Assembly (NCBI GenBank): GCA_000996035.1
Contig: LBYH01000001.1
Span: forward strand, 21,676 to 85,675
Direction: 5' to 3'
Length of the DNA stretch: 64,000 nucleotides
From: Parcubacteria group bacterium GW2011_GWA2_40_143
GTDB taxonomy: Bacteria; Patescibacteriota; Minisyncoccia; UBA9983
In this document: positions 1-64,000 of the stretch, piece after piece
Layout: each line of letters starts with the position of its first letter
Numbering within the stretch: the stretch's first letter is position 1
Translations under genes and position numbers: made by a program
Notes under the pieces: generated by a model
Databases searched by the model: none
The model's input: the letters and a program-made list of their open reading frames with translations, nothing else
What the model was told of the DNA's origin: nothing

Positions 1-1189
1 GATAGCACTTTACCTCGGCAGGAGTATTCGCGTATGGCGAAGCCGGTTCAAACCAACCACTGCCGTCACAACCGGCTCCGCCGATATAATTCCACGGACC
101 GGACGAGCTGTTTGAAGTCGCCATCTGGAATCTTACTTTTCCGGTATTGCCCGTTCCGAGACTTCCTTTCCATAAAATGGAATTATACGCGGCGCCGGAT
201 GAACCGGTGTCAAATATGGAAGAATAGACCAATCCGGACACGACATATGCTCCGGTTTGCGTCGGGGGAATAATCTTGGTGTATGTAACTGTTAACTTAG
301 CGTTAACCAAATTGACAATATTGTTGGTTTTTAAATGAATGTATCTGGTGTACTCACCGGCTTCTCTGGCGAAAGTTTTAAAATAATCTGTAACGTCATG
401 ATTGACGCTAAATGATGTCGGACGGCCTGATGAGTTTATGACGTAAGTGGCATCATAAGAAACCGGCGTGGAAGCGCTATTATCAACCGCCACATCCAAG
501 TTTACCGATGAAGGATCGGCCACGCCTTTTATCTCTATAAAAGCGCTTTTGATGTCATCCAAAGGATCGCCGATGGAAAAAGTAAAAGATCTGTCATCGG
601 TTCCATTAAGAGGAGTAGCTCTTTGAAAGAGATGGTACTTTGTCTTTTTGGTCACCACCTGAAAATCAACATCAGCATAAATTTGCGAAACTCTATATTC
701 CGCGTCTTCCCATGAGCCACCGACCTGAACAGTCTTAACCCCCGCTTCAAGATTGGTCAAATCGGAAGTGGACCAGCTGGAGCTGGTGGAAGGATTGACA
801 CTCCAATAAGCGCTACAATATTTATAACCCGAAGAATCCAAACCGGAACAAGCCGTGCCTTCATAATCGGCGCCGGCCACTCTTAAAACCGGCCGAATCT
901 CCTCAGCCGTGCCGACAACCTTCACATAAGAAATGACCCTGACTCCATTTATCGTTCCGGACAAAGAATAATTTTCAAGATTATAAGTCTGGAACGCGCT
1001 AGGAACGGAAGCGGTGTTATAACTCGCGTCTCCGTCGTTGTTTGGATAATCGTCAATATCGGCATATGTTCCGGTCCAATCCGAATGATAACCGGAAGCA
1101 TCAGGCAATAAAACCTTCGCTTCGGCCGTTGTATTGAAAAAGAATGAAGCAATCAAAATTGCAAGGATCAATACTGACAATTTTTTCAT
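1..1189 (-). CDS. Partial CDS running off the window start. Hypothetical secreted protein of at least 396 aa. The N-terminal signal peptide reads MKKLSVLILAILIASFFFNTTAEA.
   Basis: Manual translation from the ATG at 1187-1189 (minus strand) reads without a stop to position 1. It is absent from the ORF track, presumably because it is incomplete. The N-terminus is a hydrophobic signal-like segment. It is co-directional with, and downstream of, the giant surface protein gene. Confidence 0.5.
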   Translation of the reverse strand, partial: MKKLSVLILAILIASFFFNTTAEAKVLLPDASGYHSDWTGTYADIDDYPNNDGDASYNTASVPSAFQTYNLENYSLSGTINGVRVISYVKVVGTAEEIRPVLRVAGADYEGTACSGLDSSGYKYCSAYWSVNPSTSSSWSTSDLTNLEAGVKTVQVGGSWEDAEYRVSQIYADVDFQVVTKKTKYHLFQRATPLNGTDDRSFTFSIGDPLDDIKSAFIEIKGVADPSSVNLDVAVDNSASTPVSYDATYVINSSGRPTSFSVNHDVTDYFKTFAREAGEYTRYIHLKTNNIVNLVNAKLTVTYTKIIPPTQTGAYVVSGLVYSSIFDTGSSGAAYNSILWKGSLGTGNTGKVRFQMATSNSSSGPWNYIGGAGCDGSGWFEPASPYANTPAEVKCY

Positions 1190-1204
1190 AAATTTTTAAT
1201 CCTA

Positions 1205-1927
1205 TTACTGAGCTTTTGTAGAGGTTACACCCCTTGAGGTTGTTAACGTGTAGCGCCATGCCTTGAGATCCGTGTTGTAATACAGGGTTAGCGCCGATAT
1301 CGTGGCATCCGAGTATTGAGGCAATTCCTGTAAACCGATAATCGCTTCATTTGAGTCTCTAAAATTTATCGGCAGATCGACGCCGACTGCCGATAAATCA
1401 ATTTCTTTTTTGGAAACGATTTGGTCAGCCTGGATTATCACCTCGTATCCTTTGCCATTTTTTAATACTGAGGAAAATACCAACTGCCATTGACTGGATT
1501 TTCCATCAAGAGTAACCGCGCCCAATGATTTCACCATCGCAACTTTTGCGTCAGAAGACCACTCTTGCGCCGCCGGCATAGCTAGATCATAACTGCCTTT
1601 TACGGTTAAAATAGCTTTTGTAACAATAATTTTCTCTCCATCGTTTTTGGGAACAAGCGGTGTTTGTACATTGCCTTCACCGCCAAATCTACCTTCAGTT
1701 AAAGTGACTTTTTGCGTATCAGGTATTACCAGATCTTCATCTATAACTTTGGGTTTCTCTTTTTTATCTGCCATAAATGACAAATTATCGCTTTTATCAT
1801 CCCGCAAAAAATAAACAGCCGAAAAAATAAATAACACTCCAAAAACAGAGCCAAGAGAAAGATAAATAATTTTATTTCTGTTTTGGCGAATAATTGCTGT
1901 TTCTTTTTTATTTTTTGATGAAGCCAT
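1205..1927 (-). CDS. Hypothetical membrane-anchored protein (single N-terminal transmembrane helix)
   Basis: 240-aa ORF. A basic N-terminus is followed by a hydrophobic helix (IIYLSLGSVFGVLFIFSAVYFL). No motif was recognised. It is tightly packed between the two neighbouring minus-strand genes. Confidence 0.5.
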   Translation of the reverse strand: MASSKNKKETAIIRQNRNKIIYLSLGSVFGVLFIFSAVYFLRDDKSDNLSFMADKKEKPKVIDEDLVIPDTQKVTLTEGRFGGEGNVQTPLVPKNDGEKIIVTKAILTVKGSYDLAMPAAQEWSSDAKVAMVKSLGAVTLDGKSSQWQLVFSSVLKNGKGYEVIIQADQIVSKKEIDLSAVGVDLPINFRDSNEAIIGLQELPQYSDATISALTLYYNTDLKAWRYTLTTSRGVTSTKAQ

Positions 1928-1973
1928 AGTTATAAAAAATTAATTGATAATTGTTGTTTGTAAGTTTTTGGTT

Positions 1974-4900
1974 TTATTGCACTGGCGTATGATAATATGT
2001 TACCACAATTTTCGCCGAAAGGGCGGTAATATTGGTGCTTGCGTCAACAACCGTCACTTTGAGTGTATTGGAATTGGTCGGGTTTGACGGAGTGGCTATA
2101 TTCAAATCAGAAGCTGAAACTTCATGAATGATGGCAAAAGGTGTCGTAGCGCCGGTTGCCGTTCCTACCGTATAAGTCGCGGCTGTTGCCGAATTAACCT
2201 GAACTGTTACTTGCGATGGCGGCGCGGAATCAGTGGAGAAAACTCCCGTAATTTCCACAAAAGCGCTCTTAATATTATATCCGCTTTCCGGAATCTGCGC
2301 GGTAAAAGTTTGAGAATACTGGCCATCGGATTGGTTCAATGCCGTCTGTTTGGATGTTACGAAAAATTCAGTAGTTCTGGTTTCCGCCTTGCTCGTGGTA
2401 AAAGTACAAGAAGTGTCGCCGCCCAAGCCATAACCTTTGCTTGTTTCATTCCCCGCCTCGTCTTTTGAACGCGCTCTGTAATAATAAACCGTATCAGGAC
2501 TTAAGCCGGTGAGTATGATTTGCTGAGGGTCGCTGTTGTATCCGGAACTTGGCGCGCCGCAAGTTTCATTGCCGCTTCCCTGCGAACAAACGGAAGAAGT
2601 AAAATTCGTCGTGGTGCTGTATTGAACTTGCTTCGTGAAAGTTGAGGACATAGCGTCTGTAAGATACCAGATGATAGTCGCCCCGCCGGCGGTCAAACTG
2701 CCGTGCATCGGGCAAGAAGTGGTTATGGCCGGCGCCGTCGCGTCTATGTAAAAATCCACATCGTTTGGATCCGTATTCCCGCCAAAAGAAACCCAATCGC
2801 TCGGATAATCACCGGTGCCATCACAAGCGGATGTGTGCGTTCCGCCTTTATTGTGGCAAACTCTGGCTTGCCAATGATATTGGGTATTAGTGGAAAGAAC
2901 GGTTGAAACTTGCCCCGTGGCAGGACCCGGGCCGGCTTGTCCCGTGCCTTCCGCCGTTACCGCGTTGGTAAAGGCCACGCCCACCGCTTTGGCTTCTATC
3001 TGCGGATAAAGAGTTCCGCCAGAAACTGAAGCTTGCATTGTCATCTGGAAATATATAGTGGTGGAACTGGCCGCCCCTCCAACGCTTATTGAATCCGTGT
3101 AGCCGGAATTTTTGAATTGATCGAGGACGGACGGGTTGCTAGGAGTATTGGAAAGCAAGGTTAAGTTTAACGCGTTGGAATCATATCCGTTTGACTTAAC
3201 AACGACATTTCCAGAAGCGGCGCCGGTCGGCACTTTTACATTAACGCCAACCGTGGAAGAATCTCCGTTCGCCCAAGTATTAAGCAATGTCGCGTCAACG
3301 GCATTGTAAAAAGTTATTTTATTGTCCGCGTCAAGCGCGCCCGGGCAGCTTGCCGCGCCGGCTTGACACAAATGATTGCCGATAATTTCCACATTATCAC
3401 CCACAGCCGGATTAACCGGATTAAATTCCGTTATCTTCGGCAACACCCTAAACCCATTGGAATCGTAAGCATTATCTTCTTTTGAACCGGTATCGGCGGC
3501 TCTGGTGATTTTAATATCTCCGAGATAAACATTATCCGCTATTGAGGTAGGAACAACCACGGTAATGGCGGTATCAGACCAAGTAACATCAACGGCTGGA
3601 ACGAGAATGTCGCCAAAATTACCGATAAAATTAACCGCGCCTTCCGTAACTCCGAATCGTTTGCCATCAATGTTGATATTATCAGCTTCTCTGGCTTGAG
3701 TGGGTATATTGGTAACCTCCGGGTAAATATAAAAATCTCGTCTTGCATCATCTTGTGTTCCTCCGACAGTCGCCAACAGGCCTTTTCCTGATGCCGCTGT
3801 TCCTCCATAAGTGGTTACTTGAGTTGACGGAATAGTCGCTGAAATAGTGGTGTTGTTGGCGTTGTTACAAGTGAGAGTTGTGCCTTCCACTTGGATTGAT
3901 ATAGAACCACAAACCGTGCCGAAGCCGGCGCCGGTGATCGTAATATTTTGACCATTCCTTGCGCCAAGATTATTTAAAACAGCCTCGCTAATGTTGTCGT
4001 AGGAAGTAACATTTGGACGGATAGTGGTGGAGCCGGAAAGCTGAACCGGATAGGTTCCCGCTTTAGTTGTGCCGTTTTGCAAAGTAAAATCTGTTGAACT
4101 GGTTATTTCCAAATCAATCGCCTGCCCGCCAACAGCACCCATCGCAATATCAAAAACGACATAAACGCAAGTGTAATTACTCCCAACCGTCACCGGTATG
4201 CTTAAACCCGAAAGCGTCATTTTGTCTGTCGTAACATCAAAAGTATCACTCACTAATGTTTCAGTTCCATTATACGCGCAAGTAGCAACTCCGCTTTCGT
4301 ATCTTATGCCCGCGTTAGCGCTTAAATTCGCGTTCGCGTTCACAGTGCCGGCTTCGGAAATAGTCAAAGCAGTAATAGTATCTGCGCTTCCGCTTGTTTG
4401 CTGAAAAGTAAATGCCGCGCCAACATATTGACCGGTGGCACCGGAATCAAGATTGACTGTTTGCGTTCCGCTTGAAGCCGCCGTAACTTGCGGTGGTGCT
4501 GATGTCGTCCCAGAACCCGCAGTACTCAAACCTGTTTGATCTCCATCCTCGTTTTTCGCTTTTGATTGAAAATCATATAGTGTGCCAGCTGTTAGTCCGT
4601 TGATAGTTAAGCTGGTAAGTTGCGTATCAGTTAACCAAACTTCGGTCACTGAAGCGTTACCTAAAGCATTCACCCATTTGCCATTCCAGTTGGCATCAGC
4701 AGTAGTAACCTGCACCGCAAAATTAGTTACGGGATTAGAAAGAGGGTTTCCATTTTCGTTGTTGGTAATAACAAGAGTGGTTTCAGTCGGAGAACCAACA
4801 GCCGGCGCAGTCGGCGTGTTAGCAGAAGTATATAGAGTAGTAATACCGGAATATCCGGTCTCGTTTGGAGTGCCAGCGTTGTCGCGCGCCTTTACCTTAT

Positions 4901-7900
4901 ATCCATAACATTTGTTTACCGAAAGCCCTGTGTCGCTATAAGTAGTGCCTGCCTGCCATCCACTATCCGCCGCACCTATGCCGACATTTGCACCAACACA
5001 AGCAGTGGTATCCAAAGCGAAATAATAACTAACTGGTGGAGTAGTGGCATCAGTGGCGGTGGTGGCAGTCATATCAATCTGCGTGGCGCTCGTATTTGAC
5101 GGAGCCGTAGCAAAAGTCATTGGGTCGGGTGTTGGAGGTGTGGTGTCATTGGCAATAGTAAAAGTCAAGCCATTGCTTGTATATGGACTTCCCCCTCCTG
5201 TAGTAACCGTTACACTGTATCCGCCATTGGTTAGCGTTGGAGCATTAGCGATGATTTCAATATGAGTAGGTATGCCTGTAACTGTGGCATTAGCAGTTCC
5301 CCACTTTACATCATTACCATCGTCGGGAGTAGTGTTGAATGTAACGGCGGAGGGACAGGCTCCTGTTTGACACAAGTGATCGCCGGCAATAGTAGTGGAT
5401 TGACCGTTCGGACCGGTATTTGGTGTGAGTGAAATAATTCTTGGTAAAATTCTAAATCCATCTGCCGAATATGCTAACCCTGTTTTGGAGTCAGAATTTC
5501 TGGTAATTCTAATATCGCCAAGATAAATACTGTCGCTCAAAGTAGTTGGCACAGTGACGGTAATAGAGGTATCTGACCAAGTAATACCACCTGTGGCAGG
5601 AACAGCAGCGCCGAAACCACCGACAAAATCAATAGTGCCTGCAGTAGCTCCAAAGTGATTTCCACCAAAAGTAATACTGTCGTTTTCTTTGGCCGCATCG
5701 CCACCGGGCCAGCTGGTGATTTTAGGAAGGATGATAAAACCAGCGGAATTATCAGATAAGGTATTGTCTCCTTCTGTTCCTTGATAGGCGACAACAGTAA
5801 CCGAGTTGTTGGCGTCATTAATAGCTGAAGGTACCACTGCTTGAATAGAAGTATCTCCCCAAGTTGATATTGTTGCCGCTACTCCATCAATAGTTACCTT
5901 GTTAGTTCCTTGAGTTGTGCCAAATCTTGTACCGGTAATAGTAACAGTGTCGCCTTCTTTTGCTTCACCTACACCAGAGGGAGAGATGGAAGTAATATCT
6001 GGATATACTTTGAACGATAGAGGTGTGGTGTCCGCTTGAGAGTTAGCGGTAACTGTAAGATTGTTTCCATAAACGGTGATGGCTGATGGAATATTGAATG
6101 TAATAGAGGCAGCTGACCATGCTGTAACATTAGCAGTTGGTATTTGATAAGTTCCCACCTTGACATTGTTGGTGGCAGTAGAACGGTTAGCCGCTCCCGG
6201 ATCAGCTCCGAAATTAGTACCGGTGATGACAATGGTTTGACCAACTCTCGCTCCGAGATTATTCAATCCCGATTCAGTGCTGTTGGTGAAAGAGGTGGCG
6301 TTGGGTGGCGTCGCCGCAGGCGTAAAAGTCCCAATAGCAACCCCGACATCATAGTTGCCATTGGTATCACGGCTGAAAACTTTGTAAGTGTAGGCCTGTC
6401 CATTAGTCAAAGCAGTAGTAGTACAACCAGCACTTCCTCCTGTACCATCAATCTTGCTTTGAACAGCGGAAGCAGTGGAGGAAATGACACAAGCGACAGT
6501 GGCAGTGGTAATAGTGTTACCGGCAGAATAGGCCGAGCCTTCGGCTGGGACTTCAGAACCAGCAGTGCCAGAAGCCCAACGGAGAACAACGGAACCAGAA
6601 GTGGTATTAAAATCAGCAGAGTTAGAAGCTGTCCAATTGATAGTGTTAGCAGTATCTCCGGCTGTACCAGAAACAGAAGTGGCGCCATTAGGTGAAAGGT
6701 TATCTAAAGTCATAGTAGCGCTACCAGAGTCAGTGCCCGCTTGTGTAGCATTGCCACTGGTAAAGCCAGTCACTGTGGCAGTGATAGCATACGAAGCGCC
6801 AGGAGGAACAGGCATAGAGCCGTGTGCTTTAGCCGTTAATTTAATTTTGAATTGAGTGTTAGTGATAGAAACAGGAATACCACAAGTAGAAAGCGAAGCG
6901 GAGTCGCCAGAAGGAGTTGCGGAACAATAGGTTACTGTGTCGCCGTCATTAGTAATCGCCACTGTTTGAATATATTGCCCCATACCAGCAGCGATGCCAA
7001 TAGTGGCGGCGGTAACTGTGTCAGTACTACCATCTGTTTGCAATCCAAAAGAATCAACCAAAGCCGATGCTCCGGGAGCGATAGTGGCATTAGACGGCTC
7101 GGCTGTAACGAAGTTTGAGATGGTTGTGATGTAGGAAGGCGCGGAAGTCGTACCCGAGCCCGCCGTGCTCAAAGCCGTTTGGTCGCCATCCTCGTTTCTC
7201 GCTTTTGATTGAAAATTATATAGCGTTCCTCCTGTTAGTCCATTAACCGTCAAGCTGGTAAGCTGTGTGTCAGTCAGCCAAACTTCGGAAACAGAAGCGT
7301 TACCCGTAGCATCAACCCACTTACCATTCCAGTTAGCATCAGCAGTAGTAACCTGCACCGCGAAAGAGGTGGTTGGATTAGAAAGAGGGTTTCCATTTTC
7401 GTTGTTGGTAATAACAAGAGTGGTTTCAGTCGGACTGCCCACCGTCGGCGCGCTCGGCGTGTTGGCTGAAGTGTAAAGAGTGGTAATGCCAGAATAACCG
7501 GTTTCATTTGGAGTGCCGACGGAATCGCGCGCTTTTACTTTATAGCCGTAACATTTGTTTACATCAAGACCAATGTCGCTGTATGTTGTGCCTGCCTGCC
7601 ATCCGCTATCAGCGGCGCCGGCGCCGATATTAGCGACAACACAAGAAGTAGTATCCAAGGCAAAATAGTAACTGACTGGCGGTGTCGTGGCATCAGTAGC
7701 AGTAGTCGCTGTCATATCAATCTGCGAGGCGCTCGTATTGCTCGGCGCCGAAGCAAAAGTCATCGGGTCGGGGGTGGGCGGGGTCGTATCAGCAGGTGGT
7801 GGCGCCGGTTTTAGCGCGATAGACATCATTGCCTTATAGGTATTTGTTGATACAGTAACAGCAGTTGCCCCATAATTTCCAGCCGTTACTTTTTCTCCGC

Positions 7901-8711
7901 TTGCTACACCTAAGGCACCTCCATTATTAGTATTTTTAGCATTATCGCTTTGCTCTGTGAGGCTGGAAAGATTGGCATTGGCCCAACCAGAAAAAACAGT
8001 TGTGCTATTTCCGTCAGGCAACGCGGTGGCGATAGCTGTCACTACAAGGGTATTATCTACGGTCGTAATGGCGCCGGGTATAGAACCGCTGTTATCCGCT
8101 ACTGCTTCAACCCCACCAGCTGTCACATCCCATGGATCTCCAGTGGTGATAACTCCACTGTACGCGGATATTCTTGCGAATTGATGGTCGCCGGAATCTC
8201 CCAAACTGGGGTTGCCTTGCGTTCCGTTATATCTTGACCAAAAGGCCGTAAGGCGAGTGCCGGCTGTGCCAGCCACGCCGGCGGTTTGTGGAGAATTGGT
8301 AACTTCTGTCCATGTTCCGCCACCTTGATTGGTAATAGAAACCGCTTGTGCTCCTGTCTCAACAAAAAGAAGCAAGATATCATCTGTTTGAATTCCTGAC
8401 GGCAAGGCAGGAGTGATTGCGGCAGCGCCGGCAGCAAAAGTTCCATTGGCAATCCATACTGGCGCCGTGGCCGCGCGCGCTTCTTCAATTTTCCACCCCT
8501 CTTTCAAATTTCTTAACGAAGTAAACTTATCAACAACATTATCGTCTTGCGACAAACGCCATGCGCGGTCTACGATATTGCCGGTCTTAATATATCCTTC
8601 AATCGCGCCAGACAACATATAAAAAGGAATATTAGAAAACACCACGCCAAAAATCACCAAAACAATGGCGGAGTTGCGGAAAAATTTTAATAATTTTTTA
8701 ACTATTTTCAT
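1974..8711 (-). CDS. Giant (2245 aa) Thr/Ser/Gly/Ala-rich cell-surface protein with an N-terminal membrane anchor and repeated Ig-like/IPT/FN3-like modules
   Basis: Single uninterrupted 6.7-kb ORF. An N-terminal transmembrane helix is present. Repeated protein modules are visible in the translation: two copies of a roughly 210-aa TTPPTPDPMTFA...SGTTSAP block, and two or more copies of an ITGT(N/R)FG / GGNHFG IPT/TIG-like block. The composition is strongly biased towards T/S/G/A. Confidence 0.7.
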   Translation of the reverse strand: MKIVKKLLKFFRNSAIVLVIFGVVFSNIPFYMLSGAIEGYIKTGNIVDRAWRLSQDDNVVDKFTSLRNLKEGWKIEEARAATAPVWIANGTFAAGAAAITPALPSGIQTDDILLLFVETGAQAVSITNQGGGTWTEVTNSPQTAGVAGTAGTRLTAFWSRYNGTQGNPSLGDSGDHQFARISAYSGVITTGDPWDVTAGGVEAVADNSGSIPGAITTVDNTLVVTAIATALPDGNSTTVFSGWANANLSSLTEQSDNAKNTNNGGALGVASGEKVTAGNYGATAVTVSTNTYKAMMSIALKPAPPPADTTPPTPDPMTFASAPSNTSASQIDMTATTATDATTPPVSYYFALDTTSCVVANIGAGAADSGWQAGTTYSDIGLDVNKCYGYKVKARDSVGTPNETGYSGITTLYTSANTPSAPTVGSPTETTLVITNNENGNPLSNPTTSFAVQVTTADANWNGKWVDATGNASVSEVWLTDTQLTSLTVNGLTGGTLYNFQSKARNEDGDQTALSTAGSGTTSAPSYITTISNFVTAEPSNATIAPGASALVDSFGLQTDGSTDTVTAATIGIAAGMGQYIQTVAITNDGDTVTYCSATPSGDSASLSTCGIPVSITNTQFKIKLTAKAHGSMPVPPGASYAITATVTGFTSGNATQAGTDSGSATMTLDNLSPNGATSVSGTAGDTANTINWTASNSADFNTTSGSVVLRWASGTAGSEVPAEGSAYSAGNTITTATVACVISSTASAVQSKIDGTGGSAGCTTTALTNGQAYTYKVFSRDTNGNYDVGVAIGTFTPAATPPNATSFTNSTESGLNNLGARVGQTIVITGTNFGADPGAANRSTATNNVKVGTYQIPTANVTAWSAASITFNIPSAITVYGNNLTVTANSQADTTPLSFKVYPDITSISPSGVGEAKEGDTVTITGTRFGTTQGTNKVTIDGVAATISTWGDTSIQAVVPSAINDANNSVTVVAYQGTEGDNTLSDNSAGFIILPKITSWPGGDAAKENDSITFGGNHFGATAGTIDFVGGFGAAVPATGGITWSDTSITVTVPTTLSDSIYLGDIRITRNSDSKTGLAYSADGFRILPRIISLTPNTGPNGQSTTIAGDHLCQTGACPSAVTFNTTPDDGNDVKWGTANATVTGIPTHIEIIANAPTLTNGGYSVTVTTGGGSPYTSNGLTFTIANDTTPPTPDPMTFATAPSNTSATQIDMTATTATDATTPPVSYYFALDTTACVGANVGIGAADSGWQAGTTYSDTGLSVNKCYGYKVKARDNAGTPNETGYSGITTLYTSANTPTAPAVGSPTETTLVITNNENGNPLSNPVTNFAVQVTTADANWNGKWVNALGNASVTEVWLTDTQLTSLTINGLTAGTLYDFQSKAKNEDGDQTGLSTAGSGTTSAPPQVTAASSGTQTVNLDSGATGQYVGAAFTFQQTSGSADTITALTISEAGTVNANANLSANAGIRYESGVATCAYNGTETLVSDTFDVTTDKMTLSGLSIPVTVGSNYTCVYVVFDIAMGAVGGQAIDLEITSSTDFTLQNGTTKAGTYPVQLSGSTTIRPNVTSYDNISEAVLNNLGARNGQNITITGAGFGTVCGSISIQVEGTTLTCNNANNTTISATIPSTQVTTYGGTAASGKGLLATVGGTQDDARRDFYIYPEVTNIPTQAREADNINIDGKRFGVTEGAVNFIGNFGDILVPAVDVTWSDTAITVVVPTSIADNVYLGDIKITRAADTGSKEDNAYDSNGFRVLPKITEFNPVNPAVGDNVEIIGNHLCQAGAASCPGALDADNKITFYNAVDATLLNTWANGDSSTVGVNVKVPTGAASGNVVVKSNGYDSNALNLTLLSNTPSNPSVLDQFKNSGYTDSISVGGAASSTTIYFQMTMQASVSGGTLYPQIEAKAVGVAFTNAVTAEGTGQAGPGPATGQVSTVLSTNTQYHWQARVCHNKGGTHTSACDGTGDYPSDWVSFGGNTDPNDVDFYIDATAPAITTSCPMHGSLTAGGATIIWYLTDAMSSTFTKQVQYSTTTNFTSSVCSQGSGNETCGAPSSGYNSDPQQIILTGLSPDTVYYYRARSKDEAGNETSKGYGLGGDTSCTFTTSKAETRTTEFFVTSKQTALNQSDGQYSQTFTAQIPESGYNIKSAFVEITGVFSTDSAPPSQVTVQVNSATAATYTVGTATGATTPFAIIHEVSASDLNIATPSNPTNSNTLKVTVVDASTNITALSAKIVVTYYHTPVQ
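4521..5150. repeat. Internal direct repeat, copy A of a roughly 630-bp duplicated segment inside the giant gene
   Basis: Roughly 85-90% nucleotide identity to 7165-7795 by eye. Long runs are shared, for example ccattccagtt(g/a)gcatcagcagtagtaacctgcaccgc and agagggtttccattttcgttgttggtaataacaagagtggtttcagtcgg. Confidence 0.7.
7165..7795. repeat. Internal direct repeat, copy B (about 2.64 kb from copy A, same orientation)
   Basis: Same as copy A. The translated copies are roughly 90% identical at the protein level. Confidence 0.7.
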
Positions 8712-8845
8712 CTTTATTTATTTTATCATCTAAAAACCAGATTCCCAAGTTATTCACAGCGACTATTGACATGAAATACGGGCTTGCTAATATGTAAATA
8801 CAAATGGCTTCGGCCCGACTCCGCCATAAGGCGGAGGAAAAACCA

Positions 8846-8880
8846 GAAAAACTCAAGGCAATAATGCCTTGAGTTTTTCT
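8846..8880. terminator. Perfect 16-bp-stem hairpin (AGAAAAACTCAAGGCA-ATAA-TGCCTTGAGTTTTTCT) followed by T-runs on both strands. Likely bidirectional intrinsic terminator overlapping the mazF-like stop codon.
   Basis: Inverted repeat read directly from the sequence. TTTTTCT follows the stem on the plus strand and TTTTTCTGGTTTTTCC follows it on the minus strand. Confidence 0.5.
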
Positions 8881-9248
8881 ATTAAGCTTCTAAAATCTTT
8901 TTCGCTTATATCTCCTATTTTTCGGCTTAATCTTTGCGCATCGATAAGTCGAATTTGGGATAAGATTGCGACACTCATAGCAGTGCCGCTAAAAGGAAAT
9001 TCAAAATAATATTTATTTCTCTTTTTTGTTTTTGAGAGTGGAATTGCCCAAAAAATTTCATTGTTGAATTTTCGCATGACAACAATGGGTCTCTGGAAAT
9101 CTTCTCCGACTCCATCTTGTTCAAATCCAACATTTGCTCCGACAGAACAAAACCATATTTCTTTCTCGTGAAAAAATGGCCGTTTTTCCACTTCATTAAT
9201 TGTTGATTTTTTATTATGCCATTTTTGAAAATCTTTTTTCATTTTCAT
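8853..9248 (-). CDS. PemK/MazF-family endoribonuclease toxin (type II toxin-antitoxin toxin-like)
   Basis: 131 aa. A RPIVVM segment matches the RPAVVVS-like strand of MazF. The C-terminal SVAILSQIRLIDAQRLSRKIG resembles the conserved MazF/PemK SVxxxxQIRTIDKxRLxxKIG region. Confidence 0.6.
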   Translation of the reverse strand: MKMKKDFQKWHNKKSTINEVEKRPFFHEKEIWFCSVGANVGFEQDGVGEDFQRPIVVMRKFNNEIFWAIPLSKTKKRNKYYFEFPFSGTAMSVAILSQIRLIDAQRLSRKIGDISEKDFRSLIEKLKALLP

Positions 9249-9254
9249 TCTGAC

Positions 9255-10202
9255 TTATTCCTTATATTCTTTCACATAATTATACACCTTTTCTGAAATA
9301 TCTTTAATGATTTCTTTTGCCTTTTGTTCGGTTTCATCTTTTATCATCACCGTAAGAATGTATGGACGATCCTTCTCATAAACAATACCGGAATCAAGAT
9401 ATATTTTTTTATCCTCGTCCACGCCAATCTTGTGCGAGAAGAGAATATCTTGAGGTAGACCACTTTGAATATAATTATAAAATGACGATTGCGATAAATA
9501 TGAAAGCAGTTTTTGCGAGTTATCTTCGTTGGCATAAGAAGCAGAATACAACGCTCTTACTATAACTGAATATCTTTTAGCGCTTAAACTTCCATTAGTT
9601 TCCAAGAAACTATCTAATCCTATATGACTATAAACATCTTCTATTTCTTCCATCTCAAGATTTCGTACCAAAATAAAATGCGCGGTGTTATCTGAGTCCA
9701 CCAATGAACGCTTGATTAAATCTTCTATGGTATGTGTTGTATTAGTTTTTTCTTTGTATAGAGTACCGAACTTATCGTCCTTATCCGTCGACATCAAAAC
9801 CAGTTCATTCGTCCATTTCCAATTTCCTTTTTCAATTTTTTTTGCCACCGCCATTGCAACGGGTACTTTAAGGAGCGATGCCGGGTAAAATTCAGCGTCT
9901 TTATTCATTGAAATATTGGAACCCGTTGGCAAGTATTCAAAATAAATAGAAATATTCGGATCAGCTTCGTATTTGTCATTCAAATAATCGCGAAGTGGCT
10001 GAAAATTAATAATCAAATCTTCCTGTTTAATAAATTCTCTCGCGGGATTTAATAAATTATATTTGTCTTTCACAACATCGGAAGATTTTGGCTTGAAAAA
10101 ATAAGCAAAAAAGTTGCTGGAAATCAAAATGAGAATAATAAAATACAAAAAATAATTTATTTTATTATTTTTTGTATTTATATCTTGTCTATTTCTTTTC
10201 AT
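9255..10202 (-). CDS. Membrane-anchored class A beta-lactamase-like serine hydrolase
   Basis: 315 aa with an N-terminal transmembrane helix. SxxK (ASLLK), SDN (DSDNTAHFIL, compare TEM SDNTAANLL) and a KIG in the KTG position. Confidence 0.6.
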   Translation of the reverse strand: MKRNRQDINTKNNKINYFLYFIILILISSNFFAYFFKPKSSDVVKDKYNLLNPAREFIKQEDLIINFQPLRDYLNDKYEADPNISIYFEYLPTGSNISMNKDAEFYPASLLKVPVAMAVAKKIEKGNWKWTNELVLMSTDKDDKFGTLYKEKTNTTHTIEDLIKRSLVDSDNTAHFILVRNLEMEEIEDVYSHIGLDSFLETNGSLSAKRYSVIVRALYSASYANEDNSQKLLSYLSQSSFYNYIQSGLPQDILFSHKIGVDEDKKIYLDSGIVYEKDRPYILTVMIKDETEQKAKEIIKDISEKVYNYVKEYKE

Positions 10203-10294
10203 GTCTTTTTATTATACCACTTCCAAAAAAATACGCCTGTGGAAAACCGTCCCAGCCTAAGCACCCGATATCCGGACGTCGGACCTCCAGATTA

Positions 10295-12304
10295 TTACAG
10301 TTTTATTCTCTTGAGCGTAAGGGCGTTGGCTACCACTATTACGGTGGACATGCTCATTATGATGGCGCCTATTTCCGGTCTTAAAAAAAAGCCGAGCGAG
10401 GCGAAAGCGCCAGCGGCGGCCGGAATGGCCACGACGTTGTAGCCAAGCGCCCAAATAAGATTCTGAATCATTTTGCCATAAACTTTCTTGGAAAGAATGA
10501 TTAAACGCGCCGCGTCCATGGGATTGCTGCGCGTAAGCACTACGTCGCCGGCTTCAGCCGCCACGTCCGTACCGGCGCCAATGGCTACCCCGATATCAGC
10601 TTGAGCCAGCGCTGGCGCGTCGTTTACGCCGTCGCCGACCATCATCACCACGCTGCCGTCTTCCTGAAGTTTTTTGATATATTTATATTTATCTTCCGGC
10701 AATACTTCGGCAAAATATATTTCTATACCAAGAGCTTCAGCCGCGTTTCTTGCCGTTTCTTTGTTATCGCCTGTTATCATGACGGGCTTGATGCCCATAC
10801 TCTTTATGGCTTTTACCGCCTCGTAAGATTCTGTCCTTATCTTATCGGCAAGCGCGATAAGACCGATCAATCTTCCGTCTTTTGCCACGAAAACAACCGT
10901 TTTGCTCTGCCTTAAAAAATCTTGATGCGGCTCTTTTCTCTCTTCAAGCACTTCGTTTTCCGCCATAAAACTTTTATTGCCTATCAAATATTCGCTGTTC
11001 CCCACTAAGGCTTTAACTCCCTTGCCAGCAATATTTTTAAAATCTCGGATTGACGCAAGCTCAATACTTTTTTCTCGCGCGTAATTCACTATCGCGTTTG
11101 CGATAACATGCGATGAATGTTTTTCCACCGAGGCAACAAGGCCTATAAATTGTTTCTCGTCTCCATAATCTTCCGTCAAAAGAGCAATGTCCGTTACGCC
11201 GAAACCGCCCTCCGTGAGAGTGCCGGTTTTATCAAACACGACATAGCTGGCGTTTTTTATTATTTCCAATTTGGAAAGATCTTTTATAAAAATTCCGTTT
11301 TTGGCGGCCAGAGAAGTGGCAATGGAAGTAACGGCCGGTATTGCCAAACCAAGCGCGTGCGGACAAGCTATTACCAATACCGTGATAGCTAGCGTAAAGG
11401 CAAAAACCAGCGGCTGGCCAAAAACAAAAGCCCAGATAAGCAAAGCGAGAACGGCGGCGGCGGCGGCGACAAAAGTCAAGACTCCGGCCGCTTTATCAGC
11501 CAAGCGTTGCGAAGAAGGCTTGGTTTTTTGCGCTTTGGCAATAAGATTTTTAATCTGCCCTATCGTTGAGTTTTCTCCCGCTCTGGTTATTTTTACGGTA
11601 AGCGAACCGTCCAAACAGATGGAACCGGCCACCACCTTGCTTTCCTTTTTCTTTTCAACCGGTTTTGACTCGCCGGTGATGAGCGCTTCGTTTACGTTAG
11701 CGCCGCCTTCTATCACCTCGCCATCGGCCGGCGCTTTCTCACCCGGCCTTATAAACACAATATCGCCTTCTTTAAGCGCCGATACGTCAACCTCTTCCTC
11801 CATTCCGTCTTTTATAACACGCGCCTTCTTTGGCAAAAGCTTGGCTATCTCCTCAAGCGCGTTTCCAGCCGCGGCGCCAGATCTGGCTTCCAAATAATGG
11901 CCAAACATCAACACCCAAATAAGCGTGGATATCTCAAGATAAAACTTGATCTCCAAAGCCGGCACAAAAACACCGGCAACCGAGAAGAGATAACCGGATC
12001 CCACTGCCAAAGAAACTAGCGTCATCATGCCGTATTTTCTTGTCTTTATCTCATGCCAAGCATGGCGAAAAAACACCAGACCAAACCAAAAGACAGCCGA
12101 AGCGATAATAAATTGAATATAATCATTTAAGATATAGCCCTCAAGACCGAAAATTTTAGAACCAATTCCGCTGCTTAAAAATAATGGAACAAGTAGAGCG
12201 GTAATAATCCAAAATTTGTTTAGAAATTCTTTCGCCGATCCGTGAGAAGACATGCCGCCGCCGCTTGAGTGACAGCAATGATTGTTTTTATTTTCCATGT
12301 TCAT
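10295..12304 (-). CDS. copB: Heavy-metal (copper) translocating P1B-type ATPase, CopB-like
   Basis: 669 aa. Cys/His-rich N-terminus (NNHCCHSSGGGMSSHGS), transmembrane CPH motif (VIACPHALG), DKTGTLT phosphorylation motif, MITGDN, GDGVNDAPAL. Confidence 0.9.
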   Translation of the reverse strand: MNMENKNNHCCHSSGGGMSSHGSAKEFLNKFWIITALLVPLFLSSGIGSKIFGLEGYILNDYIQFIIASAVFWFGLVFFRHAWHEIKTRKYGMMTLVSLAVGSGYLFSVAGVFVPALEIKFYLEISTLIWVLMFGHYLEARSGAAAGNALEEIAKLLPKKARVIKDGMEEEVDVSALKEGDIVFIRPGEKAPADGEVIEGGANVNEALITGESKPVEKKKESKVVAGSICLDGSLTVKITRAGENSTIGQIKNLIAKAQKTKPSSQRLADKAAGVLTFVAAAAAVLALLIWAFVFGQPLVFAFTLAITVLVIACPHALGLAIPAVTSIATSLAAKNGIFIKDLSKLEIIKNASYVVFDKTGTLTEGGFGVTDIALLTEDYGDEKQFIGLVASVEKHSSHVIANAIVNYAREKSIELASIRDFKNIAGKGVKALVGNSEYLIGNKSFMAENEVLEERKEPHQDFLRQSKTVVFVAKDGRLIGLIALADKIRTESYEAVKAIKSMGIKPVMITGDNKETARNAAEALGIEIYFAEVLPEDKYKYIKKLQEDGSVVMMVGDGVNDAPALAQADIGVAIGAGTDVAAEAGDVVLTRSNPMDAARLIILSKKVYGKMIQNLIWALGYNVVAIPAAAGAFASLGFFLRPEIGAIIMSMSTVIVVANALTLKRIKL

Positions 12305-12312
12305 ATTTTAGT

Positions 12313-12861
12313 TTAAATCTTCAAAGCGCAAACTGACGGCTTCCCAATATTTTTCGCCGCAAAATATATGGAAAAAACAAGCAAGGCAATGCTGAAAATC
12401 TTTATTTCCTGACCGCCAAACGGAAAAAAAGAAACTAACCAGCCTCCTCCAACCGAGGATAAAAGAGAGCCGAAAACAAATGTCCCGCAAGCGCCACATC
12501 CGGCTCCCAACACTCCACTGGCGATACCTCCGGCGCCGATGGCGGTCGCGTTGCCGCCAAACTTTCTTCTTTTGTCCTTTATGTAATAAATGATTATGGA
12601 AACATTAATCCCAAAAAGAACAGAAATGATCACCAGATACACCCTCGCCCATGCCGTAAAATTTGTTTTAAACGCGCCAAGCAAGTTGACGATTGTTTTT
12701 ATTTCTTCCCAAAAACTTCCATTTGACGATAATATTTCCAAAACAAGTTTCCAGTTTGGCAACAATATGGTCAAAACAACGGACGTGACGGAAACAACAA
12801 CGGCAACCGCGAGATAATGCCGGTTTCCAAGCGCTTTCTTTAAAACTTTAAAAGCTTCCAT
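12313..12861 (-). CDS. Polytopic membrane protein with a GAGCGACG cysteine motif. Possible thiol/metal-handling partner of the ATPase and DsbA.
   Basis: 182 aa with 4-5 hydrophobic helices and a CGAC motif inside a Gly-rich helix. No confident family assignment. Confidence 0.4.
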   Translation of the reverse strand: MEAFKVLKKALGNRHYLAVAVVVSVTSVVLTILLPNWKLVLEILSSNGSFWEEIKTIVNLLGAFKTNFTAWARVYLVIISVLFGINVSIIIYYIKDKRRKFGGNATAIGAGGIASGVLGAGCGACGTFVFGSLLSSVGGGWLVSFFPFGGQEIKIFSIALLVFSIYFAAKNIGKPSVCALKI

Positions 12862-12867
12862 TTAAAA

Positions 12868-13581
12868 TTATTTTTCTTCCAAAGCCAGCTTTACCAATTC
12901 TTCAACGGATGAGTAAGGCAACGCGCCATTTATGGGAAATTTTTTGCCGTTTGGGGCGATAAGAATGCTCCACGGAGTGCCTCGCCCACCGGTAGCAATA
13001 GCATTATCAACCTCATCCTGAATATGCTTATCGTATCTGCCACTCTCAAGACATTCATTGAATTTTGTTTTGTCCAAACCCATATCAGTGGCAATTTTAG
13101 GCAAAACAATATCTATGTCCGTTCTGTTGTTTGAAGGAGTAACTTCAAAAAATTTGTCCGCGAATTCCCAAAACGCTTCTTTGCCACCAAGCTCAACCGC
13201 ACACTCCGTGGCAATCGCTTCTTTGCGCGCCTTAACAGGGTGGAGTGAATCCAACGGAAAATGCCTATACACCCAAGCCACCTCACCGGACTTGCCGTAC
13301 TCATCAATTATTTTTTTCATTGTAAAATGAAAACTCTTGCAAAACGGACATTCAAAATCGGAATATTCCACTATTTTTATAGATGCGTTCGGGTTGCCGA
13401 GGATATGATCGTTGTTTGTTATCGGACTAAGCGACTCAAGCGGATCAGCCTTTTTTTCTTTGGGAAGATTTGCGGCTGAAGGAGCAGCTTTGCTTCTTGT
13501 CATAAATATGGCGCCGGCAATTATGATGGCGGCAATTATGATGGCGGTCGGCACCGACAAATTTTTTTTATTTTCTGTCAT
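12868..13581 (-). CDS. DsbA-family thiol:disulfide oxidoreductase (thioredoxin fold), membrane-anchored
   Basis: 237 aa. N-terminal transmembrane helix, CPFC active site, downstream cis-Pro GTP motif (GRGTPW). Confidence 0.8.
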   Translation of the reverse strand: MTENKKNLSVPTAIIIAAIIIAGAIFMTRSKAAPSAANLPKEKKADPLESLSPITNNDHILGNPNASIKIVEYSDFECPFCKSFHFTMKKIIDEYGKSGEVAWVYRHFPLDSLHPVKARKEAIATECAVELGGKEAFWEFADKFFEVTPSNNRTDIDIVLPKIATDMGLDKTKFNECLESGRYDKHIQDEVDNAIATGGRGTPWSILIAPNGKKFPINGALPYSSVEELVKLALEEK

Positions 13582-13780
13582 TTTTGATATATTTGGCCAA
13601 AGCGATTACTCCCAGCACCAAAAGCGCTATTACCAAAAGCATAAAAATCCAACCGAAACCCAAACCAAACCACCCCATTGAACCATAACCACCCATCATG
13701 GAAAAATGATGGTCAATCAATCCCGCTTGTTCCCCCATTCCTCCAAAATCGGCATAAGCCGTGTTTATTATTTTAATCAT
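13568..13780 (-). CDS. Small (70 aa) membrane protein with a Gly/Met-rich N-terminal segment and a C-terminal transmembrane helix
   Basis: The ORF overlaps the dsbA-like start by 14 nt. MMGGYGSMGWFGLGFGW is followed by a transmembrane helix. Coding status is unproven. Confidence 0.35.
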   Translation of the reverse strand: MIKIINTAYADFGGMGEQAGLIDHHFSMMGGYGSMGWFGLGFGWIFMLLVIALLVLGVIALAKYIKNDRK

Positions 13781-13802
13781 ATTTTTTGATTATACTATTT
13801 TT

Positions 13803-14288
13803 TTAATTTTTAATCACGTTGCCGGCAAAAGTAACTTTTATTTCCGGTGTAACCGTTGAGTTTGTTTTAAGAAAAATCTCTCTTTTTATCGGCCCAACAC
13901 CTTCCGGACCGTGAGCCATCGGATCAAAAATCGCCGTGAGTGTTTTCTCTCCGCCAGCTGGAATTATAACTTTGCCGGAACTGCCATGCATGCCAAAATT
14001 AAGATCGCCTACCACTCCTTCGGTACACATGCAGCTGGTTCCGCCAGAAAGAATAACTACGTCTGAGTCTCCAGTATTTTGAAGAACATAACCCGTTTCC
14101 ACTTTGCCGCCAAAAATATCAATATCGCCGAAATCGTAATGCGGATTTATGGCGACAACAGAAGAAGCTGAGGCTTGAGGCTCTGATTTTCTGTTTATTA
14201 TTTTTTCATCTTTATTACCAGAAAAACCGATTGCGGCTCCGATACCCAAAACAATAACCGCGATTGACAAAATTATATATTTGTTCAT
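13803..14288 (-). CDS. DUF1573-domain protein (secreted/anchored, beta-sandwich with conserved Cys pair)
   Basis: 161 aa. HYDFGDIDIFGGKVETGYVLQNTGDSDVVILSGGTSCMCTEG matches the DUF1573 signature (DFG..., N.G, SC.CT). Confidence 0.6.
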   Translation of the reverse strand: MNKYIILSIAVIVLGIGAAIGFSGNKDEKIINRKSEPQASASSVVAINPHYDFGDIDIFGGKVETGYVLQNTGDSDVVILSGGTSCMCTEGVVGDLNFGMHGSSGKVIIPAGGEKTLTAIFDPMAHGPEGVGPIKREIFLKTNSTVTPEIKVTFAGNVIKN

Positions 14289-14317
14289 GTTTTAATATTT
14301 TTTAATTTTAATAATTT

Positions 14318-15172
14318 TTATCGACCTTCTTCTATATCTACTTGTATCGTAATCTCCGCTTCTGGCGTACTCGGATCATTGGTTGGTATAAAAATGGTGC
14401 GCTTAAAAATATCTTTAGGCTCATCGTGAAAATCAGGATCAAAACGGACAATCATCTCGGCTGATTCTCCGGACGCGATTGCCGAAGACGAGATAGATGC
14501 GGAAGTGCAACTACAGCTGGTGGTAATTTTGCCTATTTCAAGCGTTTTTACGCCATCGTTTCTTACTTTAAATTTAGCTTCCACCACGCCGCCGTATTGC
14601 GGCACTAAACCGAAATCATGAAAAGTCCGGTCAAAAGATATTTTCGGATCATTCGGCGCGACATCTTCATTGCCCATGTTTTTTTGCTCTTCATAAGCAC
14701 CAGCTTCCACAAAAGGATGTCCATCCTCCAACCAATGAATCATGCCGCCAGACATACTTTTAATGTTGGTGTAACCGAGAGAACTCATAATATCATAGGC
14801 TGTTTTGCTTCTGGCGCCGCTGCGACAATAAATAATTATTTCTTTATTTTTTGCTTCTTCACCAAGACCCACTTCAGCCAATGTTTTTTCATTAAGATTC
14901 TGCACCGGCAAAAGGATCGCGTTTTGCAGATGACTTTCTTCATATTCCGCTGGCGTACGCACGTCAAGTAAAATAATATTCTCTTTATTTTTTATCTTGT
15001 TGGCGATATTTGACGGACTTATCTCATACGTTTCCAGATTATCCATATGTTCTTTTTCTTTTTTTAAATCCATTAAATCATTTTTATTTTCATTGCTGCC
15101 AGCTGAAAACAATAACGCTATTCCCGCAAAAATCATTATAACGATCCCGCCAATAATAATTTTTTTAAACAT
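14318..15172 (-). CDS. Rhodanese (sulfurtransferase) domain fused to a C-terminal DUF1573 domain, membrane-anchored
   Basis: 284 aa. N-terminal transmembrane helix, rhodanese active-site loop CRSGARS, and a C-terminal FHDFGLVPQYGGVVEAKFKVRNDGVKTLEIGKITTSCSCTSA DUF1573 signature. Confidence 0.75.
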   Translation of the reverse strand: MFKKIIIGGIVIMIFAGIALLFSAGSNENKNDLMDLKKEKEHMDNLETYEISPSNIANKIKNKENIILLDVRTPAEYEESHLQNAILLPVQNLNEKTLAEVGLGEEAKNKEIIIYCRSGARSKTAYDIMSSLGYTNIKSMSGGMIHWLEDGHPFVEAGAYEEQKNMGNEDVAPNDPKISFDRTFHDFGLVPQYGGVVEAKFKVRNDGVKTLEIGKITTSCSCTSASISSSAIASGESAEMIVRFDPDFHDEPKDIFKRTIFIPTNDPSTPEAEITIQVDIEEGR

Positions 15173-15177
15173 GTTTT

Positions 15178-15489
15178 TTATTTTTTCTTTGATAATTTAT
15201 AAACCGACAAAATTTCTTCCACAGCTTTGGATGACTTACTGCCTTTAATCTGTTCAACGACATGCGTAGCCAGATGATTCTCAAGCATAAGATCTTCCAC
15301 GGAAGAGAGCGCCTGCCGCGCGGCTTGAGTCTGCGTAATAATGTCTATGCAATACTTGTGATCTTCCACCATCTTTTGCAGACCCTTTACCTGACCTTCG
15401 GCAATTTTAAGCCGCCTTAAAACTTTCTTCTGAATATCTTTTCTCATAACAACTGTATGATACCCCCTATGGGTATTTGTGTCAAACAC
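15178..15489 (-). CDS. csoR: CsoR/RcnR/FrmR-family metal-sensing transcriptional repressor
   Basis: 103 aa. RLKIAEGQVKGLQKMVEDHKYCIDIITQTQAARQAL matches the DUF156/CsoR helix bundle. A Cys sits in the xYC motif and His residues lie downstream. Confidence 0.85.
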   Translation of the reverse strand: MFDTNTHRGYHTVVMRKDIQKKVLRRLKIAEGQVKGLQKMVEDHKYCIDIITQTQAARQALSSVEDLMLENHLATHVVEQIKGSKSSKAVEEILSVYKLSKKK

Positions 15490-15516
15490 TTGTCAAGGTC
15501 AGACCTTGGCAAGTCA

Positions 15517-17196
15517 TTACAGAAATAATCTTGCCAATCGCAGGTCTTCGTAAGAATATTTGCCGCCGAGAATTTCATAAACCGGAGCGAGTTTTGTTTC
15601 TTTCACTTTTTTGAACACCTCGCTTATTATTTTAAAATCTCTTTCTTTCGGCTTATAAGCGCTCAAGTCAAGCGCCGGATTTTTCATCTTTAATTTTTCC
15701 AAATGAGAAATTATCGTGCCCGGCGTCATTCCCCTTTTTTTGGCGATTTCCGCGAGTGGCATTTTTTCAGACACAAGCGCCAAAGTTTTTTCGCAAGTGG
15801 ATATTTTTTCCTTAAACGCCTCTTTTTTATCTTTTTTTTTAGCGGTATTTCTGGCGATTTCTTTTTCATCAATCATACCGCCGATTTTCTTCAAAAAATT
15901 TATATGCATTTCATTCATCTCTTTATCGCTAAATCGTTCCAGCACCTTTTCCCATTTTGCCGATTCGGCCAGTAAACGCGCGTCAACTTCCATCGCGCGC
16001 GGATGCATCATAAGCGCCATATCGTTAAATCCGCGAAGCGACAAGCCGGCGAAATCACGCAAACGCGACAGCGCCACGTAACCTTGTCCGGGAACAAACG
16101 CTTTAGATAGATCAATTTCCGCCGCGTCCAAACTCATCCCTTGACTTTTATGCACCGTTATCGCCCACGCCAATCTCAATGGCAACTGCTCCACTCTCGC
16201 CAAAACCTTTTCGTCTTCTTCCACCGTCCATTTCGCTAAAGTTACGCGTATCATATCGCCCGAAAATGTCCGCACAATCGGCATGCCCTCATTATCAAAG
16301 TCTTTCACTTTTCCCAGAGTGCCATTGGCATATCCTTCATCAAAAGAATTTTTTACAAACATCACCACCGCCCCCTTTTTTAAACGAAGAGTCTCCGGCG
16401 CCAATATTCCTTTTTTAAGCGATTCCACCATGCTCGCTTTTCCGCCAGCCGACATTTCATAAACGTGCGCTTTGCCTTCTAATTTTTCCAGCTCTCTTTC
16501 GTTTTCCGCGTCCACGTCAATATTGTGCGTATAAAGCCGAGTCGGAGAAACTGATTTTAAAGACGCCGAATTATTTTCACAAATTTCCGCCAATTTGTTT
16601 TTTGACGCCGGCGAAATACCACCTTGGCGCATTTCATTTAAAATCTTTTCCAATGAAGAATCTTTTTGCCTGAATTGTTCAGACAAATAACAAATACGAA
16701 CGTCCATTTTATTCCAAGCTTCAGACGAGTGGATGAAATCGGCATTTCCTCCTTCTTTTGTTATGGGAGGCAACTGAAAAAAATCACCGGACAACACTAC
16801 CTGCATCCCGCCAAACGGCTCTTCGCTTCGCTTCATCGCCCTGCATACTCTCTCCACCGAATCAAACAATCGGGAAGAAAGCATGGATACTTCATCTATG
16901 ATAAGGACTTTGGTTTTCTCAAATTTTTTATACAGATATTCTTTTTGGATAAGCCGCTCTATATCTTCATCATTTAAATCGTCTTTAATGCCGGCGCCGG
17001 ACCACGAATGAATCGTTACTCCGCCTATATGCGTAGCGGCAATACCGGTAGATGCCGTAACGGCCGCGCGCGCTCCGCGATTTTTGAGATAAGAAATATA
17101 CTCATTAAGAACATGAGTTTTTCCGCTTCCCGCCGCGCCGGTAAGATAAACATTTTTCCCCGCCTTCAATATTTTAAGAGCGTCTTTCTGCTTCAT
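15517..17196 (-). CDS. Pif1/RecD-family ATP-dependent DNA helicase with a C-terminal HTH-like domain
   Basis: 559 aa. Walker A VYLTGAAGSGKT, Walker B LIIDEVSM, Pif1-type GDFFQLPPI motif. Confidence 0.8.
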   Translation of the reverse strand: MKQKDALKILKAGKNVYLTGAAGSGKTHVLNEYISYLKNRGARAAVTASTGIAATHIGGVTIHSWSGAGIKDDLNDEDIERLIQKEYLYKKFEKTKVLIIDEVSMLSSRLFDSVERVCRAMKRSEEPFGGMQVVLSGDFFQLPPITKEGGNADFIHSSEAWNKMDVRICYLSEQFRQKDSSLEKILNEMRQGGISPASKNKLAEICENNSASLKSVSPTRLYTHNIDVDAENERELEKLEGKAHVYEMSAGGKASMVESLKKGILAPETLRLKKGAVVMFVKNSFDEGYANGTLGKVKDFDNEGMPIVRTFSGDMIRVTLAKWTVEEDEKVLARVEQLPLRLAWAITVHKSQGMSLDAAEIDLSKAFVPGQGYVALSRLRDFAGLSLRGFNDMALMMHPRAMEVDARLLAESAKWEKVLERFSDKEMNEMHINFLKKIGGMIDEKEIARNTAKKKDKKEAFKEKISTCEKTLALVSEKMPLAEIAKKRGMTPGTIISHLEKLKMKNPALDLSAYKPKERDFKIISEVFKKVKETKLAPVYEILGGKYSYEDLRLARLFL

Positions 17197-17255
17197 AAAG
17201 ATAATTATAACAGAGAGACAATTAAATGTTTATCTTCTGCAAAAACTGGAGCAAA

Positions 17256-18500
17256 TCACTCATACCTAAGCGCTTCTATGGGACTCTTGGATGCGGCTTT
17301 ACGCGCCGGATAAATACCAAAGACAAGACCTACGATAATAGAACTGCCTATCCCAAGGAGAGCGGCAAAAACCGGAAAAGAAAACGAGGCGCTAGCGCCA
17401 AGAAACCTGCCCACGGCAAAAGACGCGCCGAAAGAAAGAAGCGCTCCCAACACCACGCCAACCGTGCCGCCGATAGCGGTAAGCAGTACCGCCTCTATGA
17501 GAAATTGCAAAAGTATGTCTGTCTTGGTGGCGCCTACGGCTTTTCTTAAACCTATCTCTTTCGTTCTTTCCGTAACGGAGACGAGCATTACATTCATAAT
17601 ACCAATACCTCCCACCACCAACGCCACCGCCACCACCAGTGAAAGAAAAGCGGTGAAAGCGCCGAGAATCTTACCTACCTGTTCCACCACTCCTTGCTGC
17701 GTTTGCACATGAAAATCGTCTTTACTCGGGTCACTGATATTATGCAGCTCACGCAGTGTTTGCTCTATATCAAACACCACCCTATCTATAATGTCGGCGT
17801 TTGCCGCCTTGGCTATAATCTGCGTGTAATGCTTATCACCGGTAAGATAAAGCTGCGCCGTGGTATATGGCAGAATAAGCAAATCATCAACGTTGAAAAA
17901 AACTACTTGCCCTTTCGGTTCGTACACTCCTATCACTCTGAACTTCTTGCCTTTGATTTGAATATTTTTACCTATGCCATCTTCCGCGCCAAAAAGTTCT
18001 TTTTCCACTCGCGAGCCTATCACCGCCACCGCGGCTTTGGATCTTATTTCCCTGTCGTCATACAATCTTCCTTTTTCAAGAGTAAGATTGAGTGAGTCAG
18101 ACATAAATTCGGCTGAAATGCCCAAAATGGTAGGCTTAAATGTTTCGCTGCCGTAAGAAGCACTGGCGCTTAAAAAAACTTCCGGTGTGGCGCTTACAAT
18201 ACCCGGCACTTTGCTTTTTTTAAGTATCTCTTCAAACTCACGCTCTTTGAGAGAGTCGGAGAGAAGAACATCGGCAAATTCGTTCGGTCCGCTTGGCTCC
18301 TTGCCCGGCCTTATCACGATAGTCTCGGCGCCCAAACCACCAAGCTCACCCACGATTATTTTTTCCGTATTGCCGCCCAAAGAAGAAATAAGCATAATGG
18401 CGGTAATACCAATAAGAATACCCAGCATGGTGAGAAAAGTCCTTACTTTATTTGCTTTAAGACCCCAAACGGCAGTTTTAAAAATATCAAAAAAACTCAT
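17256..18500 (-). CDS. ABC transporter permease, MacB/FtsX family
   Basis: 414 aa. N-terminal transmembrane helix, large periplasmic domain, C-terminal FtsX-like 3-helix bundle. Confidence 0.85.
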   Translation of the reverse strand: MSFFDIFKTAVWGLKANKVRTFLTMLGILIGITAIMLISSLGGNTEKIIVGELGGLGAETIVIRPGKEPSGPNEFADVLLSDSLKEREFEEILKKSKVPGIVSATPEVFLSASASYGSETFKPTILGISAEFMSDSLNLTLEKGRLYDDREIRSKAAVAVIGSRVEKELFGAEDGIGKNIQIKGKKFRVIGVYEPKGQVVFFNVDDLLILPYTTAQLYLTGDKHYTQIIAKAANADIIDRVVFDIEQTLRELHNISDPSKDDFHVQTQQGVVEQVGKILGAFTAFLSLVVAVALVVGGIGIMNVMLVSVTERTKEIGLRKAVGATKTDILLQFLIEAVLLTAIGGTVGVVLGALLSFGASFAVGRFLGASASFSFPVFAALLGIGSSIIVGLVFGIYPARKAASKSPIEALRYE

Positions 18501-18503
18501 GAA

Positions 18504-19217
18504 TTATTTAATATATTCCTCTTGACCGCTAATTCTGTCTTTCACCACGTAATCATCAATTATTTTACCGTCACCCATTTTAATAATTCTTTCGGCGTAC
18601 CTGGCGGTGTTTGTCTCATGCGTTATCAGCACAATAATTCTATCTCTCCTTTCCTTGTTCATCTTATCAAATATATCCATCACCGCTTTGCCGGAACCGG
18701 AATCAAGATTGCCGGTAGGTTCATCGGCAAAAATAACATCAGGATCGTTTACAATGGCTCTGGCAATAGCCACTCTTTGCTTTTCTCCACCGGAGAGCAC
18801 CGCTACGTCAAAATCTTTTCTGTGCCCCAAACCCACAGACTCAATGGCTTCTAGCGCGAGCTTGGATCGTAGCGGCTCTCGTATGCCGGAATACGCCAAA
18901 GGCAATTTTACGTTTTCCAACACACTGGCTCTCTGCAAAAGATTAAACATCTGAAATACAAAACCTATTCTTTTGTTTCTTATGCGAGCTACTTCCGCTT
19001 CAGAATAATCTTTGATTTCTCTGTCGCCAAAAGAATAAGAACCGGAGGTATATGAATCTAAAAAACCAAGTGTATGCAAAAGCGTGGACTTGCCACTTCC
19101 CGAAGAACCCATTATGGCCACGAATTCTCCTTTTTCTATATCAAGAGAAACACCGCGCAGAGCGCGCGTGCCATCTGAGTAAACTTTCTCTATATTTCTC
19201 GCTTCTATGAAAGCCAT
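18504..19217 (-). CDS. ABC transporter ATP-binding protein (MacB/LolD-like)
   Basis: Walker A GSSGSGKST, signature LSGGEKQRVAIARA, Walker B ILFADEPTGNLD. Confidence 0.9.
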   Translation of the reverse strand: MAFIEARNIEKVYSDGTRALRGVSLDIEKGEFVAIMGSSGSGKSTLLHTLGFLDSYTSGSYSFGDREIKDYSEAEVARIRNKRIGFVFQMFNLLQRASVLENVKLPLAYSGIREPLRSKLALEAIESVGLGHRKDFDVAVLSGGEKQRVAIARAIVNDPDVIFADEPTGNLDSGSGKAVMDIFDKMNKERRDRIIVLITHETNTARYAERIIKMGDGKIIDDYVVKDRISGQEEYIK

Positions 19218-19223
19218 TTGAAT

Positions 19224-20771
19224 TTATTGTTTTTCAAAAATGATCACCTTATCGCCTTCTTGCGCGCCTTCCGTTATCTCCACGAATCCGTCCGATCCTC
19301 TCATTCCGGTTTTTACTTCTACGATTTCCGCCATGCCGGCATCATTTAAAATTTTCACGAAGCTCTTGCCGTTTTCTTGAGATATTGCTCTTTGAGCTAC
19401 GGCTATCACATTCTTTTTCTCATCTATCTTTATCTCCACATTAGCCGTCATGCCGGATTTTATGCGCGCATCATTTTGCTCAAAAACCAAAGTAGTTTTA
19501 TAAGTAGGCACGCCTTCCACAATCGTCTCTGCCGGATCCACAAACAAAACTCTGGCTAAAAACAACGCCTCATCTCCGTAAGCATCCAAGGTTATTTCGG
19601 CCATATTGCCACTTTTTAAGCCGGCAATATCAACCTCAGGCACATTTGCTTCTATTTTAAATTTATTGAGAGAGATCACTGAGGCTACAATCTCACCGAG
19701 AGAAACAGTTTCGCCAATTTCAATTTCAAGCTTGGATATGACACCGCTCACCGGCGATCTTAAAACTGTTTTAGAAAGCTCTGCTTCGTATTGGCTTATC
19801 AACGCCTGCGCTTTGGCCAGCGCCGCTTCTTGAACAAAGATATTTTCCTGCGAAGCGCCGGCCAGATCAAGCTCAAGCTCTCTTTCTTCCAAGCTAAGAA
19901 AAGTGGCAGCGTTGCTCAATTTCTCCTGAGCGGCGGAAAGATTTGAAATAGCCGTGTTTATATTGCTCCTAGCCGTAGAAATATCGTTCTTATATCCATC
20001 TATTGTCGCTTGGCTAAATGAAGCGTTAGAAGTAAGGCTGTTCACGGCGAGAGAAACGTCATCTAAAAAATTTTTTATCTTATCAAGATTAGTTTTTGCT
20101 TCGGAAACGTAAAAATCCAAATTGCCAGTAGAAACAGAAAGCTCAACGAGAGATTCTTGCCATAAGATTAAAAGCGATTCCATGCTTACCCTGTTGTTTT
20201 CTATCCTATCCTTTCTCTGCTGATCGGCCAGAGAAAAATTAAGTTTAGGGCTTGCGCTCTTTGGGTTTGAAATAAACTGGTCAACTTTGTTTCTCACGGC
20301 ATCGTCAGACTTGGTGTAAGAATCGCTTATCACGTTCATCATATTTCGCTCAGCCTCTTCAAAGAGAACTTTTTTATTTTCCACTTTAGCTTTTTGCACA
20401 TTTATCTCTTCTTCCCTCGCGCCCTTTAGCAAATCGTTTAATTTTGCTTCTTCCGATTTAACTCCGGCTTGAGCTTGAGCAAGCTTGGCGGCGATGTCGG
20501 CGGAATATATGGAAGCGATAGCCTCGCCCCTTACCACGGAATCGCCAATTACCACGTATATGCCGGTAATTTTGCCGGATTGTTCAAAAGCAAGATTGGC
20601 ATCCGCGCCAGGCTTAACTCTACCCGTAACGCTGACTTCTTTTACGACATCGCGCCTTTCCGCCAAGGCGTATTCGTAAATCGTCTCTTTGTTTCCTCTA
20701 AAACCAAAAAACCATACACCGATCGCCACAATCACCGCCGCGATTAAACCTATTTTAAAAGATTTTTTCAT
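19224..20771 (-). CDS. HlyD/MacA-family membrane fusion (periplasmic adaptor) protein
   Basis: 515 aa. N-terminal transmembrane helix, long coiled-coil, C-terminal beta-barrel region. Co-operonic with the ABC ATPase and permease. Confidence 0.8.
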   Translation of the reverse strand: MKKSFKIGLIAAVIVAIGVWFFGFRGNKETIYEYALAERRDVVKEVSVTGRVKPGADANLAFEQSGKITGIYVVIGDSVVRGEAIASIYSADIAAKLAQAQAGVKSEEAKLNDLLKGAREEEINVQKAKVENKKVLFEEAERNMMNVISDSYTKSDDAVRNKVDQFISNPKSASPKLNFSLADQQRKDRIENNRVSMESLLILWQESLVELSVSTGNLDFYVSEAKTNLDKIKNFLDDVSLAVNSLTSNASFSQATIDGYKNDISTARSNINTAISNLSAAQEKLSNAATFLSLEERELELDLAGASQENIFVQEAALAKAQALISQYEAELSKTVLRSPVSGVISKLEIEIGETVSLGEIVASVISLNKFKIEANVPEVDIAGLKSGNMAEITLDAYGDEALFLARVLFVDPAETIVEGVPTYKTTLVFEQNDARIKSGMTANVEIKIDEKKNVIAVAQRAISQENGKSFVKILNDAGMAEIVEVKTGMRGSDGFVEITEGAQEGDKVIIFEKQ

Positions 20772-20839
20772 AGCACATTAATGATAACAGTAAAACTCAA
20801 ACCTCCGTCCATAGATATATTTTTAAAAGAAATTATAAT

Positions 20840-21211
20840 TTATTTACCGCTATCTATATTTAATTTTTCTTCCATGTATTTCACTCTGGACATTAGATCG
20901 TCAAACTCATGACGATAAACGAGGTGTTGCCTTATTTCAGACACATCTCTTTCTATGTACGAAAGTCTGGCATTTATATGATCCATCTTTTCGTCAACTC
21001 TTTCAAATCTTGCGTCAATTCCTTCAAATCTCGCGTCAATCTGATCAAATCTCCTGTCAATCTGCTCAAATCTTTCATCCACCCTTTTAAACCTTTCATC
21101 CATTATTTTATGCGTTTCTTCAAAACCTTTGGCCACCATTAAAGCAAGGTCATCAATTGTAACCTCTTTTTTTAATTGCCCTTTTTTTGATTTTACGGAT
21201 TTTTTAGCCAT
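20840..21211 (-). CDS. Hypothetical coiled-coil protein with tandem heptad-like (x)RFxxIDx repeats
   Basis: 123 aa. DERFKRVDERFEQIDRRFDQIDARFEGIDARFERVDEKMDHINARL. No known family recognised. Confidence 0.5.
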   Translation of the reverse strand: MAKKSVKSKKGQLKKEVTIDDLALMVAKGFEETHKIMDERFKRVDERFEQIDRRFDQIDARFEGIDARFERVDEKMDHINARLSYIERDVSEIRQHLVYRHEFDDLMSRVKYMEEKLNIDSGK

Positions 21212-21270
21212 AAATTATAAATAGATGATAGCAAATCTGCGGCAAGTGTAAACCACCCTAAAATTGAATA

Positions 21271-23955
21271 TTAAAACTGTGATAAATTCTTTCTTCTCCG
21301 AAAGAAGAGTTTGCGCAATTCTTCGGCAACGATTATTGACGCGGCTACCGGAATGATTAAAAGCCATTCTGAAAATTCCAACGGCACGGTGCGAAGAATT
21401 TTCTGCATGACCGGCATGTATATTGCGATTACCTGAAGTATAATAACCGCAAAAGTCGCGCCAACCAAATATTTATTTGAAAACCAATCCATCTTAAATA
21501 TTGATTTATTTTCCGAGCGGCAATTCCACACATTGAACCATTGAAAAATCGCGAGTGTTGTGAGTGATATTGTCCACGCTTTGGCGATATCAGTTTCAAA
21601 GTATCGGCTGAATAAGAAAAGTGTTCCTATCATCATAGGCAACGCCATAATAATCATTCTTTGAATTATCAATGAATCAATAATATATTTTTTAGGATGT
21701 TCAAATTTTCCGGACAAAAGTCCTTCTTCTTTCGGTTCCATAGCTAAGGCCATAACAAGAAACCCGTCAGTTACGAAATTAAGCCAAATAATTTGTGCCG
21801 CGAGAATCGGCAACGGATACCCCAAAAACAAAGCGACAGAAATCACCAGCACTTCTCCGGCGCTTGTTGAGAAAAGATACAAGATAACCTTTTTTATCGT
21901 CTTATATATGCTTCGGCCTTCCTCAATTGCCGAAATAATGCTCCCAAAATTATCATCAAGCAATACAATATCCGAAGCTTCTTTCGCAACCTCCGTGCCG
22001 ATTTTACCCATGGAAACTCCGAGATCAGCGGCCACAAGCGACGGCGCGTCGTTAACTCCATCTCCTGTCATGGCGATAATTTCACCTCTCTTTTTGTAAG
22101 CGTTGATAATCTGCATTTTGTGCTCAGGCGTCACTCTGGCGAAAACCGTTGTGTTTGCCAGTTTATCGGCAAGCTCAGCGTCATACATCTTTTCAATTTC
22201 ATCTCCGGTTAGCACCGTATCTCCTTCTTGGTATATGCCCGCCTCCTTGGCAATGGCGCGGGCGGTTATCTTATGGTCGCCGGTTATCATTACCACCCTG
22301 ATTCCCGCCTCTTTCGCTCGCTGCATTGCTCCTTTAACTTCCGGCCGGAGAGTATCTTGCATGCCGAAAAATCCGACAAAAGACAGCGAATGAATTGATT
22401 CCTTTTTTAATTGTTTTGGCGCTTCATCACAAGCCGCGACCGCGATAACGCGAAGCCCTTCCTCCGACATGCCGGTAAATATTTTCTCAAGTTCTTCTTT
22501 CTCATCCGTTTCGAGAGGATGATTCTTTCCTCCGCGCCTAATATCAACGCAAAGCGAAAGTATCTTCTCCGGCGCGCCGGTAACGATTAAGAGATGGCCT
22601 TTTTCCGTCTGATGCAGAGTGGCGCGATACTTCATCTTATAATCAAAAGGAATTTCTGAAATAAGAGGCGATTCTCTCAAGAGATCTTCTTTGCGAAAGC
22701 CCGCTTTCTCGGCAAACACAAGCATGGCGGCTTCAGTGGGATCTCCGGCTATGCGCCACTCCTTTGCTTCTTCAACATAAAAGAGACGAGCGCCGGCAAC
22801 AAGCGAAGTGGTTTTTCCCAAATACAACAATTCATCATGCTTTGCCACACTGACAAGATTCTTATCAAACTTGATTTCCCCCTTAGGTTCATATCCGATA
22901 CCGCCAACTTCAAATAATTTGCCGCCCGCCCACGCTTTGCGTATGACAAGTTCGTTTTTAGTAATGGTTCCCGTCTTGTCCACCGCAATCACTCGCGCTT
23001 GTCCGAGGGCTTCCACGGCTTGAAGCCTCTTTACAAGCGCGTTCCGCTTTGACATGCGCCAAACGCCAGTCGCAAGTACAAGTGTCATAACAATTGGCAG
23101 CCCTTCGGGAATAATTGAGACGGAAAGCGAAACAACGGTCGTGAACATTTCTTTGGCGGAATGACCGAAAAGTATGCCGGCAGTGAAAAGAATCGTACCA
23201 ATGACAACGACGGCGACAATAATTGCCCGCGAGAGATGGCGGATGTTTGCCTTGAGCGGAGTTTCCGTATCAATGGCGGAAATTTGTTTAGCGATACCGC
23301 CAATCACAGTGCCAAGCCCCGTTGCCACCACGATTGCCCGGCCATTACCGGAAACAATATGCGTACCTTTCCAAACCATATTCTTTTGCTCCGCTGTAGG
23401 AAGATTATCTTTTTCAAGAACATTAGTATTTTTATGTATCGGCTCGGATTCTCCGGTCAAAGAAGCCTCGTCTATTTTTAAACTTTGAGAGAAAATAACC
23501 CGAGCATCGGCTGGAATTCGTTCTCCCTCCTGAAGAATGAGAATGTCGCCGGGAACCACCTCCATATCCGGAATGATAAATTCTTTTCCATCACGAAGGA
23601 CCGTCGCGCTTGTTGCCACGAATTTTTTGAGAGCGAGGAGAGTATTTTGGGCTTTACCTTCTTGAATAACACCGATAATGGCGTTAAACAAAAGTACGGT
23701 GAGAATAATCAAGCCGTCCATGGTCTCGCCCATAGCAAAAACAACCGCGCTGGCGACAAGAAGGATATAAATAAGCGGACTCTGGAACTGACTTAAAAAG
23801 AGTCTTCGCTTGGATCGCGGCTTTTCTTCCAGAAGACTATTCCCGCCGTATTGCTTAAGACGCTCATCTGCCGCTTCAAGCGAGAGCCCCCAATCCGAAC
23901 TCTCAAGCTTCTCAAATATTTTTTCTAATGTGAACGAGTACCATGGTCGCGCCAT
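21271..23955 (-). CDS. P2-type cation-transporting P-type ATPase (Ca2+/Mg2+-ATPase-like)
   Basis: 894 aa. DKTGTITKNE, MITGDHKITA, MTGDGVNDAPSL, 10 predicted transmembrane helices. Confidence 0.9.
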   Translation of the reverse strand: MARPWYSFTLEKIFEKLESSDWGLSLEAADERLKQYGGNSLLEEKPRSKRRLFLSQFQSPLIYILLVASAVVFAMGETMDGLIILTVLLFNAIIGVIQEGKAQNTLLALKKFVATSATVLRDGKEFIIPDMEVVPGDILILQEGERIPADARVIFSQSLKIDEASLTGESEPIHKNTNVLEKDNLPTAEQKNMVWKGTHIVSGNGRAIVVATGLGTVIGGIAKQISAIDTETPLKANIRHLSRAIIVAVVVIGTILFTAGILFGHSAKEMFTTVVSLSVSIIPEGLPIVMTLVLATGVWRMSKRNALVKRLQAVEALGQARVIAVDKTGTITKNELVIRKAWAGGKLFEVGGIGYEPKGEIKFDKNLVSVAKHDELLYLGKTTSLVAGARLFYVEEAKEWRIAGDPTEAAMLVFAEKAGFRKEDLLRESPLISEIPFDYKMKYRATLHQTEKGHLLIVTGAPEKILSLCVDIRRGGKNHPLETDEKEELEKIFTGMSEEGLRVIAVAACDEAPKQLKKESIHSLSFVGFFGMQDTLRPEVKGAMQRAKEAGIRVVMITGDHKITARAIAKEAGIYQEGDTVLTGDEIEKMYDAELADKLANTTVFARVTPEHKMQIINAYKKRGEIIAMTGDGVNDAPSLVAADLGVSMGKIGTEVAKEASDIVLLDDNFGSIISAIEEGRSIYKTIKKVILYLFSTSAGEVLVISVALFLGYPLPILAAQIIWLNFVTDGFLVMALAMEPKEEGLLSGKFEHPKKYIIDSLIIQRMIIMALPMMIGTLFLFSRYFETDIAKAWTISLTTLAIFQWFNVWNCRSENKSIFKMDWFSNKYLVGATFAVIILQVIAIYMPVMQKILRTVPLEFSEWLLIIPVAASIIVAEELRKLFFRRRKNLSQF

Positions 23956-23975
23956 AATATTTATTATAACAAGTT

Positions 23976-24998
23976 TTAATAGTTTTTTAGAACATCCAAA
24001 ATATTTTCAGAAAGAGAAGCAAATTCTTTTTTTGATTGCTCTAAATTCTCTTTAGTCCCTTTAACATTCTCAAAGCCATCAATTGTTGGATCAAGATTGA
24101 AAATAGCCTTATTTTTAATCTGAGCAAGTGGTGGCAACTGACCATAATCTTTAATAAGCGCGAGTGGACTGCTCCAAGACTTTTCTACAAGACCATTGCG
24201 ACAATGTTTTTCAGATAAATACTTCTTAATAAATGTTGGTATTTTCTCAATCCATTCTTCATTGCTCTTGATCGGTTTTTTAGAATATTGATTATATGAA
24301 TTTACAATATAGCCAATAAATAACCCTTCTCCATCTAAGACCTTATTATGTGGTATACCCTTATCTCTCGCCAAAACTTTTGCTGTTTTCTTCCAATTAT
24401 CTTTCCATGCTTCAAAAGTATTTCCTAGATTTTCAATTCCCTGCACGGAAAAAGCATCAGGCATAAGCGGAGTTATAAAATAATCCGAACCAAGAAAAAT
24501 TACCCTATTTAAAAGATTTAGATTTGGAGAAGTATCCACTATAAAAAGATCAATTTCTTCCGCTAAACCTTTTTCAGTTAAAAATCGATCGATAGCGCTA
24601 GTACTAAAGAAGCCTCGTTCTGATCCTTGAGCAGCTTCTCCATACGCTGAAATAAGAGAATTTTCATACTCAGAAAGCTTTAAACTTCCGGGCAATATAA
24701 ACAAATTACCAGAAGAGCCGATTTTTTCAAATTGCACGCTTGTGTCAATATCAGCCCCACCTCTCACTACGCCTTGCAAAACTGTATATATTGTTTTCTG
24801 GCTATCTGAAAAAAGATTCTCTTCAAAAGTATTCCCAAGAGAAATACGAGAAAGATTGCATTGAGGGTCTAAGTCAACCAATACTGTTTTATAGCCCATT
24901 TCCGCAAATTTAACCGCTGTATTATAGGCAAGAGTGGTCTTCCCAACTCCCCCCTTATTATTAAAATAAACCAGTTTTTTCGTACGAGTAAACTTCAT
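23976..24998 (-). CDS. ParA/Soj-family (deviant Walker A) ATPase with a C-terminal extension
   Basis: 340 aa. KGGVGKTTLAYN deviant Walker A, DLDPQCNLS. Lies at the edge of the AT-rich island. Confidence 0.7.
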   Translation of the reverse strand: MKFTRTKKLVYFNNKGGVGKTTLAYNTAVKFAEMGYKTVLVDLDPQCNLSRISLGNTFEENLFSDSQKTIYTVLQGVVRGGADIDTSVQFEKIGSSGNLFILPGSLKLSEYENSLISAYGEAAQGSERGFFSTSAIDRFLTEKGLAEEIDLFIVDTSPNLNLLNRVIFLGSDYFITPLMPDAFSVQGIENLGNTFEAWKDNWKKTAKVLARDKGIPHNKVLDGEGLFIGYIVNSYNQYSKKPIKSNEEWIEKIPTFIKKYLSEKHCRNGLVEKSWSSPLALIKDYGQLPPLAQIKNKAIFNLDPTIDGFENVKGTKENLEQSKKEFASLSENILDVLKNY

Positions 24999-25045
24999 GT
25001 TTATATAATATCAAATTTTATAAAAACAAGCACGCCAACCCTTTA

Positions 25046-25258
25046 TCACGGCTCGCCTTTAAAAGCCTTGTTCAAAATTGATTTCTTCATCTCCTCCAAA
25101 ATCTCCTTCGGCTCACGCAAGGAAATTTCACTCTTCAAAGTCGCGCCTTTTCCCGCCACTTCACAACTGCCACAAGCGCTGGAAGCGAATTCCGAAATGT
25201 TGGCTGGCGTCCTTGAGTAAGAACCGCGGTCGGTCAAGCCCCGTAAGGACATTTTCAA
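25046..25258 (-). CDS. Hypothetical small protein (70 aa)
   Basis: ORF only. It overlaps an equally long plus-strand ORF, so strand and coding status are uncertain. Confidence 0.2.
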   Translation of the reverse strand: MKMSLRGLTDRGSYSRTPANISEFASSACGSCEVAGKGATLKSEISLREPKEILEEMKKSILNKAFKGEP

Positions 25259-25468
25259 TACTTTTATCTTATCATTTCGACGGTCTTTGAGCAGTAGGTT
25301 TTTTATACAAATCAGGGTTTTGCTTTCTGTCCATTTTCAGCAACAAACTAAAGAAACCTACGGCTCTATCTAGCTCTTCTTTAGTCCAATTCTTCGGATT
25401 TCCTTTATCTTTATTTTTCATAAAAAGTGACAGTGAATCGCTATGTAAAGTTACACAATGATGTAACT

Positions 25469-26581
25469 CTATTTTGACAGTAATTTGCTATCAATAAAAC
25501 TTTTCAGAGAATAATTTACTATCCTTTCAAACCAACGGGTACGCGGCAACTTCTCTTTCTCAGATATTTTCTTTCTATCCATACTCATTCCCACAGAAGA
25601 ATCAATGTCCCATTTCTTCACATCATCTCCTCTCATATCCATACTCAAAAACATTGGCTTACCTGTATGTAAGTATGCAGACCGTGCATCATAGATGCGT
25701 TTAGCATATTTAGACACGTCACCCTTTGATATATAGCAATGAGAAGCCTGCTTAGGAACCTCGCCAGAAAATCCATCTGCATACTGTTCGATAAAATCTA
25801 CAAACCTTTTACAGATCTTTCTATTTTGAAGCCACCTCTCAATCTGCCCCCACTCATCTGGAATAAATAACTCCTTGTCCTTAAGTTCTATTAGCTTTTT
25901 CTCTAAATTATCAGACTCCACTTTAGATATATCTAAAAGTGCCTCAATTGAGGAAACCATTTTTATGAAAAACAACTCATGATCAACTCCTATTTCTTTA
26001 ATAGCCACAGAATACCAATGAACCGCTCTAATGAGGTTTTGGTGGTGCTTTTCATCAACCGTCTTTGTGGAATCAAGAAAGTTTAAAAGACCATTATCTT
26101 TACACCAATTCCTATCGTGATTTGAGAACATTTCAAGATTCAAACAAGTTAAATCATCGTTAATTTTTTTATACAGAAATTTCTTTTCCAATCGCATCCT
26201 TATACTCTGAGGAGTCATAGCTCCAGTAATTGTTGCTTTGAGATAAAAACGTGCCTGAAAATAGAAAGAGAATAAAGCAATAATTTCTCCAACTAATCCC
26301 TCTTTAAAGTAATACCCGTCTTTTGAGTAGTTACTCTCATCGTAATCGAAAACTTTCTCAACGTGCTTAATCTTTAAGATATAAGTGTAGAGATTGTTAT
26401 CGTCAGCCTCTTGATACAACGAGCATTCAAGCATTCCATCGCCATAGGTAAAAACGCCAGGTATTCTCACTTCTGAACATATTTCATACTCAGTGAAATA
26501 AATAGGGGTTTCTCCAGCTTGCTCTAATTCTTCAAGCTTGAGTACCCACTGCATTCTATTGTCGATTTTTTGTCTTTTCAT
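25469..26581 (-). CDS. Hypothetical 370-aa protein adjacent to the restriction-modification genes. Possible HEPN-like (Rx4H) nuclease motif.
   Basis: AT-rich. No confident family. The C-terminal region carries AKRIYDARSAYLHTG, which fits the HEPN Rx4-6H pattern seen in AbiD/AbiF-type proteins. This is a weak, motif-only indication. Confidence 0.5.
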   Translation of the reverse strand: MKRQKIDNRMQWVLKLEELEQAGETPIYFTEYEICSEVRIPGVFTYGDGMLECSLYQEADDNNLYTYILKIKHVEKVFDYDESNYSKDGYYFKEGLVGEIIALFSFYFQARFYLKATITGAMTPQSIRMRLEKKFLYKKINDDLTCLNLEMFSNHDRNWCKDNGLLNFLDSTKTVDEKHHQNLIRAVHWYSVAIKEIGVDHELFFIKMVSSIEALLDISKVESDNLEKKLIELKDKELFIPDEWGQIERWLQNRKICKRFVDFIEQYADGFSGEVPKQASHCYISKGDVSKYAKRIYDARSAYLHTGKPMFLSMDMRGDDVKKWDIDSSVGMSMDRKKISEKEKLPRTRWFERIVNYSLKSFIDSKLLSK

Positions 26582-26618
26582 ATGCTTGTATATTAACTAG
26601 TAATTATACAAGGTCAAC

Positions 26619-27290
26619 GTGCAACTTTTGGGGTCCGGGCCAACAAGAAGTGGCAACAAAGGATTAACCTTGAGCAACATATATCTTATATTACAAAACC
26701 CGTTTTATTATGGAGTTTTTGAGTACCCGAGAAAAAGCGGGAACTTTTACACAGGAAAGCACGAGCCAATTATTTCTAAAGAACTCTTTGATCAAGTCCA
26801 AGGGCAGGTAAAGAGCCAAGTATTGAGAGTGCAAGAACCAAAAGAATTCGCTTTCACTAAAATGATGACTTGCGGACTCTGCGGGTCTGGAATCTGTGCT
26901 GATGAAAAGTTTAAGAAATTGAAAGATGGATCTGTAAACAGACATATTTACTACGGATGTACAAAGTCCAAAGACAAGTACTGTAAATGTGGCTACATAA
27001 ATGAGGTAGATCTGTTAAAGCAGTTTGAAAAATTAATAGATCGAATCGAGATAAATGGGATTGGTATAAAAAAAAATCAAAAAAGATGTTGAACGATTTA
27101 AGAAATTTCAGCAAATGCTTTTGGGTAAGAGAGAGAAAATAGTGATCGGTGATATTGATATTCGTAATTATGCAAAATACATACTAAAAGAAGGAGAGGA
27201 TATTGAAAGAAGAGAACTTTTAGGATGTTTAAATGGCCAGATAAGACTTAAAAACAAAGAGATTACGATAGTTCAATAAACTTAGACGCT
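26619..27290 (+). pseudogene. Remnant of a large serine recombinase (C-terminal recombinase and zinc-ribbon region only, then a frameshifted tail)
   Basis: The 26619-27092 ORF has no resolvase catalytic domain and no upstream coding in frame. It carries the recombinase zinc beta-ribbon pattern (YYGCTKSKDKYCKCGY, CGLCGSGICAD). The continuation (…LLGCLNGQIRLKNKEITIVQ) is in another frame up to 27290. Confidence 0.55.
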
Positions 27291-27314
27291 TACCCACTGA
27301 AACAAAAGAATTCA

Positions 27315-28169
27315 TCACACACCTTTTTGAAAGATAAAAAGGTGTTCGTGCATTATCAACAAAAAATTTGATTCTTTTGATTTTGTGACCCAAAATCCAG
27401 TTGCTTTGCAATTAAACTGTCTTTTTATTATATCTTCTTTTAAAACAAAACCTGAATCTAAAAACTTCTGCATTACCTTAAAAGCAAGTGGTTGATACAT
27501 TTTATTTCTTCGAGTATCTCCCATTAAAATTGCACAGTATTTTCCTTTCTTTAAAACTCGAAACAACTCTTTGGCAACTTTTTCTATTTCATCAACAAAA
27601 GCGTCTATGTCGTGTATTCCCGAAAGATCTTCCTTAATCTTACCCTCACTGTATTTTATTATGTCTGCATATGGAGGATGAGTTAGAACAAAATCAATTT
27701 CATTGTCTTTAATAAAACTCATATCTCTCGCATCGCATTTCGCGATCCGTTGTTTCGCTTTATTATCAACTTCAAATTCAAGAGATTTTTTCGTTCTCTC
27801 TAACGCTTCATCATTAACATCAATACAAGTAATATGACGATTTAAAATTTTTGCTTCTATTGCGGTAGTACCTCCGCCAATCATGCAGTCGAGCAAGTGG
27901 TCTTTCTCTTTTGAGTAACGCAAAATAAGATTGCGAGCTACTTCTGGCGACCAGTTTCCACACCAGTCAGATTTATGTGCCCGTCCACTCTTTCTCGCAT
28001 TCAGCACAGCGGTTATTGCCAGTGTGCTCAAACATGTCGGTAAAACCGTTTGGCTGATATATGTTTTCCTTTTTGCTCCAGAAAAACTCATCATCGATAA
28101 CTGTCTCGACATATTTACGCTCAGCTCCACAGTGTTGACATGCATGTTTTGGGTACTTTCTTGTTTCAT
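27315..28169 (-). CDS. N4/N6 DNA methyltransferase (PF01555-like) with atypical motif order: motif I region (HKSDW…LLDCMIGGGTT) precedes the HPPY catalytic motif
   Basis: 284 aa. HKSDWCGNWSPEVARNLILRYSKEKDHLLDCMIGGGTTAIEAKIL matches the C-terminal HPTQKP…DPFxGSGTT block of beta-class N4/N6 methyltransferases. IDFVLTHPPYADII…LKKGKYCAILMGD matches their N-terminal (D/S)PPY block. The two blocks are in swapped order here. Confidence 0.7.
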   Translation of the reverse strand: MKQESTQNMHVNTVELSVNMSRQLSMMSFSGAKRKTYISQTVLPTCLSTLAITAVLNARKSGRAHKSDWCGNWSPEVARNLILRYSKEKDHLLDCMIGGGTTAIEAKILNRHITCIDVNDEALERTKKSLEFEVDNKAKQRIAKCDARDMSFIKDNEIDFVLTHPPYADIIKYSEGKIKEDLSGIHDIDAFVDEIEKVAKELFRVLKKGKYCAILMGDTRRNKMYQPLAFKVMQKFLDSGFVLKEDIIKRQFNCKATGFWVTKSKESNFLLIMHEHLFIFQKGV

Positions 28170-28202
28170 TTTCCATAATTAGATCCTTGATCGAATCGAT
28201 TT

Positions 28203-28970
28203 CTATGTCAAGCGATATTTTCCAGCTTCAACGAATTCAAGATAACCTTTATCTCTCAAAAATTGTAATTGCTGTCTTATTTTCGGCTTTATATTTTTGT
28301 TTTCAGGATGAATGACAGATAAGTCTTGCTCAAAAGCATACATATCTTCCAGTGTGAAATCTTTTTTATTGAGAGAGTCAATGCAATTCATAATGTCTAA
28401 AATCCAACCCTTAGCGTCAGGTTTTTTAACTTGTTTTAGAAACACTGTTTTCTGCCATTTTTCCAATACATCTTTTTTATCAAGCTCTTTTCCATTTTCA
28501 ATATAAAAAATTTGCCCTGCTTTTGGTATTTTTGAAAACAGAATATTTGAACCAACCCAACCAGCTCGTCTGGCACTTTCTGCGAGAGGTTTTCGTTCTT
28601 CGATAATTTCAGATACAAAAAAGTGTTTTGGGATAACAAAAAAATCATTCACATTCCACATCTCGACCATATAACCCATAAAAAAGAAGTTTGGTTTTTG
28701 AAACGAATTGATTCTCTTTATCATCTGAGAGTAAGCACCCGCAGAAACTTTTTTGCCAATTTTGCCTTTTTTAGATTTTAACTCAAAATCTTCGGAACAT
28801 TTTTTGCAATAAAAATCTGCAACAGGTTTGTTGTTGTCGTAATCGTAAATACTATCACCACAACTTGGACAATATATTTCATTAAGAACCCAAGCCTCAC
28901 TTAGAACACGGGCTTTTTGAGAATAACTTGTGTAAGTGTCAGCTAGTTTAGTATCGAAAGTTAAGTTCAT
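28203..28970 (-). CDS. DpnI-family (m6A-dependent, type IIM) restriction endonuclease
   Basis: 255 aa. N-terminal SQKARVLSE, a Cys4 cluster (YCPSCG … YCKKCS), and a PD-(D/E)xK triad with D-x10-E-x-K spacing (ADFYCKKCSEDFELKSKK) matching DpnI D53/E64/K66. The C-terminal RQQLQFLRDKGYLEF winged-helix region is DpnI-like. Length matches DpnI (254 aa). Confidence 0.75.
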   Translation of the reverse strand: MNLTFDTKLADTYTSYSQKARVLSEAWVLNEIYCPSCGDSIYDYDNNKPVADFYCKKCSEDFELKSKKGKIGKKVSAGAYSQMIKRINSFQKPNFFFMGYMVEMWNVNDFFVIPKHFFVSEIIEERKPLAESARRAGWVGSNILFSKIPKAGQIFYIENGKELDKKDVLEKWQKTVFLKQVKKPDAKGWILDIMNCIDSLNKKDFTLEDMYAFEQDLSVIHPENKNIKPKIRQQLQFLRDKGYLEFVEAGKYRLT

Positions 28971-28973
28971 AAA

Positions 28974-29717
28974 TTAAGCAAAAGTGTACGAAGTAAACGA
29001 TGCAGTTTTACTTACTGGATAATATGGTGGATCAAAATAAACAAAATCTCCCTTTTTTGCTTTTTTAAGTACTTCTTTATAATCTTGTTTTTTTATTTCA
29101 ACATTTTTTAATGCTTTTGATGCTTTTCTAAGATTATTTTCATCGCAAATAAGAGGATTTGTGTATTTACCAAATGGAACATTAAATCCGCCTCTGCTAT
29201 TCACGCGATACATACCATTGAAACAAGTTCTATTCAGATAGATAAAGCGAGAAGCAGTATTTAAGTCAGAGAGTTTTTCTGGGTTTTGAACTCGTATTTT
29301 TAGAAAGTAGTCTTTATCTAGTTTGTGTTTTTTAAGTGATTTTATTAGATTTTCAACATCATTTTTTATCACATTGTAAGTGATAACAAGTTCGTTGTTT
29401 AAATCGGAAAGATATGCTGTCTCTGGAAGTAAATCAAAGAACACTGCACCTCCGCCAACAAAAGGCTCGAAATATTTTCCTTTTTTAATATCAAATTTTT
29501 CAGGTGGGTATAGATTCATTAAACGAAATTGTGCGAGAAGCTGTCTTTTCCCACCAACCCATTTAACAAAAGGTTTTGGCTTTTCATCAATAATTCTTCC
29601 AGAGTCTTCTAATAGATTTGTTTTGTCGGCAAGTGAGAATACTCTCTGTGCGTAAATTGCATTAATATTGAAGGTGTTCTGAATCTCCTTTATAGCTTTT
29701 TTTGTGGTCATTAGCAT
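28974..29717 (-). CDS. Dam-family N6-adenine DNA methyltransferase (alpha class), apparently C-terminally truncated
   Basis: 247 aa. KWVGGKRQL, EPFVGGGAVFF (motif I), NRTCFNGMYRVN, DPPYYPVSKTASFTSYTFA*. E. coli Dam continues about 90 aa beyond the equivalent DPPYAPLSATANFTAY. Here the ORF stops 3 nt before the dpnI-like start. Confidence 0.75.
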   Translation of the reverse strand: MLMTTKKAIKEIQNTFNINAIYAQRVFSLADKTNLLEDSGRIIDEKPKPFVKWVGGKRQLLAQFRLMNLYPPEKFDIKKGKYFEPFVGGGAVFFDLLPETAYLSDLNNELVITYNVIKNDVENLIKSLKKHKLDKDYFLKIRVQNPEKLSDLNTASRFIYLNRTCFNGMYRVNSRGGFNVPFGKYTNPLICDENNLRKASKALKNVEIKKQDYKEVLKKAKKGDFVYFDPPYYPVSKTASFTSYTFA

Positions 29718-29769
29718 AACTTCATTTTACAATAATCTTGAATTAATATAAAGGTAATAGTCGAACACA

Positions 29770-29796
29770 AAGCCACCCGATCGGGTGGCTTTGTGT
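29770..29796. terminator. Perfect 11-bp hairpin CAAAGCCACCC-GATC-GGGTGGCTTTG. Possible terminator between tRNA-Gln and the island.
   Basis: Inverted repeat read directly from the sequence. No strong T-tract, so a terminator role is tentative. Confidence 0.3.
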
Positions 29797-29874
29797 TCTG
29801 AATACTGCTCTCAGCAGGTATGCAATTTAAGTATAGATCTTCCTGATTAGCTCTATCTTTGAGCTAGCTCAAGT

Positions 29875-29948
29875 TGGCTGCCAGACTAGGATTCGAACCT
29901 AGATAACAGGTTTCAGAGACCTGTGTCCTACCATTAGACGATCTGGCA
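29875..29948 (-). tRNA. tRNA-Gln (anticodon CTG), CCA encoded
   Basis: The reverse complement folds as a cloverleaf. Acceptor stem TGCCAGA/TCTGGCA (7 bp), D-arm GTCT-AATGGTA-GGAC, anticodon stem CAGGT/ACCTG with loop CTCTGAA, T-arm CTAGG-TTCGAAT-CCTAG, discriminator G, then CCA. Confidence 0.85.
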
Positions 29949-30110
29949 ATATGTTCTTGACAATGTTTTTACATTCCCAATCTACCAGAAAAATGGCCAA
30001 AAATCCAATTTTTGTGATATGGTTTAAATATAATGTGGCGGTCTCTCCGGAAATAAAAGCTTGTTTTGACGAGTTTATAGAACTCTTGAAAGACCAGTCG
30101 TATGGATAGG

Positions 30111-31031
30111 CTAAACCCTCAGATACCGCCTTATGGCGATGAAGCTGGAAACAGAGCAGATCAACACGCCGATTATCAAAAGAATTACAAAGATTTGTCC
30201 GAAGTTTTGGATATAATAATTATACACATTCATGCCGCTTAAAAAGTTTTCCGTGAGAGCGCCAAGCCACATGGTAACGGGAAAGAACATAATCATGGTA
30301 ATAATGGCCGAAACCACGCCGTACATAACACCCTCCACTATAAACGGCCCGCTGGCAAATTTATTGCTAGCTCCCACCAAGCGCATTACTTCTATCTCTT
30401 CGCGAGAGGAATAGATAGTAAGCCTGATAGTATTGAAAGTAACCAATATGGCGACACCGGCAAGCACCAAGCTAATAATCACCCCGAATCTCTGCGCCGA
30501 ATCTGTGAGCACGGAAAGACGTTCTATGACTCTTTTATTTTCAAAATAGTTTATCTTGTCTATATAATCACTCGCGCCGGAATTCATGTGACTATTCAAA
30601 AAATTGGCGATTGATTCATATTGAGAAATTTCTTTAGCTTTTATGTTTAAAGAAGCGCCAAGAGGATTCTCACCTAATTCATCCAAAGATTGCATAAGGA
30701 GAGCGTTATTTTTGTTTCTCTCTTTAAAACTTTCCAGGGCTTGTTCTCTGTCAACATACGCCACATCCTTCGTTTCCGACAATTTAGAAACAGCTGTTTT
30801 AATGGTCATTATGTCCTGCTCTTGAGCCTCCGGCTTGAAATATACGGTTATGTCCACTTTGTCTTTAAGCTGGGCAACGAGCGCGTCAAGACCACCTTTA
30901 AAAAACACCAGCGAGCCGATAGTAAAAAGGGTTATCACCACCACCAGAATGGAAGCGAGCGACACCCAGCCATTTCGCCAAAAACTCATAAAACCCGCCC
31001 TTATGACTCTTTTTAATTTTGTGAAAAACAT
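30111..31031 (-). CDS. ftsX: Cell-division ABC transporter permease FtsX
   Basis: 306 aa. N-terminal transmembrane helix, periplasmic domain, C-terminal FtsX 3-transmembrane bundle. Immediately downstream of ftsE. Confidence 0.85.
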   Translation of the reverse strand: MFFTKLKRVIRAGFMSFWRNGWVSLASILVVVITLFTIGSLVFFKGGLDALVAQLKDKVDITVYFKPEAQEQDIMTIKTAVSKLSETKDVAYVDREQALESFKERNKNNALLMQSLDELGENPLGASLNIKAKEISQYESIANFLNSHMNSGASDYIDKINYFENKRVIERLSVLTDSAQRFGVIISLVLAGVAILVTFNTIRLTIYSSREEIEVMRLVGASNKFASGPFIVEGVMYGVVSAIITMIMFFPVTMWLGALTENFLSGMNVYNYYIQNFGQIFVILLIIGVLICSVSSFIAIRRYLRV

Positions 31032-31052
31032 TTGCTTTATTATTTCTAAATA

Positions 31053-31733
31053 TTATAACGTATATTTGCCTTTTTTATCATCTCTTATTATTTTACCATC
31101 TTCCAAGGTAACTACTCTTTTACCAAGTGAATCTATAACACCTTTGTTGTGCGTAGCCAGAATGATGGTGGTGCCAAGTTCGTTAATCTTCTCCAATATT
31201 CGTATAATCTCTCTTGTGTTTTCTGGATCAAGATTACCGGTCGGCTCATCGGCTACCACCACGTCCGGTCGATTTATAATAGCTCTGGCTATGGCTACTC
31301 TCTGCCCCTCGCCGCCTGAGAGTTCGTGAGGGAAGCGATGGCTCTTATCAGTAAGACCCACCAAATCAAGCACGTACGGAATATTTTCTTCTATATCCTT
31401 AGTGCTGCGGCCGGAAGCTTCCATGGCGAAAGCAATATTCTCAAAAACGGTTTTACCGGATAAAAGTCTGAAATCTTGGAAAACCATGCCGATTTTTCTT
31501 CTTAAAAAAGGCAATTTTCTTCTGGGCATATAGTGGATATTTACGGATTCAAAAAAAACTTCCCCCTTGCTTGGAGCTTCTTCGGCCAGAAGAATTTTAA
31601 GCAAAGTGCTCTTGCCAGCGCCACTCCTGCCTACCAAAGACACAAACTCTTTAGACTCTATGGTAAGATTGATATCTTTCAAAGCCACGGAATCAGCTGA
31701 ATATATTTTGAATACTTGGTTAAAATAAATCAT
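31053..31733 (-). CDS. ftsE: Cell-division ATP-binding protein FtsE
   Basis: GRSGAGKSTLLK, LSGGEGQRVAIARA, VVADEPTGNLD. Confidence 0.9.
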   Translation of the reverse strand: MIYFNQVFKIYSADSVALKDINLTIESKEFVSLVGRSGAGKSTLLKILLAEEAPSKGEVFFESVNIHYMPRRKLPFLRRKIGMVFQDFRLLSGKTVFENIAFAMEASGRSTKDIEENIPYVLDLVGLTDKSHRFPHELSGGEGQRVAIARAIINRPDVVVADEPTGNLDPENTREIIRILEKINELGTTIILATHNKGVIDSLGKRVVTLEDGKIIRDDKKGKYTL

Positions 31734-31735
31734 TT

Positions 31736-32617
31736 TTAATTTAAGTTTTCCGCTTCTATAAACTCATCTATATCTCCTTCAAGCACACCATCCACATCGC
31801 TTGTCTCTACTTCCGTTCTGTGATCCTTTACCATCTTATACGGATGGAAGACGTAAGATCTTATTTGACTTCCCCATTCCGGCTCTACTTTTTGAGCAAT
31901 TCTCATGCTGTCTTTTTCCTCTTCCCGCTCTTTAAGCATTGCTTTGTAAAGTTTAGCTTTGAGCAGATGCATAGCTTTTTCTTTATTCTGCGCTTGTGAC
32001 CGTTCGCTGTCCACGTGCGCCGCTATACCTGATGGCAGATGCACGGCTCTTACCGCCGTCTCTCTCTTGTTTACGTTTTGGCCGCCCGCGCCGCCGGCTC
32101 TCATCAAGTCTATTCTCAAATCTCCTTCTTTTATCTCCACTTCCTCCGGCGCCACAAACTTTGGCGTTATTTCAAGAAGAGCGAAAGCGGTGTGACGAAG
32201 CTTCTTGGCGGAAAATGGCGATACTCTCACTAAGCGATGCACGCCAGCTTCTTTTTTTATTTTACCATATACTCCTTTTCCCTCAAGTTCAAAGGAAATG
32301 TTTTTGTATCCGCCGGTTTCGCTTCTGTGCTCGTGAAGTATTTTCGCCGTCCAATTTTGCTTCTCCGCGTATCTGCGATACATGTTAAAAAGTATCCCGA
32401 CCCAATCTTCCGCGTCATCGCCACCAGCGCCGGCAAAGAGCGTGAGCACGGCGTCACCCTTATCATATTTACCCACGCCTTCAAGTTTGTTTTTAAGCTC
32501 ACCTATTTCCCTTATCACTTCTTGAGCCTTAATCTTGTCTTGCCAGAAGTCCGCGGTTTGCATGGACCCTTCCAAATCCTTTATTTTTTGAGATATTTCT
32601 TCTTTGTTTGTCTTCAT
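31736..32617 (-). CDS. prfB: Peptide chain release factor 2 (SPF motif, GGQ motif), N-terminally short (293 aa)
   Basis: RVSPFSAKK (SPF tripeptide, RF2-type), AGGAGGQNVNK, C-terminal SQIRSYVFHP. An in-frame TAA lies 4 codons upstream of the ATG, so no N-terminal extension is possible. No CTT-TGA-type frameshift site. Confidence 0.85.
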   Translation of the reverse strand: MKTNKEEISQKIKDLEGSMQTADFWQDKIKAQEVIREIGELKNKLEGVGKYDKGDAVLTLFAGAGGDDAEDWVGILFNMYRRYAEKQNWTAKILHEHRSETGGYKNISFELEGKGVYGKIKKEAGVHRLVRVSPFSAKKLRHTAFALLEITPKFVAPEEVEIKEGDLRIDLMRAGGAGGQNVNKRETAVRAVHLPSGIAAHVDSERSQAQNKEKAMHLLKAKLYKAMLKEREEEKDSMRIAQKVEPEWGSQIRSYVFHPYKMVKDHRTEVETSDVDGVLEGDIDEFIEAENLN

Positions 32618-32825
32618 AATGCGATACTCTGATTATAGCAGAAATATCGCTCACTAAGAAAATCTTCATAAGAAAAAGCAGGCTTTTCAAGAAAGCCTGC
32701 TTTTGTTTTTTTAAAAAAAGTAAAAATAAGTTTTAAACGAACTTATTTAATTAGATCATACTTGGAATTTATGTCAAGATTTTGACTAATCCTGTTTTAT
32801 GCTAAATTTATAAAGTAATTAAATC

Positions 32826-33860
32826 ATGGATATACAATACAATTTTCAACCGAAACAAAAAAGCGACCTTAAGGCAAAAATCTTTTTACTTATCGTTATA
32901 GGTGGCATTTTGCTGGTTTCATCCGGCGTATTTAGCAGTGATAAAATCGGTGGCAAAGAAGCAGAGGCGGAAGAAGAGCCGCTCAAGTTCCCCTCCGTAA
33001 AGCAGGTGGAGGAGCAAATGCAGATTGGCACCAGCACCGTAATTGTCTTGGCGAATCCGGTGCCACCCGCGCTTTCGACCGGATCGTTTCTTTCCGTTTT
33101 TTCTTATGGTAACGGAAAATCAAAAATACTGGCCGGAAAAGAGCCGGGCAAAAAAATGCCTTTGGCCAGCGTTACCAAACTGATGACGGCTCTAATCGCC
33201 TATCAAAACATATCACCGGAACAAGAGATTGTGATAACGGAAGATATTATAAAAGAAGACAGCTCTCTTAAGTTTTGGGCGGGAGATAGATTCTTCTTTC
33301 GGGATCTATTTTTTGCCATGCTTATAGAATCAAACAACGATGCCGCCAACGCTTTCGCGGCCACGCTCGGCAAAGATAATTTTATAAAAATGATGAACGC
33401 TCAAGCCGCCGAGATAGGCATGATAAATACCTACTACGGCAATCCCACCGGCCTTGATCCGAACATAGACAGAGAGCCCATTATAAACTTCTCCACCGCT
33501 GAAGATATCTTCGTGCTGGCGGAATATATATTAGAAAATAAATCTGAAATCTTTCCCGTTACCACGCTTAAAGAATACGATATTTACAAACTTAAAGGCG
33601 GCTTTAATCACAAAGCCCAAACCACAAACAAGCTTCTTGAGTTTGGCGACACGCTGGCCTGCGCCGGTAAACCCATTAAAATATTAGGCGGCAAAACCGG
33701 CTCCACGGATCTGGCTCGCAAGAATCTTTTGCTTGTCACCGAATCGCCTATTGAAAATAGTCATATTATAAATATCGTTCTCGGCGCGGATGATCACTTC
33801 GCCGACATGACATCTTTAATTGATTGGGTGTGCCAAAATTATGATTGGCAAATATTATAG
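32826..33860 (+). CDS. dacA: D-alanyl-D-alanine carboxypeptidase (low-molecular-weight PBP, peptidase S11)
   Basis: 344 aa. N-terminal transmembrane helix, SxxK (ASVTK), SxN (ESNND), KTG (GKTGST). Confidence 0.85.
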   Translation: MDIQYNFQPKQKSDLKAKIFLLIVIGGILLVSSGVFSSDKIGGKEAEAEEEPLKFPSVKQVEEQMQIGTSTVIVLANPVPPALSTGSFLSVFSYGNGKSKILAGKEPGKKMPLASVTKLMTALIAYQNISPEQEIVITEDIIKEDSSLKFWAGDRFFFRDLFFAMLIESNNDAANAFAATLGKDNFIKMMNAQAAEIGMINTYYGNPTGLDPNIDREPIINFSTAEDIFVLAEYILENKSEIFPVTTLKEYDIYKLKGGFNHKAQTTNKLLEFGDTLACAGKPIKILGGKTGSTDLARKNLLLVTESPIENSHIINIVLGADDHFADMTSLIDWVCQNYDWQIL

Positions 33861-34547
33861 ATTTTCGTTTTTGTGTTGCTGATTTTCTTTCTCCTTTTTT
33901 ATTGCCATATCCTCTCTCCAAAGCTTTTTCTGCATTTTGTAAACCATTAAGATCATTACTACTGCTTCCGCGCCAATTATAAAAGGCAAGGCCTTTTGAG
34001 CCAAATTAACGCCAAAGATTATCAAAAGAGTATTAAGTAAAATAATGGCTATCCTGCCTTCAGTCGGACCCATCCGCAAGAAAGAGATATCCAGTTTGCT
34101 TGAAGATATAAAGGAAAGATAAACACTGACCATAAAAGAAGAAGAGAGCGTTAGTATAATCAAAAAGAGTATGGCAAAACCGGGCGGGAACAATAAGGCG
34201 TAAGCGATAATGATTGAGCTTAAAAACAAATAGTCCAGAAAATGATCCATATAATACCCCCACTTGATAAGTCCGGTATCTCTGTATCTGCCGAGCGCTC
34301 CATCAAACAGATCGGTTATGTATTGGAAAATTATCATCAAAGAAATAAACCATAGCCAATTTATATCGTTTCGCGCAAGCCAGCCAAACAAAACAATCAA
34401 GCCACTCCAAAGAAAAGTTAAGCAAGTGAGATGATAAGTTTCTATAAAACGCGGAATATGCGGAACTATCTTGTTTCTGAATTTATTTTCAGCGTCCTGC
34501 GTAAACCATTTTCCTTCTTTTTGATTGTCGGTAATTATTTTGCTCAT
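33855..34547 (-). CDS. CDP-alcohol phosphatidyltransferase family protein (PgsA-like)
   Basis: DLFDGALGRYRDTGLIKWGYYMDHFLDYLF matches D-G-x2-A-R-x8-G-x3-D-x3-D. Polytopic membrane protein. Confidence 0.8.
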   Translation of the reverse strand: MSKIITDNQKEGKWFTQDAENKFRNKIVPHIPRFIETYHLTCLTFLWSGLIVLFGWLARNDINWLWFISLMIIFQYITDLFDGALGRYRDTGLIKWGYYMDHFLDYLFLSSIIIAYALLFPPGFAILFLIILTLSSSFMVSVYLSFISSSKLDISFLRMGPTEGRIAIILLNTLLIIFGVNLAQKALPFIIGAEAVVMILMVYKMQKKLWREDMAIKKEKENQQHKNENL

Positions 34548-34650
34548 AATGTATTTTAACTAAATTTAGCATAAAATGCATTCCATGAATATCGTATACT
34601 AGGCTTTGCTACCCTCTCGTAAAATATATTCACTTCGTTCATTATTTTAC

Positions 34651-34734
34651 GGAGGGTGAGAGATTCGAACTCTCGGTGGGTTGCCCCACACAGTCTTTCC
34701 AGGACTGCGCACTAGACCACTATGCGAACCCTCC
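34651..34734 (-). tRNA. tRNA-Ser (anticodon GGA), long variable arm, CCA not encoded
   Basis: Reverse complement GGAGGGT…ACCCTCC acceptor. Anticodon stem CAGTC/GACTG with loop CTGGAAA. Long variable stem TGGGG/CCCAC. T-loop GGTTCGAATCT. Confidence 0.85.
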
Positions 34735-34853
34735 TTTTTTATATTATTTAATTAATGTTCGGGTTCGCGACATGGAACTCCCTCCAAAACATAAGTATTA
34801 TAGCAAAAAACGACCAAAATGACCAATTAAAACAAACGCCCATGATATTTCTA

Positions 34854-35033
34854 TCATGGGGCTTTTTCAAGATTTTGAGAAAAAATCTCAAGGAAAATGG
34901 ATAAAGTTTTTTCTATACCACCGGTGCAAAATTTTGCGTGGCAATAATTCTCCCAATCTTCCCAGATTTTTTGATGTAAATCTCCGGAAACATTATATTC
35001 AAGAGCAATTCTTAAAAAATCTTCTTTCTTCAT
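34854..35033 (-). CDS. Small hypothetical protein (59 aa) with a strong Shine-Dalgarno site (GAAAAAGGAGGATCAAA-ATG)
   Basis: A minus-strand ORF MKKEDFLRIALEYNVSGDLHQKIWEDWENYCHAKFCTGGIEKTLSIFLEIFSQNLEKAP is preceded by AAGGAGG 8 nt upstream. It competes with the listed plus-strand ORF 34856..35038, which has no RBS. Confidence 0.35.
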   Translation of the reverse strand: MKKEDFLRIALEYNVSGDLHQKIWEDWENYCHAKFCTGGIEKTLSIFLEIFSQNLEKAP

Positions 35034-35105
35034 TTTGATCCTCCTTTTTCTATATGAAAAATAAAAAATGCAGGATAAATTTAAGATACTATTTTCTACT
35101 GTACA

Positions 35106-36002
35106 TTATACCCCTTCTTTCTTATCTCGCAAAGCGCACAATCTCTCCTCTATCGGCGGATGAGTGGCAAACCAACCGGCTATGCGACTAGACTTAGGCG
35201 AGGATATGTATAAGTGAGCGGTGGCTTTATTGTATCGCCTCATCGGCATCTTATAGTTTGAAATTTTTTCCAACGCCGAGGCCAGTCCCTCAGGATATCG
35301 GGTAAGAAGCGATCCCGAAGCATCGGCTAAAAATTCCCTTTTGCGAGATATGGCAAGCTGAATGAGCGTTACGGCAATGGGCGCCAGAATAGCTAAGACA
35401 ATGCCGGCCAACATCATTATCATCTGAACGCGGCCATCTCCATCTCTATCTCTGCTTCTCCCACCTCCAAATAAAGTAAACCTCAGAAAGAAGTCGGAAA
35501 GAAGAGCCACAAAGCCAACTAAAATCACCACTATGGTAGAAAGCAAGATGTCTCTATTACCAATGTGAGAGAGCTCATGCGCGATTACTCCTTCCATTTC
35601 GTTTTTATTTAATACATCCAGCAAGCCGCTGGTAACGGCCACGGCGGCATGTTCTTGATTCCTGCCGGTGGCAAAAGCGTTTGGCGCCGGATCGTTTACG
35701 ATATAAAGTTTTGGCATTTTAAGCCCGGCGGTAATGCAAAGATTTTCCACAATTCTTACCAGATCCAAATGTTCTTCTCTTTTTATCGGCTTAGCGCCGG
35801 AAATTTTAAGCACGATTTTGTCGGAATACCAGAAACTGAAAAAGTTCATAAATAAACTAAAGGCCACGGCGATATAAACGAAAGACGGATCACCAAAGGC
35901 CTGCGAGAATACCCAGCCAATACCAATAACCGCCACCAAAAAAATGACCATAAGCGCCCACGTGCGACGAATATTTTTATCTTGTTGAGTGTATAGATTC
36001 AT
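35106..36002 (-). CDS. htpX: Zinc metalloprotease HtpX (M48 family)
   Basis: HELSHIGNRD (HExxH), 4 transmembrane helices, co-operonic with lemA. Confidence 0.9.
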   Translation of the reverse strand: MNLYTQQDKNIRRTWALMVIFLVAVIGIGWVFSQAFGDPSFVYIAVAFSLFMNFFSFWYSDKIVLKISGAKPIKREEHLDLVRIVENLCITAGLKMPKLYIVNDPAPNAFATGRNQEHAAVAVTSGLLDVLNKNEMEGVIAHELSHIGNRDILLSTIVVILVGFVALLSDFFLRFTLFGGGRSRDRDGDGRVQMIMMLAGIVLAILAPIAVTLIQLAISRKREFLADASGSLLTRYPEGLASALEKISNYKMPMRRYNKATAHLYISSPKSSRIAGWFATHPPIEERLCALRDKKEGV

Positions 36003-36559
36003 TAAAAACTAACCTTCACCGGCTCTTTGGCCGCTTCCTCTTCCAGTTCAAAAAAATCTTGTTTTTTGAATTTAAACATATTGCCAACGATATTGTTTGG
36101 AAATGTTTCCAGCTTGATGTTAAAATCTCGCACATTGGTATTGTAAAAACGACGGGCCGCTTGAATTTTATTTTCCGTATCGGAAAGCTCGTCTTGTAGC
36201 TTAGTAAAACTCTCTACCGCGCGCAATTGCGGATAGGCTTCAGCTATGGCAAAAATAGACTTAAGAGCAGAGCTCACCATATTGTCCGCCTCCCCTTTCT
36301 CGGCCACTGTTTGAGCGCCGAGTGCTTTGGCTCTGGCTTCAGTTACCTTCTCAAATGCCTCTCTTTCGTGAGTGGCGTAGCCTTTTACCGTCTCCACCAA
36401 GTTTGGGATAAGATCATAGCGTCTTTTGAGCTGCACATCTATGTCGGCCCAAGCCTCTTTAGTGCGGTTTAAAAGACGCACGAAACCGTTGTATATGGCT
36501 ATAAACCAAGCCGCCGCTATGGCAGCAACACCTATTATTATATATGTAACCGTATTCAT
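36002..36559 (-). CDS. lemA: LemA family protein
   Basis: 185 aa. N-terminal transmembrane helix and the LemA consensus (…RRYDLIPNLVETVKGYATHE…AEAYPQLRA…). Confidence 0.85.
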   Translation of the reverse strand: MNTVTYIIIGVAAIAAAWFIAIYNGFVRLLNRTKEAWADIDVQLKRRYDLIPNLVETVKGYATHEREAFEKVTEARAKALGAQTVAEKGEADNMVSSALKSIFAIAEAYPQLRAVESFTKLQDELSDTENKIQAARRFYNTNVRDFNIKLETFPNNIVGNMFKFKKQDFFELEEEAAKEPVKVSF

Positions 36560-36621
36560 AATATTGATACTAAAAGCCTATAATAAATAATTATAGCATA
36601 TTGGGAAAATAATAGAGTAAG

Positions 36622-37707
36622 CTACTCTCCCGCCAACTGACCGCAAGCGGCAAGAATATCTTCCCCGAAAGAAACACGCTGAGTTACGGATACGCCAAGC
36701 TTTTTAAGCGTGTCAAAAAAAACGTCTCGCTTAGCCTTGAGCGATGGTTTATATGTTCCGCCAGTATCATGATATTTAATGAGATTTACATGATACAGAT
36801 GCCCTTTCATTAGCTTGGCAAGTTCATACGCGTCTTCTCTGCTGTCATTTACCCCATCTATAAGCAGATACTCAAACATTACTTTTCGGTTTGTTTTTTT
36901 AATGTAATTATCTATGGCGGTCATAAGAGCGGCGATCGGATAAACTTTATTTATAGGCATAAGTTTTGTTCTTATTTCGTCATTGGCGCCGTGCAGAGAA
37001 ACAGCGAGATTTATTTGCAATTTTTCTTCCGCAAATTTCTTTATGGCCGGCGTTATGCCGCAAGTGGAAATTGAGATATGCCTTATGCCAAGATTAAAGC
37101 CGTCTTTGTCGTTTAATATTCTTGCAGCTTCCATTACATTATCGTAATTTAAAAATGGCTCGCCCATGCCCATAAAGACAATGTTGTCTATGGCATTGCG
37201 ACCATCAATGCGACCATCAAGGGGAGTCCTTGATATCAAGGACTCCCCTTGATGGTTTTCAGACTTCAAATACCGCGCAAAAAATAAAACTTGTTCAACA
37301 ATCTCCTCGCTTGCAAGATTGCGTTTATAGCCTGCCTTGCCGGTGGCGCAAAAACCGCAAGCCATGGCGCAACCGGCCTGAGAAGATATACATACGGTAT
37401 TGCGGCCGACCACTTGTTCTGAGCCGGTCGCAAGATGCTTCATCAGCACGGTTTCTATTTTTAAGCCGTCACTCGTCTCAAACACCACTTTCACGGAATC
37501 ACCTTTTTTTGATTCAAGAGTTTTTATGTTTTTAAGACACGAAAAAGCAAATTTTTCATCCAGACTGTCGCGCAAATCTTTCGGCAAAAATTTTATATCT
37601 TGCCAGCTCGTTGCCAAATCCACAAACACCGCCTTCTTAATTTCTTTAAGACGATAAGGTTTGTGGCCATTTTCAGCCAAAAAATTTTCTATGTCTTTAA
37701 TATTCAT
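36622..37707 (-). CDS. rlmN: Radical-SAM 23S rRNA/tRNA adenine-C2 methyltransferase RlmN, carrying an in-frame REP-derived insertion
   Basis: CAMACGFCATG (Cx3Cx2C), GMGEPFLNYDNV, C-terminal CGQLAG. The segment HQGESLISRTPLDGRIDGRNA is encoded by two abutting palindromic repeat units at 37213-37256. Confidence 0.9.
   Translation of the reverse strand: MNIKDIENFLAENGHKPYRLKEIKKAVFVDLATSWQDIKFLPKDLRDSLDEKFAFSCLKNIKTLESKKGDSVKVVFETSDGLKIETVLMKHLATGSEQVVGRNTVCISSQAGCAMACGFCATGKAGYKRNLASEEIVEQVLFFARYLKSENHQGESLISRTPLDGRIDGRNAIDNIVFMGMGEPFLNYDNVMEAARILNDKDGFNLGIRHISISTCGITPAIKKFAEEKLQINLAVSLHGANDEIRTKLMPINKVYPIAALMTAIDNYIKKTNRKVMFEYLLIDGVNDSREDAYELAKLMKGHLYHVNLIKYHDTGGTYKPSLKAKRDVFFDTLKKLGVSVTQRVSFGEDILAACGQLAGE
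37213..37256. repeat. REP-like copy 1: two abutting, oppositely oriented units (CCATCAAGGGGAGTCCTTGAT + ATCAAGGACTCCCCTTGATGG) inside the rlmN coding sequence, in frame
   Basis: Same 21-bp core as the 51-54 kb cluster. The ORF stays continuous across it. Confidence 0.8.
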
Positions 37708-37740
37708 TTGATATGATATTCTTTGAATTACGAAATAATA

Positions 37741-38571
37741 TCATTTGCTTAAATATGCAAGATTCTCAAACAAAACCGCCACGGTTACAGGTCCCACGCC
37801 GCCGGGCACCGGGGTAAAAAAATAAGCTTTTTCTTCCACTCCCGGCGCCATATCGCCGGCCAGTTTGCCGCCTTGCTCAGAAGTACCAGCATCTACGATA
37901 GTTACCCCTTCTTTTACCATATCAGAAGTGATGATACCCGGCGCGCCGACACCGGAAATTATAATATCCGCGGCGATTGTCTTCTCTTTGGGGTTTATCG
38001 TTTGCTTGTCTATAACAACGGTCTTGACGCCAATATTCTCAAACCAAGTCGCAACCGGTTTGCCCACCAGAGAACCTCGGCCGAAAATTACTATATTTTT
38101 CAAAGCCAAATCTTTAGCGTTTAAACCAATCTTCTCTAAAATAACTTTTACCGCGCCTGTTACCGGCGGCAAAATAACACTATTACCTTCCTTAAAATTT
38201 TTCTGAGAAAAAGAAGACAACATGTCTATATCTTTTTCCGACGAAATATTATCTAAAATTTCTTTCTGAGCTTGGCGCAGACTCTCCGGCAGCGGCAACT
38301 GAACAATTACTCCGGAAATATTTTTATCGGCGCAAATTGTTTTTATTTTAGTTTTAAGATCTTCTTTACTTATGCTCTCCGGCAATTTAATGACGTCGGT
38401 TTCCACGCCTATCTCCTCGGCAAATTTTTTCTTCATCTTTATAAATCTCTCAGACACATCATTCTTGCCAACTTGAACAACGGCAAGACAAAGCCTCTTG
38501 CCTGATTGAGAAACTTTTTCTTTAAGCGTTTGTTTTATTTCTTCCGCTATTTTTTTTCCGTCTATTATCAT
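37741..38571 (-). CDS. folD: Bifunctional methylenetetrahydrofolate dehydrogenase/cyclohydrolase FolD
   Basis: MIIDGKKIAEEIK…, GRGSLVGKPVA, PGGVGPVTVAVL. Confidence 0.9.
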   Translation of the reverse strand: MIIDGKKIAEEIKQTLKEKVSQSGKRLCLAVVQVGKNDVSERFIKMKKKFAEEIGVETDVIKLPESISKEDLKTKIKTICADKNISGVIVQLPLPESLRQAQKEILDNISSEKDIDMLSSFSQKNFKEGNSVILPPVTGAVKVILEKIGLNAKDLALKNIVIFGRGSLVGKPVATWFENIGVKTVVIDKQTINPKEKTIAADIIISGVGAPGIITSDMVKEGVTIVDAGTSEQGGKLAGDMAPGVEEKAYFFTPVPGGVGPVTVAVLFENLAYLSK

Positions 38572-38580
38572 GTTTAAAAT

Positions 38581-39717
38581 TTAATCAAACTTAGATTCCA
38601 AATATTCCGCCTCTATTTCTTCCGAACGAGCATGCCTTGAGTATCTTCTCATGCCCATTAAAATTCCGAGACTCATATACACCGTGGCCATGTGCGAACC
38701 TCCATAACTTAAAAACGGCAAAGTAGTACCCGTAATCGGCAGAAGGCCTATATTCATACCTATATGCACGAAGAAATGAGCGGCCAAAAAAGAAGCTACG
38801 CCGATCCCAAAAAGAGTTTCAAAATTGCTTTGCCCAAGATAAGCGTTTTTAAGCACTCGCCACACTACAATAGCATAAAAGATAAAAACAAACATAGCGC
38901 CGACAAAACCCCATTCTTCCACGAAAGCGGCAAAGATAAAGTCGGTTTGATGTTCCGGAAGAAACTCAAGCCTGCTCTGGCTGCCAAAGCCTATGCCTTT
39001 GCCAAACATTCCGCCGGAACCAACGGCAATGGTGGACTGAAGCGCGTTATAACCGGCGCCGCGCGCATCTCTCGCCGGATTTAAAAAGGTAAGAATACGA
39101 TCTTTTTGGTATGGCTCAAAAGCAAAAAACCAAGAAATGCTCAGGAGGGTGGTTAAAATAAGAACAATGGCAATGAGGTGTCTCTTGCTTATGCCAGCCA
39201 CCATAATCATAGCCAGCCAGATGAGAAAAAGTATTATGGCCGAGCCAAAATCCGGTTGCAGAAAAACCAAAAAAGTTGGTATGCCGACATAAAGACCCGG
39301 GATTATAATATGCCTGATGTTGGCTATCTCTATATGCCGACGAGAAAAATATTTTGCCAATATGAAAATTATGAGTATTTTGAGCGGATCTACCGGCTCT
39401 ATGGAAAAGAGCCCCAGATCAAACCAGCTGGCCGCTCCCTTTGTAACCTTGCCGGTCACCAGTAAAATCATCAAAAAGAAATTGGCCACCAAGAACAAGA
39501 CAACTAAAACTTCCGTTTTTTTAAAAATACGCCAATCCACAAAACTGAAAGAAAAAAACAGGAACATGCTGAAAATTATCCAGTAAACCTGTCTGGTAAA
39601 ATAATAATCCGATTCCAGCCCGAAAGACCTCATGCTTATAAGCCCTGCCGCCAGAAGAGGCAAAGTGGCAATAAACAGAACCCAGTCTATGCTGGCATTT
39701 TTATATATCGCTCTCAT
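38581..39717 (-). CDS. SEDS-family peptidoglycan glycosyltransferase (RodA/FtsW)
   Basis: 378 aa, 10 transmembrane helices, conserved SEDS blocks (…NPARDARGAGYNALQS…FIFAAFVEEWGF…PFLSYGGSHM…). Confidence 0.85.
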   Translation of the reverse strand: MRAIYKNASIDWVLFIATLPLLAAGLISMRSFGLESDYYFTRQVYWIIFSMFLFFSFSFVDWRIFKKTEVLVVLFLVANFFLMILLVTGKVTKGAASWFDLGLFSIEPVDPLKILIIFILAKYFSRRHIEIANIRHIIIPGLYVGIPTFLVFLQPDFGSAIILFLIWLAMIMVAGISKRHLIAIVLILTTLLSISWFFAFEPYQKDRILTFLNPARDARGAGYNALQSTIAVGSGGMFGKGIGFGSQSRLEFLPEHQTDFIFAAFVEEWGFVGAMFVFIFYAIVVWRVLKNAYLGQSNFETLFGIGVASFLAAHFFVHIGMNIGLLPITGTTLPFLSYGGSHMATVYMSLGILMGMRRYSRHARSEEIEAEYLESKFD

Positions 39718-39725
39718 GATATTTT

Positions 39726-40508
39726 TTACGGATTAAAGCTGGATGGTTCAATAGAAATGATTAACTCCACCGAATCCACGTCGTCTTCAAAATCGTACGG
39801 CCATGTAAAGTATACGTCACTGCTGTTGCCCGCTTCAAGAACTTCCAAACGGGTGGCGCTGACCGCGATGGCGTTACCATTAAAATTATAAATAATAGCC
39901 GTCGCCCAAACACCCTTGGCATCTTGGATGGATTTATTCGCGAGAGTGGCTGAAAGTTTTGGAAACCGGTCATCATTATATTCTTTATTGGTTACTATGA
40001 TACTTAACTTGTCATCTCTATTGATATCCCATTTTATATCCTTCTCAAATTCAATAAAAGCTTTGATTGGCTCTCTTCTGCCCGTATCTATATTGCTCTC
40101 AAAGATGGCAAATTTCTGTCCGGGCGGAGCAAAAGTTTGTCCGCTTTTTACCGCCACGAGCACATTATTTTTATCATACAGCTTGAATTGATATTTAATT
40201 GCTTCGGACACAAGAGAAAGATTCCTGTTTTCAACCATGGCAACAACATCGTAATTACCATTTTCCACCTTAAGCGGTCTCACCCATATTGAAACAAGAT
40301 CTTTTATGTCCCCCAGACACATTTTAGAACAAGAACCGCCACAATCTACACCTTCTTCATTTTGATTTTGTTTATCGTCATCGCAAGTCGGCGCGGTGAT
40401 TTTGATAGCAAACAATCCGCCGATACCGGCGATAATAAGAAAAAATATCAAAAAGTAAAATAATTGTCTTTTTGCCGCCCAATTCATGAACATATTATAG
40501 CACAACAA
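39726..40508 (-). CDS. Hypothetical membrane-anchored protein (N-terminal transmembrane helix, Cys-rich CDDDKQNQNEEGVDCGGSCSKMC segment)
   Basis: ORF with a plausible signal/anchor. No family recognised. Confidence 0.5.
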   Translation of the reverse strand: MLCYNMFMNWAAKRQLFYFLIFFLIIAGIGGLFAIKITAPTCDDDKQNQNEEGVDCGGSCSKMCLGDIKDLVSIWVRPLKVENGNYDVVAMVENRNLSLVSEAIKYQFKLYDKNNVLVAVKSGQTFAPPGQKFAIFESNIDTGRREPIKAFIEFEKDIKWDINRDDKLSIIVTNKEYNDDRFPKLSATLANKSIQDAKGVWATAIIYNFNGNAIAVSATRLEVLEAGNSSDVYFTWPYDFEDDVDSVELIISIEPSSFNP

Positions 40509-40509
40509 A

Positions 40510-40545
40510 AGCGGACGCCGAAACGCCCGCTTTTGTGCTTTGAAC
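40510..40545 (-). terminator. Imperfect GC-rich hairpin with a T-tract downstream of the 5S gene. Probable rRNA operon terminator.
   Basis: Minus-strand reading AAGCACAAAAGCGGGCGTTTCGGCGTCCGCTTTTGTTGTGCT. Confidence 0.4.
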
Positions 40546-40559
40546 GATTAAATACTTTG

Positions 40560-40666
40560 TACCGGCGACTGCCTACTTTCCCCAAAAGAGTATCATCGGC
40601 ACTACGGCGTTTTACTTCTGTGTTCGGAATGGGAACAGGTAGTTCCACCGCGTCAAGTCACCAGAA
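40560..40666 (-). rRNA. rrf: 5S ribosomal RNA
   Basis: The reverse complement contains CCCATTCCGAACACAGAAGTAAAACGCCGTAGTGCCGATG (5S loop B/C consensus). Helix I CUGGUGAC/GUCGCCGG. Flanked by an 11-bp inverted repeat (AAATACTTTGT / ACAAAGTATTT) suggestive of a processing stem. Confidence 0.8.
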
Positions 40667-40863
40667 CAAAGTATTTAATCGCTAAATCAATATTCAAACA
40701 AGGATTTTAAGTATTTTAAATTTCAAAACAAATAAGTGGCTGAAATTTACAAAGTTCCTAATAGGACGACAATTAGTACTTCTCGGCTTAATCCGTTGCC
40801 GGACTTACACCTAAAGCCTATCAAGGTTGTCATCTTCAACCTGTCTTAGATTCCTAATCTTGG

Positions 40864-40905
<42 letters not shown>

Positions 40906-41031
40906 CAACATAGCTACCCAGCAATGCTCCTGGCGGAACAACTGGTACACCAGAGGTTAGTCCACTCTGATCCTCTCGTACAAAGAGCAGATCTCCTCAA
41001 GAATCAAACGCCTGCAGCAGATAGGAGACCA

Positions 41032-41066
<35 letters not shown>

Positions 41067-41136
41067 TCTTTTTAATTGGCGAACAGCCAAACCCTTGGGA
41101 CCTTCTCCAGCCCCAGGATAAGATGAGCCGACATCG

Positions 41137-41967
41137 TATATTTCTCCATTATTACTAATGGTATGGACTATATCTTCTTCCTTCTGCGATAATCACTCGC
41201 AGTTAGGAGTTGGCGTATTAGCGTTTCTCATTTGAAACACTCTCAGCTTGCGCTTCAGTCTCTACGGGGTCATAACTAACTTATATTTCATTGATGGCGC
41301 AACAAAAGGTTTAATAATATCCATAAAACCTTTTATGCTTTCCTTCAAGATTCTAATACGATGATATTTCTTATCTCTATTAAGACGAGCATTTATGCCC
41401 AATTTTCTTAAGCAATTCAATAAAATCTTTTGATCGTTTAAACTGAATTGTTGAGTATTAAGATAGATATCGCCATCTCTACATTTACTCCCATCATCCA
41501 TATACCAAATGGCTATGGAAATAGGATCAATGTCAATGTCTTTTGGTATTATTTTGCGTCCGTTTTTATAAAACATATAATAAAGATTAGTTAAATCTTT
41601 ATGTTGTTTAGTAAAAAACCTACACGCACGACGATTATCACCAGACACTCTTTCCTTTGGTGCAGATTCACAAATTCTTTTTAATTTTTTGAATTTGTAA
41701 TCAACATAATCTTTCGCTTTTATAGAATGATTTATTTCTAAAAAAGCGTCTGATCTGCCGGGCATGATTCTCACGTACCCGTCTCCCAAGAGAGATCCGA
41801 TTATAATCGATCGTTCAAGTTTAGTTAGACTTCCCACGGTATTGTCCATGATTATATTATATCATGGAGTTCACCGTTATAAGCCAAATATTTTAATCAA
41901 AACATATTCTCCTAAATATGCTTTAACCCAGACTGCGCGATCTCTCGCGCCGCACCCCGATATGTTA
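41137..41967 (-). mobile_element. Group I intron in 23S rRNA domain V (insertion near E. coli position about 2585-2593), encoding a homing endonuclease. Boundaries are good to about 10 nt.
   Basis: The exon sequence …GGCGGAGTTCGGCACCT is followed by non-rRNA sequence. The rRNA resumes at CGATGTCGGCTCATC, and these two exon ends are contiguous in E. coli 23S. The element carries a LAGLIDADG ORF. Confidence 0.75.
41262..41849 (-). CDS. LAGLIDADG homing endonuclease (double-motif), intron-encoded
   Basis: 195 aa. IIGSLLGDGYV and AIWYMDDGS motifs. Same orientation as the 23S rRNA. Confidence 0.85.
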   Translation of the reverse strand: MDNTVGSLTKLERSIIIGSLLGDGYVRIMPGRSDAFLEINHSIKAKDYVDYKFKKLKRICESAPKERVSGDNRRACRFFTKQHKDLTNLYYMFYKNGRKIIPKDIDIDPISIAIWYMDDGSKCRDGDIYLNTQQFSLNDQKILLNCLRKLGINARLNRDKKYHRIRILKESIKGFMDIIKPFVAPSMKYKLVMTP

Positions 41968-42505
41968 AGGTGCCGAACTCCGCCGTCGCTATGGACGCTT
42001 GGGCGGAACTAGCCTGTTATCCCCGGAGTAGCTTTTATCCGTTAATCTTCCACCGCTTCTAAAGCGAATGGTCGGTTCACTATGTTCTGCTTTCGCATCT
42101 GCTCGACATGTCCGTCTTGCAGTTAAGCCGGCTTTTGCCATTGCGCTATCAGCGCGGTTTCCATCCGCGCCTAGCCGACCTTTAAACTCCTCCGTTACTT
42201 TTTAGGAGGAAATCGCCCCAATTAAACTACCCACCAGGCACTGTCTCCTTGCGTTTTTGCCGCAAAGGTTAGAATTTAGCTTTTTAAAGAACGGTATTTC
42301 ACTGGCGGCTCCATGTCACCCAAAAGCGACACTTCAAAGCCTCCCGTCTATGCTACGCATTAAAAATCTAAACCCAATACCAAGCTATAGTAAAGCTTCC
42401 GGGGTCTTTTCGTCTAGCTGCAGGTAACCGGCATCTTCACCGGTATTGTATTTTCACCGGGCTACTTCCCGAGACAGTTCTCCAGTCGTTACACCATTCG
42501 TGCGC

Positions 42506-42571
<66 letters not shown>

Positions 42572-44000
42572 AGGGCTTATACAGTCCAGCTTCCGCCTTG
42601 CGGCGAAAACCCTCCGTATTTGACCTTCTCGCATTGGTCAGGTGTCACCCCCTATACATCCTCTTACGAGTTCGCAGGGAGCTGTGTTTTTGATAAACAG
42701 TCGCCAGAGAAACTTTCGCTGCGGCCCGCCTTGCGGCGGGCAGACCTTATCCCGAAGTTACGGTCGCTTTTTTGCCGAGTTCCTTGGGAAGAACTCACCC
42801 GTTCGCCTTGGTCTTCTCGACCTATCCACCTGTGTCGGTTTTCGGTACGGTTTCCGTATTTCTTTCCCCGCTAAAGCGGGGCTTAGAAGCTTTTCTTGGA
42901 AGACTGCTTTGCTAAATTTATTCCGCTATAAACGGAATATTTCATTTGCGCTTGGAATTTCCCTTGCGGGCGCGGGCGGATTTTCCTGCCTGCGTTCCTT
43001 ACGCCAATAACGCAAATCCAGTAATGCGCCTAGCATACTAATCTTCGTCACTCCATTAAAAATACGGAAGTCACGGAATATTAACCGTGTGTCCATCGGC
43101 TGCGGCTTTCGCCATTGCCTTAGGCCCGACTAACCCTTGGTTGATCGTCATTGCCAAGGAAACCTTGGATTTTCGGCGTCAGCCGTTTTCAGGCTGATTG
43201 TGGTTACTTGTGCCAACATTCTTACTTCGCAACGCTCCACCGTGCCTCACGACACAGCTTCACAGCAGATGCGAACACTCTCCTACCATGTTCCGCTAAA
43301 AGCGGAACATCCTCACCTTCGGTACTCTACTTAGCCCCGATTATTTGCGGTGCAAGATCTCTTAACGAGTGAGCTGTTACGCATTCTTTAAAAGATGGCT
43401 GCTTCTAAGCCAACTTCCTCGTTGTCTGAGAAATTTCACCTCCTTAAGTGCACTTAGTAGAAATTTAGGGACCTTAGATTGAGATCTGGGCTCTTTCCCT
43501 TTTGACTAGTGAAGCTTAGCCCTCACAGTCTAACTGTCTGCCAATTACTTCCGGTATTCGGAGTTTGATAGGATTGACGAGGTTTCCCCCTGTTCAATCC
43601 TTCCAGTGCTCTACCCCCGGAAGGTAAGACAAACGCTAGCCCTAAAGCTATTTCGGAGAGAACCAGCTATTACCAGGTTCGATGAGCTTTTCACTCCATA
43701 CCACAGGTCATCCGATAGTTTTGCACGGCTAACCGGTTCGGACCTCCTCCCGCATTTCTGCGGAATTCATCCTGCCCATGGCAAGTTCACCTGGCTTCGG
43801 GTCTAATTTGTAATACTTTTGATCGCCCTTTTAAGACTCGCTTTCGCTGTGTCTCCGTCCTCTCGGACTTAGACAGCAACACAAATTAACTCGTTGGCTC
43901 ATTCTTCAATAGGCACGCCGTCGTCCACGACTTGCGTCGAGACTTCGACTCCTTGTAGACATATGGTTTCAGGTTCTATTTCAACGCCCTCATCGGGCTA

Positions 44001-44037
<37 letters not shown>

Positions 44038-44660
44038 ATCTTAAAGAGTATTTAGCCTTGCCGGTTAGTTCCGGCAGATTCCTCCGAGCCATTCGTGTCT
44101 CGAAGTACTTAAGAATAATAACTGAAAGTATAATCATGTTTTCGTTTACAGGGCTATTACCTTCTTTGGCTCCGCTTTCCAACGGATTCAGCTAACAAGA
44201 TTAAAACTCACTTAGAATTGCTTCATTCGCTATTACCTTGCAACCCCTTACTTAATAAAAAGTAAGGTTTAGGCTATTCCCATTTCGCTCGCCGCTACTC
44301 AGGGAATCACATTGTTTTCTTTTCCTCCCGGTACTGAGATGTTTCACTTCCCGGGGTTTCCTTCCCGCCAAAGGCGGGATAACACCGATTTACGGTGTTG
44401 GGTTTCCCCATTCGGAGATCTCCGGATCAAAGGCCGCTCAGCGCCTCCCCGAAGCTTATCGTAGCTAAGCCACGTCCTTCATCGTCTCTTTAAGTCTAGG
44501 CATCCACCATACGCCCTTATTCCTATTAGGAAATTTATAAACTTCCTTTCTAGATTCACTCGTAACCACTTTTTTGTTTTGGTTTAAATACAAATTACCT
44601 ACATTTTGCTTGATTGAATATTGATTTTTCAAAATGCAGTCTTTCCGAAAAATTCCAAAT

Positions 44661-44686
44661 AAAAAGCCGCCTCTGAGGCGGTTTTA
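44661..44686 (-). terminator. Intrinsic terminator (stem CCGCCTC/GAGGCGG, T-tract) after the 44854..45537 gene and before the rRNA operon
   Basis: Minus-strand reading AAAACCGCCTCAGAGGCGGCTTTTTATTTGG. Confidence 0.5.
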
Positions 44687-44853
44687 GCCAAAACAATAAA
44701 TTGCCAGGGCTAATATTTCCGCTTCATTTTTTTGCTTTTTATTTTTCTATACATCAATATTTAAGAGTATATATGATGGAGAAAATAAGTCAAGCAAAAA
44801 GACCCCGACTAAAAGGAAGGGGTCTTTTTGAGTTTTTCCTTTATTTTAAAAGC

Positions 44854-45537
44854 TTACTCCGCTATGTCCTTCTTGAGCTTTTCTATGTATTTCGCGGCCG
44901 CGTCTTTACCTCCCAAACCGAAGGCCAAACCGCCGGCAATGGCAACCATGGCCACAAAGCCGGTAAAAAGAGTCTGCGCGAAAGCTCCAGCGATACCAAG
45001 CTGGAAAAGAGCCGCCAAGATGGCGAAGATCCATATCGCCCATTTGGTAAGCCCACCCAAAATATTTACCGAAGGCACTCCGGCTGCTCTGGCTGAACCT
45101 GTTACAAGCTTCTGCATGGCGCCAGCCAAAAAAGCGGCAACCACCAAAATGATTGCGGCGATTATCACGTTAGGCAAATAGCCAAGCACTACGTCTCTTA
45201 AAAAATTGTTTACGTCACTCAAGCCAAGAATATCTATGGAAGCGACCAAGAAAACGATAATGAGAAACCACTTTATGAGTCCGCCGATAAACGCTCCGGC
45301 ATTTAAGCTGAAGCCGGCCTTGTTCATCATCTCATCAACACCAACAGTTTGAAGAGCTTTATCAACCTTAAGAGCATCCACCACTTTCGCGACAAACTTT
45401 CCTACAATGGAAGATATTATCGCGCCGACTATAAACACGATTAAAGCGATAATAAAAACAGGCGCGAAAGACAAAACGCCGTCAGATAGACTTTGGAAAG
45501 ATTCCGTAAGAACCCCCGTCCAAATTTCTGTTGTCAT
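44854..45537 (-). CDS. Polytopic membrane protein with repeated conserved transmembrane-helix modules (mechanosensitive-channel-associated TM_helix-like)
   Basis: 227 aa. 5-6 hydrophobic helices. Repeated FxxxxIIALIVFIVGxxIS / LIKWFLIIVFLVASIDIL-like segments. Confidence 0.5.
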   Translation of the reverse strand: MTTEIWTGVLTESFQSLSDGVLSFAPVFIIALIVFIVGAIISSIVGKFVAKVVDALKVDKALQTVGVDEMMNKAGFSLNAGAFIGGLIKWFLIIVFLVASIDILGLSDVNNFLRDVVLGYLPNVIIAAIILVVAAFLAGAMQKLVTGSARAAGVPSVNILGGLTKWAIWIFAILAALFQLGIAGAFAQTLFTGFVAMVAIAGGLAFGLGGKDAAAKYIEKLKKDIAE

Positions 45538-45691
45538 AAAATTAAAATTTATTTATTGTTAATAATTTAAAACGACCGTTTTAAAAAGCTAATAAAAAAG
45601 CTTACCTTAAATTATACATCAATTTAAGATTTTTTGACCATAGCACTGTGGATAAGTAAAAAGACGGGTCAACGACCCGTCTTTTTACTTG

Positions 45692-46321
45692 CTATATGCT
45701 AAGTCTGTTTACCACTTTCTCGTGAGGCGATTCCATTATTTCTCTTACGAATTTATCATACATGCCGTAGCGATACATAAAGTCTTTCGTAGAAAAAACA
45801 GCATACACGATTTCCTTGCCCAATTCAGCTTCCACATTTTTAAGCGCTCTGTCCAACTTGCTTTCCTTTATCGCGTCTCCCACCAACAAAAGATCCACGC
45901 TACTGCCTCCTTCGTTGTTGGTAAATATGCCGGACAAAATCATCAGTTTCACCTTGCCGGCCGCGCCAAGATTCTTTATCAGTTTCTCTTTATCAAGAGG
46001 CGCTGAATTTAAAACAAGATTTTTGAGCGGAAAAAGAAATGGAAACAATTGATTTAAAACAAAACCGCTCGTCTCCACTTTTTTTGTTTTAATTTTCCCG
46101 TCTTTTAATTTTAATTCTTCTAAGAACTTTTCTGTCTTGGGCCGCACCAGTCCAATACTTTTTAAAAGAGAAATCTCTCTTCGCGCCGATGCCGCCGGCA
46201 CCTTGGCGCGTTGAGAGATTTCCTTCAAAGAGTACACTGTTTCCGGATTAAGCATAAACAGTCGGATGATCTTTATCCGGGCGGATGATCCAAAAAGTTT
46301 TGATAGTTTATCGTTCATCAC
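45692..46321 (-). CDS. Hypothetical protein with an N-terminal winged-helix/HTH (ArsR-like)
   Basis: ARIKIIRLFMLNPETVYSLKEISQRAKVPAASARREISLLKSIGLV resembles an HTH. The remainder is unassigned. Confidence 0.45.
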   Translation of the reverse strand: MMNDKLSKLFGSSARIKIIRLFMLNPETVYSLKEISQRAKVPAASARREISLLKSIGLVRPKTEKFLEELKLKDGKIKTKKVETSGFVLNQLFPFLFPLKNLVLNSAPLDKEKLIKNLGAAGKVKLMILSGIFTNNEGGSSVDLLLVGDAIKESKLDRALKNVEAELGKEIVYAVFSTKDFMYRYGMYDKFVREIMESPHEKVVNRLSI

Positions 46322-46341
46322 GCGCTATTTTAACATTTTAT

Positions 46342-46752
46342 CTACTTAAGCGCAACTGTTCCTCCGGCAGCTTCAAGCTTGGCTTTAAGTTCCTCCGCTT
46401 CTTTCTTATCCACGCCTTCTTTTACCATAACGGGAGCTTTGTCAGCCATGTCTTTGGCTTCCTTGAGACCCAAACCAAGAGCTTCTCTGAGCACTTTGAT
46501 TATCTGGATTTTCTGATCGCCGGCGCTCTTAAGTTCCACGCTGGCTTTACTTGGTCCAACAGCATCACCGCCTTCAGCATCTCCACCGGCGACAGGAGCC
46601 GCGGCTACGGCCACAGCTTGAGCTGATACGCCGAATTTTTCTTCAAATAATTTTACAAGCTCGGAAAGATCGAGAACACTCATTGTTTCTATTTTCTCAA
46701 CAATGTCCTTGAACTTTGCCGGCACCTCCACAACTTTTTTTTCTTCTGTCAT
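46342..46752 (-). CDS. rplL: 50S ribosomal protein L7/L12
   Basis: …[15 protein letters not shown]…[13 protein letters not shown]…[52 protein letters not shown]. Confidence 0.95.
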
Positions 46753-46788
46753 ATTTTTATTATTTTTTTTAGTTTTTGATTAATAATT

Positions 46789-47316
46789 TTACGCTACCTG
46801 CTTTTGCTTCGCTATTTCAGACAAAGCCACGGCAAATTTCTTTATCACGCCGTTTAACGTTACCACCATGCCTCTTGTTGGTGAGCTGATCACATTTACA
46901 AATTGGCCAAGCAACACTTCTCTTGAAGGAATATTGGCGAGCATTATCATTTTTTCTTTGCCGATATAACCGCTTTCAAACACGCCGCCGATTATTTTTA
47001 TAGCCTCATTCTTCTTAGCGAATTGCTGCACGGCTTTGGCGGCAACGGTCGGCTCTTCGCTTGAAAAAGCAACGGCTATCTCTCCATCCAAAGAAGGCAT
47101 CTCTCCTTCAAATCCGGCGGCGACAAAAGCTTTCTTGATTAAAGTCTTTTTGGCTACCGTGATTTTGGCGCCGATTTTTCCAAGCATTCTTCTAAGTTCG
47201 CTGGCGGCTGCCACGTTAAGACCATGGAAGTTTATAAACATAACCATGTTGGCTTGTTTTATATTCTCCTCAAGATCTCTCAGTATCACACCCTTTTTTT
47301 GCTTTGTTATTGCCAT
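46789..47316 (-). CDS. rplJ: 50S ribosomal protein L10
   Basis: MAITKQKKGVILRDLEENIKQANMVMFINFHGLNVAAASELRRMLGKIGAKITVAKKTLIKKA…. Confidence 0.95.
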   Translation of the reverse strand: MAITKQKKGVILRDLEENIKQANMVMFINFHGLNVAAASELRRMLGKIGAKITVAKKTLIKKAFVAAGFEGEMPSLDGEIAVAFSSEEPTVAAKAVQQFAKKNEAIKIIGGVFESGYIGKEKMIMLANIPSREVLLGQFVNVISSPTRGMVVTLNGVIKKFAVALSEIAKQKQVA

Positions 47317-47463
47317 TCTTTTACATGCTAATCAAATAAAAAACGACCTTTTATAAAGTCGCAGAATACAAAATCGCCTTAAAGCAATTATTTGTCTCGG
47401 CAGGATTTATTTCGCCAAACGGCGAGAAACCTGCTTTCTACGACCAATATTTAATTACTTATT

Positions 47464-47491
47464 ATTATATACGATTCGCCGAAACTGTCAA
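47464..47491 (-). promoter_or_regulatory. Near-consensus sigma70-type promoter (TTGACA, 16-nt spacer, TATAAT) upstream of rplJ, followed by an approximately 140-nt leader
   Basis: Minus-strand reading TTGACAGTTTCGGCGAATCGTATATAAT. The leader at 47317-47460 is long enough for the L10(L12)4 autoregulatory leader structure. Confidence 0.5.
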
Positions 47492-47519
47492 CGACAATCG
47501 CGCGAAGGACGGACCTTCG

Positions 47520-50500
47520 TTAATATTCTATTTCCTCTCCCTCTATCGTCGCGTTGCCGGAGATCTCGCTGCCTCCGGCAACAACCACTCCTTCGTCGGA
47601 GACATTTTCTATTGTTACATCAGACAAAGTAGCTGAAGAACCGTTGTATAAACCGATACCATCTCCGTCCAATATGTCGCTAATGGTTGATGTCGCGATT
47701 GTGATAACGGAATCGTAAGAGCCTATACCATCGCCATCTAAAACATTCGTTATCGTGGAGCTGGCTATGACAATAGTTGATTCGTAAGCGCCTATGCCAT
47801 CGCCATCAAGAACCGTATCTATGGTGGTTGAAGACATTGTCAACGAAGAATTATAAACGGATACCGCGTCCGCGTCTATGGTATTGGTTATCGTGGAAGA
47901 AGCAATGGAAACGGAACTTCCGCTGTACGCCGCAATCGCTTCATTCGTGGTACTGGCAAAAGTGGTATTTTCAATTATGACCACGCTATTATTATTCAAT
48001 TCAATGCCGGCGTTATTGCTGATAAATTCCGAATCGGTTATTTCCAGATCGGCTCCATTGCTTAGGCTTATACCTCCCGTATTGGAGATTATAACGTTAT
48101 CTAAAGTGCTCGTTCCATTATTGCCGCTAATTTTTATTTTATTCGCAGTTGATGTGTCTGAAAAAGAATCAAAGACTATCGGATTGTTTTCTTCTCCGTT
48201 AGCGTTGATGACGCCATTGACTTCAAGGTCATCTAAGTAAAGGCTCACTTGAACGCCGGACTCAATGGTGAGAGTTGAAGTGGCTGAGACTTGAACATTT
48301 TGGGAAACATAGTAACAACCACCTTCTTCAAGAGTGATGTCTTGATATATGCTTTGGCCGTTGTTGAGATTATTAAAGCTGACGGAATTACATTGGCCGG
48401 GCGTGCCGGAGATGGAATTGCCTTCGGCATCTTGTCCGCTTTTAATGAAATCAATGTTCGTCCCCCATGTGGCCCAATTGGAAGTATCAGATCCGGACTC
48501 TTTGGAGTTTACTCTCTCCATAGTCTTTCTGGAAGTGGAACTTGTATTATCTCCGGCGGACCATCCGTCGGTTGCGACAGGAGTTCTGTCTAAAGTGGTG
48601 GATGAGTGAGAGAGAATGATTTGTTCTCCATTGTTACCAAGCGCCCACTGAGATGACCCATTGCCATAAACGGAAACAGTTGATCTGGCGGTTATTGTGT
48701 TTGCCCTTCTTTCAAGAATGCGATATTCATAAGGAGCCATTTCTCCGACAAGGGCGATAAACGGCGCGCCGTCAGTTGATTCTACTGCCCATTGCGACAA
48801 ATCTAGCGTATAACTTGTATTGTTTTTTATTTCCAGCCATTCATCATACGCGGAAGCCGCCGTTCCCATCCACGCGATTTCGTTGATAGCGAGAGGAATG
48901 GTGGCGACAGAAACGGCTTGAGTAGAAGTGGCGCTTGTCGTGGCCGAAGAAATTGCCGATACAGAAAAAGTGTACTCGGAAAAATCGGAGATGTTGGCGA
49001 TGAAGCTCGGTGCCGTCGTGGTAGCGTATTCTCCGTTCTTACTTATGGCGTAATGTTCCGCGTCGGAAACCGCTTGCCAAGAAAAAGTTACGGTGGTGGT
49101 GGCAAGAAGACAGCCATCGGTAGCCAAAGAGTAATCGCATTGGGAAACACTAAGGATTGGCGCGGAAAGTGAAACTGTTTCTTGCTCATCCTCTTCTTCC
49201 TGATCTTCTTCTTGCTCGGATTCAGAGACAAGAGAAACTTTTGGCGCCGCCCCGCCGCCGAAACCGGAATACGGAAGACCTAGAAAAATAATGCGAGGCT
49301 GATTGTCAGCCTCGCTCTTATCAAAATCTCCTAAGGAACGAGACGCGCTAAAATCGGCGCGTCTAGCAGTATCATCCTCATCAGTTGATTCACTCTTTAC
49401 AAGATTCAACACCGCTTGTTTTTTCTCACTCTCGCTGTCTTTCTTTTTCTTATCCTCTTCCACTAACGCCATGGTTTGCTTTTTAATATCTTCCAGGGAA
49501 GCTTGAATTTGAGTGATTGAAGCGGAAAAACTCAAATTTGAGAAAGACTCCGCCGCCTCGGAAACCACTGTATCAAAAACCGCTAGATCAACGACTTCGC
49601 TTACCTCATTGTCAAGGTTCAACCTTGACAATGAGGTAACAGCCTCCACCGCCACAGCCAAACCATCGCCATCTTTCGGCGAACGACTCGCCTCAAGAGA
49701 AAAAATATCGGTAATCTTGCCAGTCAAGCTTGACGCGACACTTGCGATCTTACTCGCGCCGGCAGAAATATTTTCTTTAACGGAATTATAAGAATCTTTA
49801 GCAAAGGCAAAAGCTTTGGCCCCTTCACCCACAACAGACACTCCGCCAATGTAGCCGTTTAAAGTAACGATTTTCTTAATAACTCCATTTTCTTTAACAA
49901 AAATTTCCGGTGCCGGTTTTTGGCCGGCTATTATTGCCTCCGCTTCTTGATGAAATAACTCTATCAGGCCGGCACCATTTATAATAGCTTCGCGAGAGAG
50001 ACGGGAGAAATATTGAGAAAGGATTTCTGTTTCCTTTTTGGTTTCCAAAAGATATTCTTTTTTTAGATTAAGAAGATTATCAGGAATAGTTCTTGCCCTA
50101 ATAAGCTCAAACTCCTCTCCATTCTTATCCAACCCATAACCAAAACTTTCATCTTCTCTCACTATTTTAGGATTAGCATATTTAGGATCGTTTATAGTGT
50201 CTTTGCTAAAGAAATATCCATTGGAATAATTAGCCAAAGCGTAAAAGTAATTATCCACCTCGCCTCTTTGGATAGGAGTCATGCCTTTGACTGCCAACTC
50301 GTCAGCCACCTTAAAATTCTCTCTGGTAAAATCCTTGGCGTATTCCTCCAGCGGACTGCCGTAATCGCCGGTAATCGTTCTGGCCTCATGAGCGTGCGGG
50401 TCGTCTCTGGTGTGGTCCGGCACGGCCATATCCTCCATCAAGTGCAAAGTATGGCCGAGAGTCGCATACGCTTCTTTTTTATTGCCGTTTGCGTATTCAT

Positions 50501-50924
50501 AAAGCGCTTTCTCCCAAGTGCGATTGCCCAGGTATTTGTAATATTCCGCTTGCAACTCTTGATTATGCAGCCAGTCCGGCGCAGGCACGGGAGCAGTGAA
50601 GGACAGAAAGTTTTCCGCCAAGTAGCGCATCAACCAAGCCGGCACCCGGCCAGTATTCTCTCCTGTCCAACCTGTCTTATTCACCGGATCATAAAAATGG
50701 TTTACCCATCTTGGCGGCGTATCTTCCGAGACAACGCCTGATATAATCCACTCTTTCTCTTCCGCGCTCAACTTATCTTCGGCGAATATGTTATAAAAAT
50801 CCACAATTTCGTCCGTAATGGCCGGATGAGTGGTAAGATCGTCAAAAGCCAGCGCCGACGCGCCGGTTAAGAAAACTCCCGCCAAGACGAGCGGGACAGT
50901 GATTTTACTAAAATCAAATTTCAT
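47520..50924 (-). CDS. Large secreted multidomain protein: zinc-dependent phospholipase C-like N-domain, lamin-tail domain, and C-terminal parallel beta-helix repeats
   Basis: 1134 aa with a signal peptide. HFYDPVNKTGW and LGHTLHLMEDMAVPDHT match the PLC zinc ligand blocks (compare B. cereus PLC HFYDPDNGKT, LGLSLHYLGDVNQPMHA). LAINEIAWMGTAASAYDEWLEIKNNT is a lamin-tail-domain signature. The C-terminus has repeating NN/IxN beta-helix turns. Confidence 0.7.
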   Translation of the reverse strand: MKFDFSKITVPLVLAGVFLTGASALAFDDLTTHPAITDEIVDFYNIFAEDKLSAEEKEWIISGVVSEDTPPRWVNHFYDPVNKTGWTGENTGRVPAWLMRYLAENFLSFTAPVPAPDWLHNQELQAEYYKYLGNRTWEKALYEYANGNKKEAYATLGHTLHLMEDMAVPDHTRDDPHAHEARTITGDYGSPLEEYAKDFTRENFKVADELAVKGMTPIQRGEVDNYFYALANYSNGYFFSKDTINDPKYANPKIVREDESFGYGLDKNGEEFELIRARTIPDNLLNLKKEYLLETKKETEILSQYFSRLSREAIINGAGLIELFHQEAEAIIAGQKPAPEIFVKENGVIKKIVTLNGYIGGVSVVGEGAKAFAFAKDSYNSVKENISAGASKIASVASSLTGKITDIFSLEASRSPKDGDGLAVAVEAVTSLSRLNLDNEVSEVVDLAVFDTVVSEAAESFSNLSFSASITQIQASLEDIKKQTMALVEEDKKKKDSESEKKQAVLNLVKSESTDEDDTARRADFSASRSLGDFDKSEADNQPRIIFLGLPYSGFGGGAAPKVSLVSESEQEEDQEEEDEQETVSLSAPILSVSQCDYSLATDGCLLATTTVTFSWQAVSDAEHYAISKNGEYATTTAPSFIANISDFSEYTFSVSAISSATTSATSTQAVSVATIPLAINEIAWMGTAASAYDEWLEIKNNTSYTLDLSQWAVESTDGAPFIALVGEMAPYEYRILERRANTITARSTVSVYGNGSSQWALGNNGEQIILSHSSTTLDRTPVATDGWSAGDNTSSTSRKTMERVNSKESGSDTSNWATWGTNIDFIKSGQDAEGNSISGTPGQCNSVSFNNLNNGQSIYQDITLEEGGCYYVSQNVQVSATSTLTIESGVQVSLYLDDLEVNGVINANGEENNPIVFDSFSDTSTANKIKISGNNGTSTLDNVIISNTGGISLSNGADLEITDSEFISNNAGIELNNNSVVIIENTTFASTTNEAIAAYSGSSVSIASSTITNTIDADAVSVYNSSLTMSSTTIDTVLDGDGIGAYESTIVIASSTITNVLDGDGIGSYDSVITIATSTISDILDGDGIGLYNGSSATLSDVTIENVSDEGVVVAGGSEISGNATIEGEEIEY

Positions 50925-51396
50925 TTATCTTCCAATTATCTGATGGGTATTTTATAAAGCTAACAAACATAGATGGTTTTGAATTTAATTTCGCTTCCAT
51001 AATAAAAGAATCACTACCAGCACCAGATCTCCATTCACTTGCTGTCTTTAAGATGTTCATCAAATTATAAATATTTTCTTGTGGAGCATTATTTAATATC
51101 CTCAATTCCTCCCCTTGCTTCTCCGCCACAAAATATTTACTGGCCAGTTCATAATCGCCGGCTTCCACGGCCGCAATAAACATTTCCAAAGTCTCTTGTG
51201 GAGTGTTACCGCCAATAGTGTCTTTTGCCAATTCTTTTTCTCTGTCTTCCACCATTTTATCAATCTTAGTCATATTTCTCTCAAACTTAGTATTATCTCG
51301 CCACTCCAAAAAACTTATCACGCCAATAAGTACCGCCCAAATAGCAAAAAAAATCCCCACTCCATAAATTATTTTTCTTCTCATCCTCATTATCAA
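50914..51396 (-). CDS. Hypothetical membrane-anchored protein
   Basis: 160 aa. N-terminal transmembrane helix. No family recognised. Confidence 0.5.
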   Translation of the reverse strand: MIMRMRRKIIYGVGIFFAIWAVLIGVISFLEWRDNTKFERNMTKIDKMVEDREKELAKDTIGGNTPQETLEMFIAAVEAGDYELASKYFVAEKQGEELRILNNAPQENIYNLMNILKTASEWRSGAGSDSFIMEAKLNSKPSMFVSFIKYPSDNWKINEI

Positions 51397-51432
51397 AATT
51401 TTATCACACCAAATTTTCTAAAACAACCCCGC

Positions 51433-51469
51433 CCCCCACCATCAAGGACTCCCCTTGATGGTGGGGGTA
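51433..51469. repeat. REP-like palindromic element, copy 2 (CCCCCCACCATCAAGG-ACTCC-CCTTGATGGTGGGGG), inside an approximately 80-nt MITE-like unit at 51402-51483
   Basis: Perfect 15-bp arms. The core is shared with 7 other sites. Confidence 0.8.
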
Positions 51470-51475
51470 ACTTTT

Positions 51476-52249
51476 CTAGCTTTCGCCGGGTTGGAAAATC
51501 TCCTTTAACGCCCAAGGAGCCATAAATTCTTGGATCGCTGAAATTGGAATATCTCCGAATATAGAAAAAGGGCCTTTGTCTTCATTACTATAATCAACTC
51601 CGACGCAGGAGGCCGAGAAAGCTTCCCGTTTCGGGGCAAACATCAAATCACAGCTTGGTTCTCCGTCATATTTAGAAAGCAGCAGCGGTTTCATTATCCT
51701 TACCGCTTCCGCCCAAGCCAAATCATCGCGAAACAGTTCGTTTCCCTCTCTCATCATTTCGCCCTTTTCAAGATCGAAAATAAGATATGTTCGCTTGGGG
51801 TCGCTGGCTTTACTGCCAGACAAATGGTCTGATGATGTAAAAGCCATGGAAATCAAACGCGGAGACATAAGCAATATTTCCGTATCTATATTGAGAGTGC
51901 TTGCTTCCCCGTTATCATCGGCGGCGGTTCTGACACCCCGAATAAAAATATCCTTCAACGCTCCGATATATCCAGCAACATCCTCGTTAATTTTTTCGGC
52001 CAAGAAATCATTGGTGTAAATAACCACATCGGGAATCCTTAAACTTATTAAGAACTTTTTTGGTTCATCCTCTATGGTAATTTTTTGCCATTTTATGACT
52101 GGCTGACTTAATTGCTTTACCACCTGAGAAACCTCTTCTTTTTTATTCCAACGCGGAGTAAATGCTAAAAATGAAATCGCGATAATTATCCCAAAAATCA
52201 CTGCGATGGCTTTTGAAAAAAATTTTCCAGACATAAAAATATCAATCAA
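51476..52249 (-). CDS. Hypothetical exported protein (DUF3298/DUF4163-like, RsiV-type fold suspected)
   Basis: 257 aa. N-terminal transmembrane helix. Weak resemblance to DUF3298/DUF4163 blocks. Low certainty. Confidence 0.45.
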   Translation of the reverse strand: MIDIFMSGKFFSKAIAVIFGIIIAISFLAFTPRWNKKEEVSQVVKQLSQPVIKWQKITIEDEPKKFLISLRIPDVVIYTNDFLAEKINEDVAGYIGALKDIFIRGVRTAADDNGEASTLNIDTEILLMSPRLISMAFTSSDHLSGSKASDPKRTYLIFDLEKGEMMREGNELFRDDLAWAEAVRIMKPLLLSKYDGEPSCDLMFAPKREAFSASCVGVDYSNEDKGPFSIFGDIPISAIQEFMAPWALKEIFQPGES

Positions 52250-52422
52250 TCACCTTCAAAACACCGACGCTTCTTTTATCAACTCGGAAAAATTTTTCAA
52301 AGGCTTTAACCTCGACCCTAATATCGCGCCCAACAGAATTACCGGCGTATTTTATTTTTGTAAAATTTAGTTGAATTGATTTTATCACACCAAATTTTCT
52401 AAAACAACCCCATTTAAACTCT

Positions 52423-52478
52423 AATATTATACCACACCCACTGTCCAAATATGCCATCCAAGGGTAACCCTTGGATGA
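52423..52478. repeat. REP-like palindrome, variant copy 3 (…CATCCAAGGGTAACCCTTGGATG… with outer arms CCACACCC/GGGTGTGG), inside a second MITE-like unit at 52382-52498 that shares the flanks of copy 2
   Basis: The flanks TTATCACACCAAATTTTCTAAAACAACCCC (5') and TAACTTTTCTAGCTTT (3') are repeated at 51402 and 52382. Confidence 0.7.
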
Positions 52479-52572
52479 TGGGGTGTGGATAACTTTTCTA
52501 GCTTTTTCTAATGGAAAGATAACCAATCATCTATCATGGTGCTAAAGTCTTGTTGAGTTAAAAAATACTCAG

Positions 52573-52621
52573 GAAAAGTTTCCTTGCTTAGCACCACCAT
52601 CAAGGGGAGTCCTTGATGGTG
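52573..52621. repeat. REP-like palindrome, copy 4, with 22-bp arms (TTGCTTAGCACCACCATCAAGG-GGAGT-CCTTGATGGTGGTGCTAAGCAA), overlapping the 3' end and stop of the RAYT gene
   Basis: The transposase C-terminus LLSTTIKDSP* is encoded by the repeat. An approximately 25-nt stretch (AAAAATAYTCAGGAAAAGWYTCCTTG) is duplicated at 52562-52586 and 52676-52700 on either side of it. Confidence 0.8.
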
Positions 52622-53286
52622 GTGCTAAGCAAAAGCCAATCGTTTATAAAATCATCAAAATCTTTGCGATTTGAAAAATATTCAGGAAAAGACTCCTTGT
52701 TAATAATCTTTCCCTCCGGCCTGTTACCGTTTTCGCTATAATCAAAATAACTTGAATAAGAATACTCGTTCAAAAAAGAACTAGCTGTGTTTTTATTTTT
52801 AATGCCACTTTCTTTCCATTCCGGCTCTATTAGTTTAACTGGATTTAAATGAATATAGGCAAAAAGATATTTTAAATACTCATCATTATCCGCATGAGTT
52901 GACTTAAAAACCCCTTGGAATAAAGCCCCCGTCCTATTATATCTCTTATTAAAATACATTGAGTATCCTGTAGCCAGCTTGCCCATAAATTTACTGATGC
53001 CTTTTTCTTTTTTCTCTTTAACAAGAAGATGGAAATGGTTAGGCATCAAACAATAAGCTCCAATATCAACAAGAGAGTCTTTTTTATTTATGTTTAATAT
53101 CTTCATCAAGGACTCCCCTTGATTTATGAGGTTGCTTATGTGCACAACATCAACATTGTTGGAAATATAAAGCAAAACAAGAAACCTTAAATAATCGGCT
53201 TTGTCCGAAAAAATATCTCTTTTTTCGGTGCCACGATTGTAGATGTGATAATATTCACCAACAGAAAAAACTATTTTTCTTTCCAT
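52600..53286 (-). CDS. IS200/IS605-family Y1 (HUH) transposase, REP-associated tyrosine transposase (RAYT)-like
   Basis: 228 aa. EYYHIYNRGTEKRDIF (N-terminal beta-strand block), HUH motif YCLMPNHFHLLV, RYNRTGALFQGVFKS…YLFAYIHLNPVK (compare RAYT …GIWQRRFWEH…YIHINPLKHG). Flanked by inverted REP copies (copy 6 lies 14 nt upstream, copy 4 overlaps the stop). A partial REP copy is in-frame inside the gene. Confidence 0.8.
   Translation of the reverse strand: MERKIVFSVGEYYHIYNRGTEKRDIFSDKADYLRFLVLLYISNNVDVVHISNLINQGESLMKILNINKKDSLVDIGAYCLMPNHFHLLVKEKKEKGISKFMGKLATGYSMYFNKRYNRTGALFQGVFKSTHADNDEYLKYLFAYIHLNPVKLIEPEWKESGIKNKNTASSFLNEYSYSSYFDYSENGNRPEGKIINKESFPEYFSNRKDFDDFINDWLLLSTTIKDSP
53104..53123. 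repeat. REP-like partial copy 5 inside the transposase gene, in-frame (encodes NQGESL)
   Basis: CATCAAGGACTCCCCTTGAT. Translated on the minus strand it gives LINQGESLM, the same peptide core as the rlmN insertion. Confidence 0.7.
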
Positions 53287-53300
53287 GCTTTTATTTTAAG

Positions 53301-53335
53301 ACACTTATCCCCAACCATCAAGGACTCCCCTTGAT
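53301..53335. repeat. REP-like palindrome, copy 6 (CCCCAACCATCAAGG-ACTCC-CCTTGATGGTTGGGG), immediately upstream of the RAYT gene
   Basis: 15-bp perfect arms. Opposite core orientation to copy 4. Confidence 0.8.
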
Positions 53336-53354
53336 GGTTGGGGATGTTATAAAT

Positions 53355-54083
53355 TTATTGGAAGTTTTGAAGAAGATTTTGGAGGTCTTGGGATGTGTCT
53401 GGGTTGGCGGCGATGCCTTGTTCTAGAAGAGCTTTGGCTTTGGCTTCGTCTTTGAGAAAATTTCTATAGAAATCATAGAAATTGCGGTAAATGAAAATCA
53501 TGTTTTTACCATTTTCTATCGCCTTTTTATAACTCGCTTCCGCTTTGGTGTTGTCTTTAAGATAATAAGCGTAAAGTTCTCCCAGATTATTGTATGATAC
53601 ATAATTATCCGGACTTATTCTGCCAACGTAATTCCACACGTCCGCCGCGCCTTGATAATCGCCTATTATTTTCCAATATATCCCGAGCACCAGCCAGTTT
53701 TCCACATTTTTCGGATCCTCTCTGAGGCTGGTTGAGATTTCATTGATCTTTTCCATCGCTCTTTCCGCCAAGACTTGGTCTATGCTACTTATCGGTTGAG
53801 CGACTCTATCTAAGAGAGTGGCGCCTTCGCTATCAAGCTTTTTTTCTTCCTCTATTTTTATGGGACTAACTTTAAAATCACCATCGCCTTCAATGGCTAA
53901 ATTTGACCCTTCTATAGTCTTAATGGTGGAAGAGGCGGATTCTATATCTTCGGCAGCATTCTCCTTTGAGTTTAAAGCTAAATCCGAACCGGACTTAGTA
54001 AAGATATCTTTGGATATAAAATAACTTACTCCGCCGACCATAAGCAAGATAAAAATTATAAAAATCAGTTTGTTTTTATTCAT
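53355..54083 (-). CDS. TPR-repeat protein, membrane-anchored
   Basis: 242 aa. N-terminal transmembrane helix. Tetratricopeptide-like helices (…WLVLGIYWKIIGDYQGAADVWNYVGRISPDNYVSYNNLGELYAYY…). Confidence 0.7.
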   Translation of the reverse strand: MNKNKLIFIIFILLMVGGVSYFISKDIFTKSGSDLALNSKENAAEDIESASSTIKTIEGSNLAIEGDGDFKVSPIKIEEEKKLDSEGATLLDRVAQPISSIDQVLAERAMEKINEISTSLREDPKNVENWLVLGIYWKIIGDYQGAADVWNYVGRISPDNYVSYNNLGELYAYYLKDNTKAEASYKKAIENGKNMIFIYRNFYDFYRNFLKDEAKAKALLEQGIAANPDTSQDLQNLLQNFQ

Positions 54084-54136
54084 AGTACTTACATATTAAA
54101 TAATTCCTTATCCTGCGTCAAACCTCGTCATCAAGA

Positions 54137-54211
54137 CCATCAAGGGGAGTCCTTGATGGTGGGGAGTTTTCATTCTTAGTATGTCCGTATCCAAGGACTG
54201 TCCTTGGATAC
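54137..54211. repeat. REP-like copies 7 (ACCATCAAGGGGAGTCCTTGATGGT, 54137-54161) and 8 (variant GTATCCAAGGACTGTCCTTGGATAC, 54187-54211) in the intergenic region downstream of the surface-protein gene
   Basis: Palindromes read directly from the sequence. Confidence 0.75.
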
Positions 54212-54311
54212 TTTATGTTGGGTAAAGATAGAAAATACAAAAACCCCGTTCTCTTACGAGAACGGGGTTTTTGCTAACCTCCCGCTAAAAGCGAGACACA
54301 AGATGGTTAGA

Positions 54312-57300
54312 TTACTTAGATTTGGTGTAGCTGATACCTCCTGACGGAAGCGACGTTACGTTGTAGCCGTTTATCCAATCGTAGTCATTTATTGAGTTTG
54401 TCGTTGTAGTAGCTCTTGGTGACCAGATGAAGTTATTGGCTGCTGTAGCCGCTGCCTCAATATTTACGTAGTTATCAACCAATCCGGCCAAGGAAGGATA
54501 AGCATTGTCACCCTTGAGGGTTACCGTCAAAGAATCTCCTGAAGAAACTCCTGTTATGGTAGCCACTACCTTGAAGTATCTCGTAGCGCCGGCTGGAATC
54601 TCTATTGTCGTAGAAGCGGTGCTAATTTGAGGATAAATTTCAAGGTCGGTTGAAGCTGAAGCCCAGTTGGCTTCCAAATCAACATCAGTGTTCATAAGCT
54701 TGCCTCCTGAGTTTATTCCGGAAATCGGTCCGGTAAATGAACCGTTGCTGTAACTGTCATAAGCGTAAACATTCAAGCTGTCTGCCGTTACACCAGTGGT
54801 GGCAATATTGAAGGAAAGTTTGTACAAGGACATCTTGCCGGCGCTGTCAGCAGTGATGCTGAAGCCCATGATAGTCTCATCTGTCGTACCGGACAAAGAT
54901 GATTCTATGCCGGAAAGTCTCACTACCGTCGGGAATGTTTTAAACATTCTTACGCCGGAGAAAGAAGTGGCTCCTGAAGTTGAAGTAATGGTCGTACCGC
55001 TGGAAGATCCTCTACCTTGCGCATTGCCGGCTCCAATATAGTCAACGGCAATGAGTGCTCCCTGAGTACCCACCTGGCTTGTGCCAATGGCGGCTAAATC
55101 AGCCTTAACTGTCATACTCTTTGTCTCATCTTTACCAATGATGAACTTTGAAGTTCCATCAGTGTTGGTAAGTATGGTTGATGTGCCTGTGCTACCCGTA
55201 AGGATAAGTGTGCCAACTTGCGTTGAACCATCCCACAAAGTTACCTGAGATAAATCAGAAACTGAGGAAGAGGCTGTATTGGTAAGCGTAAGTCCTAGAT
55301 AGGTAAGTTCAATGGCTTCGTTTGCTGAAGTAAAGTCAATTACTCCAAGCGTAACCGTTGAACCTGAAGCAGCTACGGCGTTCGCGGCCGGACTCTGTGA
55401 TGTGTTTTCCGTTACAGTAAGCGTGCCATTCGCTGTAAGCGCCATAGCCTGACCAGTTGAGTCATTCTCAGTAAGAGCAGCGCTTTGACCTGAAGTTACG
55501 CCTGTAACTGTCGGTAAAGCCTCGCTATCGTAACCCCAAGCGTAAGTACCGGTAGCTCCGGCAACAATATTACACTTGAGAGAAATCGTTTTCGCGGTGC
55601 CTTTTGATATAGTAAGCGGATTGTCAAGCGTGAAGGTCGTGGAAGAAGCTGAGGATGAAGTCGGGCTAAGCACATTTGAACCGGTGTTCAATGCTGTTGA
55701 GCCGTCGTATAGAACACAATTGTTCAAGTTCGTGGCGGTATTACCGAATTTCTCATACGCGAATGGGAATGAATTGATTTTTACATCTTCTCCTGATGCC
55801 GTAGCGTCAAAAATGTAGTTGGCAAAAGTGAATTCTTGCGCTCCGGCTACCACTGTTTGAGCGGCCGGATTAGTGGAAACGCTGATGGCCAAAGCCGCAG
55901 CCTTAACTGTCATTGTGTTTCCGGTTACAACAGCTGATGAAGGCGTAATTGAATTGCCTGTTGTCTGGCCGGTAATGCTAGTGAAGTCGGATGAAGGGGT
56001 AGTAGAAGCAACAACTGTTTGGTTGTTGGCAAAATCCGTACCCAATTTTCCTTTAAGTGTATATGTTCCCTTTCCTATCGGGAAAGTTACGGTGTCGGTA
56101 AAGGTTACTGTACCGTATACAGCGGCTCCTGAACCGTCGGCCGGACCGGCTACTATGTTGCCGTTTGAATCAAACAAAGCGATGTTTGTGATATCTTCAA
56201 CTTGGCCGGCAGTGCTGGTAATCTGGAAGTGGTAAACCTGCTGCGCTACCGATATGGCTTCTCCTTTGGCTTCTATCTCAAAACCTCCGAGCGTTACATC
56301 AGATACATTCTCGGCAATATTCTGAGCGGATACCGAAGTGGCCTTGGTTATCGTAAGCGAGCCTGTTGAAACTGTAGCCTGATAAGCATCAAACCATGGG
56401 TTAGCGCTTGAGAAGGCGCCGGTGTCATCCGTGGGATCTGTAGCTCCATTGGCCGGCGTTATGCCATAACCATAGGTCTCTCCCACTACGTTTACATCTG
56501 TTCTCTTGTAGATATCAAAATCTATCGTTCTGCCCGAACCGCTTACAATGTCTCCTTTGATAGACATTTCAATGCTTCCTCCTTTGTCTACTACGATACC
56601 GCTACCGAAAGTGGAAGTGTAGTATTTGCCGTCTGAGGAAACTGTTGTGTCGTAAGCAACACCGTCTATGTATGTCTTTACGTTCTCAATGTCGGAAGTG
56701 GCGGCTGAACCTGATTGATTCCATCTTATGGAATTGAATCTTACTTTCTCGGCTGAACCAGTTGTGAATTTAACTGAAGAGAAAGTGTATCCGGTGGTGC
56801 CTACCTCTTTGTTCTGACCTGATCCCGGGTCTATTGAACCCACGGCCAATGTCGGAACCGAACCGATTGAAAGCGTAGCGTTTATGGTGTGAACCGCTCC
56901 AGTAATTGGAAGTATGCCTGATACCGTGGCTGAAGTGTTGATGCCATTTATAGTAAGGGCTACAATCTGTCCGGCTCTGGTGCTGTTGTCAGCTGCCATG
57001 TTTCCGGCAATCGTCATAGTTTTTGAAGTGCCGGCTTTTACCGTGAAAGTGTCTCCTACCGTAGCCTGGTGATTTGAGTTCAAAGTTTTCTCCAAACCAA
57101 GCTGTGTGTCATTTTCATCTAAAAGCACTATTCCGGAAAAGTTTGAATCGCTTCCTAAATTAGTCCTTTCTATATTGATGCCGGTTACGGTTACATCATC
57201 GGCTCCCGCCGTGAGGGTAACTTTCGTAAACGGAACTCTTGCCGCGCTTTCCGGAGCCAATGTGGCTACCGGTTGCGTCGGGCTGGCTACCGCCAAGCCT

Positions 57301-57956
57301 GTGCCTGTCGGAACGGTTGTGATGACACTTGAGCAAGACTGGCCCGTCGTCGAGCTGAATCCTGTCGCTGAAGTACAACCTTCAGGGTATGTCGTTGTGG
57401 TTGTGGCGCAAGACTGACCCGTTGTCGGGCTGAATCCTGTCGCTGAAGTACAACCTTCAGGGTATGTCGTGGTCGTCGTGGTCGTCGTGGTCGTGGTCGT
57501 GGTTACTGAAGCCGCCAACGAATTGTACTTGGCTTGCGAAACCGAGCCAAAGTATCCTACCGCCGGTGATACGCCGTTGGCTGATTGCCACGCGGCCACC
57601 GCTGTTCTCGTTACCGGTCCGAAGTATCCGGTTGATCCTCCCGAGAATGTATAGTGCCCCGTGCTTTTCAAATAATCCTGCAAGCATGTTACGTCACTTC
57701 CTTGTGAACCTATTGTAAGGCTCTTCGTGAAGGCGCATTCTGCAGTTGCAGTGCCGCCAGTCGCTGTGCCAAGAGCGGCAATCTCAGCTTGGAGCTGCGT
57801 TATCTGCGCAAGCAACTGAGCTATTGTCTCTTCCGTAGTAAGAGCTGACGCCGTTTGAGGCGCGGCCATTACTCCAACGGAAAGGGTCAAAGCGGTTGCG
57901 AATCCAAGAACTACAGAAACAACTTTTCCTAATCTGGTATTTCTAATGTTACTCAT
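54312..57956 (-). CDS. Large (1214 aa) cell-surface protein with an N-terminal peptidoglycan-binding-like domain (PG_binding_1), poly-Thr linker and beta-rich repeats
   Basis: Signal/anchor. …GSQGSDVTCLQDYLKSTGHYTFSGGSTGYFGPVTRTAVAAWQSANGV… is a PG_binding_1-like block. Then TTTTTTTTTTTTT and two YPEGCTSATGFSxTTGQSC repeats. The remainder is Thr/Ser/Gly/Ala-rich. Confidence 0.75.
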   Translation of the reverse strand: MSNIRNTRLGKVVSVVLGFATALTLSVGVMAAPQTASALTTEETIAQLLAQITQLQAEIAALGTATGGTATAECAFTKSLTIGSQGSDVTCLQDYLKSTGHYTFSGGSTGYFGPVTRTAVAAWQSANGVSPAVGYFGSVSQAKYNSLAASVTTTTTTTTTTTTTYPEGCTSATGFSPTTGQSCATTTTTYPEGCTSATGFSSTTGQSCSSVITTVPTGTGLAVASPTQPVATLAPESAARVPFTKVTLTAGADDVTVTGINIERTNLGSDSNFSGIVLLDENDTQLGLEKTLNSNHQATVGDTFTVKAGTSKTMTIAGNMAADNSTRAGQIVALTINGINTSATVSGILPITGAVHTINATLSIGSVPTLAVGSIDPGSGQNKEVGTTGYTFSSVKFTTGSAEKVRFNSIRWNQSGSAATSDIENVKTYIDGVAYDTTVSSDGKYYTSTFGSGIVVDKGGSIEMSIKGDIVSGSGRTIDFDIYKRTDVNVVGETYGYGITPANGATDPTDDTGAFSSANPWFDAYQATVSTGSLTITKATSVSAQNIAENVSDVTLGGFEIEAKGEAISVAQQVYHFQITSTAGQVEDITNIALFDSNGNIVAGPADGSGAAVYGTVTFTDTVTFPIGKGTYTLKGKLGTDFANNQTVVASTTPSSDFTSITGQTTGNSITPSSAVVTGNTMTVKAAALAISVSTNPAAQTVVAGAQEFTFANYIFDATASGEDVKINSFPFAYEKFGNTATNLNNCVLYDGSTALNTGSNVLSPTSSSASSTTFTLDNPLTISKGTAKTISLKCNIVAGATGTYAWGYDSEALPTVTGVTSGQSAALTENDSTGQAMALTANGTLTVTENTSQSPAANAVAASGSTVTLGVIDFTSANEAIELTYLGLTLTNTASSSVSDLSQVTLWDGSTQVGTLILTGSTGTSTILTNTDGTSKFIIGKDETKSMTVKADLAAIGTSQVGTQGALIAVDYIGAGNAQGRGSSSGTTITSTSGATSFSGVRMFKTFPTVVRLSGIESSLSGTTDETIMGFSITADSAGKMSLYKLSFNIATTGVTADSLNVYAYDSYSNGSFTGPISGINSGGKLMNTDVDLEANWASASTDLEIYPQISTASTTIEIPAGATRYFKVVATITGVSSGDSLTVTLKGDNAYPSLAGLVDNYVNIEAAATAANNFIWSPRATTTTNSINDYDWINGYNVTSLPSGGISYTKSK
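57353..57505. repeat. Tandem duplication (two copies of about 80 nt) followed by a (GTCGTG/GTCGTC)n microsatellite encoding the poly-Thr tract
   Basis: CTGAATCCTGTCGCTGAAGTACAACCTTCAGGGTATGTCGT occurs at 57353 and 57433. GTCGTCGTGGTCGTCGTGGTCGTGGTCGTGGTT follows. Confidence 0.7.
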
Positions 57957-58523
57957 AATTTATTTATATCTTTATAATAACGATTCCACGATTCTCACTT
58001 GCTTCGTTTTTAAACAAAGCTTGCGTCAAACCGCAAAACCATTTTTGCGCGGACTTAATTTGGTTTCGACTTCCGCCAAATGCCCGACGCATTAACTAAC
58101 CAATAATTTCAAAGCCAGCCTCTTTTAAAATTTTTAATTTTAGGCTGGCTCGTTCCGCTAAAAACGGAACGGCGAAAATTTAACTGATTAACATTTTGTC
58201 TCTCGCGAATCTTTCTATCATATAGTGAGGTGTCAGTGTTTCGGAAAATTTTTTCCATCTTGTTTCTTTATTCTTTTTTCAACGTTCTGGCAATAAATCT
58301 AAAACAAGCAAGTTACAAAAATCATACATTCGTTCCGCCTTTCTGTAATTATAATACACTAAGGTCATTACTGACAAATACACATGTGGATAACTTTAGG
58401 CGCTTGTATGCGAATAAAGACTTGCTTAGCCCAAAACACCTTATTTTTAAACATTAAAAAACTGGTGCAAAGGACTATTAAATATTACACTAGGATATAT
58501 TTAATGTCAATTAAACCTTGATT

Positions 58524-59249
58524 TTAGACAGACTCGTAAGTTCGCCATCTTTTATCTCCTTTCGCCAGTACCCTTCCCATGCGCGCCAGATCAAGCAAAT
58601 CTCTCTGGGTGGCCTTGGTACTCACGGAGCCTTCAAAAATAGCCGATATTTCGCCCACGGTTTTTGGACCGCCGGCCTTCAAAAACACCGTTATCTTATC
58701 TTTGCGATTTTCCGGATCAAGCGATTTTCCGGCTGTATTGCCCCCACTTTCTTCTCCTAAAATTAACGTTTTTTCCGACACTCTGCCCGCCCCGCTACTT
58801 GTCCCGCGATAAGTGGGAACAGCGGCGGTTTTGCTTGGCGCGGGCAATCTAATCTCTCCTATCGGGGCGATAATGTCACCGGTGGTAATCTTTTTATTTT
58901 TCCCTTCTATAAAATTTTTGAGATTAAGATATTCCCTTTTGAGAATATCAAAATTTAAATTGGACACATACACGCCAATGGAGACCAGCTCAAGAGTCTT
59001 AATAATACGAAAGAAGTTCCCCATTGTTTCTTCAATCAATCGCCCTTTGTCTTTTATAAATCTAATGGACATAACATTCTCATGCAGGTGCATGGCAGTG
59101 TCTCTTAGTGTCCATTTGATTGGTTCCTTATCGGACATCAAGTCTGTAACCCTATATAAAGCAGCGGTTATTCTTTGTATTCCGTCCGTTATTTGTCCAT
59201 AAATGTCCTTTAGCTCTTTATCTTGATTGTTTTGTGTTTTGCCGTTCAT
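58524..59249 (-). CDS. Hypothetical protein with a C-terminal winged-helix-like segment
   Basis: 241 aa. …KTVGEISAIFEGSVSTKATQRDLLDLARMGRVLAKGDKRWRTYE. No family assigned. Confidence 0.45.
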   Translation of the reverse strand: MNGKTQNNQDKELKDIYGQITDGIQRITAALYRVTDLMSDKEPIKWTLRDTAMHLHENVMSIRFIKDKGRLIEETMGNFFRIIKTLELVSIGVYVSNLNFDILKREYLNLKNFIEGKNKKITTGDIIAPIGEIRLPAPSKTAAVPTYRGTSSGAGRVSEKTLILGEESGGNTAGKSLDPENRKDKITVFLKAGGPKTVGEISAIFEGSVSTKATQRDLLDLARMGRVLAKGDKRWRTYESV

Positions 59250-59407
59250 TTTTTATTGCTTAAATATGTCCTTTAAACATATCTTAATGGACAAACCGGT
59301 TCTGTAAAGAAAAAACCAATCCACATCATAGTAGTCAAACTTTCGCAAACAATACTATTTCATAATTCAAAGTAAAAGTTGTATAATAAATAAGTAAATT
59401 AGCAGAA

Positions 59408-61792
59408 TTGAACAACAACTCAATGTCATCAAAATCAAAAGCAAAAAAGCAAAAAATTAAACACAAAAAAGAGGAGGAAAAAGAAGAAGACGAACCAAAA
59501 GAAAGCTTTCTAAATGCCTTGGAAGATAGAACAAAAAATTTCATCATATCCATCGTCCTTTTTTCCTTTGGCACGGTTTTTACTCTTTCGTATTTCAATA
59601 AAGCCGGACCGGCCGGAAAATACATAAATAATATATTTGATTCACTTTTCGGTAATGGCTCAATCTTGCTGCCGCTCGCGCTTTTCGCTTCGGCTGGCAT
59701 ATTAGCTCTCTCAATCAAGCCGTCTTTCCTTAAAAGAACGCTCATCGGTATTGCCGTTTTTCTAATCGGCAATCTGGGGATCATGGCAACCATCTGGGGT
59801 AAAGACGCGGGAGGATACATTGGCTATCTGACCTCCCTGCCACTTATGAAGCTTTTTGATTTTTGGGCGTCAATCATCATCCTCTCCGCCATTCTCGTGG
59901 TGTCCGCGACCCTGATAATCAATAAGCCGATTTTCGCTTTTATTCCTTTCAAATTAAAACGCAGAGAAGCTGATGACGATATCATCCAAGCCAATCATTT
60001 TAACGAAAACGGCGGGGCGGTGGAAGAAAAAGAAAATGCCAAAGAGTCCGCGCATGTCCCAGCTGAAAGCGGAGCGGGAAAAGCGATGGAAATCAAAAAA
60101 GACAAAAAACGAAAAGAAGGAACAGGTAAAGACAAGGAAGAAGAGTACGAAGAAGGCTCAATTTCCTATCCAAAGCAAAACAAGGTGGCATTCATACCGC
60201 CACCACTTGAACTCCTTGAGGGCGACAGGGGCAAGCCGTCCAGCGGCGATATAAAGGCAAACGCCAATATCATAAAAAGAACTCTCCAAAACTTCGGCAT
60301 AGACGTGGAGATGGGAGAAATCAACATCGGCCCATCGGTAACTCAATACACTCTCAAGCCGGCTGAAGGCGTGAAGCTGGCCAGGATAGTGGCCTTGCAA
60401 AATGATCTGGCTCTTTCTCTGGCCGCCCATCCCATTAGAATAGAAGCTCCTATCCCCAGCCGATCTCTTGTAGGCATAGAAATCCCAAACAGCACAAAAA
60501 CCATCATCGGTTTAGCCACCTTGTTTAAAGAAAGCGACTATCAAAATGGGACTCATCCCCTGCTTGTAACTTTTGGCCGCAGCGTGGGCGGTCAAGCGGC
60601 CTTCTACAATCTGGCCAAGATGCCGCATCTCTTGGTGGCCGGAGCGACGGGCAGCGGGAAATCAATTTACATTCATTCTCTCATTATGAGCTTGCTCTAC
60701 CGCAACTCGCCTGAAGATTTGCGTTTTATCATGATAGACCCTAAGCGCGTGGAACTTACCGTATATAACAAGATCCCGCATATGCTTACTCCAGTTATCA
60801 CAGAAACCAAAAAGGCTATTCTCATTTTAAAGTGGCTTACAAAAGAAATGGAAAGAAGATATGACACGCTACTCTCCGCCGGCGTAAGAAACATAGAATC
60901 TTATCGCAAAGAAGAAGCCTCTGACAAAAAACCCATGCCCTATCTCGTAGTAGTGATAGACGAACTCGCCGACTTAATGAGCACCTATCCGAGAGAGATG
61001 GAAGCTTCCATCGTGCGCTTGGCGCAAATGTCGCGCGCCGTGGGCATACACTTAGTGCTCTCTACTCAAAGACCATCGGTAGAAGTTATCACCGGTCTCA
61101 TAAAAGCCAACGTTCCGAGCCGTGTGGCCTTGCAAGTGGCCTCTCAGATAGACTCCAGAACAATACTGGATATGTCTGGCGCCGAGAAACTCCTTGGTAA
61201 TGGAGACATGCTCTATTTAGTGGGAGATTCGGCCAAGCCGAGACGCGTGCAAGGACCTTATGTAACAGACAAAGAAATTAAAAATGTGGTGGATTTCTTG
61301 GCCGACACTTATAAAGATTTTGATTTGGAAGACATAGACACATCCGCGGAAAACGGCGGCTCGCCATCCAAGGCGCGCGGCGCCATCAGTATAGACTTAG
61401 ACCAAGTCGGCATGGACGAAGACGCCGACGACGAAATGTACGAAGAAGCAAGAGCCACGGTAATAGAATTTGGCAAAGCATCCACCTCATTTCTCCAGAG
61501 GAAACTGAAGGTCGGTTACGCCAGAGCCGCCAGACTTATGGATATGCTTGAAGAGAGAGGAATTATAAGTCAAGGAGACGGCGCCAAACCAAGACAAGTT
61601 TTAGTGGAAAGCAGGGACGCTTTCGCCGACGCTGTTGATGATTACAAAGATGAAAACGGAAGTAAGACCGATGGTAGCGAACAAATAAATCAACAAGAAA
61701 GCGTTTCTACTTTTCCGACCTCGCCAAGCGAAGCGGGGTTGGCCGATAAAGACGCCGATCAAAACATAGAAAAAAATGGGAACCAAAACTAA
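59408..61792 (+). CDS. ftsK: DNA translocase FtsK/SpoIIIE
   Basis: 794 aa. 4 N-terminal transmembrane helices, Walker A LLVAGATGSGKS, motor domain blocks, C-terminal gamma (winged-helix) domain …FLQRKLKVGYARAARLMDMLEERGII. Confidence 0.9.
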   Translation: MNNNSMSSKSKAKKQKIKHKKEEEKEEDEPKESFLNALEDRTKNFIISIVLFSFGTVFTLSYFNKAGPAGKYINNIFDSLFGNGSILLPLALFASAGILALSIKPSFLKRTLIGIAVFLIGNLGIMATIWGKDAGGYIGYLTSLPLMKLFDFWASIIILSAILVVSATLIINKPIFAFIPFKLKRREADDDIIQANHFNENGGAVEEKENAKESAHVPAESGAGKAMEIKKDKKRKEGTGKDKEEEYEEGSISYPKQNKVAFIPPPLELLEGDRGKPSSGDIKANANIIKRTLQNFGIDVEMGEINIGPSVTQYTLKPAEGVKLARIVALQNDLALSLAAHPIRIEAPIPSRSLVGIEIPNSTKTIIGLATLFKESDYQNGTHPLLVTFGRSVGGQAAFYNLAKMPHLLVAGATGSGKSIYIHSLIMSLLYRNSPEDLRFIMIDPKRVELTVYNKIPHMLTPVITETKKAILILKWLTKEMERRYDTLLSAGVRNIESYRKEEASDKKPMPYLVVVIDELADLMSTYPREMEASIVRLAQMSRAVGIHLVLSTQRPSVEVITGLIKANVPSRVALQVASQIDSRTILDMSGAEKLLGNGDMLYLVGDSAKPRRVQGPYVTDKEIKNVVDFLADTYKDFDLEDIDTSAENGGSPSKARGAISIDLDQVGMDEDADDEMYEEARATVIEFGKASTSFLQRKLKVGYARAARLMDMLEERGIISQGDGAKPRQVLVESRDAFADAVDDYKDENGSKTDGSEQINQQESVSTFPTSPSEAGLADKDADQNIEKNGNQN

Positions 61793-62126
61793 AACCATCA
61801 CCAGCATAAGCCTTGTTGCCACTCTACTCTTCTTTTTTGGCATATATGGCGCGTACAAAGCCAGAGATTTCTTGGCCGGACCCGGTATTGCCTTCAGCTC
61901 CGTCAGCAATGGTCAAACGGTGGATCGTTCCGACATTAAAATAATCGGCAAGGTTTCAAACATGGCCAATTTATTTATAAATGGCCGGAAGATTCTCCCC
62001 GACAGAGACGGCAACTTTGAAACGGAGATGCTTTTGGCGGCGGGTTATAATATAATAGAAGCCCGAGGAGAAGATAAATTCGGGCGAGAAACAAAAAAAT
62101 TATTGGAAATAATCTATAAACAATAG
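61776..62126 (+). CDS. Hypothetical membrane-anchored protein
   Basis: 116 aa. N-terminal transmembrane helix. Overlaps the ftsK stop by 17 nt. Confidence 0.45.
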   Translation: MGTKTKTITSISLVATLLFFFGIYGAYKARDFLAGPGIAFSSVSNGQTVDRSDIKIIGKVSNMANLFINGRKILPDRDGNFETEMLLAAGYNIIEARGEDKFGRETKKLLEIIYKQ

Positions 62127-62141
62127 AAAATACTAAATTAT

Positions 62142-63152
62142 ATGGCATTCACGAAAAAAAGCGCCAAGGCGCCAAAAGAAACAAACATCGGCGTGGAAAA
62201 CGCCTTAAAAGACATTAAAGCCAAATACGGCGAAGGATCAATCATGAAGCTTGGTGAAACACCTAAGGTAAATATTGGCGCCATATCCACCGGCTCCTTG
62301 AGTCTGGATATCGCCCTTGGCGTAGGTGGCATGCCAAGAGGCAGAGTGATAGAAGTTTACGGTCCGGAAAGCTCCGGCAAAACCACGCTCGCCCTAAACG
62401 TAATAGCCCAAGCCCAAAAGAAAGGCGGGGTTTGCGCCTTCGTGGATGCCGAACACGCTCTTGATCCGGAATATGCCAAAAAACTCGGCGTTAAAATAGA
62501 CGACTTGTTGGTGTCGCAACCGGATAATGGAGAACAAGCTCTTGAGATTACGGAAAGTCTGGTAAGAAGCGGTGGCATAGATGTAGTAGTGATAGACTCC
62601 GTGGCCGCTCTTACTCCAAGAGCTGAGATTGAGGGAGAAATGGGCGCTTCTCACGTAGGCTTGCAAGCCAGACTTATGTCGCAAGCGCTAAGAAAGCTTA
62701 CAGCCATTACCGCCAGGTCTCATACTATCGTTATTTTTATAAACCAAGTTAGAATGCAAATAGGCATAATGTTTGGCAATCCGGAAACTACCCCGGGCGG
62801 CAAGGCCCTTAAATTCTACTCTTCCGTGCGCGTGGAAGTAAGAAGAGCGGCGCAGATCAAAAAAGGTGAAGAGGTGGTGGGCAACAGAGTAAAATGCAAA
62901 GTGGTGAAAAATAAAGTGGCGGCGCCGTTTAAAATAGCCGAATTTGATATTGTATTTAATGAGGGTATATCCTACGAGGGCGATATACTAAATCTTGGGG
63001 AGAAATACGAAATTATAAAAAAATCCGGCGCTTCCTATTCCTACGGCGCCACTTCTCTTGGACGCGGCTACGATAAAGCTAAAGAATTCTTGAAAGAAAA
63101 CCCAAAAATAACTCAAGAGCTGGAGAAAAAAATAAAAGAAGCGGCGGCATAA
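62142..63152 (+). CDS. recA: Recombinase RecA
   Basis: …[51 protein letters not shown]…, RecA loop L1/L2 regions present. Confidence 0.95.
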
Positions 63153-63195
63153 AAAAAGTCCGCAAGATTAACCATTAATATCTTGACAAAAAAAT

Positions 63196-63534
63196 ATGAC
63201 TACTCACACAATGAAATTATCCGGACTACCCTTTGAAAAAATAACGAATGGCAAGAAAATTATTGAATCAAGGTTATACGATGAAAAACGCCAACAAATT
63301 AATATTGGTGACCAAATAGAGTTTTCTTGCAATGATGAACCGAAAAAAAAGGTTACTACAAAAGTAAAAGCGCTTTACAGATATGAATCGTTTAAAGATT
63401 TATTTTCTGATTTTCCTCCCGAATATTTCGGTAGCAATTCAAAAGATGAATTAATTAAAGAAATTGAAACCTTTTACTCAAAAGAAGAACAAAAAAAATA
63501 TGGTGTTATTGGGATAAAAATAGAACTGATTTAA
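63196..63534 (+). CDS. ASCH-domain protein
   Basis: 112 aa. MKLSGLPFEKITNGKKIIESRLYDEKRQQINIGDQIEF matches the ASCH N-terminal beta-barrel signature (GxKxxExR…GD). Confidence 0.65.
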   Translation: MTTHTMKLSGLPFEKITNGKKIIESRLYDEKRQQINIGDQIEFSCNDEPKKKVTTKVKALYRYESFKDLFSDFPPEYFGSNSKDELIKEIETFYSKEEQKKYGVIGIKIELI

Positions 63535-63566
63535 CTCTATCTCCGCGGTAAACATACGCTGTTCAA

Positions 63567-63625
63567 AATAAAAGAAGCGGCGGCATAAAAAAAGTCCGCC
63601 TTGAAAAACAGCGGACTCTAAGATA
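63567..63625 (+). terminator. Second copy of the recA 3'-end 35-mer followed by a hairpin (AGTCCGC-N11-GCGGACT). Probable original recA terminator, now displaced downstream of the ASCH gene.
   Basis: AAAATAAAAGAAGCGGCGGCATAAAAAAAGTCCGC is present at 63128-63163 and again at 63567-63600. Only the second copy is followed by the stem. Confidence 0.5.
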
Positions 63626-63922
63626 TTTTAAAAATAGAATTTAACTTAAAATAAACGATTTTTAAGGTCTTTTTCAACGACCTTGTTGTCAACATTTCCC
63701 CAAGATAATGCTCTGATTAACCATGAGCAAGATTTTAAGGTTATACAAAATAAAGAAAAAAAGACGTTTAAAACTCTCATACTAACACTGATTTTGGGCG
63801 GTTTGGGCGCCCAAGTCCATCCATTACTGTTTTTCATCTTTCCTCTCCTTTATATAATAAGGAAAAAAATAAAGTACGATTTTATCTGATTCAATAGTAA
63901 ACCAAATTATTTAAATAAGCAA

Positions 63923-63992
63923 GAAATAAAGTGGCGTAAATTAAAATTTTGAGACGCGTCTCAAAATTTTAATTTACGCCACTTTATTTCTT
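63923..63992. repeat. 70-bp perfect palindrome (AGAAATAAAGTGGCGTAAATTAAAATTTTGAGACGC|GCGTCTCAAAATTTTAATTTACGCCACTTTATTTCT)
   Basis: Read directly. 35-bp arms with no loop, centred on GACGCGTC. Confidence 0.8.
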
Positions 63993-64000
63993 AGATTTAT

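Follow-up and report, generated by a model that had tools for sequence, protein, structure and literature searches.

To our knowledge, work on REP/RAYT systems has been confined almost entirely to Proteobacteria, and REPs are defined as extragenic. The Rickettsia palindromic elements (RPEs), reportedly described by Ogata in 2000, are in-frame palindromic repeats of 100 to 150 bp in protein-coding genes, where they are tolerated in surface loops, and we know of no transposase cognate to them. The REPtron of E. coli, i.e., TnpA_REP together with REP/BIME sequences, is known from Nunvar 2010, from Ton-Hoang 2012, and from the structure 4ER8. REP DNA in single-stranded form is bound and cleaved by the E. 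coli enzyme, which also carries out strand exchange on it and needs a GTAG-type tag and a stem mismatch (PMC3333891). REPIN-RAYT systems have been described in Pseudomonas (Bertels and Rainey 2011; Bertels 2017, PMC5581495).

The window, that is, the whole 64-kb stretch of DNA analyzed, belongs to a groundwater bacterium of the candidate phyla radiation (CPR). As in the E. coli REPtron, a single resident Y1/HUH gene is here bracketed by palindromes that are probably dispersed in the genome, and we consider it likely that the locus is a REP/RAYT system of Patescibacteria, as the original prediction had proposed. The gene and the elements attached to it are as follows:

52600..53286, minus strand: RAYT-like Y1/HUH tyrosine transposase gene, 228 aa (profile, alignment, and model)
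53307..53345, minus strand: 5' REP hairpin, perfectly paired over a 17-bp stem, loop GGAGT in gene orientation (dG -20.3 kcal/mol, z -8.6)
53105..53123, minus strand: internal REP core, nt 164 to 182 of the RAYT ORF, encoding N55-Q-G-E-S-L-M61
52584..52632, minus strand: 3' REP hairpin, perfectly paired over a 22-bp stem, loop ACTCC in gene orientation (dG -27.5 kcal/mol, z -9.5)
52520..52606, minus strand: remnant of an alternative RAYT C terminus (KETFPEYFLTQQDFSTMIDDWLSFH, ending in a stop), just past the 3' hairpin, matching the C terminus of the 93%-identical homologue P0001

The encoded protein contains the sequences PNHFHLLV and AYIHLNPVK, and the profile search confirmed the predicted Y1/HUH gene, with a Pfam Y1_Tnp (PF01797) score of 44.6 bits against a gathering cut-off of 23 over residues 58 to 146. 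The HUH motif (H84-F85-H86), the catalytic Y144, and the "Y---NP" signature (Y144-I-H-L-N148-P149) are all intact, and among 94 homologues R18, H86, Y144, H146, and N148 are invariant, with H84 and P149 nearly so. This tyrosine-motif signature, shared with the E. coli enzyme, marks the RAYT or TnpA_REP class 2 of Quentin 2018 (PMC6006769). Furthermore, the best-scoring NCBIfam model is REP_Tyr_transpos (NF047646), at 49.3 bits, which does not reach its equivalog cut-off of 80 bits. In the AlphaFold2 model (pLDDT 85), the predicted fold has as its top PDB match 4ER8, the E. coli TnpA_REP with its REP hairpin (E 5.9e-6, TM 0.69), ahead of the TnpA proteins of IS608, ISDra2, and IS200; the Foldseek matches 4ER8, 2A6M, 2F4F, 2VJV, and 2XM3 all have E <= 1e-3. 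Different from E. coli, besides the score under the equivalog cut-off, is a family-specific C-terminal helical domain (about residues 157 to 218, conserved, ~70 aa). The assignment of the ORF to a Y1/HUH enzyme of the REP-associated kind is thus supported, and its family comprises 470 clusters at 50% identity (E <= 1e-30).

The repeat family was confirmed as well. The exact core ATCAAGG-N5-CCTTGAT has seven matches in the window, against 0.27 expected, at 37216, 37235, 51441, 52599, 53105, 53317, and 54139, and one further core-like site with two mismatches occurs at 49611; CATCAAGGGGAGTCCTTGATG, with up to three mismatches allowed, likewise finds seven matches in the window and none in 100 shuffles. 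A variant core, ATCCAAGG-N5-CCTTGGAT, is found at 52456 and 54189, the former about 30 nt away from the position 52423 originally given for it. Besides the sites of the gene itself, the window contains the following elements:

51433..51467, unstranded: REP hairpin (stem 15 bp) separating two co-directional genes
54136..54160, unstranded: REP hairpin (stem 10 bp) in front of the TPR gene
52455..52477, unstranded: variant hairpin of the ATCCAAGG family
54187..54211, unstranded: variant hairpin of the ATCCAAGG family
37213..37256, minus strand: abutting inverted REP doublet, a REPIN-like 44-nt palindrome, in frame in rlmN and encoding HQGESLISRTPLDG
49601..49639, minus strand: perfect 39-nt palindrome, in frame in a 1134-aa surface-protein ORF; its core, GTCAAGG-TTGAA-CCTTGAC, is a related one
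51398..51430, minus strand: 33-nt exact repeat, recurring at 52379-52411

Five of the seven exact cores fall between 51.4 and 54.2 kb, i.e., within 2.8 kb around the RAYT ORF (binomial P = 3e-6), and the window holds two further hairpin loci beyond this home locus. The predicted clustering therefore stands, but the description of the repeats as intergenic does not hold throughout, since the copy at 53105 lies inside the RAYT ORF and the two at 37.2 kb lie inside rlmN. The hairpin stems are perfect palindromes, without any stem mismatch, and reach the 22 bp foreseen for the extended arms in the segment 52584-52632. Upon folding they give dG values of -10 to -27 kcal/mol and z scores of -4.5 to -10, with the exception of the 7-bp internal core and of the variant segment 52440-52495. 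Unlike in the E. coli system, no asymmetric conserved tag of the GTAG type was found, the flank profile of 131 sites being symmetric (AAW ... WTT). The 33-nt repeat and, on the far side, a 16-nt box bracket two different hairpins, forming a duplicated intergenic module that resembles a promoter.

The comparison with homologous loci shows the cognate hairpin at three fixed places, namely, upstream of the gene, at about nt 160 to 190 of the ORF, and at the stop codon or directly behind it. One inner stem is common to the upstream and downstream hairpins in 16 of 20 distinct full-length loci and recurs in the internal copy in 13 of the 20, counts which are biased because most of these loci were retrieved through the hairpin itself; among family genes fetched by protein alone, 9 of 11 show the three-site arrangement, internal copy included. 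The upstream hairpin generally lies about 10 to 60 nt before the start codon, and up to about 130 nt in some relatives. In the window, its foot lies 20 nt before the ATG (not 14, as had been stated), and its right arm contributes a -35-like TTGATG, 17 nt from a TAAAAT. The 3' hairpin extends across the stop codon, as predicted: it encodes the C-terminal residues TTIKDSP, and the TGA at 52600-52602 lies within it. The opposite orientation of the flanking copies was also correctly recognized in the window, but it is not conserved in close relatives. A cognate hairpin inside the ORF and another bearing the stop codon distinguish this arrangement from the E. coli REPtron.

At the internal position, relatives carry the hairpin of their own genome, and the stem differs by lineage (ATCAAGG, GTGAAGG, GAAAGGA, ATCCAAGG, or TGTTCAACAT) through compensatory changes. 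The ATCCAAGG core, present in the window as a variant, flanks and sits within the RAYT gene of another lineage (L175), and a divergent paralogue in L169 carries an unrelated hairpin, TGTTCAACAT-TCA-ATGTTGAACA, at -43, +166, and +655. In the protein, residues 56 and 60 occur as Q-L in 25, E-F in 26, and K-F in 15 homologues, versus Q-F in 2, E-L in 1, and K-L in none; the DNA behind these pairs is CAAGG/CCTTG, GAAGG/CCTTC, and AAAGG/CCTTT. The covariation score of 0.288 compares with 0.133 +/- 0.033 in shuffles, none of 500 scoring as high, and slid controls gave 0.06 to 0.09. The stem type thus co-varies with enzyme lineage and paralogue, and a separate palindrome family for each paralogue is likewise a feature of the Pseudomonas systems.

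These data bear on the possibility that the hairpins have a regulatory or structural role in the host (as terminators, mRNA stabilizers, or protein-binding sites), being kept by selection and spread by ordinary recombination, the transposase-like gene being merely one of many genes that carry them. Most copies do lie between co-directional genes, and one scores as terminator-like. Moreover, SpoU and MiaB orthologues with only 58 to 83% identity in the flanks carry the 19-mer at the same codon with 100% conservation, which would fit selection on the sequence, although this conservation is affected by ascertainment, the loci having been found by an exact-19-mer search. However, nearly every family gene is bracketed by hairpins whose type follows the enzyme, the copies crowd around the gene, the T-tract of intrinsic terminators is absent from them in the transcription direction, and some are located inside ORFs. 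In addition, the 5-nt loops are swapped wholesale between close strains: in L148, the loop upstream of the RAYT gene is wholly different from that of the window despite 92% DNA identity. We therefore regard such an origin as unlikely.

The RAYT gene keeps its neighbors, i.e., recA, ftsK, the genes of a surface protein and of an LTD/beta-helix protein, rplJ, and rplL, and the synteny (recA-ftsK ... rplJ-rplL) holds in relatives whose identity is 86, 81, 71, 60, 58, and 56%. Judged from these comparisons, inheritance of the gene is vertical, with each genome having one or two copies, which recalls the vertical inheritance, the one or few copies, and the housekeeping-like distribution of the Pseudomonas RAYTs. 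With the TnpA proteins of IS608 and ISDra2, the protein shares the HUH/Tyr catalytic core, a fold match (E about 1e-4 to 1e-3), and presumably the recognition of hairpins on single strands. One alternative is that the gene and its two flanking hairpins form an autonomous insertion sequence of the IS200/IS605 type that moves as a unit, with the other hairpins as solo ends. In favor of such an element, the protein falls within Pfam Y1_Tnp, subterminal hairpins are a hallmark of IS200/IS605 ends (PMC3333891), and some genomes have two family genes (L169, L012, and L021). Yet a chromosomal position that is constant down to 56% identity indicates a resident gene and not an insertion sequence, the window has one RAYT gene plus the C-terminal remnant only, and there is no tnpB. 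The NCBIfam IS200 model (NF033573) gives 13.6 bits, below its cut-off of 55, the closest fold is that of TnpA_REP, and both "ends" consist of one palindrome with a shared stem, not of a left end and a different right end. In L169, the gene pair consists of divergent paralogues, each with its own hairpin, rather than of copies, and no near-identical gene-plus-hairpin units were seen at other positions, either in a single genome or among close strains. An insertion sequence is thus very improbable here.

The hairpins are dispersed well beyond the window. In groundwater metagenomes, the exact 19-mer was found in more than 116 stretches, in more than 85 other sequence contexts, and at 131 dereplicated sites, often adjoining RAYT homologues. 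This, together with the rlmN copies, bears out the expectation that the repeat is present elsewhere; the core is not specific to one lineage, being common to Patescibacteria with RAYTs only 44 to 55% identical to that of the window. As in E. coli, the hairpins form doublets and arrays: besides singles, we noticed direct arrays (L059) and inverted doublets (window 37213-37256, L173, and several metagenome loci), the latter making long hairpins as in Pseudomonas. Away from the RAYT gene, the density is roughly one hairpin per 10 to 30 kb, and a strict 23-nt stem pattern has 1 to 5 copies per genome in GTDB representatives. The copy number per genome looks low, probably tens, compared to hundreds of REPINs per genome in Pseudomonas.

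A substantial share of the copies lies in coding sequence, so that the elements are not strictly extragenic, unlike the REPINs of Pseudomonas. In this respect they resemble RPEs, with in-frame palindromic insertion into genes and tolerance of the insert in a surface loop, as in rlmN; unlike RPEs, the unit measures 19 to 57 nt, is tied to a RAYT, and in some cases replaces sequence rather than adding to it. As for the comparison of related genomes, a 91%-identical RlmN does not have the 57-nt (19-aa) insert that includes the doublet, and other RlmN orthologues have inserts with different loops at the same spot. Loops are also flipped between orthologous sites, and on this pattern of presence, absence, and loop exchange we take the hairpin copies to be mobile. 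The core is open in four of the six reading frames, with the consequence that in-frame copies inside genes also occur, and copies were found in all four. In-frame copies are present in the genes for LigA, MiaB, LeuRS, and SpoU. In the first three, a conserved motif (SRxxxD in LigA and MiaB) has given way to the core with length unchanged, and simple insertion therefore fails to account for these copies.

Uptake signals such as the DUS and USS of Neisseria and Haemophilus, accumulating by biased uptake and recombination (molecular drive), would explain coding-sequence copies without indels, and the motif overlays, the occurrence of the same 19-mer in many species of one habitat and in all four open frames, and the competence machinery encoded by Patescibacteria could be counted for them, but the hairpins are far sparser than known uptake signals, very close relatives have different loops, and such signals give no reason for three fixed positions in one gene family or for paralogue-specific hairpins, leaving this origin with very little likelihood.

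Under the REP/RAYT reading, which we prefer, the enzyme would recognize a short, perfectly paired hairpin formed in single-stranded DNA, and, by analogy with E. coli TnpA_REP, it would cut at the hairpin foot through Tyr144 and rejoin the strands, resulting in spread, swapping, and homogenization of the hairpin copies. Hairpin-for-hairpin strand exchange may keep the loops uniform within a genome, and the long site-specific stems may grow by template switching at quasi-palindromes. The internal copy would sit in a tolerant loop (residues 55 to 61), and extra copies would build up in the neighboring intergenic spaces, with low density elsewhere in the genome. The three gene-borne hairpins could damp the enzyme's own expression, the candidate features being the stop codon buried in the 22-bp stem and the -35-like box in the upstream arm.

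More tentatively, one could suppose that the hairpin in the ORF is functional, that the three fixed sites form a self-limiting circuit, and that the same enzyme exchanges hairpins genome-wide, a combination that we regard as possible, though rather doubtful. If it were true, wholesale replacement of 5-nt loops would be the work of this exchange, which would also hold the 19-mer constant at a given housekeeping codon while the flanks diverge to about 60% identity, and would overwrite conserved motifs (SRxxxD in LigA and MiaB) with the core at unchanged length. On this view REPs would not be "extragenic" passengers but would act on coding sequence as a force in genomes nearly free of intergenic DNA.

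In agreement with the original prediction, our literature search found no description of REP/RAYT in CPR, which does not prove absence. What is new with respect to the E. coli REPtron is the Patescibacteria host, that is, a large REP/RAYT family in the very small and densely packed genomes of the candidate phyla radiation, a cognate hairpin built into the transposase reading frame, with the stop codon inside another copy, and the in-frame invasion of housekeeping genes, at an apparently low copy number. In practice, CPR bins will contain local assembly and annotation artifacts caused by the hairpins, for example spurious stops, chimeric C termini, and indels in conserved genes. The co-variation of stem and enzyme, which spans hundreds of homologues, offers a ready-made natural experiment on the co-evolution of a Y1 enzyme with its DNA site, and it becomes possible to test RAYT self-regulation through its own sites, the homogenization of a REP family, and the extent of the influence that short mobile palindromes have on the proteins of reduced genomes.

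In the window, the 21-mer behind the claim of a REP-like repeat family has seven matches at up to three mismatches, with none in 100 shuffles, and the pattern ATCAAGG-N5-CCTTGAT (the core) has seven exact matches against 0.27 expected, so that the family is real. Five of the seven exact cores lie inside 2.8 kb (P = 3e-6), in agreement with the claimed concentration of copies at 51.4-54.2 kb. The sites obtained by pattern search, and the gene that they bracket, are as follows.

37216, 37235, 51441, 52599, 53105, 53317 and 54139: exact cores ATCAAGG-N5-CCTTGAT
49611: site related to the ATCAAGG core
52456 and 54189: sister core ATCCAAGG-N5-CCTTGGAT
52600..53286, minus strand: Y1/HUH RAYT-like ORF, 228 aa

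Many copies have longer perfect stems, and the differences from site to site are compensated changes, such as the pairs CCCCCACC/GGTGGGGG, CCCCAACC/GGTTGGGG and GCACCACC/GGTGGTGC. Folded as single-stranded DNA, the hairpins of the window give -10 to -27 kcal/mol (z -4.5 to -10), a range that leaves out the 7-bp internal core and the variant segment at 52440-52495. A GTAG-like asymmetric tag was sought beside the hairpin and only a symmetric A/T-rich extension was found, while Rfam returned nothing near threshold on 51.0-54.6 kb. A reading of the hairpins as terminators was discarded, since only one member of the family has a T-rich tail, on the non-transcribed strand. The related site belongs to a 39-nt perfect palindrome (49601-49639, GTCAAGG-TTGAA-CCTTGAC), in frame in the gene of an LTD/beta-helix surface protein of 1134 aa; in Yanofsky-, Taylor- and Saccharibacteria genomes, the CCATCAAGG stem occurs with loop TTCAA or TTGAA. 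Furthermore, a 33-nt exact repeat (51398-51430 and 52379-52411) and a 16-nt box (51468-51483 and 52490-52505) lie on either side of two different hairpins, which precede two consecutive genes. The 33-mer looks like a promoter, because its transcribed strand reads TTGTTT-N17-TAAAAT plus a TG extension, and a REP-carrying intergenic unit may have been duplicated here.

The assignment of the gene to the Y1 transposases, proposed from sequence motifs, was confirmed by a Pfam Y1_Tnp score of 44.6 bits, above the cut-off of 23. Among the NCBIfam models, REP_Tyr_transpos scores highest, with 49.3 bits, which falls short of its equivalog cut-off of 80, and the IS200 model scores 13.6 bits. Across 94 homologues, H84-F-H86, Y144, H146 and N148-P149 show little or no variation; Quentin et al. 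(PMC6006769) give Y-x3-N-P as the signature of class 2 (TnpA_REP). The closest fold to the AlphaFold2 model (pLDDT 85) is 4ER8, the E. coli TnpA_REP with its REP hairpin (E 5.9e-6, TM 0.69), followed by the IS608, IS200 and ISDra2 TnpA proteins. The link to 4ER8 comes through the fold search only, and PDB searches by sequence, using either the protein or a 16-sequence profile, gave nothing relevant. The family counts more than 7,800 word-sharing homologues, with 470 representatives at 50% identity for E <= 1e-30 and 6,865 for 1e-10, and nearly all its named members are Parcubacteria/Paceibacteria. Judged by enzyme family, by modelled fold and by the architecture of a gene bracketed by a dispersed hairpin, the locus is most likely a REP/RAYT system, as the original prediction had it.

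The hairpin does not only flank the gene. In the window and in close relatives, the stem is constant and the 5-nt loop is genome-specific, identical or complementary at three places: upstream, inside the reading frame and at or after the stop codon. In more distant homologues, the hairpin is wholly different and the three places are kept. Examples are collected below, where L-numbers denote loci from relatives' genomes or metagenome contigs.

Table. Loop or hairpin of RAYT genes at the three places (upstream; internal; at or after the stop codon)
Window gene: loop GGAGT; GGAGT, ORF nt 164-182; ACTCC, at the stop
L047: GGAGT; GGAGT; GGAGT
L048: TCGGA; TCGGA; TCGGA
L050: CGGCG; CGGCG; CGACG
L170: GTGAAGGT-CGG-ACCTTCAC; same; loop CCG
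L168: GAAAGGA-CGG-TCCTTTC; same; long palindrome with AAAGGACGG
L175: ATCCAAGGG-GTC-CCCTTGGAT; same; loop GAC
L169, second paralogue: TGTTCAACAT-TCA-ATGTTGAACA at -43; +166; +655

In the main gene of L169, GGAAGG is confined to the internal and 3' sites. A divergent second RAYT paralogue lies 8 kb from it (1316-1972, GCA_030697795.1), and its unrelated hairpin occupies the same three positions, upstream, at +166 in the ORF and across the stop codon. The internal copy was present in nine of 11 genes fetched by protein alone; in L171 and L174, only a decayed one persists. In 20 distinct full-length loci, a sample biased by having been found mostly via the hairpin itself, a stem is common to the upstream and downstream sites in 16 and the internal copy is present in 13.

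The internal copy is neither a chance match nor a recent insertion, as the segment is found in all homologues and its G57 is nearly invariant. Residues 56 and 60 occur in the homologues as Q-L (25), E-F (26) and K-F (15), versus Q-F (2), E-L (1) and K-L (0), the pattern expected if a single base pair is C:G, G:C or A:T. This key base pair is CG in eight distinct sequences, GC in three and AU in two. The DNA covariation score of the named helix is 0.288 versus 0.133+-0.033, with none of 500 shuffles as high, and slid registers give 0.06-0.09. The residues encoded by the hairpin sit between the first helix and the strand preceding the HUH strand, within the internal part of the model that has the lowest confidence (residues 51-60, mean pLDDT 60). 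The protein ends within the 3' hairpin, which encodes the final residues plus the stop codon (TTIKDSP* in the window, TTIKGSP* or TTIKATP* in relatives).

The source is a groundwater Parcubacteria/Patescibacteria genome, and the same gene is found on GCA_000994445.1 and on contigs from Rifle and other aquifers. Its position, with a recA-ftsK block and a large surface protein on one flank and an LTD/beta-helix protein and rplJ-rplL on the other, is kept in relatives at 86, 81, 71, 60, 58 and 56% protein identity. As far as these sequence comparisons indicate, the transposase gene is a resident gene and not an insertion sequence. The window holds one copy of it, together with a 29-aa remnant of an alternative C terminus just past the 3' hairpin. 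This remnant matches the C terminus of P0001, a 93%-identical homologue, and therefore the 3' end of the gene has been rearranged at the hairpin.

The hairpin is also present beyond the RAYT locus, where its absence would have spoken against a REP family. Within the window, an abutting inverted doublet (37213-37256) lies in frame in rlmN, and a 91%-identical orthologue is without exactly that 19-aa, 57-nt segment. In other orthologues, the same position holds inserts that derive from hairpins but differ in length and loop (HQGPSLISRTVLDG, HQGPSLM and WQGETLT among them), and several orthologues have none. The 11-of-12 direct repeat TTGATGGTCGC adjoining the doublet was not accepted as a target-site duplication, the empty site being without the repeat. 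Among the metagenome matches listed, the exact 19-mer (loop GGAGT) occurs on more than 116 stretches, at 131 dereplicated sites and in 85 contexts, the window locus being only one of these. RAYT homologues were found on 19 of the stretches listed, 17 of them only 37-55% identical to that of the window, and the core brackets nearly all the full-length ones there. In GTDB genomes, 39 stretches match the strict stem pattern, mostly from Patescibacteria (Yanofsky-, Taylor- and Saccharibacteria, Minisyncoccia), with genome-specific loops and only 1-5 matches per genome, a count that refers to other genomes, as the scan did not recover that of the organism itself. Copies are arranged as singles, abutting inverted doublets or direct arrays of four. 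An array of this last kind, with a 31-45 nt unit (CCAAATCAAGGGGAGTCCTTGATTTTGATAT), lies at 1900-2050 of L059, and others in L082 and L122; the arrays of L059 are not CRISPR, given their 31-45 nt period and the lack of real spacers and of cas genes. Loops flip between orthologous sites, and the upstream RAYT site has loop CGCCG in L148 versus GGAGT in the window at 92% nucleotide identity.

Four of the six frames of the core are open (QGESL, QGLPL, SRGVLD, SRTPLD), and the remaining two read IK(G/D)SP-stop. About 18% of the 196 core matches in metagenome loci lie well inside ORFs of at least 150 aa. In L123, two copies stand in tandem and in frame (ENQGESLISG twice), against one in L085, L091 and L129. 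The exact 19-mer is in frame in LigA (L118), MiaB (L063), LeuRS (L162) and SpoU (L073, L089, L108), and in the first three it overlays conserved motifs. Aligned to solved structures, the copies replace SRKAMD with SRGVLD in LigA and SRDVES with SRGVLD in MiaB, and the LeuRS copy lies in a stretch of equal length, without a gap in any of the three. The SpoU orthologues carry the 19-mer unchanged at one shared codon, between flanks that are 58-66% identical, which speaks of recurrence or retention at one site and not of a rate, the loci having been found by 19-mer search. Insertion does not explain the copies without length change, which may have arisen by hairpin-for-hairpin exchange or by molecular drive.

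By analogy with the chemistry of E. coli TnpA_REP (PMC3333891), it is possible to hypothesize that the enzyme would bind the hairpin on single-stranded DNA, cut its foot via the tyrosine and carry out strand exchange between hairpin copies. Such exchange would explain why loops are uniform within a genome, why they flip or are replaced wholesale, and how the internal copy keeps pace with changes of the cognate hairpin. The clustering of copies at the home locus fits an enzyme that acts near the gene encoding it. As to the internal copy, it may be an ancient insertion that is tolerated and kept current by exchange, or it may have a function in a self-limiting circuit. The stop codon within a 22-bp stem is no more than a lead; a -35-like hexamer in the arm of the upstream hairpin likewise stays a lead, because the promoter scan found nine against 8.8 expected, no more than chance, and in L051 the spacing does not fit.

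Other repeats were noticed in the window. Two exact 35-nt direct repeats (63129-63163 and 63565-63599), each comprising the last codons and stop of recA and the first arm of its terminator, enclose a 436-nt segment with a small ASCH-domain ORF, an arrangement suggestive of a gene cassette that entered between recA and its terminator and duplicated its target. An intergenic perfect palindrome of 72 nt (63921-63992, 33-nt arms around ACGCGT) is located at the far end of the window; its sequence is not related to that of the REP family. A 75-nt tandem repeat (57333-57481, 92% identical) lies in the 1214-aa ORF of a Thr-rich surface protein, and a 300-nt direct repeat (4495-4794 and 7138-7437, 83% identical, 2.6 kb apart) probably represents paralogous gene segments.

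With the E. coli and Pseudomonas systems, the one described here shares a resident Y1 gene with the dispersed palindrome on both sides, a separate palindrome for each paralogue, and the occurrence of doublets and arrays. Unlike them, it has no GTAG-type tag and its stems are perfect, the protein falls below the NCBIfam equivalog cut-off and has an added C-terminal domain, cognate copies lie in the ORF and across the stop codon, copies occur in frame in housekeeping genes, the copy number looks low and the host is a CPR organism. The RAYT survey (PMC6006769), searched for a REP inside a RAYT gene, mentions none, and the limited set of literature searched holds no description of REP/RAYT in CPR, in line with the original prediction. 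The extension of REP/RAYT to CPR is moderately interesting, and a conserved, co-varying hairpin in the reading frame of the transposase, together with the rewriting of coding sequences, would be surprising to specialists.

Follow-up and report, generated by a model that had tools for sequence, protein, structure and literature searches.

A duplicated recA tail brackets a horizontally exchanged ASCH/GNAT-ASCH module in Patescibacteria

Why should the end of recA be present twice, letter for letter, on either side of a small gene encoding an ASCH domain? This is the question raised by the recA locus of the 64,000-nt stretch of Parcubacteria DNA analysed here (hereafter the window). Genomes of the Patescibacteria (CPR) are tiny, classical mobile elements are scarce in them and no genetic system is available in culture, and for these reasons the ways in which they gain genes are poorly known. 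The recA locus offers a clean and datable case, as empty, filled and decayed states of one and the same site are present in near relatives.

The repeat at the end of recA

The features of the locus are, from left to right:
62142-63152, plus strand: recA, 336 aa (Pfam RecA 457 bits, RecA_C 68 bits), with its last 21 coding nt and stop inside repeat copy 1
63129-63163, plus strand: direct repeat copy 1, made up of the recA tail (KIKEAAA), the stop and AAAAAGTCCGC; 35/35 identical to copy 2; counterpart in locus L105 at 2435-2468
63164-63195, plus strand: left end of the module and 5' leader of the ASCH gene (AAGATTAACCATTAATATCTTGACAAAAAAAT), where high identity to L102/L106 begins
63196-63534, plus strand: small ASCH-domain gene (PF04266), 112 aa, intact
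63535-63576, minus strand: remnant (codons 56-69) of a 449-aa tandem-GNAT-ASCH gene, 12/14 identical to the L105 protein (tblastn)
63565-63599, plus strand: direct repeat copy 2, in which a recA tail, either displaced or duplicated, with a stop that has no function leads into the terminator; counterpart in L105 at 4457-4490
63593-63617, unstranded: hairpin AGTCCGC-CTTGAAAAACA-GCGGACT, fold energy -12.1 kcal/mol, conserved in L105
63646-63837, minus strand: conserved 63-aa ORF forming the right flank of the insertion site; counterparts of 61-63 aa are similarly placed in L001, L097 and L105

The 35-mer AAAATAAAAGAAGCGGCGGCATAAAAAAAGTCCGC occurs in exactly two plus-strand copies, 63129-63163 and 63565-63599. 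It spans the final 21 coding nt of recA, the TAA stop (63150-63152) and a further 11 nt past it. An initial annotation of this DNA had described it as the last 35 nt of recA, which was right as regards an exact repeat of that length, although its coordinates were off by 1-2 nt and 11 of the nucleotides lie beyond the stop. A search for AAAATAAAAGAAGCGGCGGCATAAAAAAAGTCCGC found no third match in the window at up to 3 mismatches, and 100 shuffles yielded 0 matches, the number expected by chance being 0. The two copies co-vary in the final codon of recA, which is GCA in both copies of the window and GGA in copy 2 of L105 and copy 1 of L185. Because the same arrangement is seen in at least 14 contigs that were assembled independently (NCBI, ENA, JGI), the repeat is no assembly artefact; the identical RecA protein is encoded on 23 contigs, GCA_000995735.1 (Parcubacteria GW2011) among them.

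As the initial annotation had stated, only the second copy leads into a terminator hairpin: AGTCCGC-N11-GCGGACT follows copy 2, with just a weak 5-bp stem after copy 1, where AAAAAGTCCGC supplies an A-run and the left arm of the terminator. On the minus strand the hairpin is followed by seven T residues (63587-63593), and on the plus strand by CTAAGATATTTT, and it is likely to be a bidirectional terminator; the terminator scan missed it on account of its 11-nt loop. The neighbouring genes encode FtsK, a Glucodextran_B-domain protein, RecA, the 63-aa ORF, L11, NusG and SecE, and in relatives the 63-aa ORF is likewise followed by rplK-nusG-secE on the minus strand. Rfam contained no known RNA element matching the repeats or the GNAT leader, and the region 63535-63636 (GNAT remnant and recA tail) folds no better than shuffled sequence (z -1.4), with no integrase within 4 kb.

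The ASCH ORF lies between the two copies, separated from them by spacers of 32 nt and 30 nt. A promoter-like TTGACA-N18-CACAAT at 63183-63212 overlaps its start and was given no weight. A reading in which the ASCH frame would extend by read-through into copy 2 (LYLRGKHTLFKIKEAAA, in frame) was dropped, as the 30 nt in question turned out to be an antisense remnant of the GNAT gene.

Empty, filled and decayed sites in relatives

A scan of genome contigs with RecA returned only relatives of at most 71% identity, too distant to judge whether the site is empty; the useful relatives came from a protein search, look-ups of the exact protein and a metagenome scan with an ASCH alignment. Three loci (L096, with a recA of 87% amino acid identity, and L097/L098, with 85%) have an empty site of the kind that the initial annotation had proposed to look for. 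In these the recA stop is followed directly by the terminator hairpin, and downstream of it by a 61-aa ORF and rplK-nusG-secE. The view that DNA was inserted between recA and its terminator is thus borne out, the inserted stretch being bounded by repeats and the site being empty in relatives. Within the population of the window itself neither an empty site nor a circular form was found, and the ASCH gene is present in all contigs with an identical or near-identical RecA (23 identical, together with P0363 and P0364).

Occupied sites are of more than one kind. The window and L099-L101 carry the ASCH gene only, while L102, L105-L109 and L112 carry it together with a GNAT-ASCH gene, which is truncated or frameshifted in L110 and L111; in the L113 contig only the 3' part of the GNAT-ASCH gene is visible. 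The most informative comparison is with L105, a sister strain whose RecA is 99.4% identical in amino acids and 94% in nucleotides to that of the window. Here recA and copy 1 are followed by the ASCH gene, a hairpin, the 449-aa gene (2895-4244, minus strand), copy 2 beyond the intact GNAT gene, and then the same terminator. The L105 repeats match at 31/34 positions and enclose a module of 1988 nt (~2 kb) that consists of the ASCH gene and the convergent 449-aa tandem-GNAT-ASCH gene. Relative to L105 the window has deletions of 1198 nt and ~388 nt, which leave 42 nt of the GNAT gene (63535-63576, matching L105 4038-4079 in nucleotides), and the last 12 nt of this remnant overlap repeat copy 2 and form the microhomology of the second deletion. 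The 339-nt ASCH ORF does lie between the copies, as first noted; judged by the alignment with L105, however, the inserted unit is not this ORF but the ~2-kb two-gene module, and the presence of ASCH alone between the repeats is secondary, owing to the two deletions.

Sequence divergence across the locus indicates that the module has a history of its own. Between the window and L102/L106 identity is 96.5% over 63164-63534, versus 72% in the adjoining recA. In the comparison of L105 with L106, recA is 70-78% identical, the stretch between the end of copy 1 and the start codon of GNAT 92-100%, and the sequence thereafter 40-50%; the last 60 nt of recA are still only 75-80% identical, so that the rise occurs only at the module edge. 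For recA the dS between the window and L106 is 3.86, versus values of 0.11 for ASCH and 0.23 for GNAT, and between lineages the module dS is 17-35x below that of recA. On these contrasts the module has been exchanged horizontally between lineages, and the mobility that had been supposed for the inserted DNA is upheld by both its identity and its dS relative to recA.

The sequences at the module borders point in the same direction. L112, which belongs to a different species, has its own 39-nt repeat of the recA tail (AAAATTAAAGAAGCGGTAAAGAAGGCGAGCGTGTAGAAT, 38/39) around the same module, again with copy 2 leading into the terminator. In L106, L108, L110 and L111 recA is L097-like except for its last ~12 coding nt, which are L112-like, and what remains on the right of the module (AATTAAAGAAGCCGTTCAATAA and a hairpin) is L112-like in its left part and resembles the native L097-like tail in its right part. 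In L106-L111 the module is thus preceded by a foreign recA tail and followed by the native tail and terminator, a hybrid pattern that fits the prediction of reciprocal recombination inside the repeat. The evidence for a donor-like left part of copy 2, drawn from an ATT codon, amounts to very few nucleotides. L102 and L106-L111 do show the arrangement without obvious repeats, which the initial annotation would have taken as a sign of coincidence; yet a decayed native recA tail and terminator persist at their right end, and for this reason the repeat is not coincidental.

Repeats of local sequence were also found away from recA, namely 22 nt of a histidine-kinase tail in L128 (TTGGTTTGAGGTTGGGAAGGGG, with different stop codons in the two copies) and 149 nt in L132. 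About 20 of the 27 testable loci have no detectable flanking repeat, and none was found in the three loci identified through GNAT (L187, L188 and L190). A 21-nt candidate in L155 was set aside as ambiguous, because its motif occurs three times there.

Routes of entry

We consider it probable that the 35-mers bound a horizontally acquired ASCH/GNAT-ASCH insertion of ~2 kb between the recA stop and terminator, that it entered by host homologous recombination through the recA tail, and that the GNAT gene was deleted later. The repeats, the empty sites, the two-gene module, the deletions, the horizontal exchange and the lack of a recombinase are shown by the comparisons above, and it is the mode of recombination that is inferred. 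The insertion point lies between the recA stop and a terminator shared by recA and the convergent operon of the 63-aa ORF and rplK. The module, having no recombinase of its own, would travel with a copy of the recA tail and arrive either as a circle with one repeat or as linear DNA with a repeat at each end; on recombining with the tail of the resident recA it would then restore a repeat to either side, which would make the repeat scar and homology arm at once. In the strain of the window, the 1198-nt deletion and the ~388-nt deletion at the 12-nt microhomology with copy 2 subsequently removed all but 42 nt of the GNAT gene, leaving ASCH alone between the repeats and without a terminator between it and recA. 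With no terminator intervening after recA, ASCH is probably co-transcribed with it.

Some observations count against this proposal. Both copies in the window are of the resident type, whereas a circle of the L106 type, the module of which is 93-97% identical, would leave copy 1 with a foreign tail; the proposal thus requires a further step, for which re-integration within the lineage, gene conversion or the replacement of an older module allele would be candidates. At 35-39 nt the repeats come close to the minimum for RecA-dependent recombination. The lack of a flanking repeat at most loci, and of an empty or circular form in the window's own population, likewise weighs against it. The proposal also gives no account of how the first repeat arose at a new site, e.g. 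at the histidine kinase of L128.

It is on this last point that a de novo duplication, whether by MMBIR/FoSTeS-like template switching or in the repair of a staggered break, would do better. A fork or 3' end would have left after the left arm of the terminator, copied the module on a different molecule and re-entered 35 nt upstream, so that the repeat would be a scar with no role in mobility. First insertions at new sites would be accounted for, as would duplications whose lengths vary from site to site (22, 34-35, 39 and 149 nt) and a module that has no recombinase and ends without conserved termini or inverted repeats. We nonetheless regard this explanation as unlikely, as there is no microhomology at the left junction (GTCCGC followed by AAGATTAAC) with respect to an L106-type donor, it does not predict that in L106-L111 the module follows a foreign tail and precedes a hybrid of donor left and native right, and the presence of the module at exactly the recA tail in five deep lineages would be left unexplained. 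Recurrent use of one target gene, the inclusion of the 3' end and stop of that gene in the repeat and the displaced copy at the far end would also be in keeping with attL and attR sites of an integrative element served by a tyrosine or serine recombinase in trans, cf. the islands that restore gene 3' ends. That the repeats are att sites is nevertheless very unlikely, for no recombinase occurs in the module or ~4 kb to either side at any locus, the repeats differ between lineages and track the resident recA tail with no fixed core (compare those of the window, L112 and L128 given above), and in other contexts the sequences are unrelated. The module borders likewise have no tRNA gene that could have served as target, and viral contigs gave only one weak match. 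That match was of 49%, at a contig edge, and the idea that the module is phage cargo was rejected.

Slightly less credible again is an old, vertically inherited recA-ASCH(-GNAT) arrangement, since lost from L096 and L097, with a repeat that gene conversion keeps similar or that is a terminator-proximal one due to chance or function. Every ASCH homologue of at least 78% identity is found directly behind recA, L102 and L106-L111 lack an obvious repeat, and the module-bearing L112 and L113 branch outside the group of L097 and L106-L111, as such a history would have it. Against this the contrast in dS already largely refutes it, and the identity boundaries at the module edges are sharp; moreover, a neutral copy would have decayed, yet the repeats match at 35/35 and 38/39, and the displaced native tail in L106-L111 matches the one still used at the empty site of L097. 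In the least probable explanation, a transposase or other cut-and-paste enzyme acting on a defined ASCH cassette would have duplicated its target site. Direct repeats do immediately flank the inserted DNA, and elsewhere the window does contain a Y1 (IS200-like) transposase accompanied by REP-like hairpins. However, Y1 transposases are not known to make target duplications, 35 nt is far above known fixed duplications, and the length varies between sites (22-149 nt). The module contains no transposase, and its left and right ends differ between contexts and show neither terminal inverted repeats, subterminal hairpins nor conserved termini; the ASCH-only unit is a deletion derivative, and the comparison with L105 already contradicts this explanation. 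Of the gene cassette suggested by the initial annotation, or of an integron, there is likewise no sign: no recombinase or integrase within 4 kb, no conserved ends and no attC were seen.

The encoded proteins and comparison with known systems

The module that host recombination would have moved is widespread in Patescibacteria as a 112-aa ASCH gene and a convergent gene for a 449-aa tandem-GNAT-ASCH acetyltransferase. The small protein matches PF04266 with 39.9 bits (gathering score 21.2; E 7.6e-10), its residues 12-112 covering profile positions 7-102 of 103, and its closest relatives in the PDB are the uncharacterised Pyrococcus proteins PH0355 (E 2e-13) and PF0455. ASCH proteins deacetylate N4-acetylcytidine (ac4C; PMC6972931; bioRxiv 10.64898/2026.02.27.708502), and their motif is the octapeptide GxKxxExR with catalytic Lys and Glu/Thr (bioRxiv 10.64898/2026.02.27.708502). 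The motif reads G19-K20-K21-I-I-E24-S-R26 here, with K21, E24 and R26 invariant in an alignment of 32 homologues, and dN/dS is 0.15 versus both L105 and L106.

The 449-aa protein comprises a GNAT domain (59-157), a second GNAT fold (~181-334) and an ASCH domain (343-447; Pfam, and an AF2 model with pLDDT 85), and its top Foldseek match is a tandem-GNAT protein. A nuclease or recombinase had been considered for the middle domain, which proved to be the second GNAT fold instead. Its relatives number 783 at E <= 1e-10, and identity among the best 120 is 63-92%. The small ASCH gene adjoins GNAT-ASCH in most loci found through ASCH and in 3/3 loci found through GNAT. In many loci the GNAT gene is broken or absent beside an intact ASCH gene, and the 3/3 GNAT-found loci keep ASCH, an asymmetry in gene loss that is skewed by the use of ASCH to find most of the loci. 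PADLOC gave no meaningful match to a defence system. The two genes are convergent and do not form an operon, which is unusual for toxin-antitoxin pairs.

From these features we infer that the small ASCH protein may be an N4-acetylcytidine or N-acyl deacetylase that counters or complements GNAT-ASCH, the two forming an eraser/writer or antidote/toxin-like pair; such a role would explain the retention of ASCH when GNAT decays. More tentatively, and in our opinion rather doubtfully, the ASCH/tandem-GNAT-ASCH module could be a recombinase-free selfish cassette of the Patescibacteria that bears a duplicate of its upstream gene's tail and, by means of the host RecA, inserts beside that gene in new genomes, here beside recA itself. 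It would persist because its GNAT modifies a nucleic acid or nucleotide (e.g. by N4-acetylation of cytidine), a change that only the small ASCH would reverse, and the strain of the window would be a cured host that retains the antidote.

For the group at large, the locus points to a simple route of gene gain, in which a cassette bracketed by a short duplicate of the tail of a conserved gene can be moved by host recombination alone. The module itself is a widespread and strongly conserved pair and brings an acetyltransferase together with the ASCH ac4C deacetylases, themselves recognised only recently, which suggests a writer/eraser or toxin/antidote system.

Parallels for the proteins exist in two directions. 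YqfB-type and other ASCH ac4C amidohydrolases share with the small protein a single domain, a length of ~110 aa and GxKxxExR (PMC6972931; bioRxiv 10.64898/2026.02.27.708502), and the motif Lys and Glu are essential in TthASCH, EOLA1 and TRIP4 (bioRxiv 10.64898/2026.02.27.708502; PMC6972931). The window protein nevertheless has no sequence match to YqfB itself, and pairing with a GNAT-ASCH enzyme is undescribed for those erasers. The (PIN-)GNAT-EVE operons, predicted to be toxin-antitoxin-like or base-modification systems (PMC7641849), likewise combine a GNAT fused to a PUA-like modified-base-binding domain with an adjoining stand-alone ASCH and are patchy and mobile; here, in contrast, ASCH stands in place of EVE, the GNAT is tandem, PIN and the AAA_17 ATPase are absent and the genes are convergent.

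As for the insertion, genomic islands at gene 3' ends resemble the locus in that the repeat holds the 3' end and stop of the target and the displaced copy lies beside the original terminator, but the module is only 2 kb, has no integrase and no fixed core, and its repeats track the resident recA tail. Another parallel is Campbell-type insertion-duplication, or the homology-facilitated illegitimate recombination (HFIR) of natural transformation (PMC3240628), which also dispenses with a recombinase of its own, uses a short homology anchor and duplicates the targeting fragment on both sides, and the hybrid donor/recipient repeats in L106-L111 fit this picture. HFIR proper involves one illegitimate junction, so that the likeness extends to duplication and short homology only; the homology here is just 35-39 nt, and the cassette, unlike a laboratory construct, is natural and recurrent. 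The minimal mobile elements of Neisseria, finally, are alternative cassettes between conserved genes that are exchanged by transformation and homologous recombination (PMC1538595, PMC3082526). In the same manner the site between the conserved recA and rplK-nusG-secE is empty or holds ASCH alone or ASCH with GNAT-ASCH, and its content is exchanged horizontally with no mobility gene. In Neisseria, however, crossovers fall in the flanking genes and nothing is duplicated, whereas here identity jumps at the module edges and a duplicated 35-39-nt tail of the upstream gene brackets the module and seems to act as the homology.

The repeat-flanked locus behind recA

In the 64-kb window the 35-nt sequence AAAATAAAAGAAGCGGCGGCATAAAAAAAGTCCGC has exactly two copies, at 63129-63163 (copy 1) and 63565-63599 (copy 2), both on the plus strand; no further match was found there with up to 3 mismatches allowed, and none in 100 dinucleotide-preserving shuffles. 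The direct repeat reported in the initial annotation is real. It had been described as the last 35 nt of recA including the stop; the stop is indeed included, but the repeat comprises the final 21 coding nt of recA, the TAA stop and 11 nt past it. An assembly artefact is ruled out by NCBI, ENA and JGI contigs of independent assembly that show the identical sequence and arrangement (Parcubacteria GW2011_GWE2_40_8 / GWF2_40_10, Rifle groundwater), and all 23 contigs read with an identical RecA possess ASCH and both repeats. The features of the site are:

62142-63152, recA (Pfam RecA, 457 bits)
63196-63534, ASCH-domain ORF, 112 aa (PF04266, 39.9 bits versus a cut-off of 21.2)
63593-63617, hairpin AGTCCGC-N11-GCGGACT (-12.1 kcal/mol), reached from copy 2 only

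As first proposed, only copy 2 enters the terminator hairpin, copy 1 being followed merely by a weak 5-bp stem. Since no terminator lies between recA and ASCH, the latter is likely co-transcribed with recA. On the minus-strand reading a run of seven T comes after the hairpin, which would accordingly also terminate the convergent 63-aa ORF/rplK transcription unit. Between the rplK 3' end and the 63-aa ORF lies a perfect, loopless 72-nt palindrome (36-bp stem, 63921-63992), probably an rplK terminator of unusual length; a homologous hairpin with a loop is present at ~4795-4860 of L105, the locus of a sister strain.

L105 (source name Candidatus Terrybacteria; RecA 99.4% identical in amino acids, 94% in nucleotides) carries a larger insertion:

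2435-2468, copy 1, at the recA end
2501-2839, ASCH gene, hairpin next
2895-4244, minus strand, gene of 449 aa
4457-4490, copy 2 (31/34 identical to L105 copy 1)

To its right follow the same terminator as in the window, the 63-aa ORF and rplK. What appeared to be a spacer after ASCH in the window is the interior of the 449-aa gene, with codons 56-69 at 63576-63535 (12/14 identical by tblastn). Compared with L105, 1198 nt (L105 2840-4037) are missing from the window, as are a further ~388 nt, the latter at a 12-nt microhomology (AAAA[G/T]AAAAGAA) that the GNAT gene shares with repeat copy 2; the repeats thus once enclosed 1988 nt and today 401 nt. The window insertion is a deletion derivative of a two-gene module. 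The proposal of an insertion with flanking repeats stands, whereas the ASCH cassette as its unit does not, the L105 repeats bracketing both genes. We regard this structural and evolutionary reading of the locus as highly probable.

In the 449-aa protein Pfam places a GNAT domain at 59-157; residues ~181-334 form a second GNAT fold (AlphaFold model, pLDDT 85; best Foldseek matches are tandem-GNAT proteins), and the C-terminus is an ASCH domain (343-447, motif GRKPLEVR). No nuclease or recombinase domain was found in it by Pfam, AlphaFold model or Foldseek, and no second copy exists in the 64-kb window. A conserved hairpin (CTAC...GTAG; L105 4245-4300) lies directly 5' of the GNAT-ASCH Shine-Dalgarno, at the same position in L106, L112, L132 and L155, within a ~100-nt leader bearing other conserved blocks; the hairpin has no Rfam match, and the leader may be regulatory.

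Empty sites and horizontal exchange

Among more distant relatives, found through a RecA protein search, the empty site whose existence had been posed as a check was recovered. L096 (RecA 87% identical to the window) and L097/L098 (85%) retain the order FtsK, Glucodextran_B-domain gene, recA, small ORF, rplK, nusG, secE, lack ASCH, and have a terminator hairpin directly 3' of the recA stop. In L099-L101 (Paceibacter, RecA 84%) ASCH lies downstream of recA and the GNAT gene is not present; it is frameshifted in L099 (4083-4337, 84 aa; assembly GCA_013360865.1) and intact in two other samples with identical RecA (L100/L101, 4083-4424). Two RecA relatives of this clade, P0002 (544 aa) and P0034 (427 aa), are annotated as far longer than 336 aa; fusion, or read-through into genes further downstream, could account for this.

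A different recA precedes an ASCH 97% identical to that of the window in L102, where window 63164-63534 aligns at 96.5% identity and the adjoining 609 nt of recA at 72%. Identity between L105 and L106 (another lineage with the module) is 70-78% in recA, rises abruptly to 92-100% where copy 1 ends, keeps that level as far as the GNAT start codon and drops to 40-50% past it. For recA, synonymous divergence of the window from L106 reaches a saturated 3.86; the figures are 0.11 for ASCH and, in the L106 comparison, 0.23 for the GNAT gene. Between the window and L105 the divergence is likewise higher for recA (0.28) than for ASCH (0.10). An ASCH dN/dS of ~0.15 denotes purifying selection. On these sequence comparisons, the module is exchanged horizontally between lineages.

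Flanking repeats and the route of insertion

L112, a different species (recA 74% identical in nucleotides to the window), brackets the same module with its own 39-nt recA-tail repeat (38/39), a terminator following copy 2. Among L106, L108, L110 and L111 recA identity is 92-93%, and to empty-site L097, which these genes resemble at informative sites except for an L112-like final ~12 coding nt (GTGAGCG...), it is 89-90%. Right of the module these loci carry AATTAAAGAAGCCGTTCAATAA and a hairpin; the right half of this remnant is the native tail that L097 still uses (GCCGTCCAATAA), and the left half has the ATT codon of L112/L113. A foreign tail on the left and a hybrid remnant on the right are expected if the resident tail recombined reciprocally with a module bearing an L112-type recA-tail repeat and AAAGAAG units then slipped by 12 nt. 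In the window lineage the copies co-vary in the last recA codon (GCA in both window copies; GGA in L105 copy 2 and L185 copy 1), which indicates that the repeats were re-formed or homogenised after the window-lineage strains split.

Outside recA, the module in L128/L129/L131 is flanked by 22 nt of a histidine-kinase gene tail (current end ...FWFEVGKG*, displaced ...FWFSVGKGV*), and in L132 by 149-nt repeats of ~78% identity. Against a cross-locus null these repeats gave p < 0.002 for L105, L112 and L132 and p ~0.02 for L128; at most other module loci no flanking repeat was detectable. Module ends showed no conserved sequence, inverted repeats or tRNA.

The L112, L106-type and L128-type repeats, codon co-variation and featureless ends together favour a recombinase-free route. 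The module would bring with it a duplicate of the tail of the upstream gene and use the host's homologous recombination to insert, whether in Campbell fashion or as a linear fragment with both repeats at its ends, the repeat acting as scar and homology arm at once. Against this, both repeats of the window lineage are of resident type, which demands an extra step, and the origin of the repeat at a new site is left unexplained; template switching or a staggered break there is possible. We place recombination through the carried tail just short of an even chance. We examined the defining features of integrase-type islands and transposons and did not find them; an integron cassette seems unlikely, with no integrase seen within 4 kb and a region after ASCH (63535-63636) that folds no better than shuffles.

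Several other elements were also seen. L132 has a truncated Y1 (IS200-like) transposase ORF (4819-5064) ~470 nt beyond its right-hand repeat, and L155 a group I intron (2033-2335; Rfam RF00028, 89 bits versus a gathering score of 50) ~160 nt upstream of the module, an intron whose surroundings gave no sign of a tRNA or rRNA host gene. In window 51398-54165 a 35-nt palindromic hairpin, CCCCCACCATCAAGGACTCCCCTTGATGGTGGGGG, is found five times, facing both ways. The copies at 52591-52625 and 53309-53343 flank a 228-aa ORF (52600-53286, minus strand) matching Pfam Y1_Tnp (IS200-like, E 1.9e-11), which gives this Parcubacteria genome a REP/RAYT-like arrangement. There is also an exact 33-nt direct repeat, with copies at 51398 and 52379. 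Close to the 5' end of a 1214-aa ORF (54312-57956, minus strand), a stretch coding for repeated TTTT...YPEGCTSATGF segments contains a tandem 74-75-nt repeat (57333-57481, 92% identity).

Possible function and likeness to known systems

The small ASCH octapeptide GxKxxExR (G19, K21, E24, R26) is invariant in 32 homologues; the protein's closest solved relatives, Pyrococcus PH0355/PF0455, are uncharacterised. YqfB from E. coli acts as an N4-acetylcytidine amidohydrolase (PMC6972931), and 19 diverse ASCH proteins took ac4C off tRNA, the motif Lys and Glu being essential (bioRxiv 10.64898/2026.02.27.708502). Scanning metagenomes with an ASCH alignment yielded 80 loci. At ASCH-found loci the GNAT gene is intact in ~25 distinct contexts, frameshifted or truncated in ~12 (window included) and absent from ~15, with ASCH intact in nearly all; the small ASCH is retained at 3/3 GNAT-found loci. 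This asymmetry, from a sampling biased by search route, fits an antidote or eraser outliving its partner. The biochemical roles proposed for ASCH and GNAT-ASCH are tentative, and we consider them somewhat more likely to be wrong than right.

Like the Neisseria minimal mobile element, the recA site shows alternative contents between conserved genes and lacks a mobility gene, but its flanking duplication and its crossovers at the edges of the module set it apart. The way in which it works resembles insertion-duplication or homology-facilitated recombination (PMC3240628). In content, a GNAT fused to a PUA-like domain beside a stand-alone ASCH recalls the (PIN-)GNAT-EVE + ASCH operons, which are predicted to be toxin-antitoxin-like (PMC7641849).
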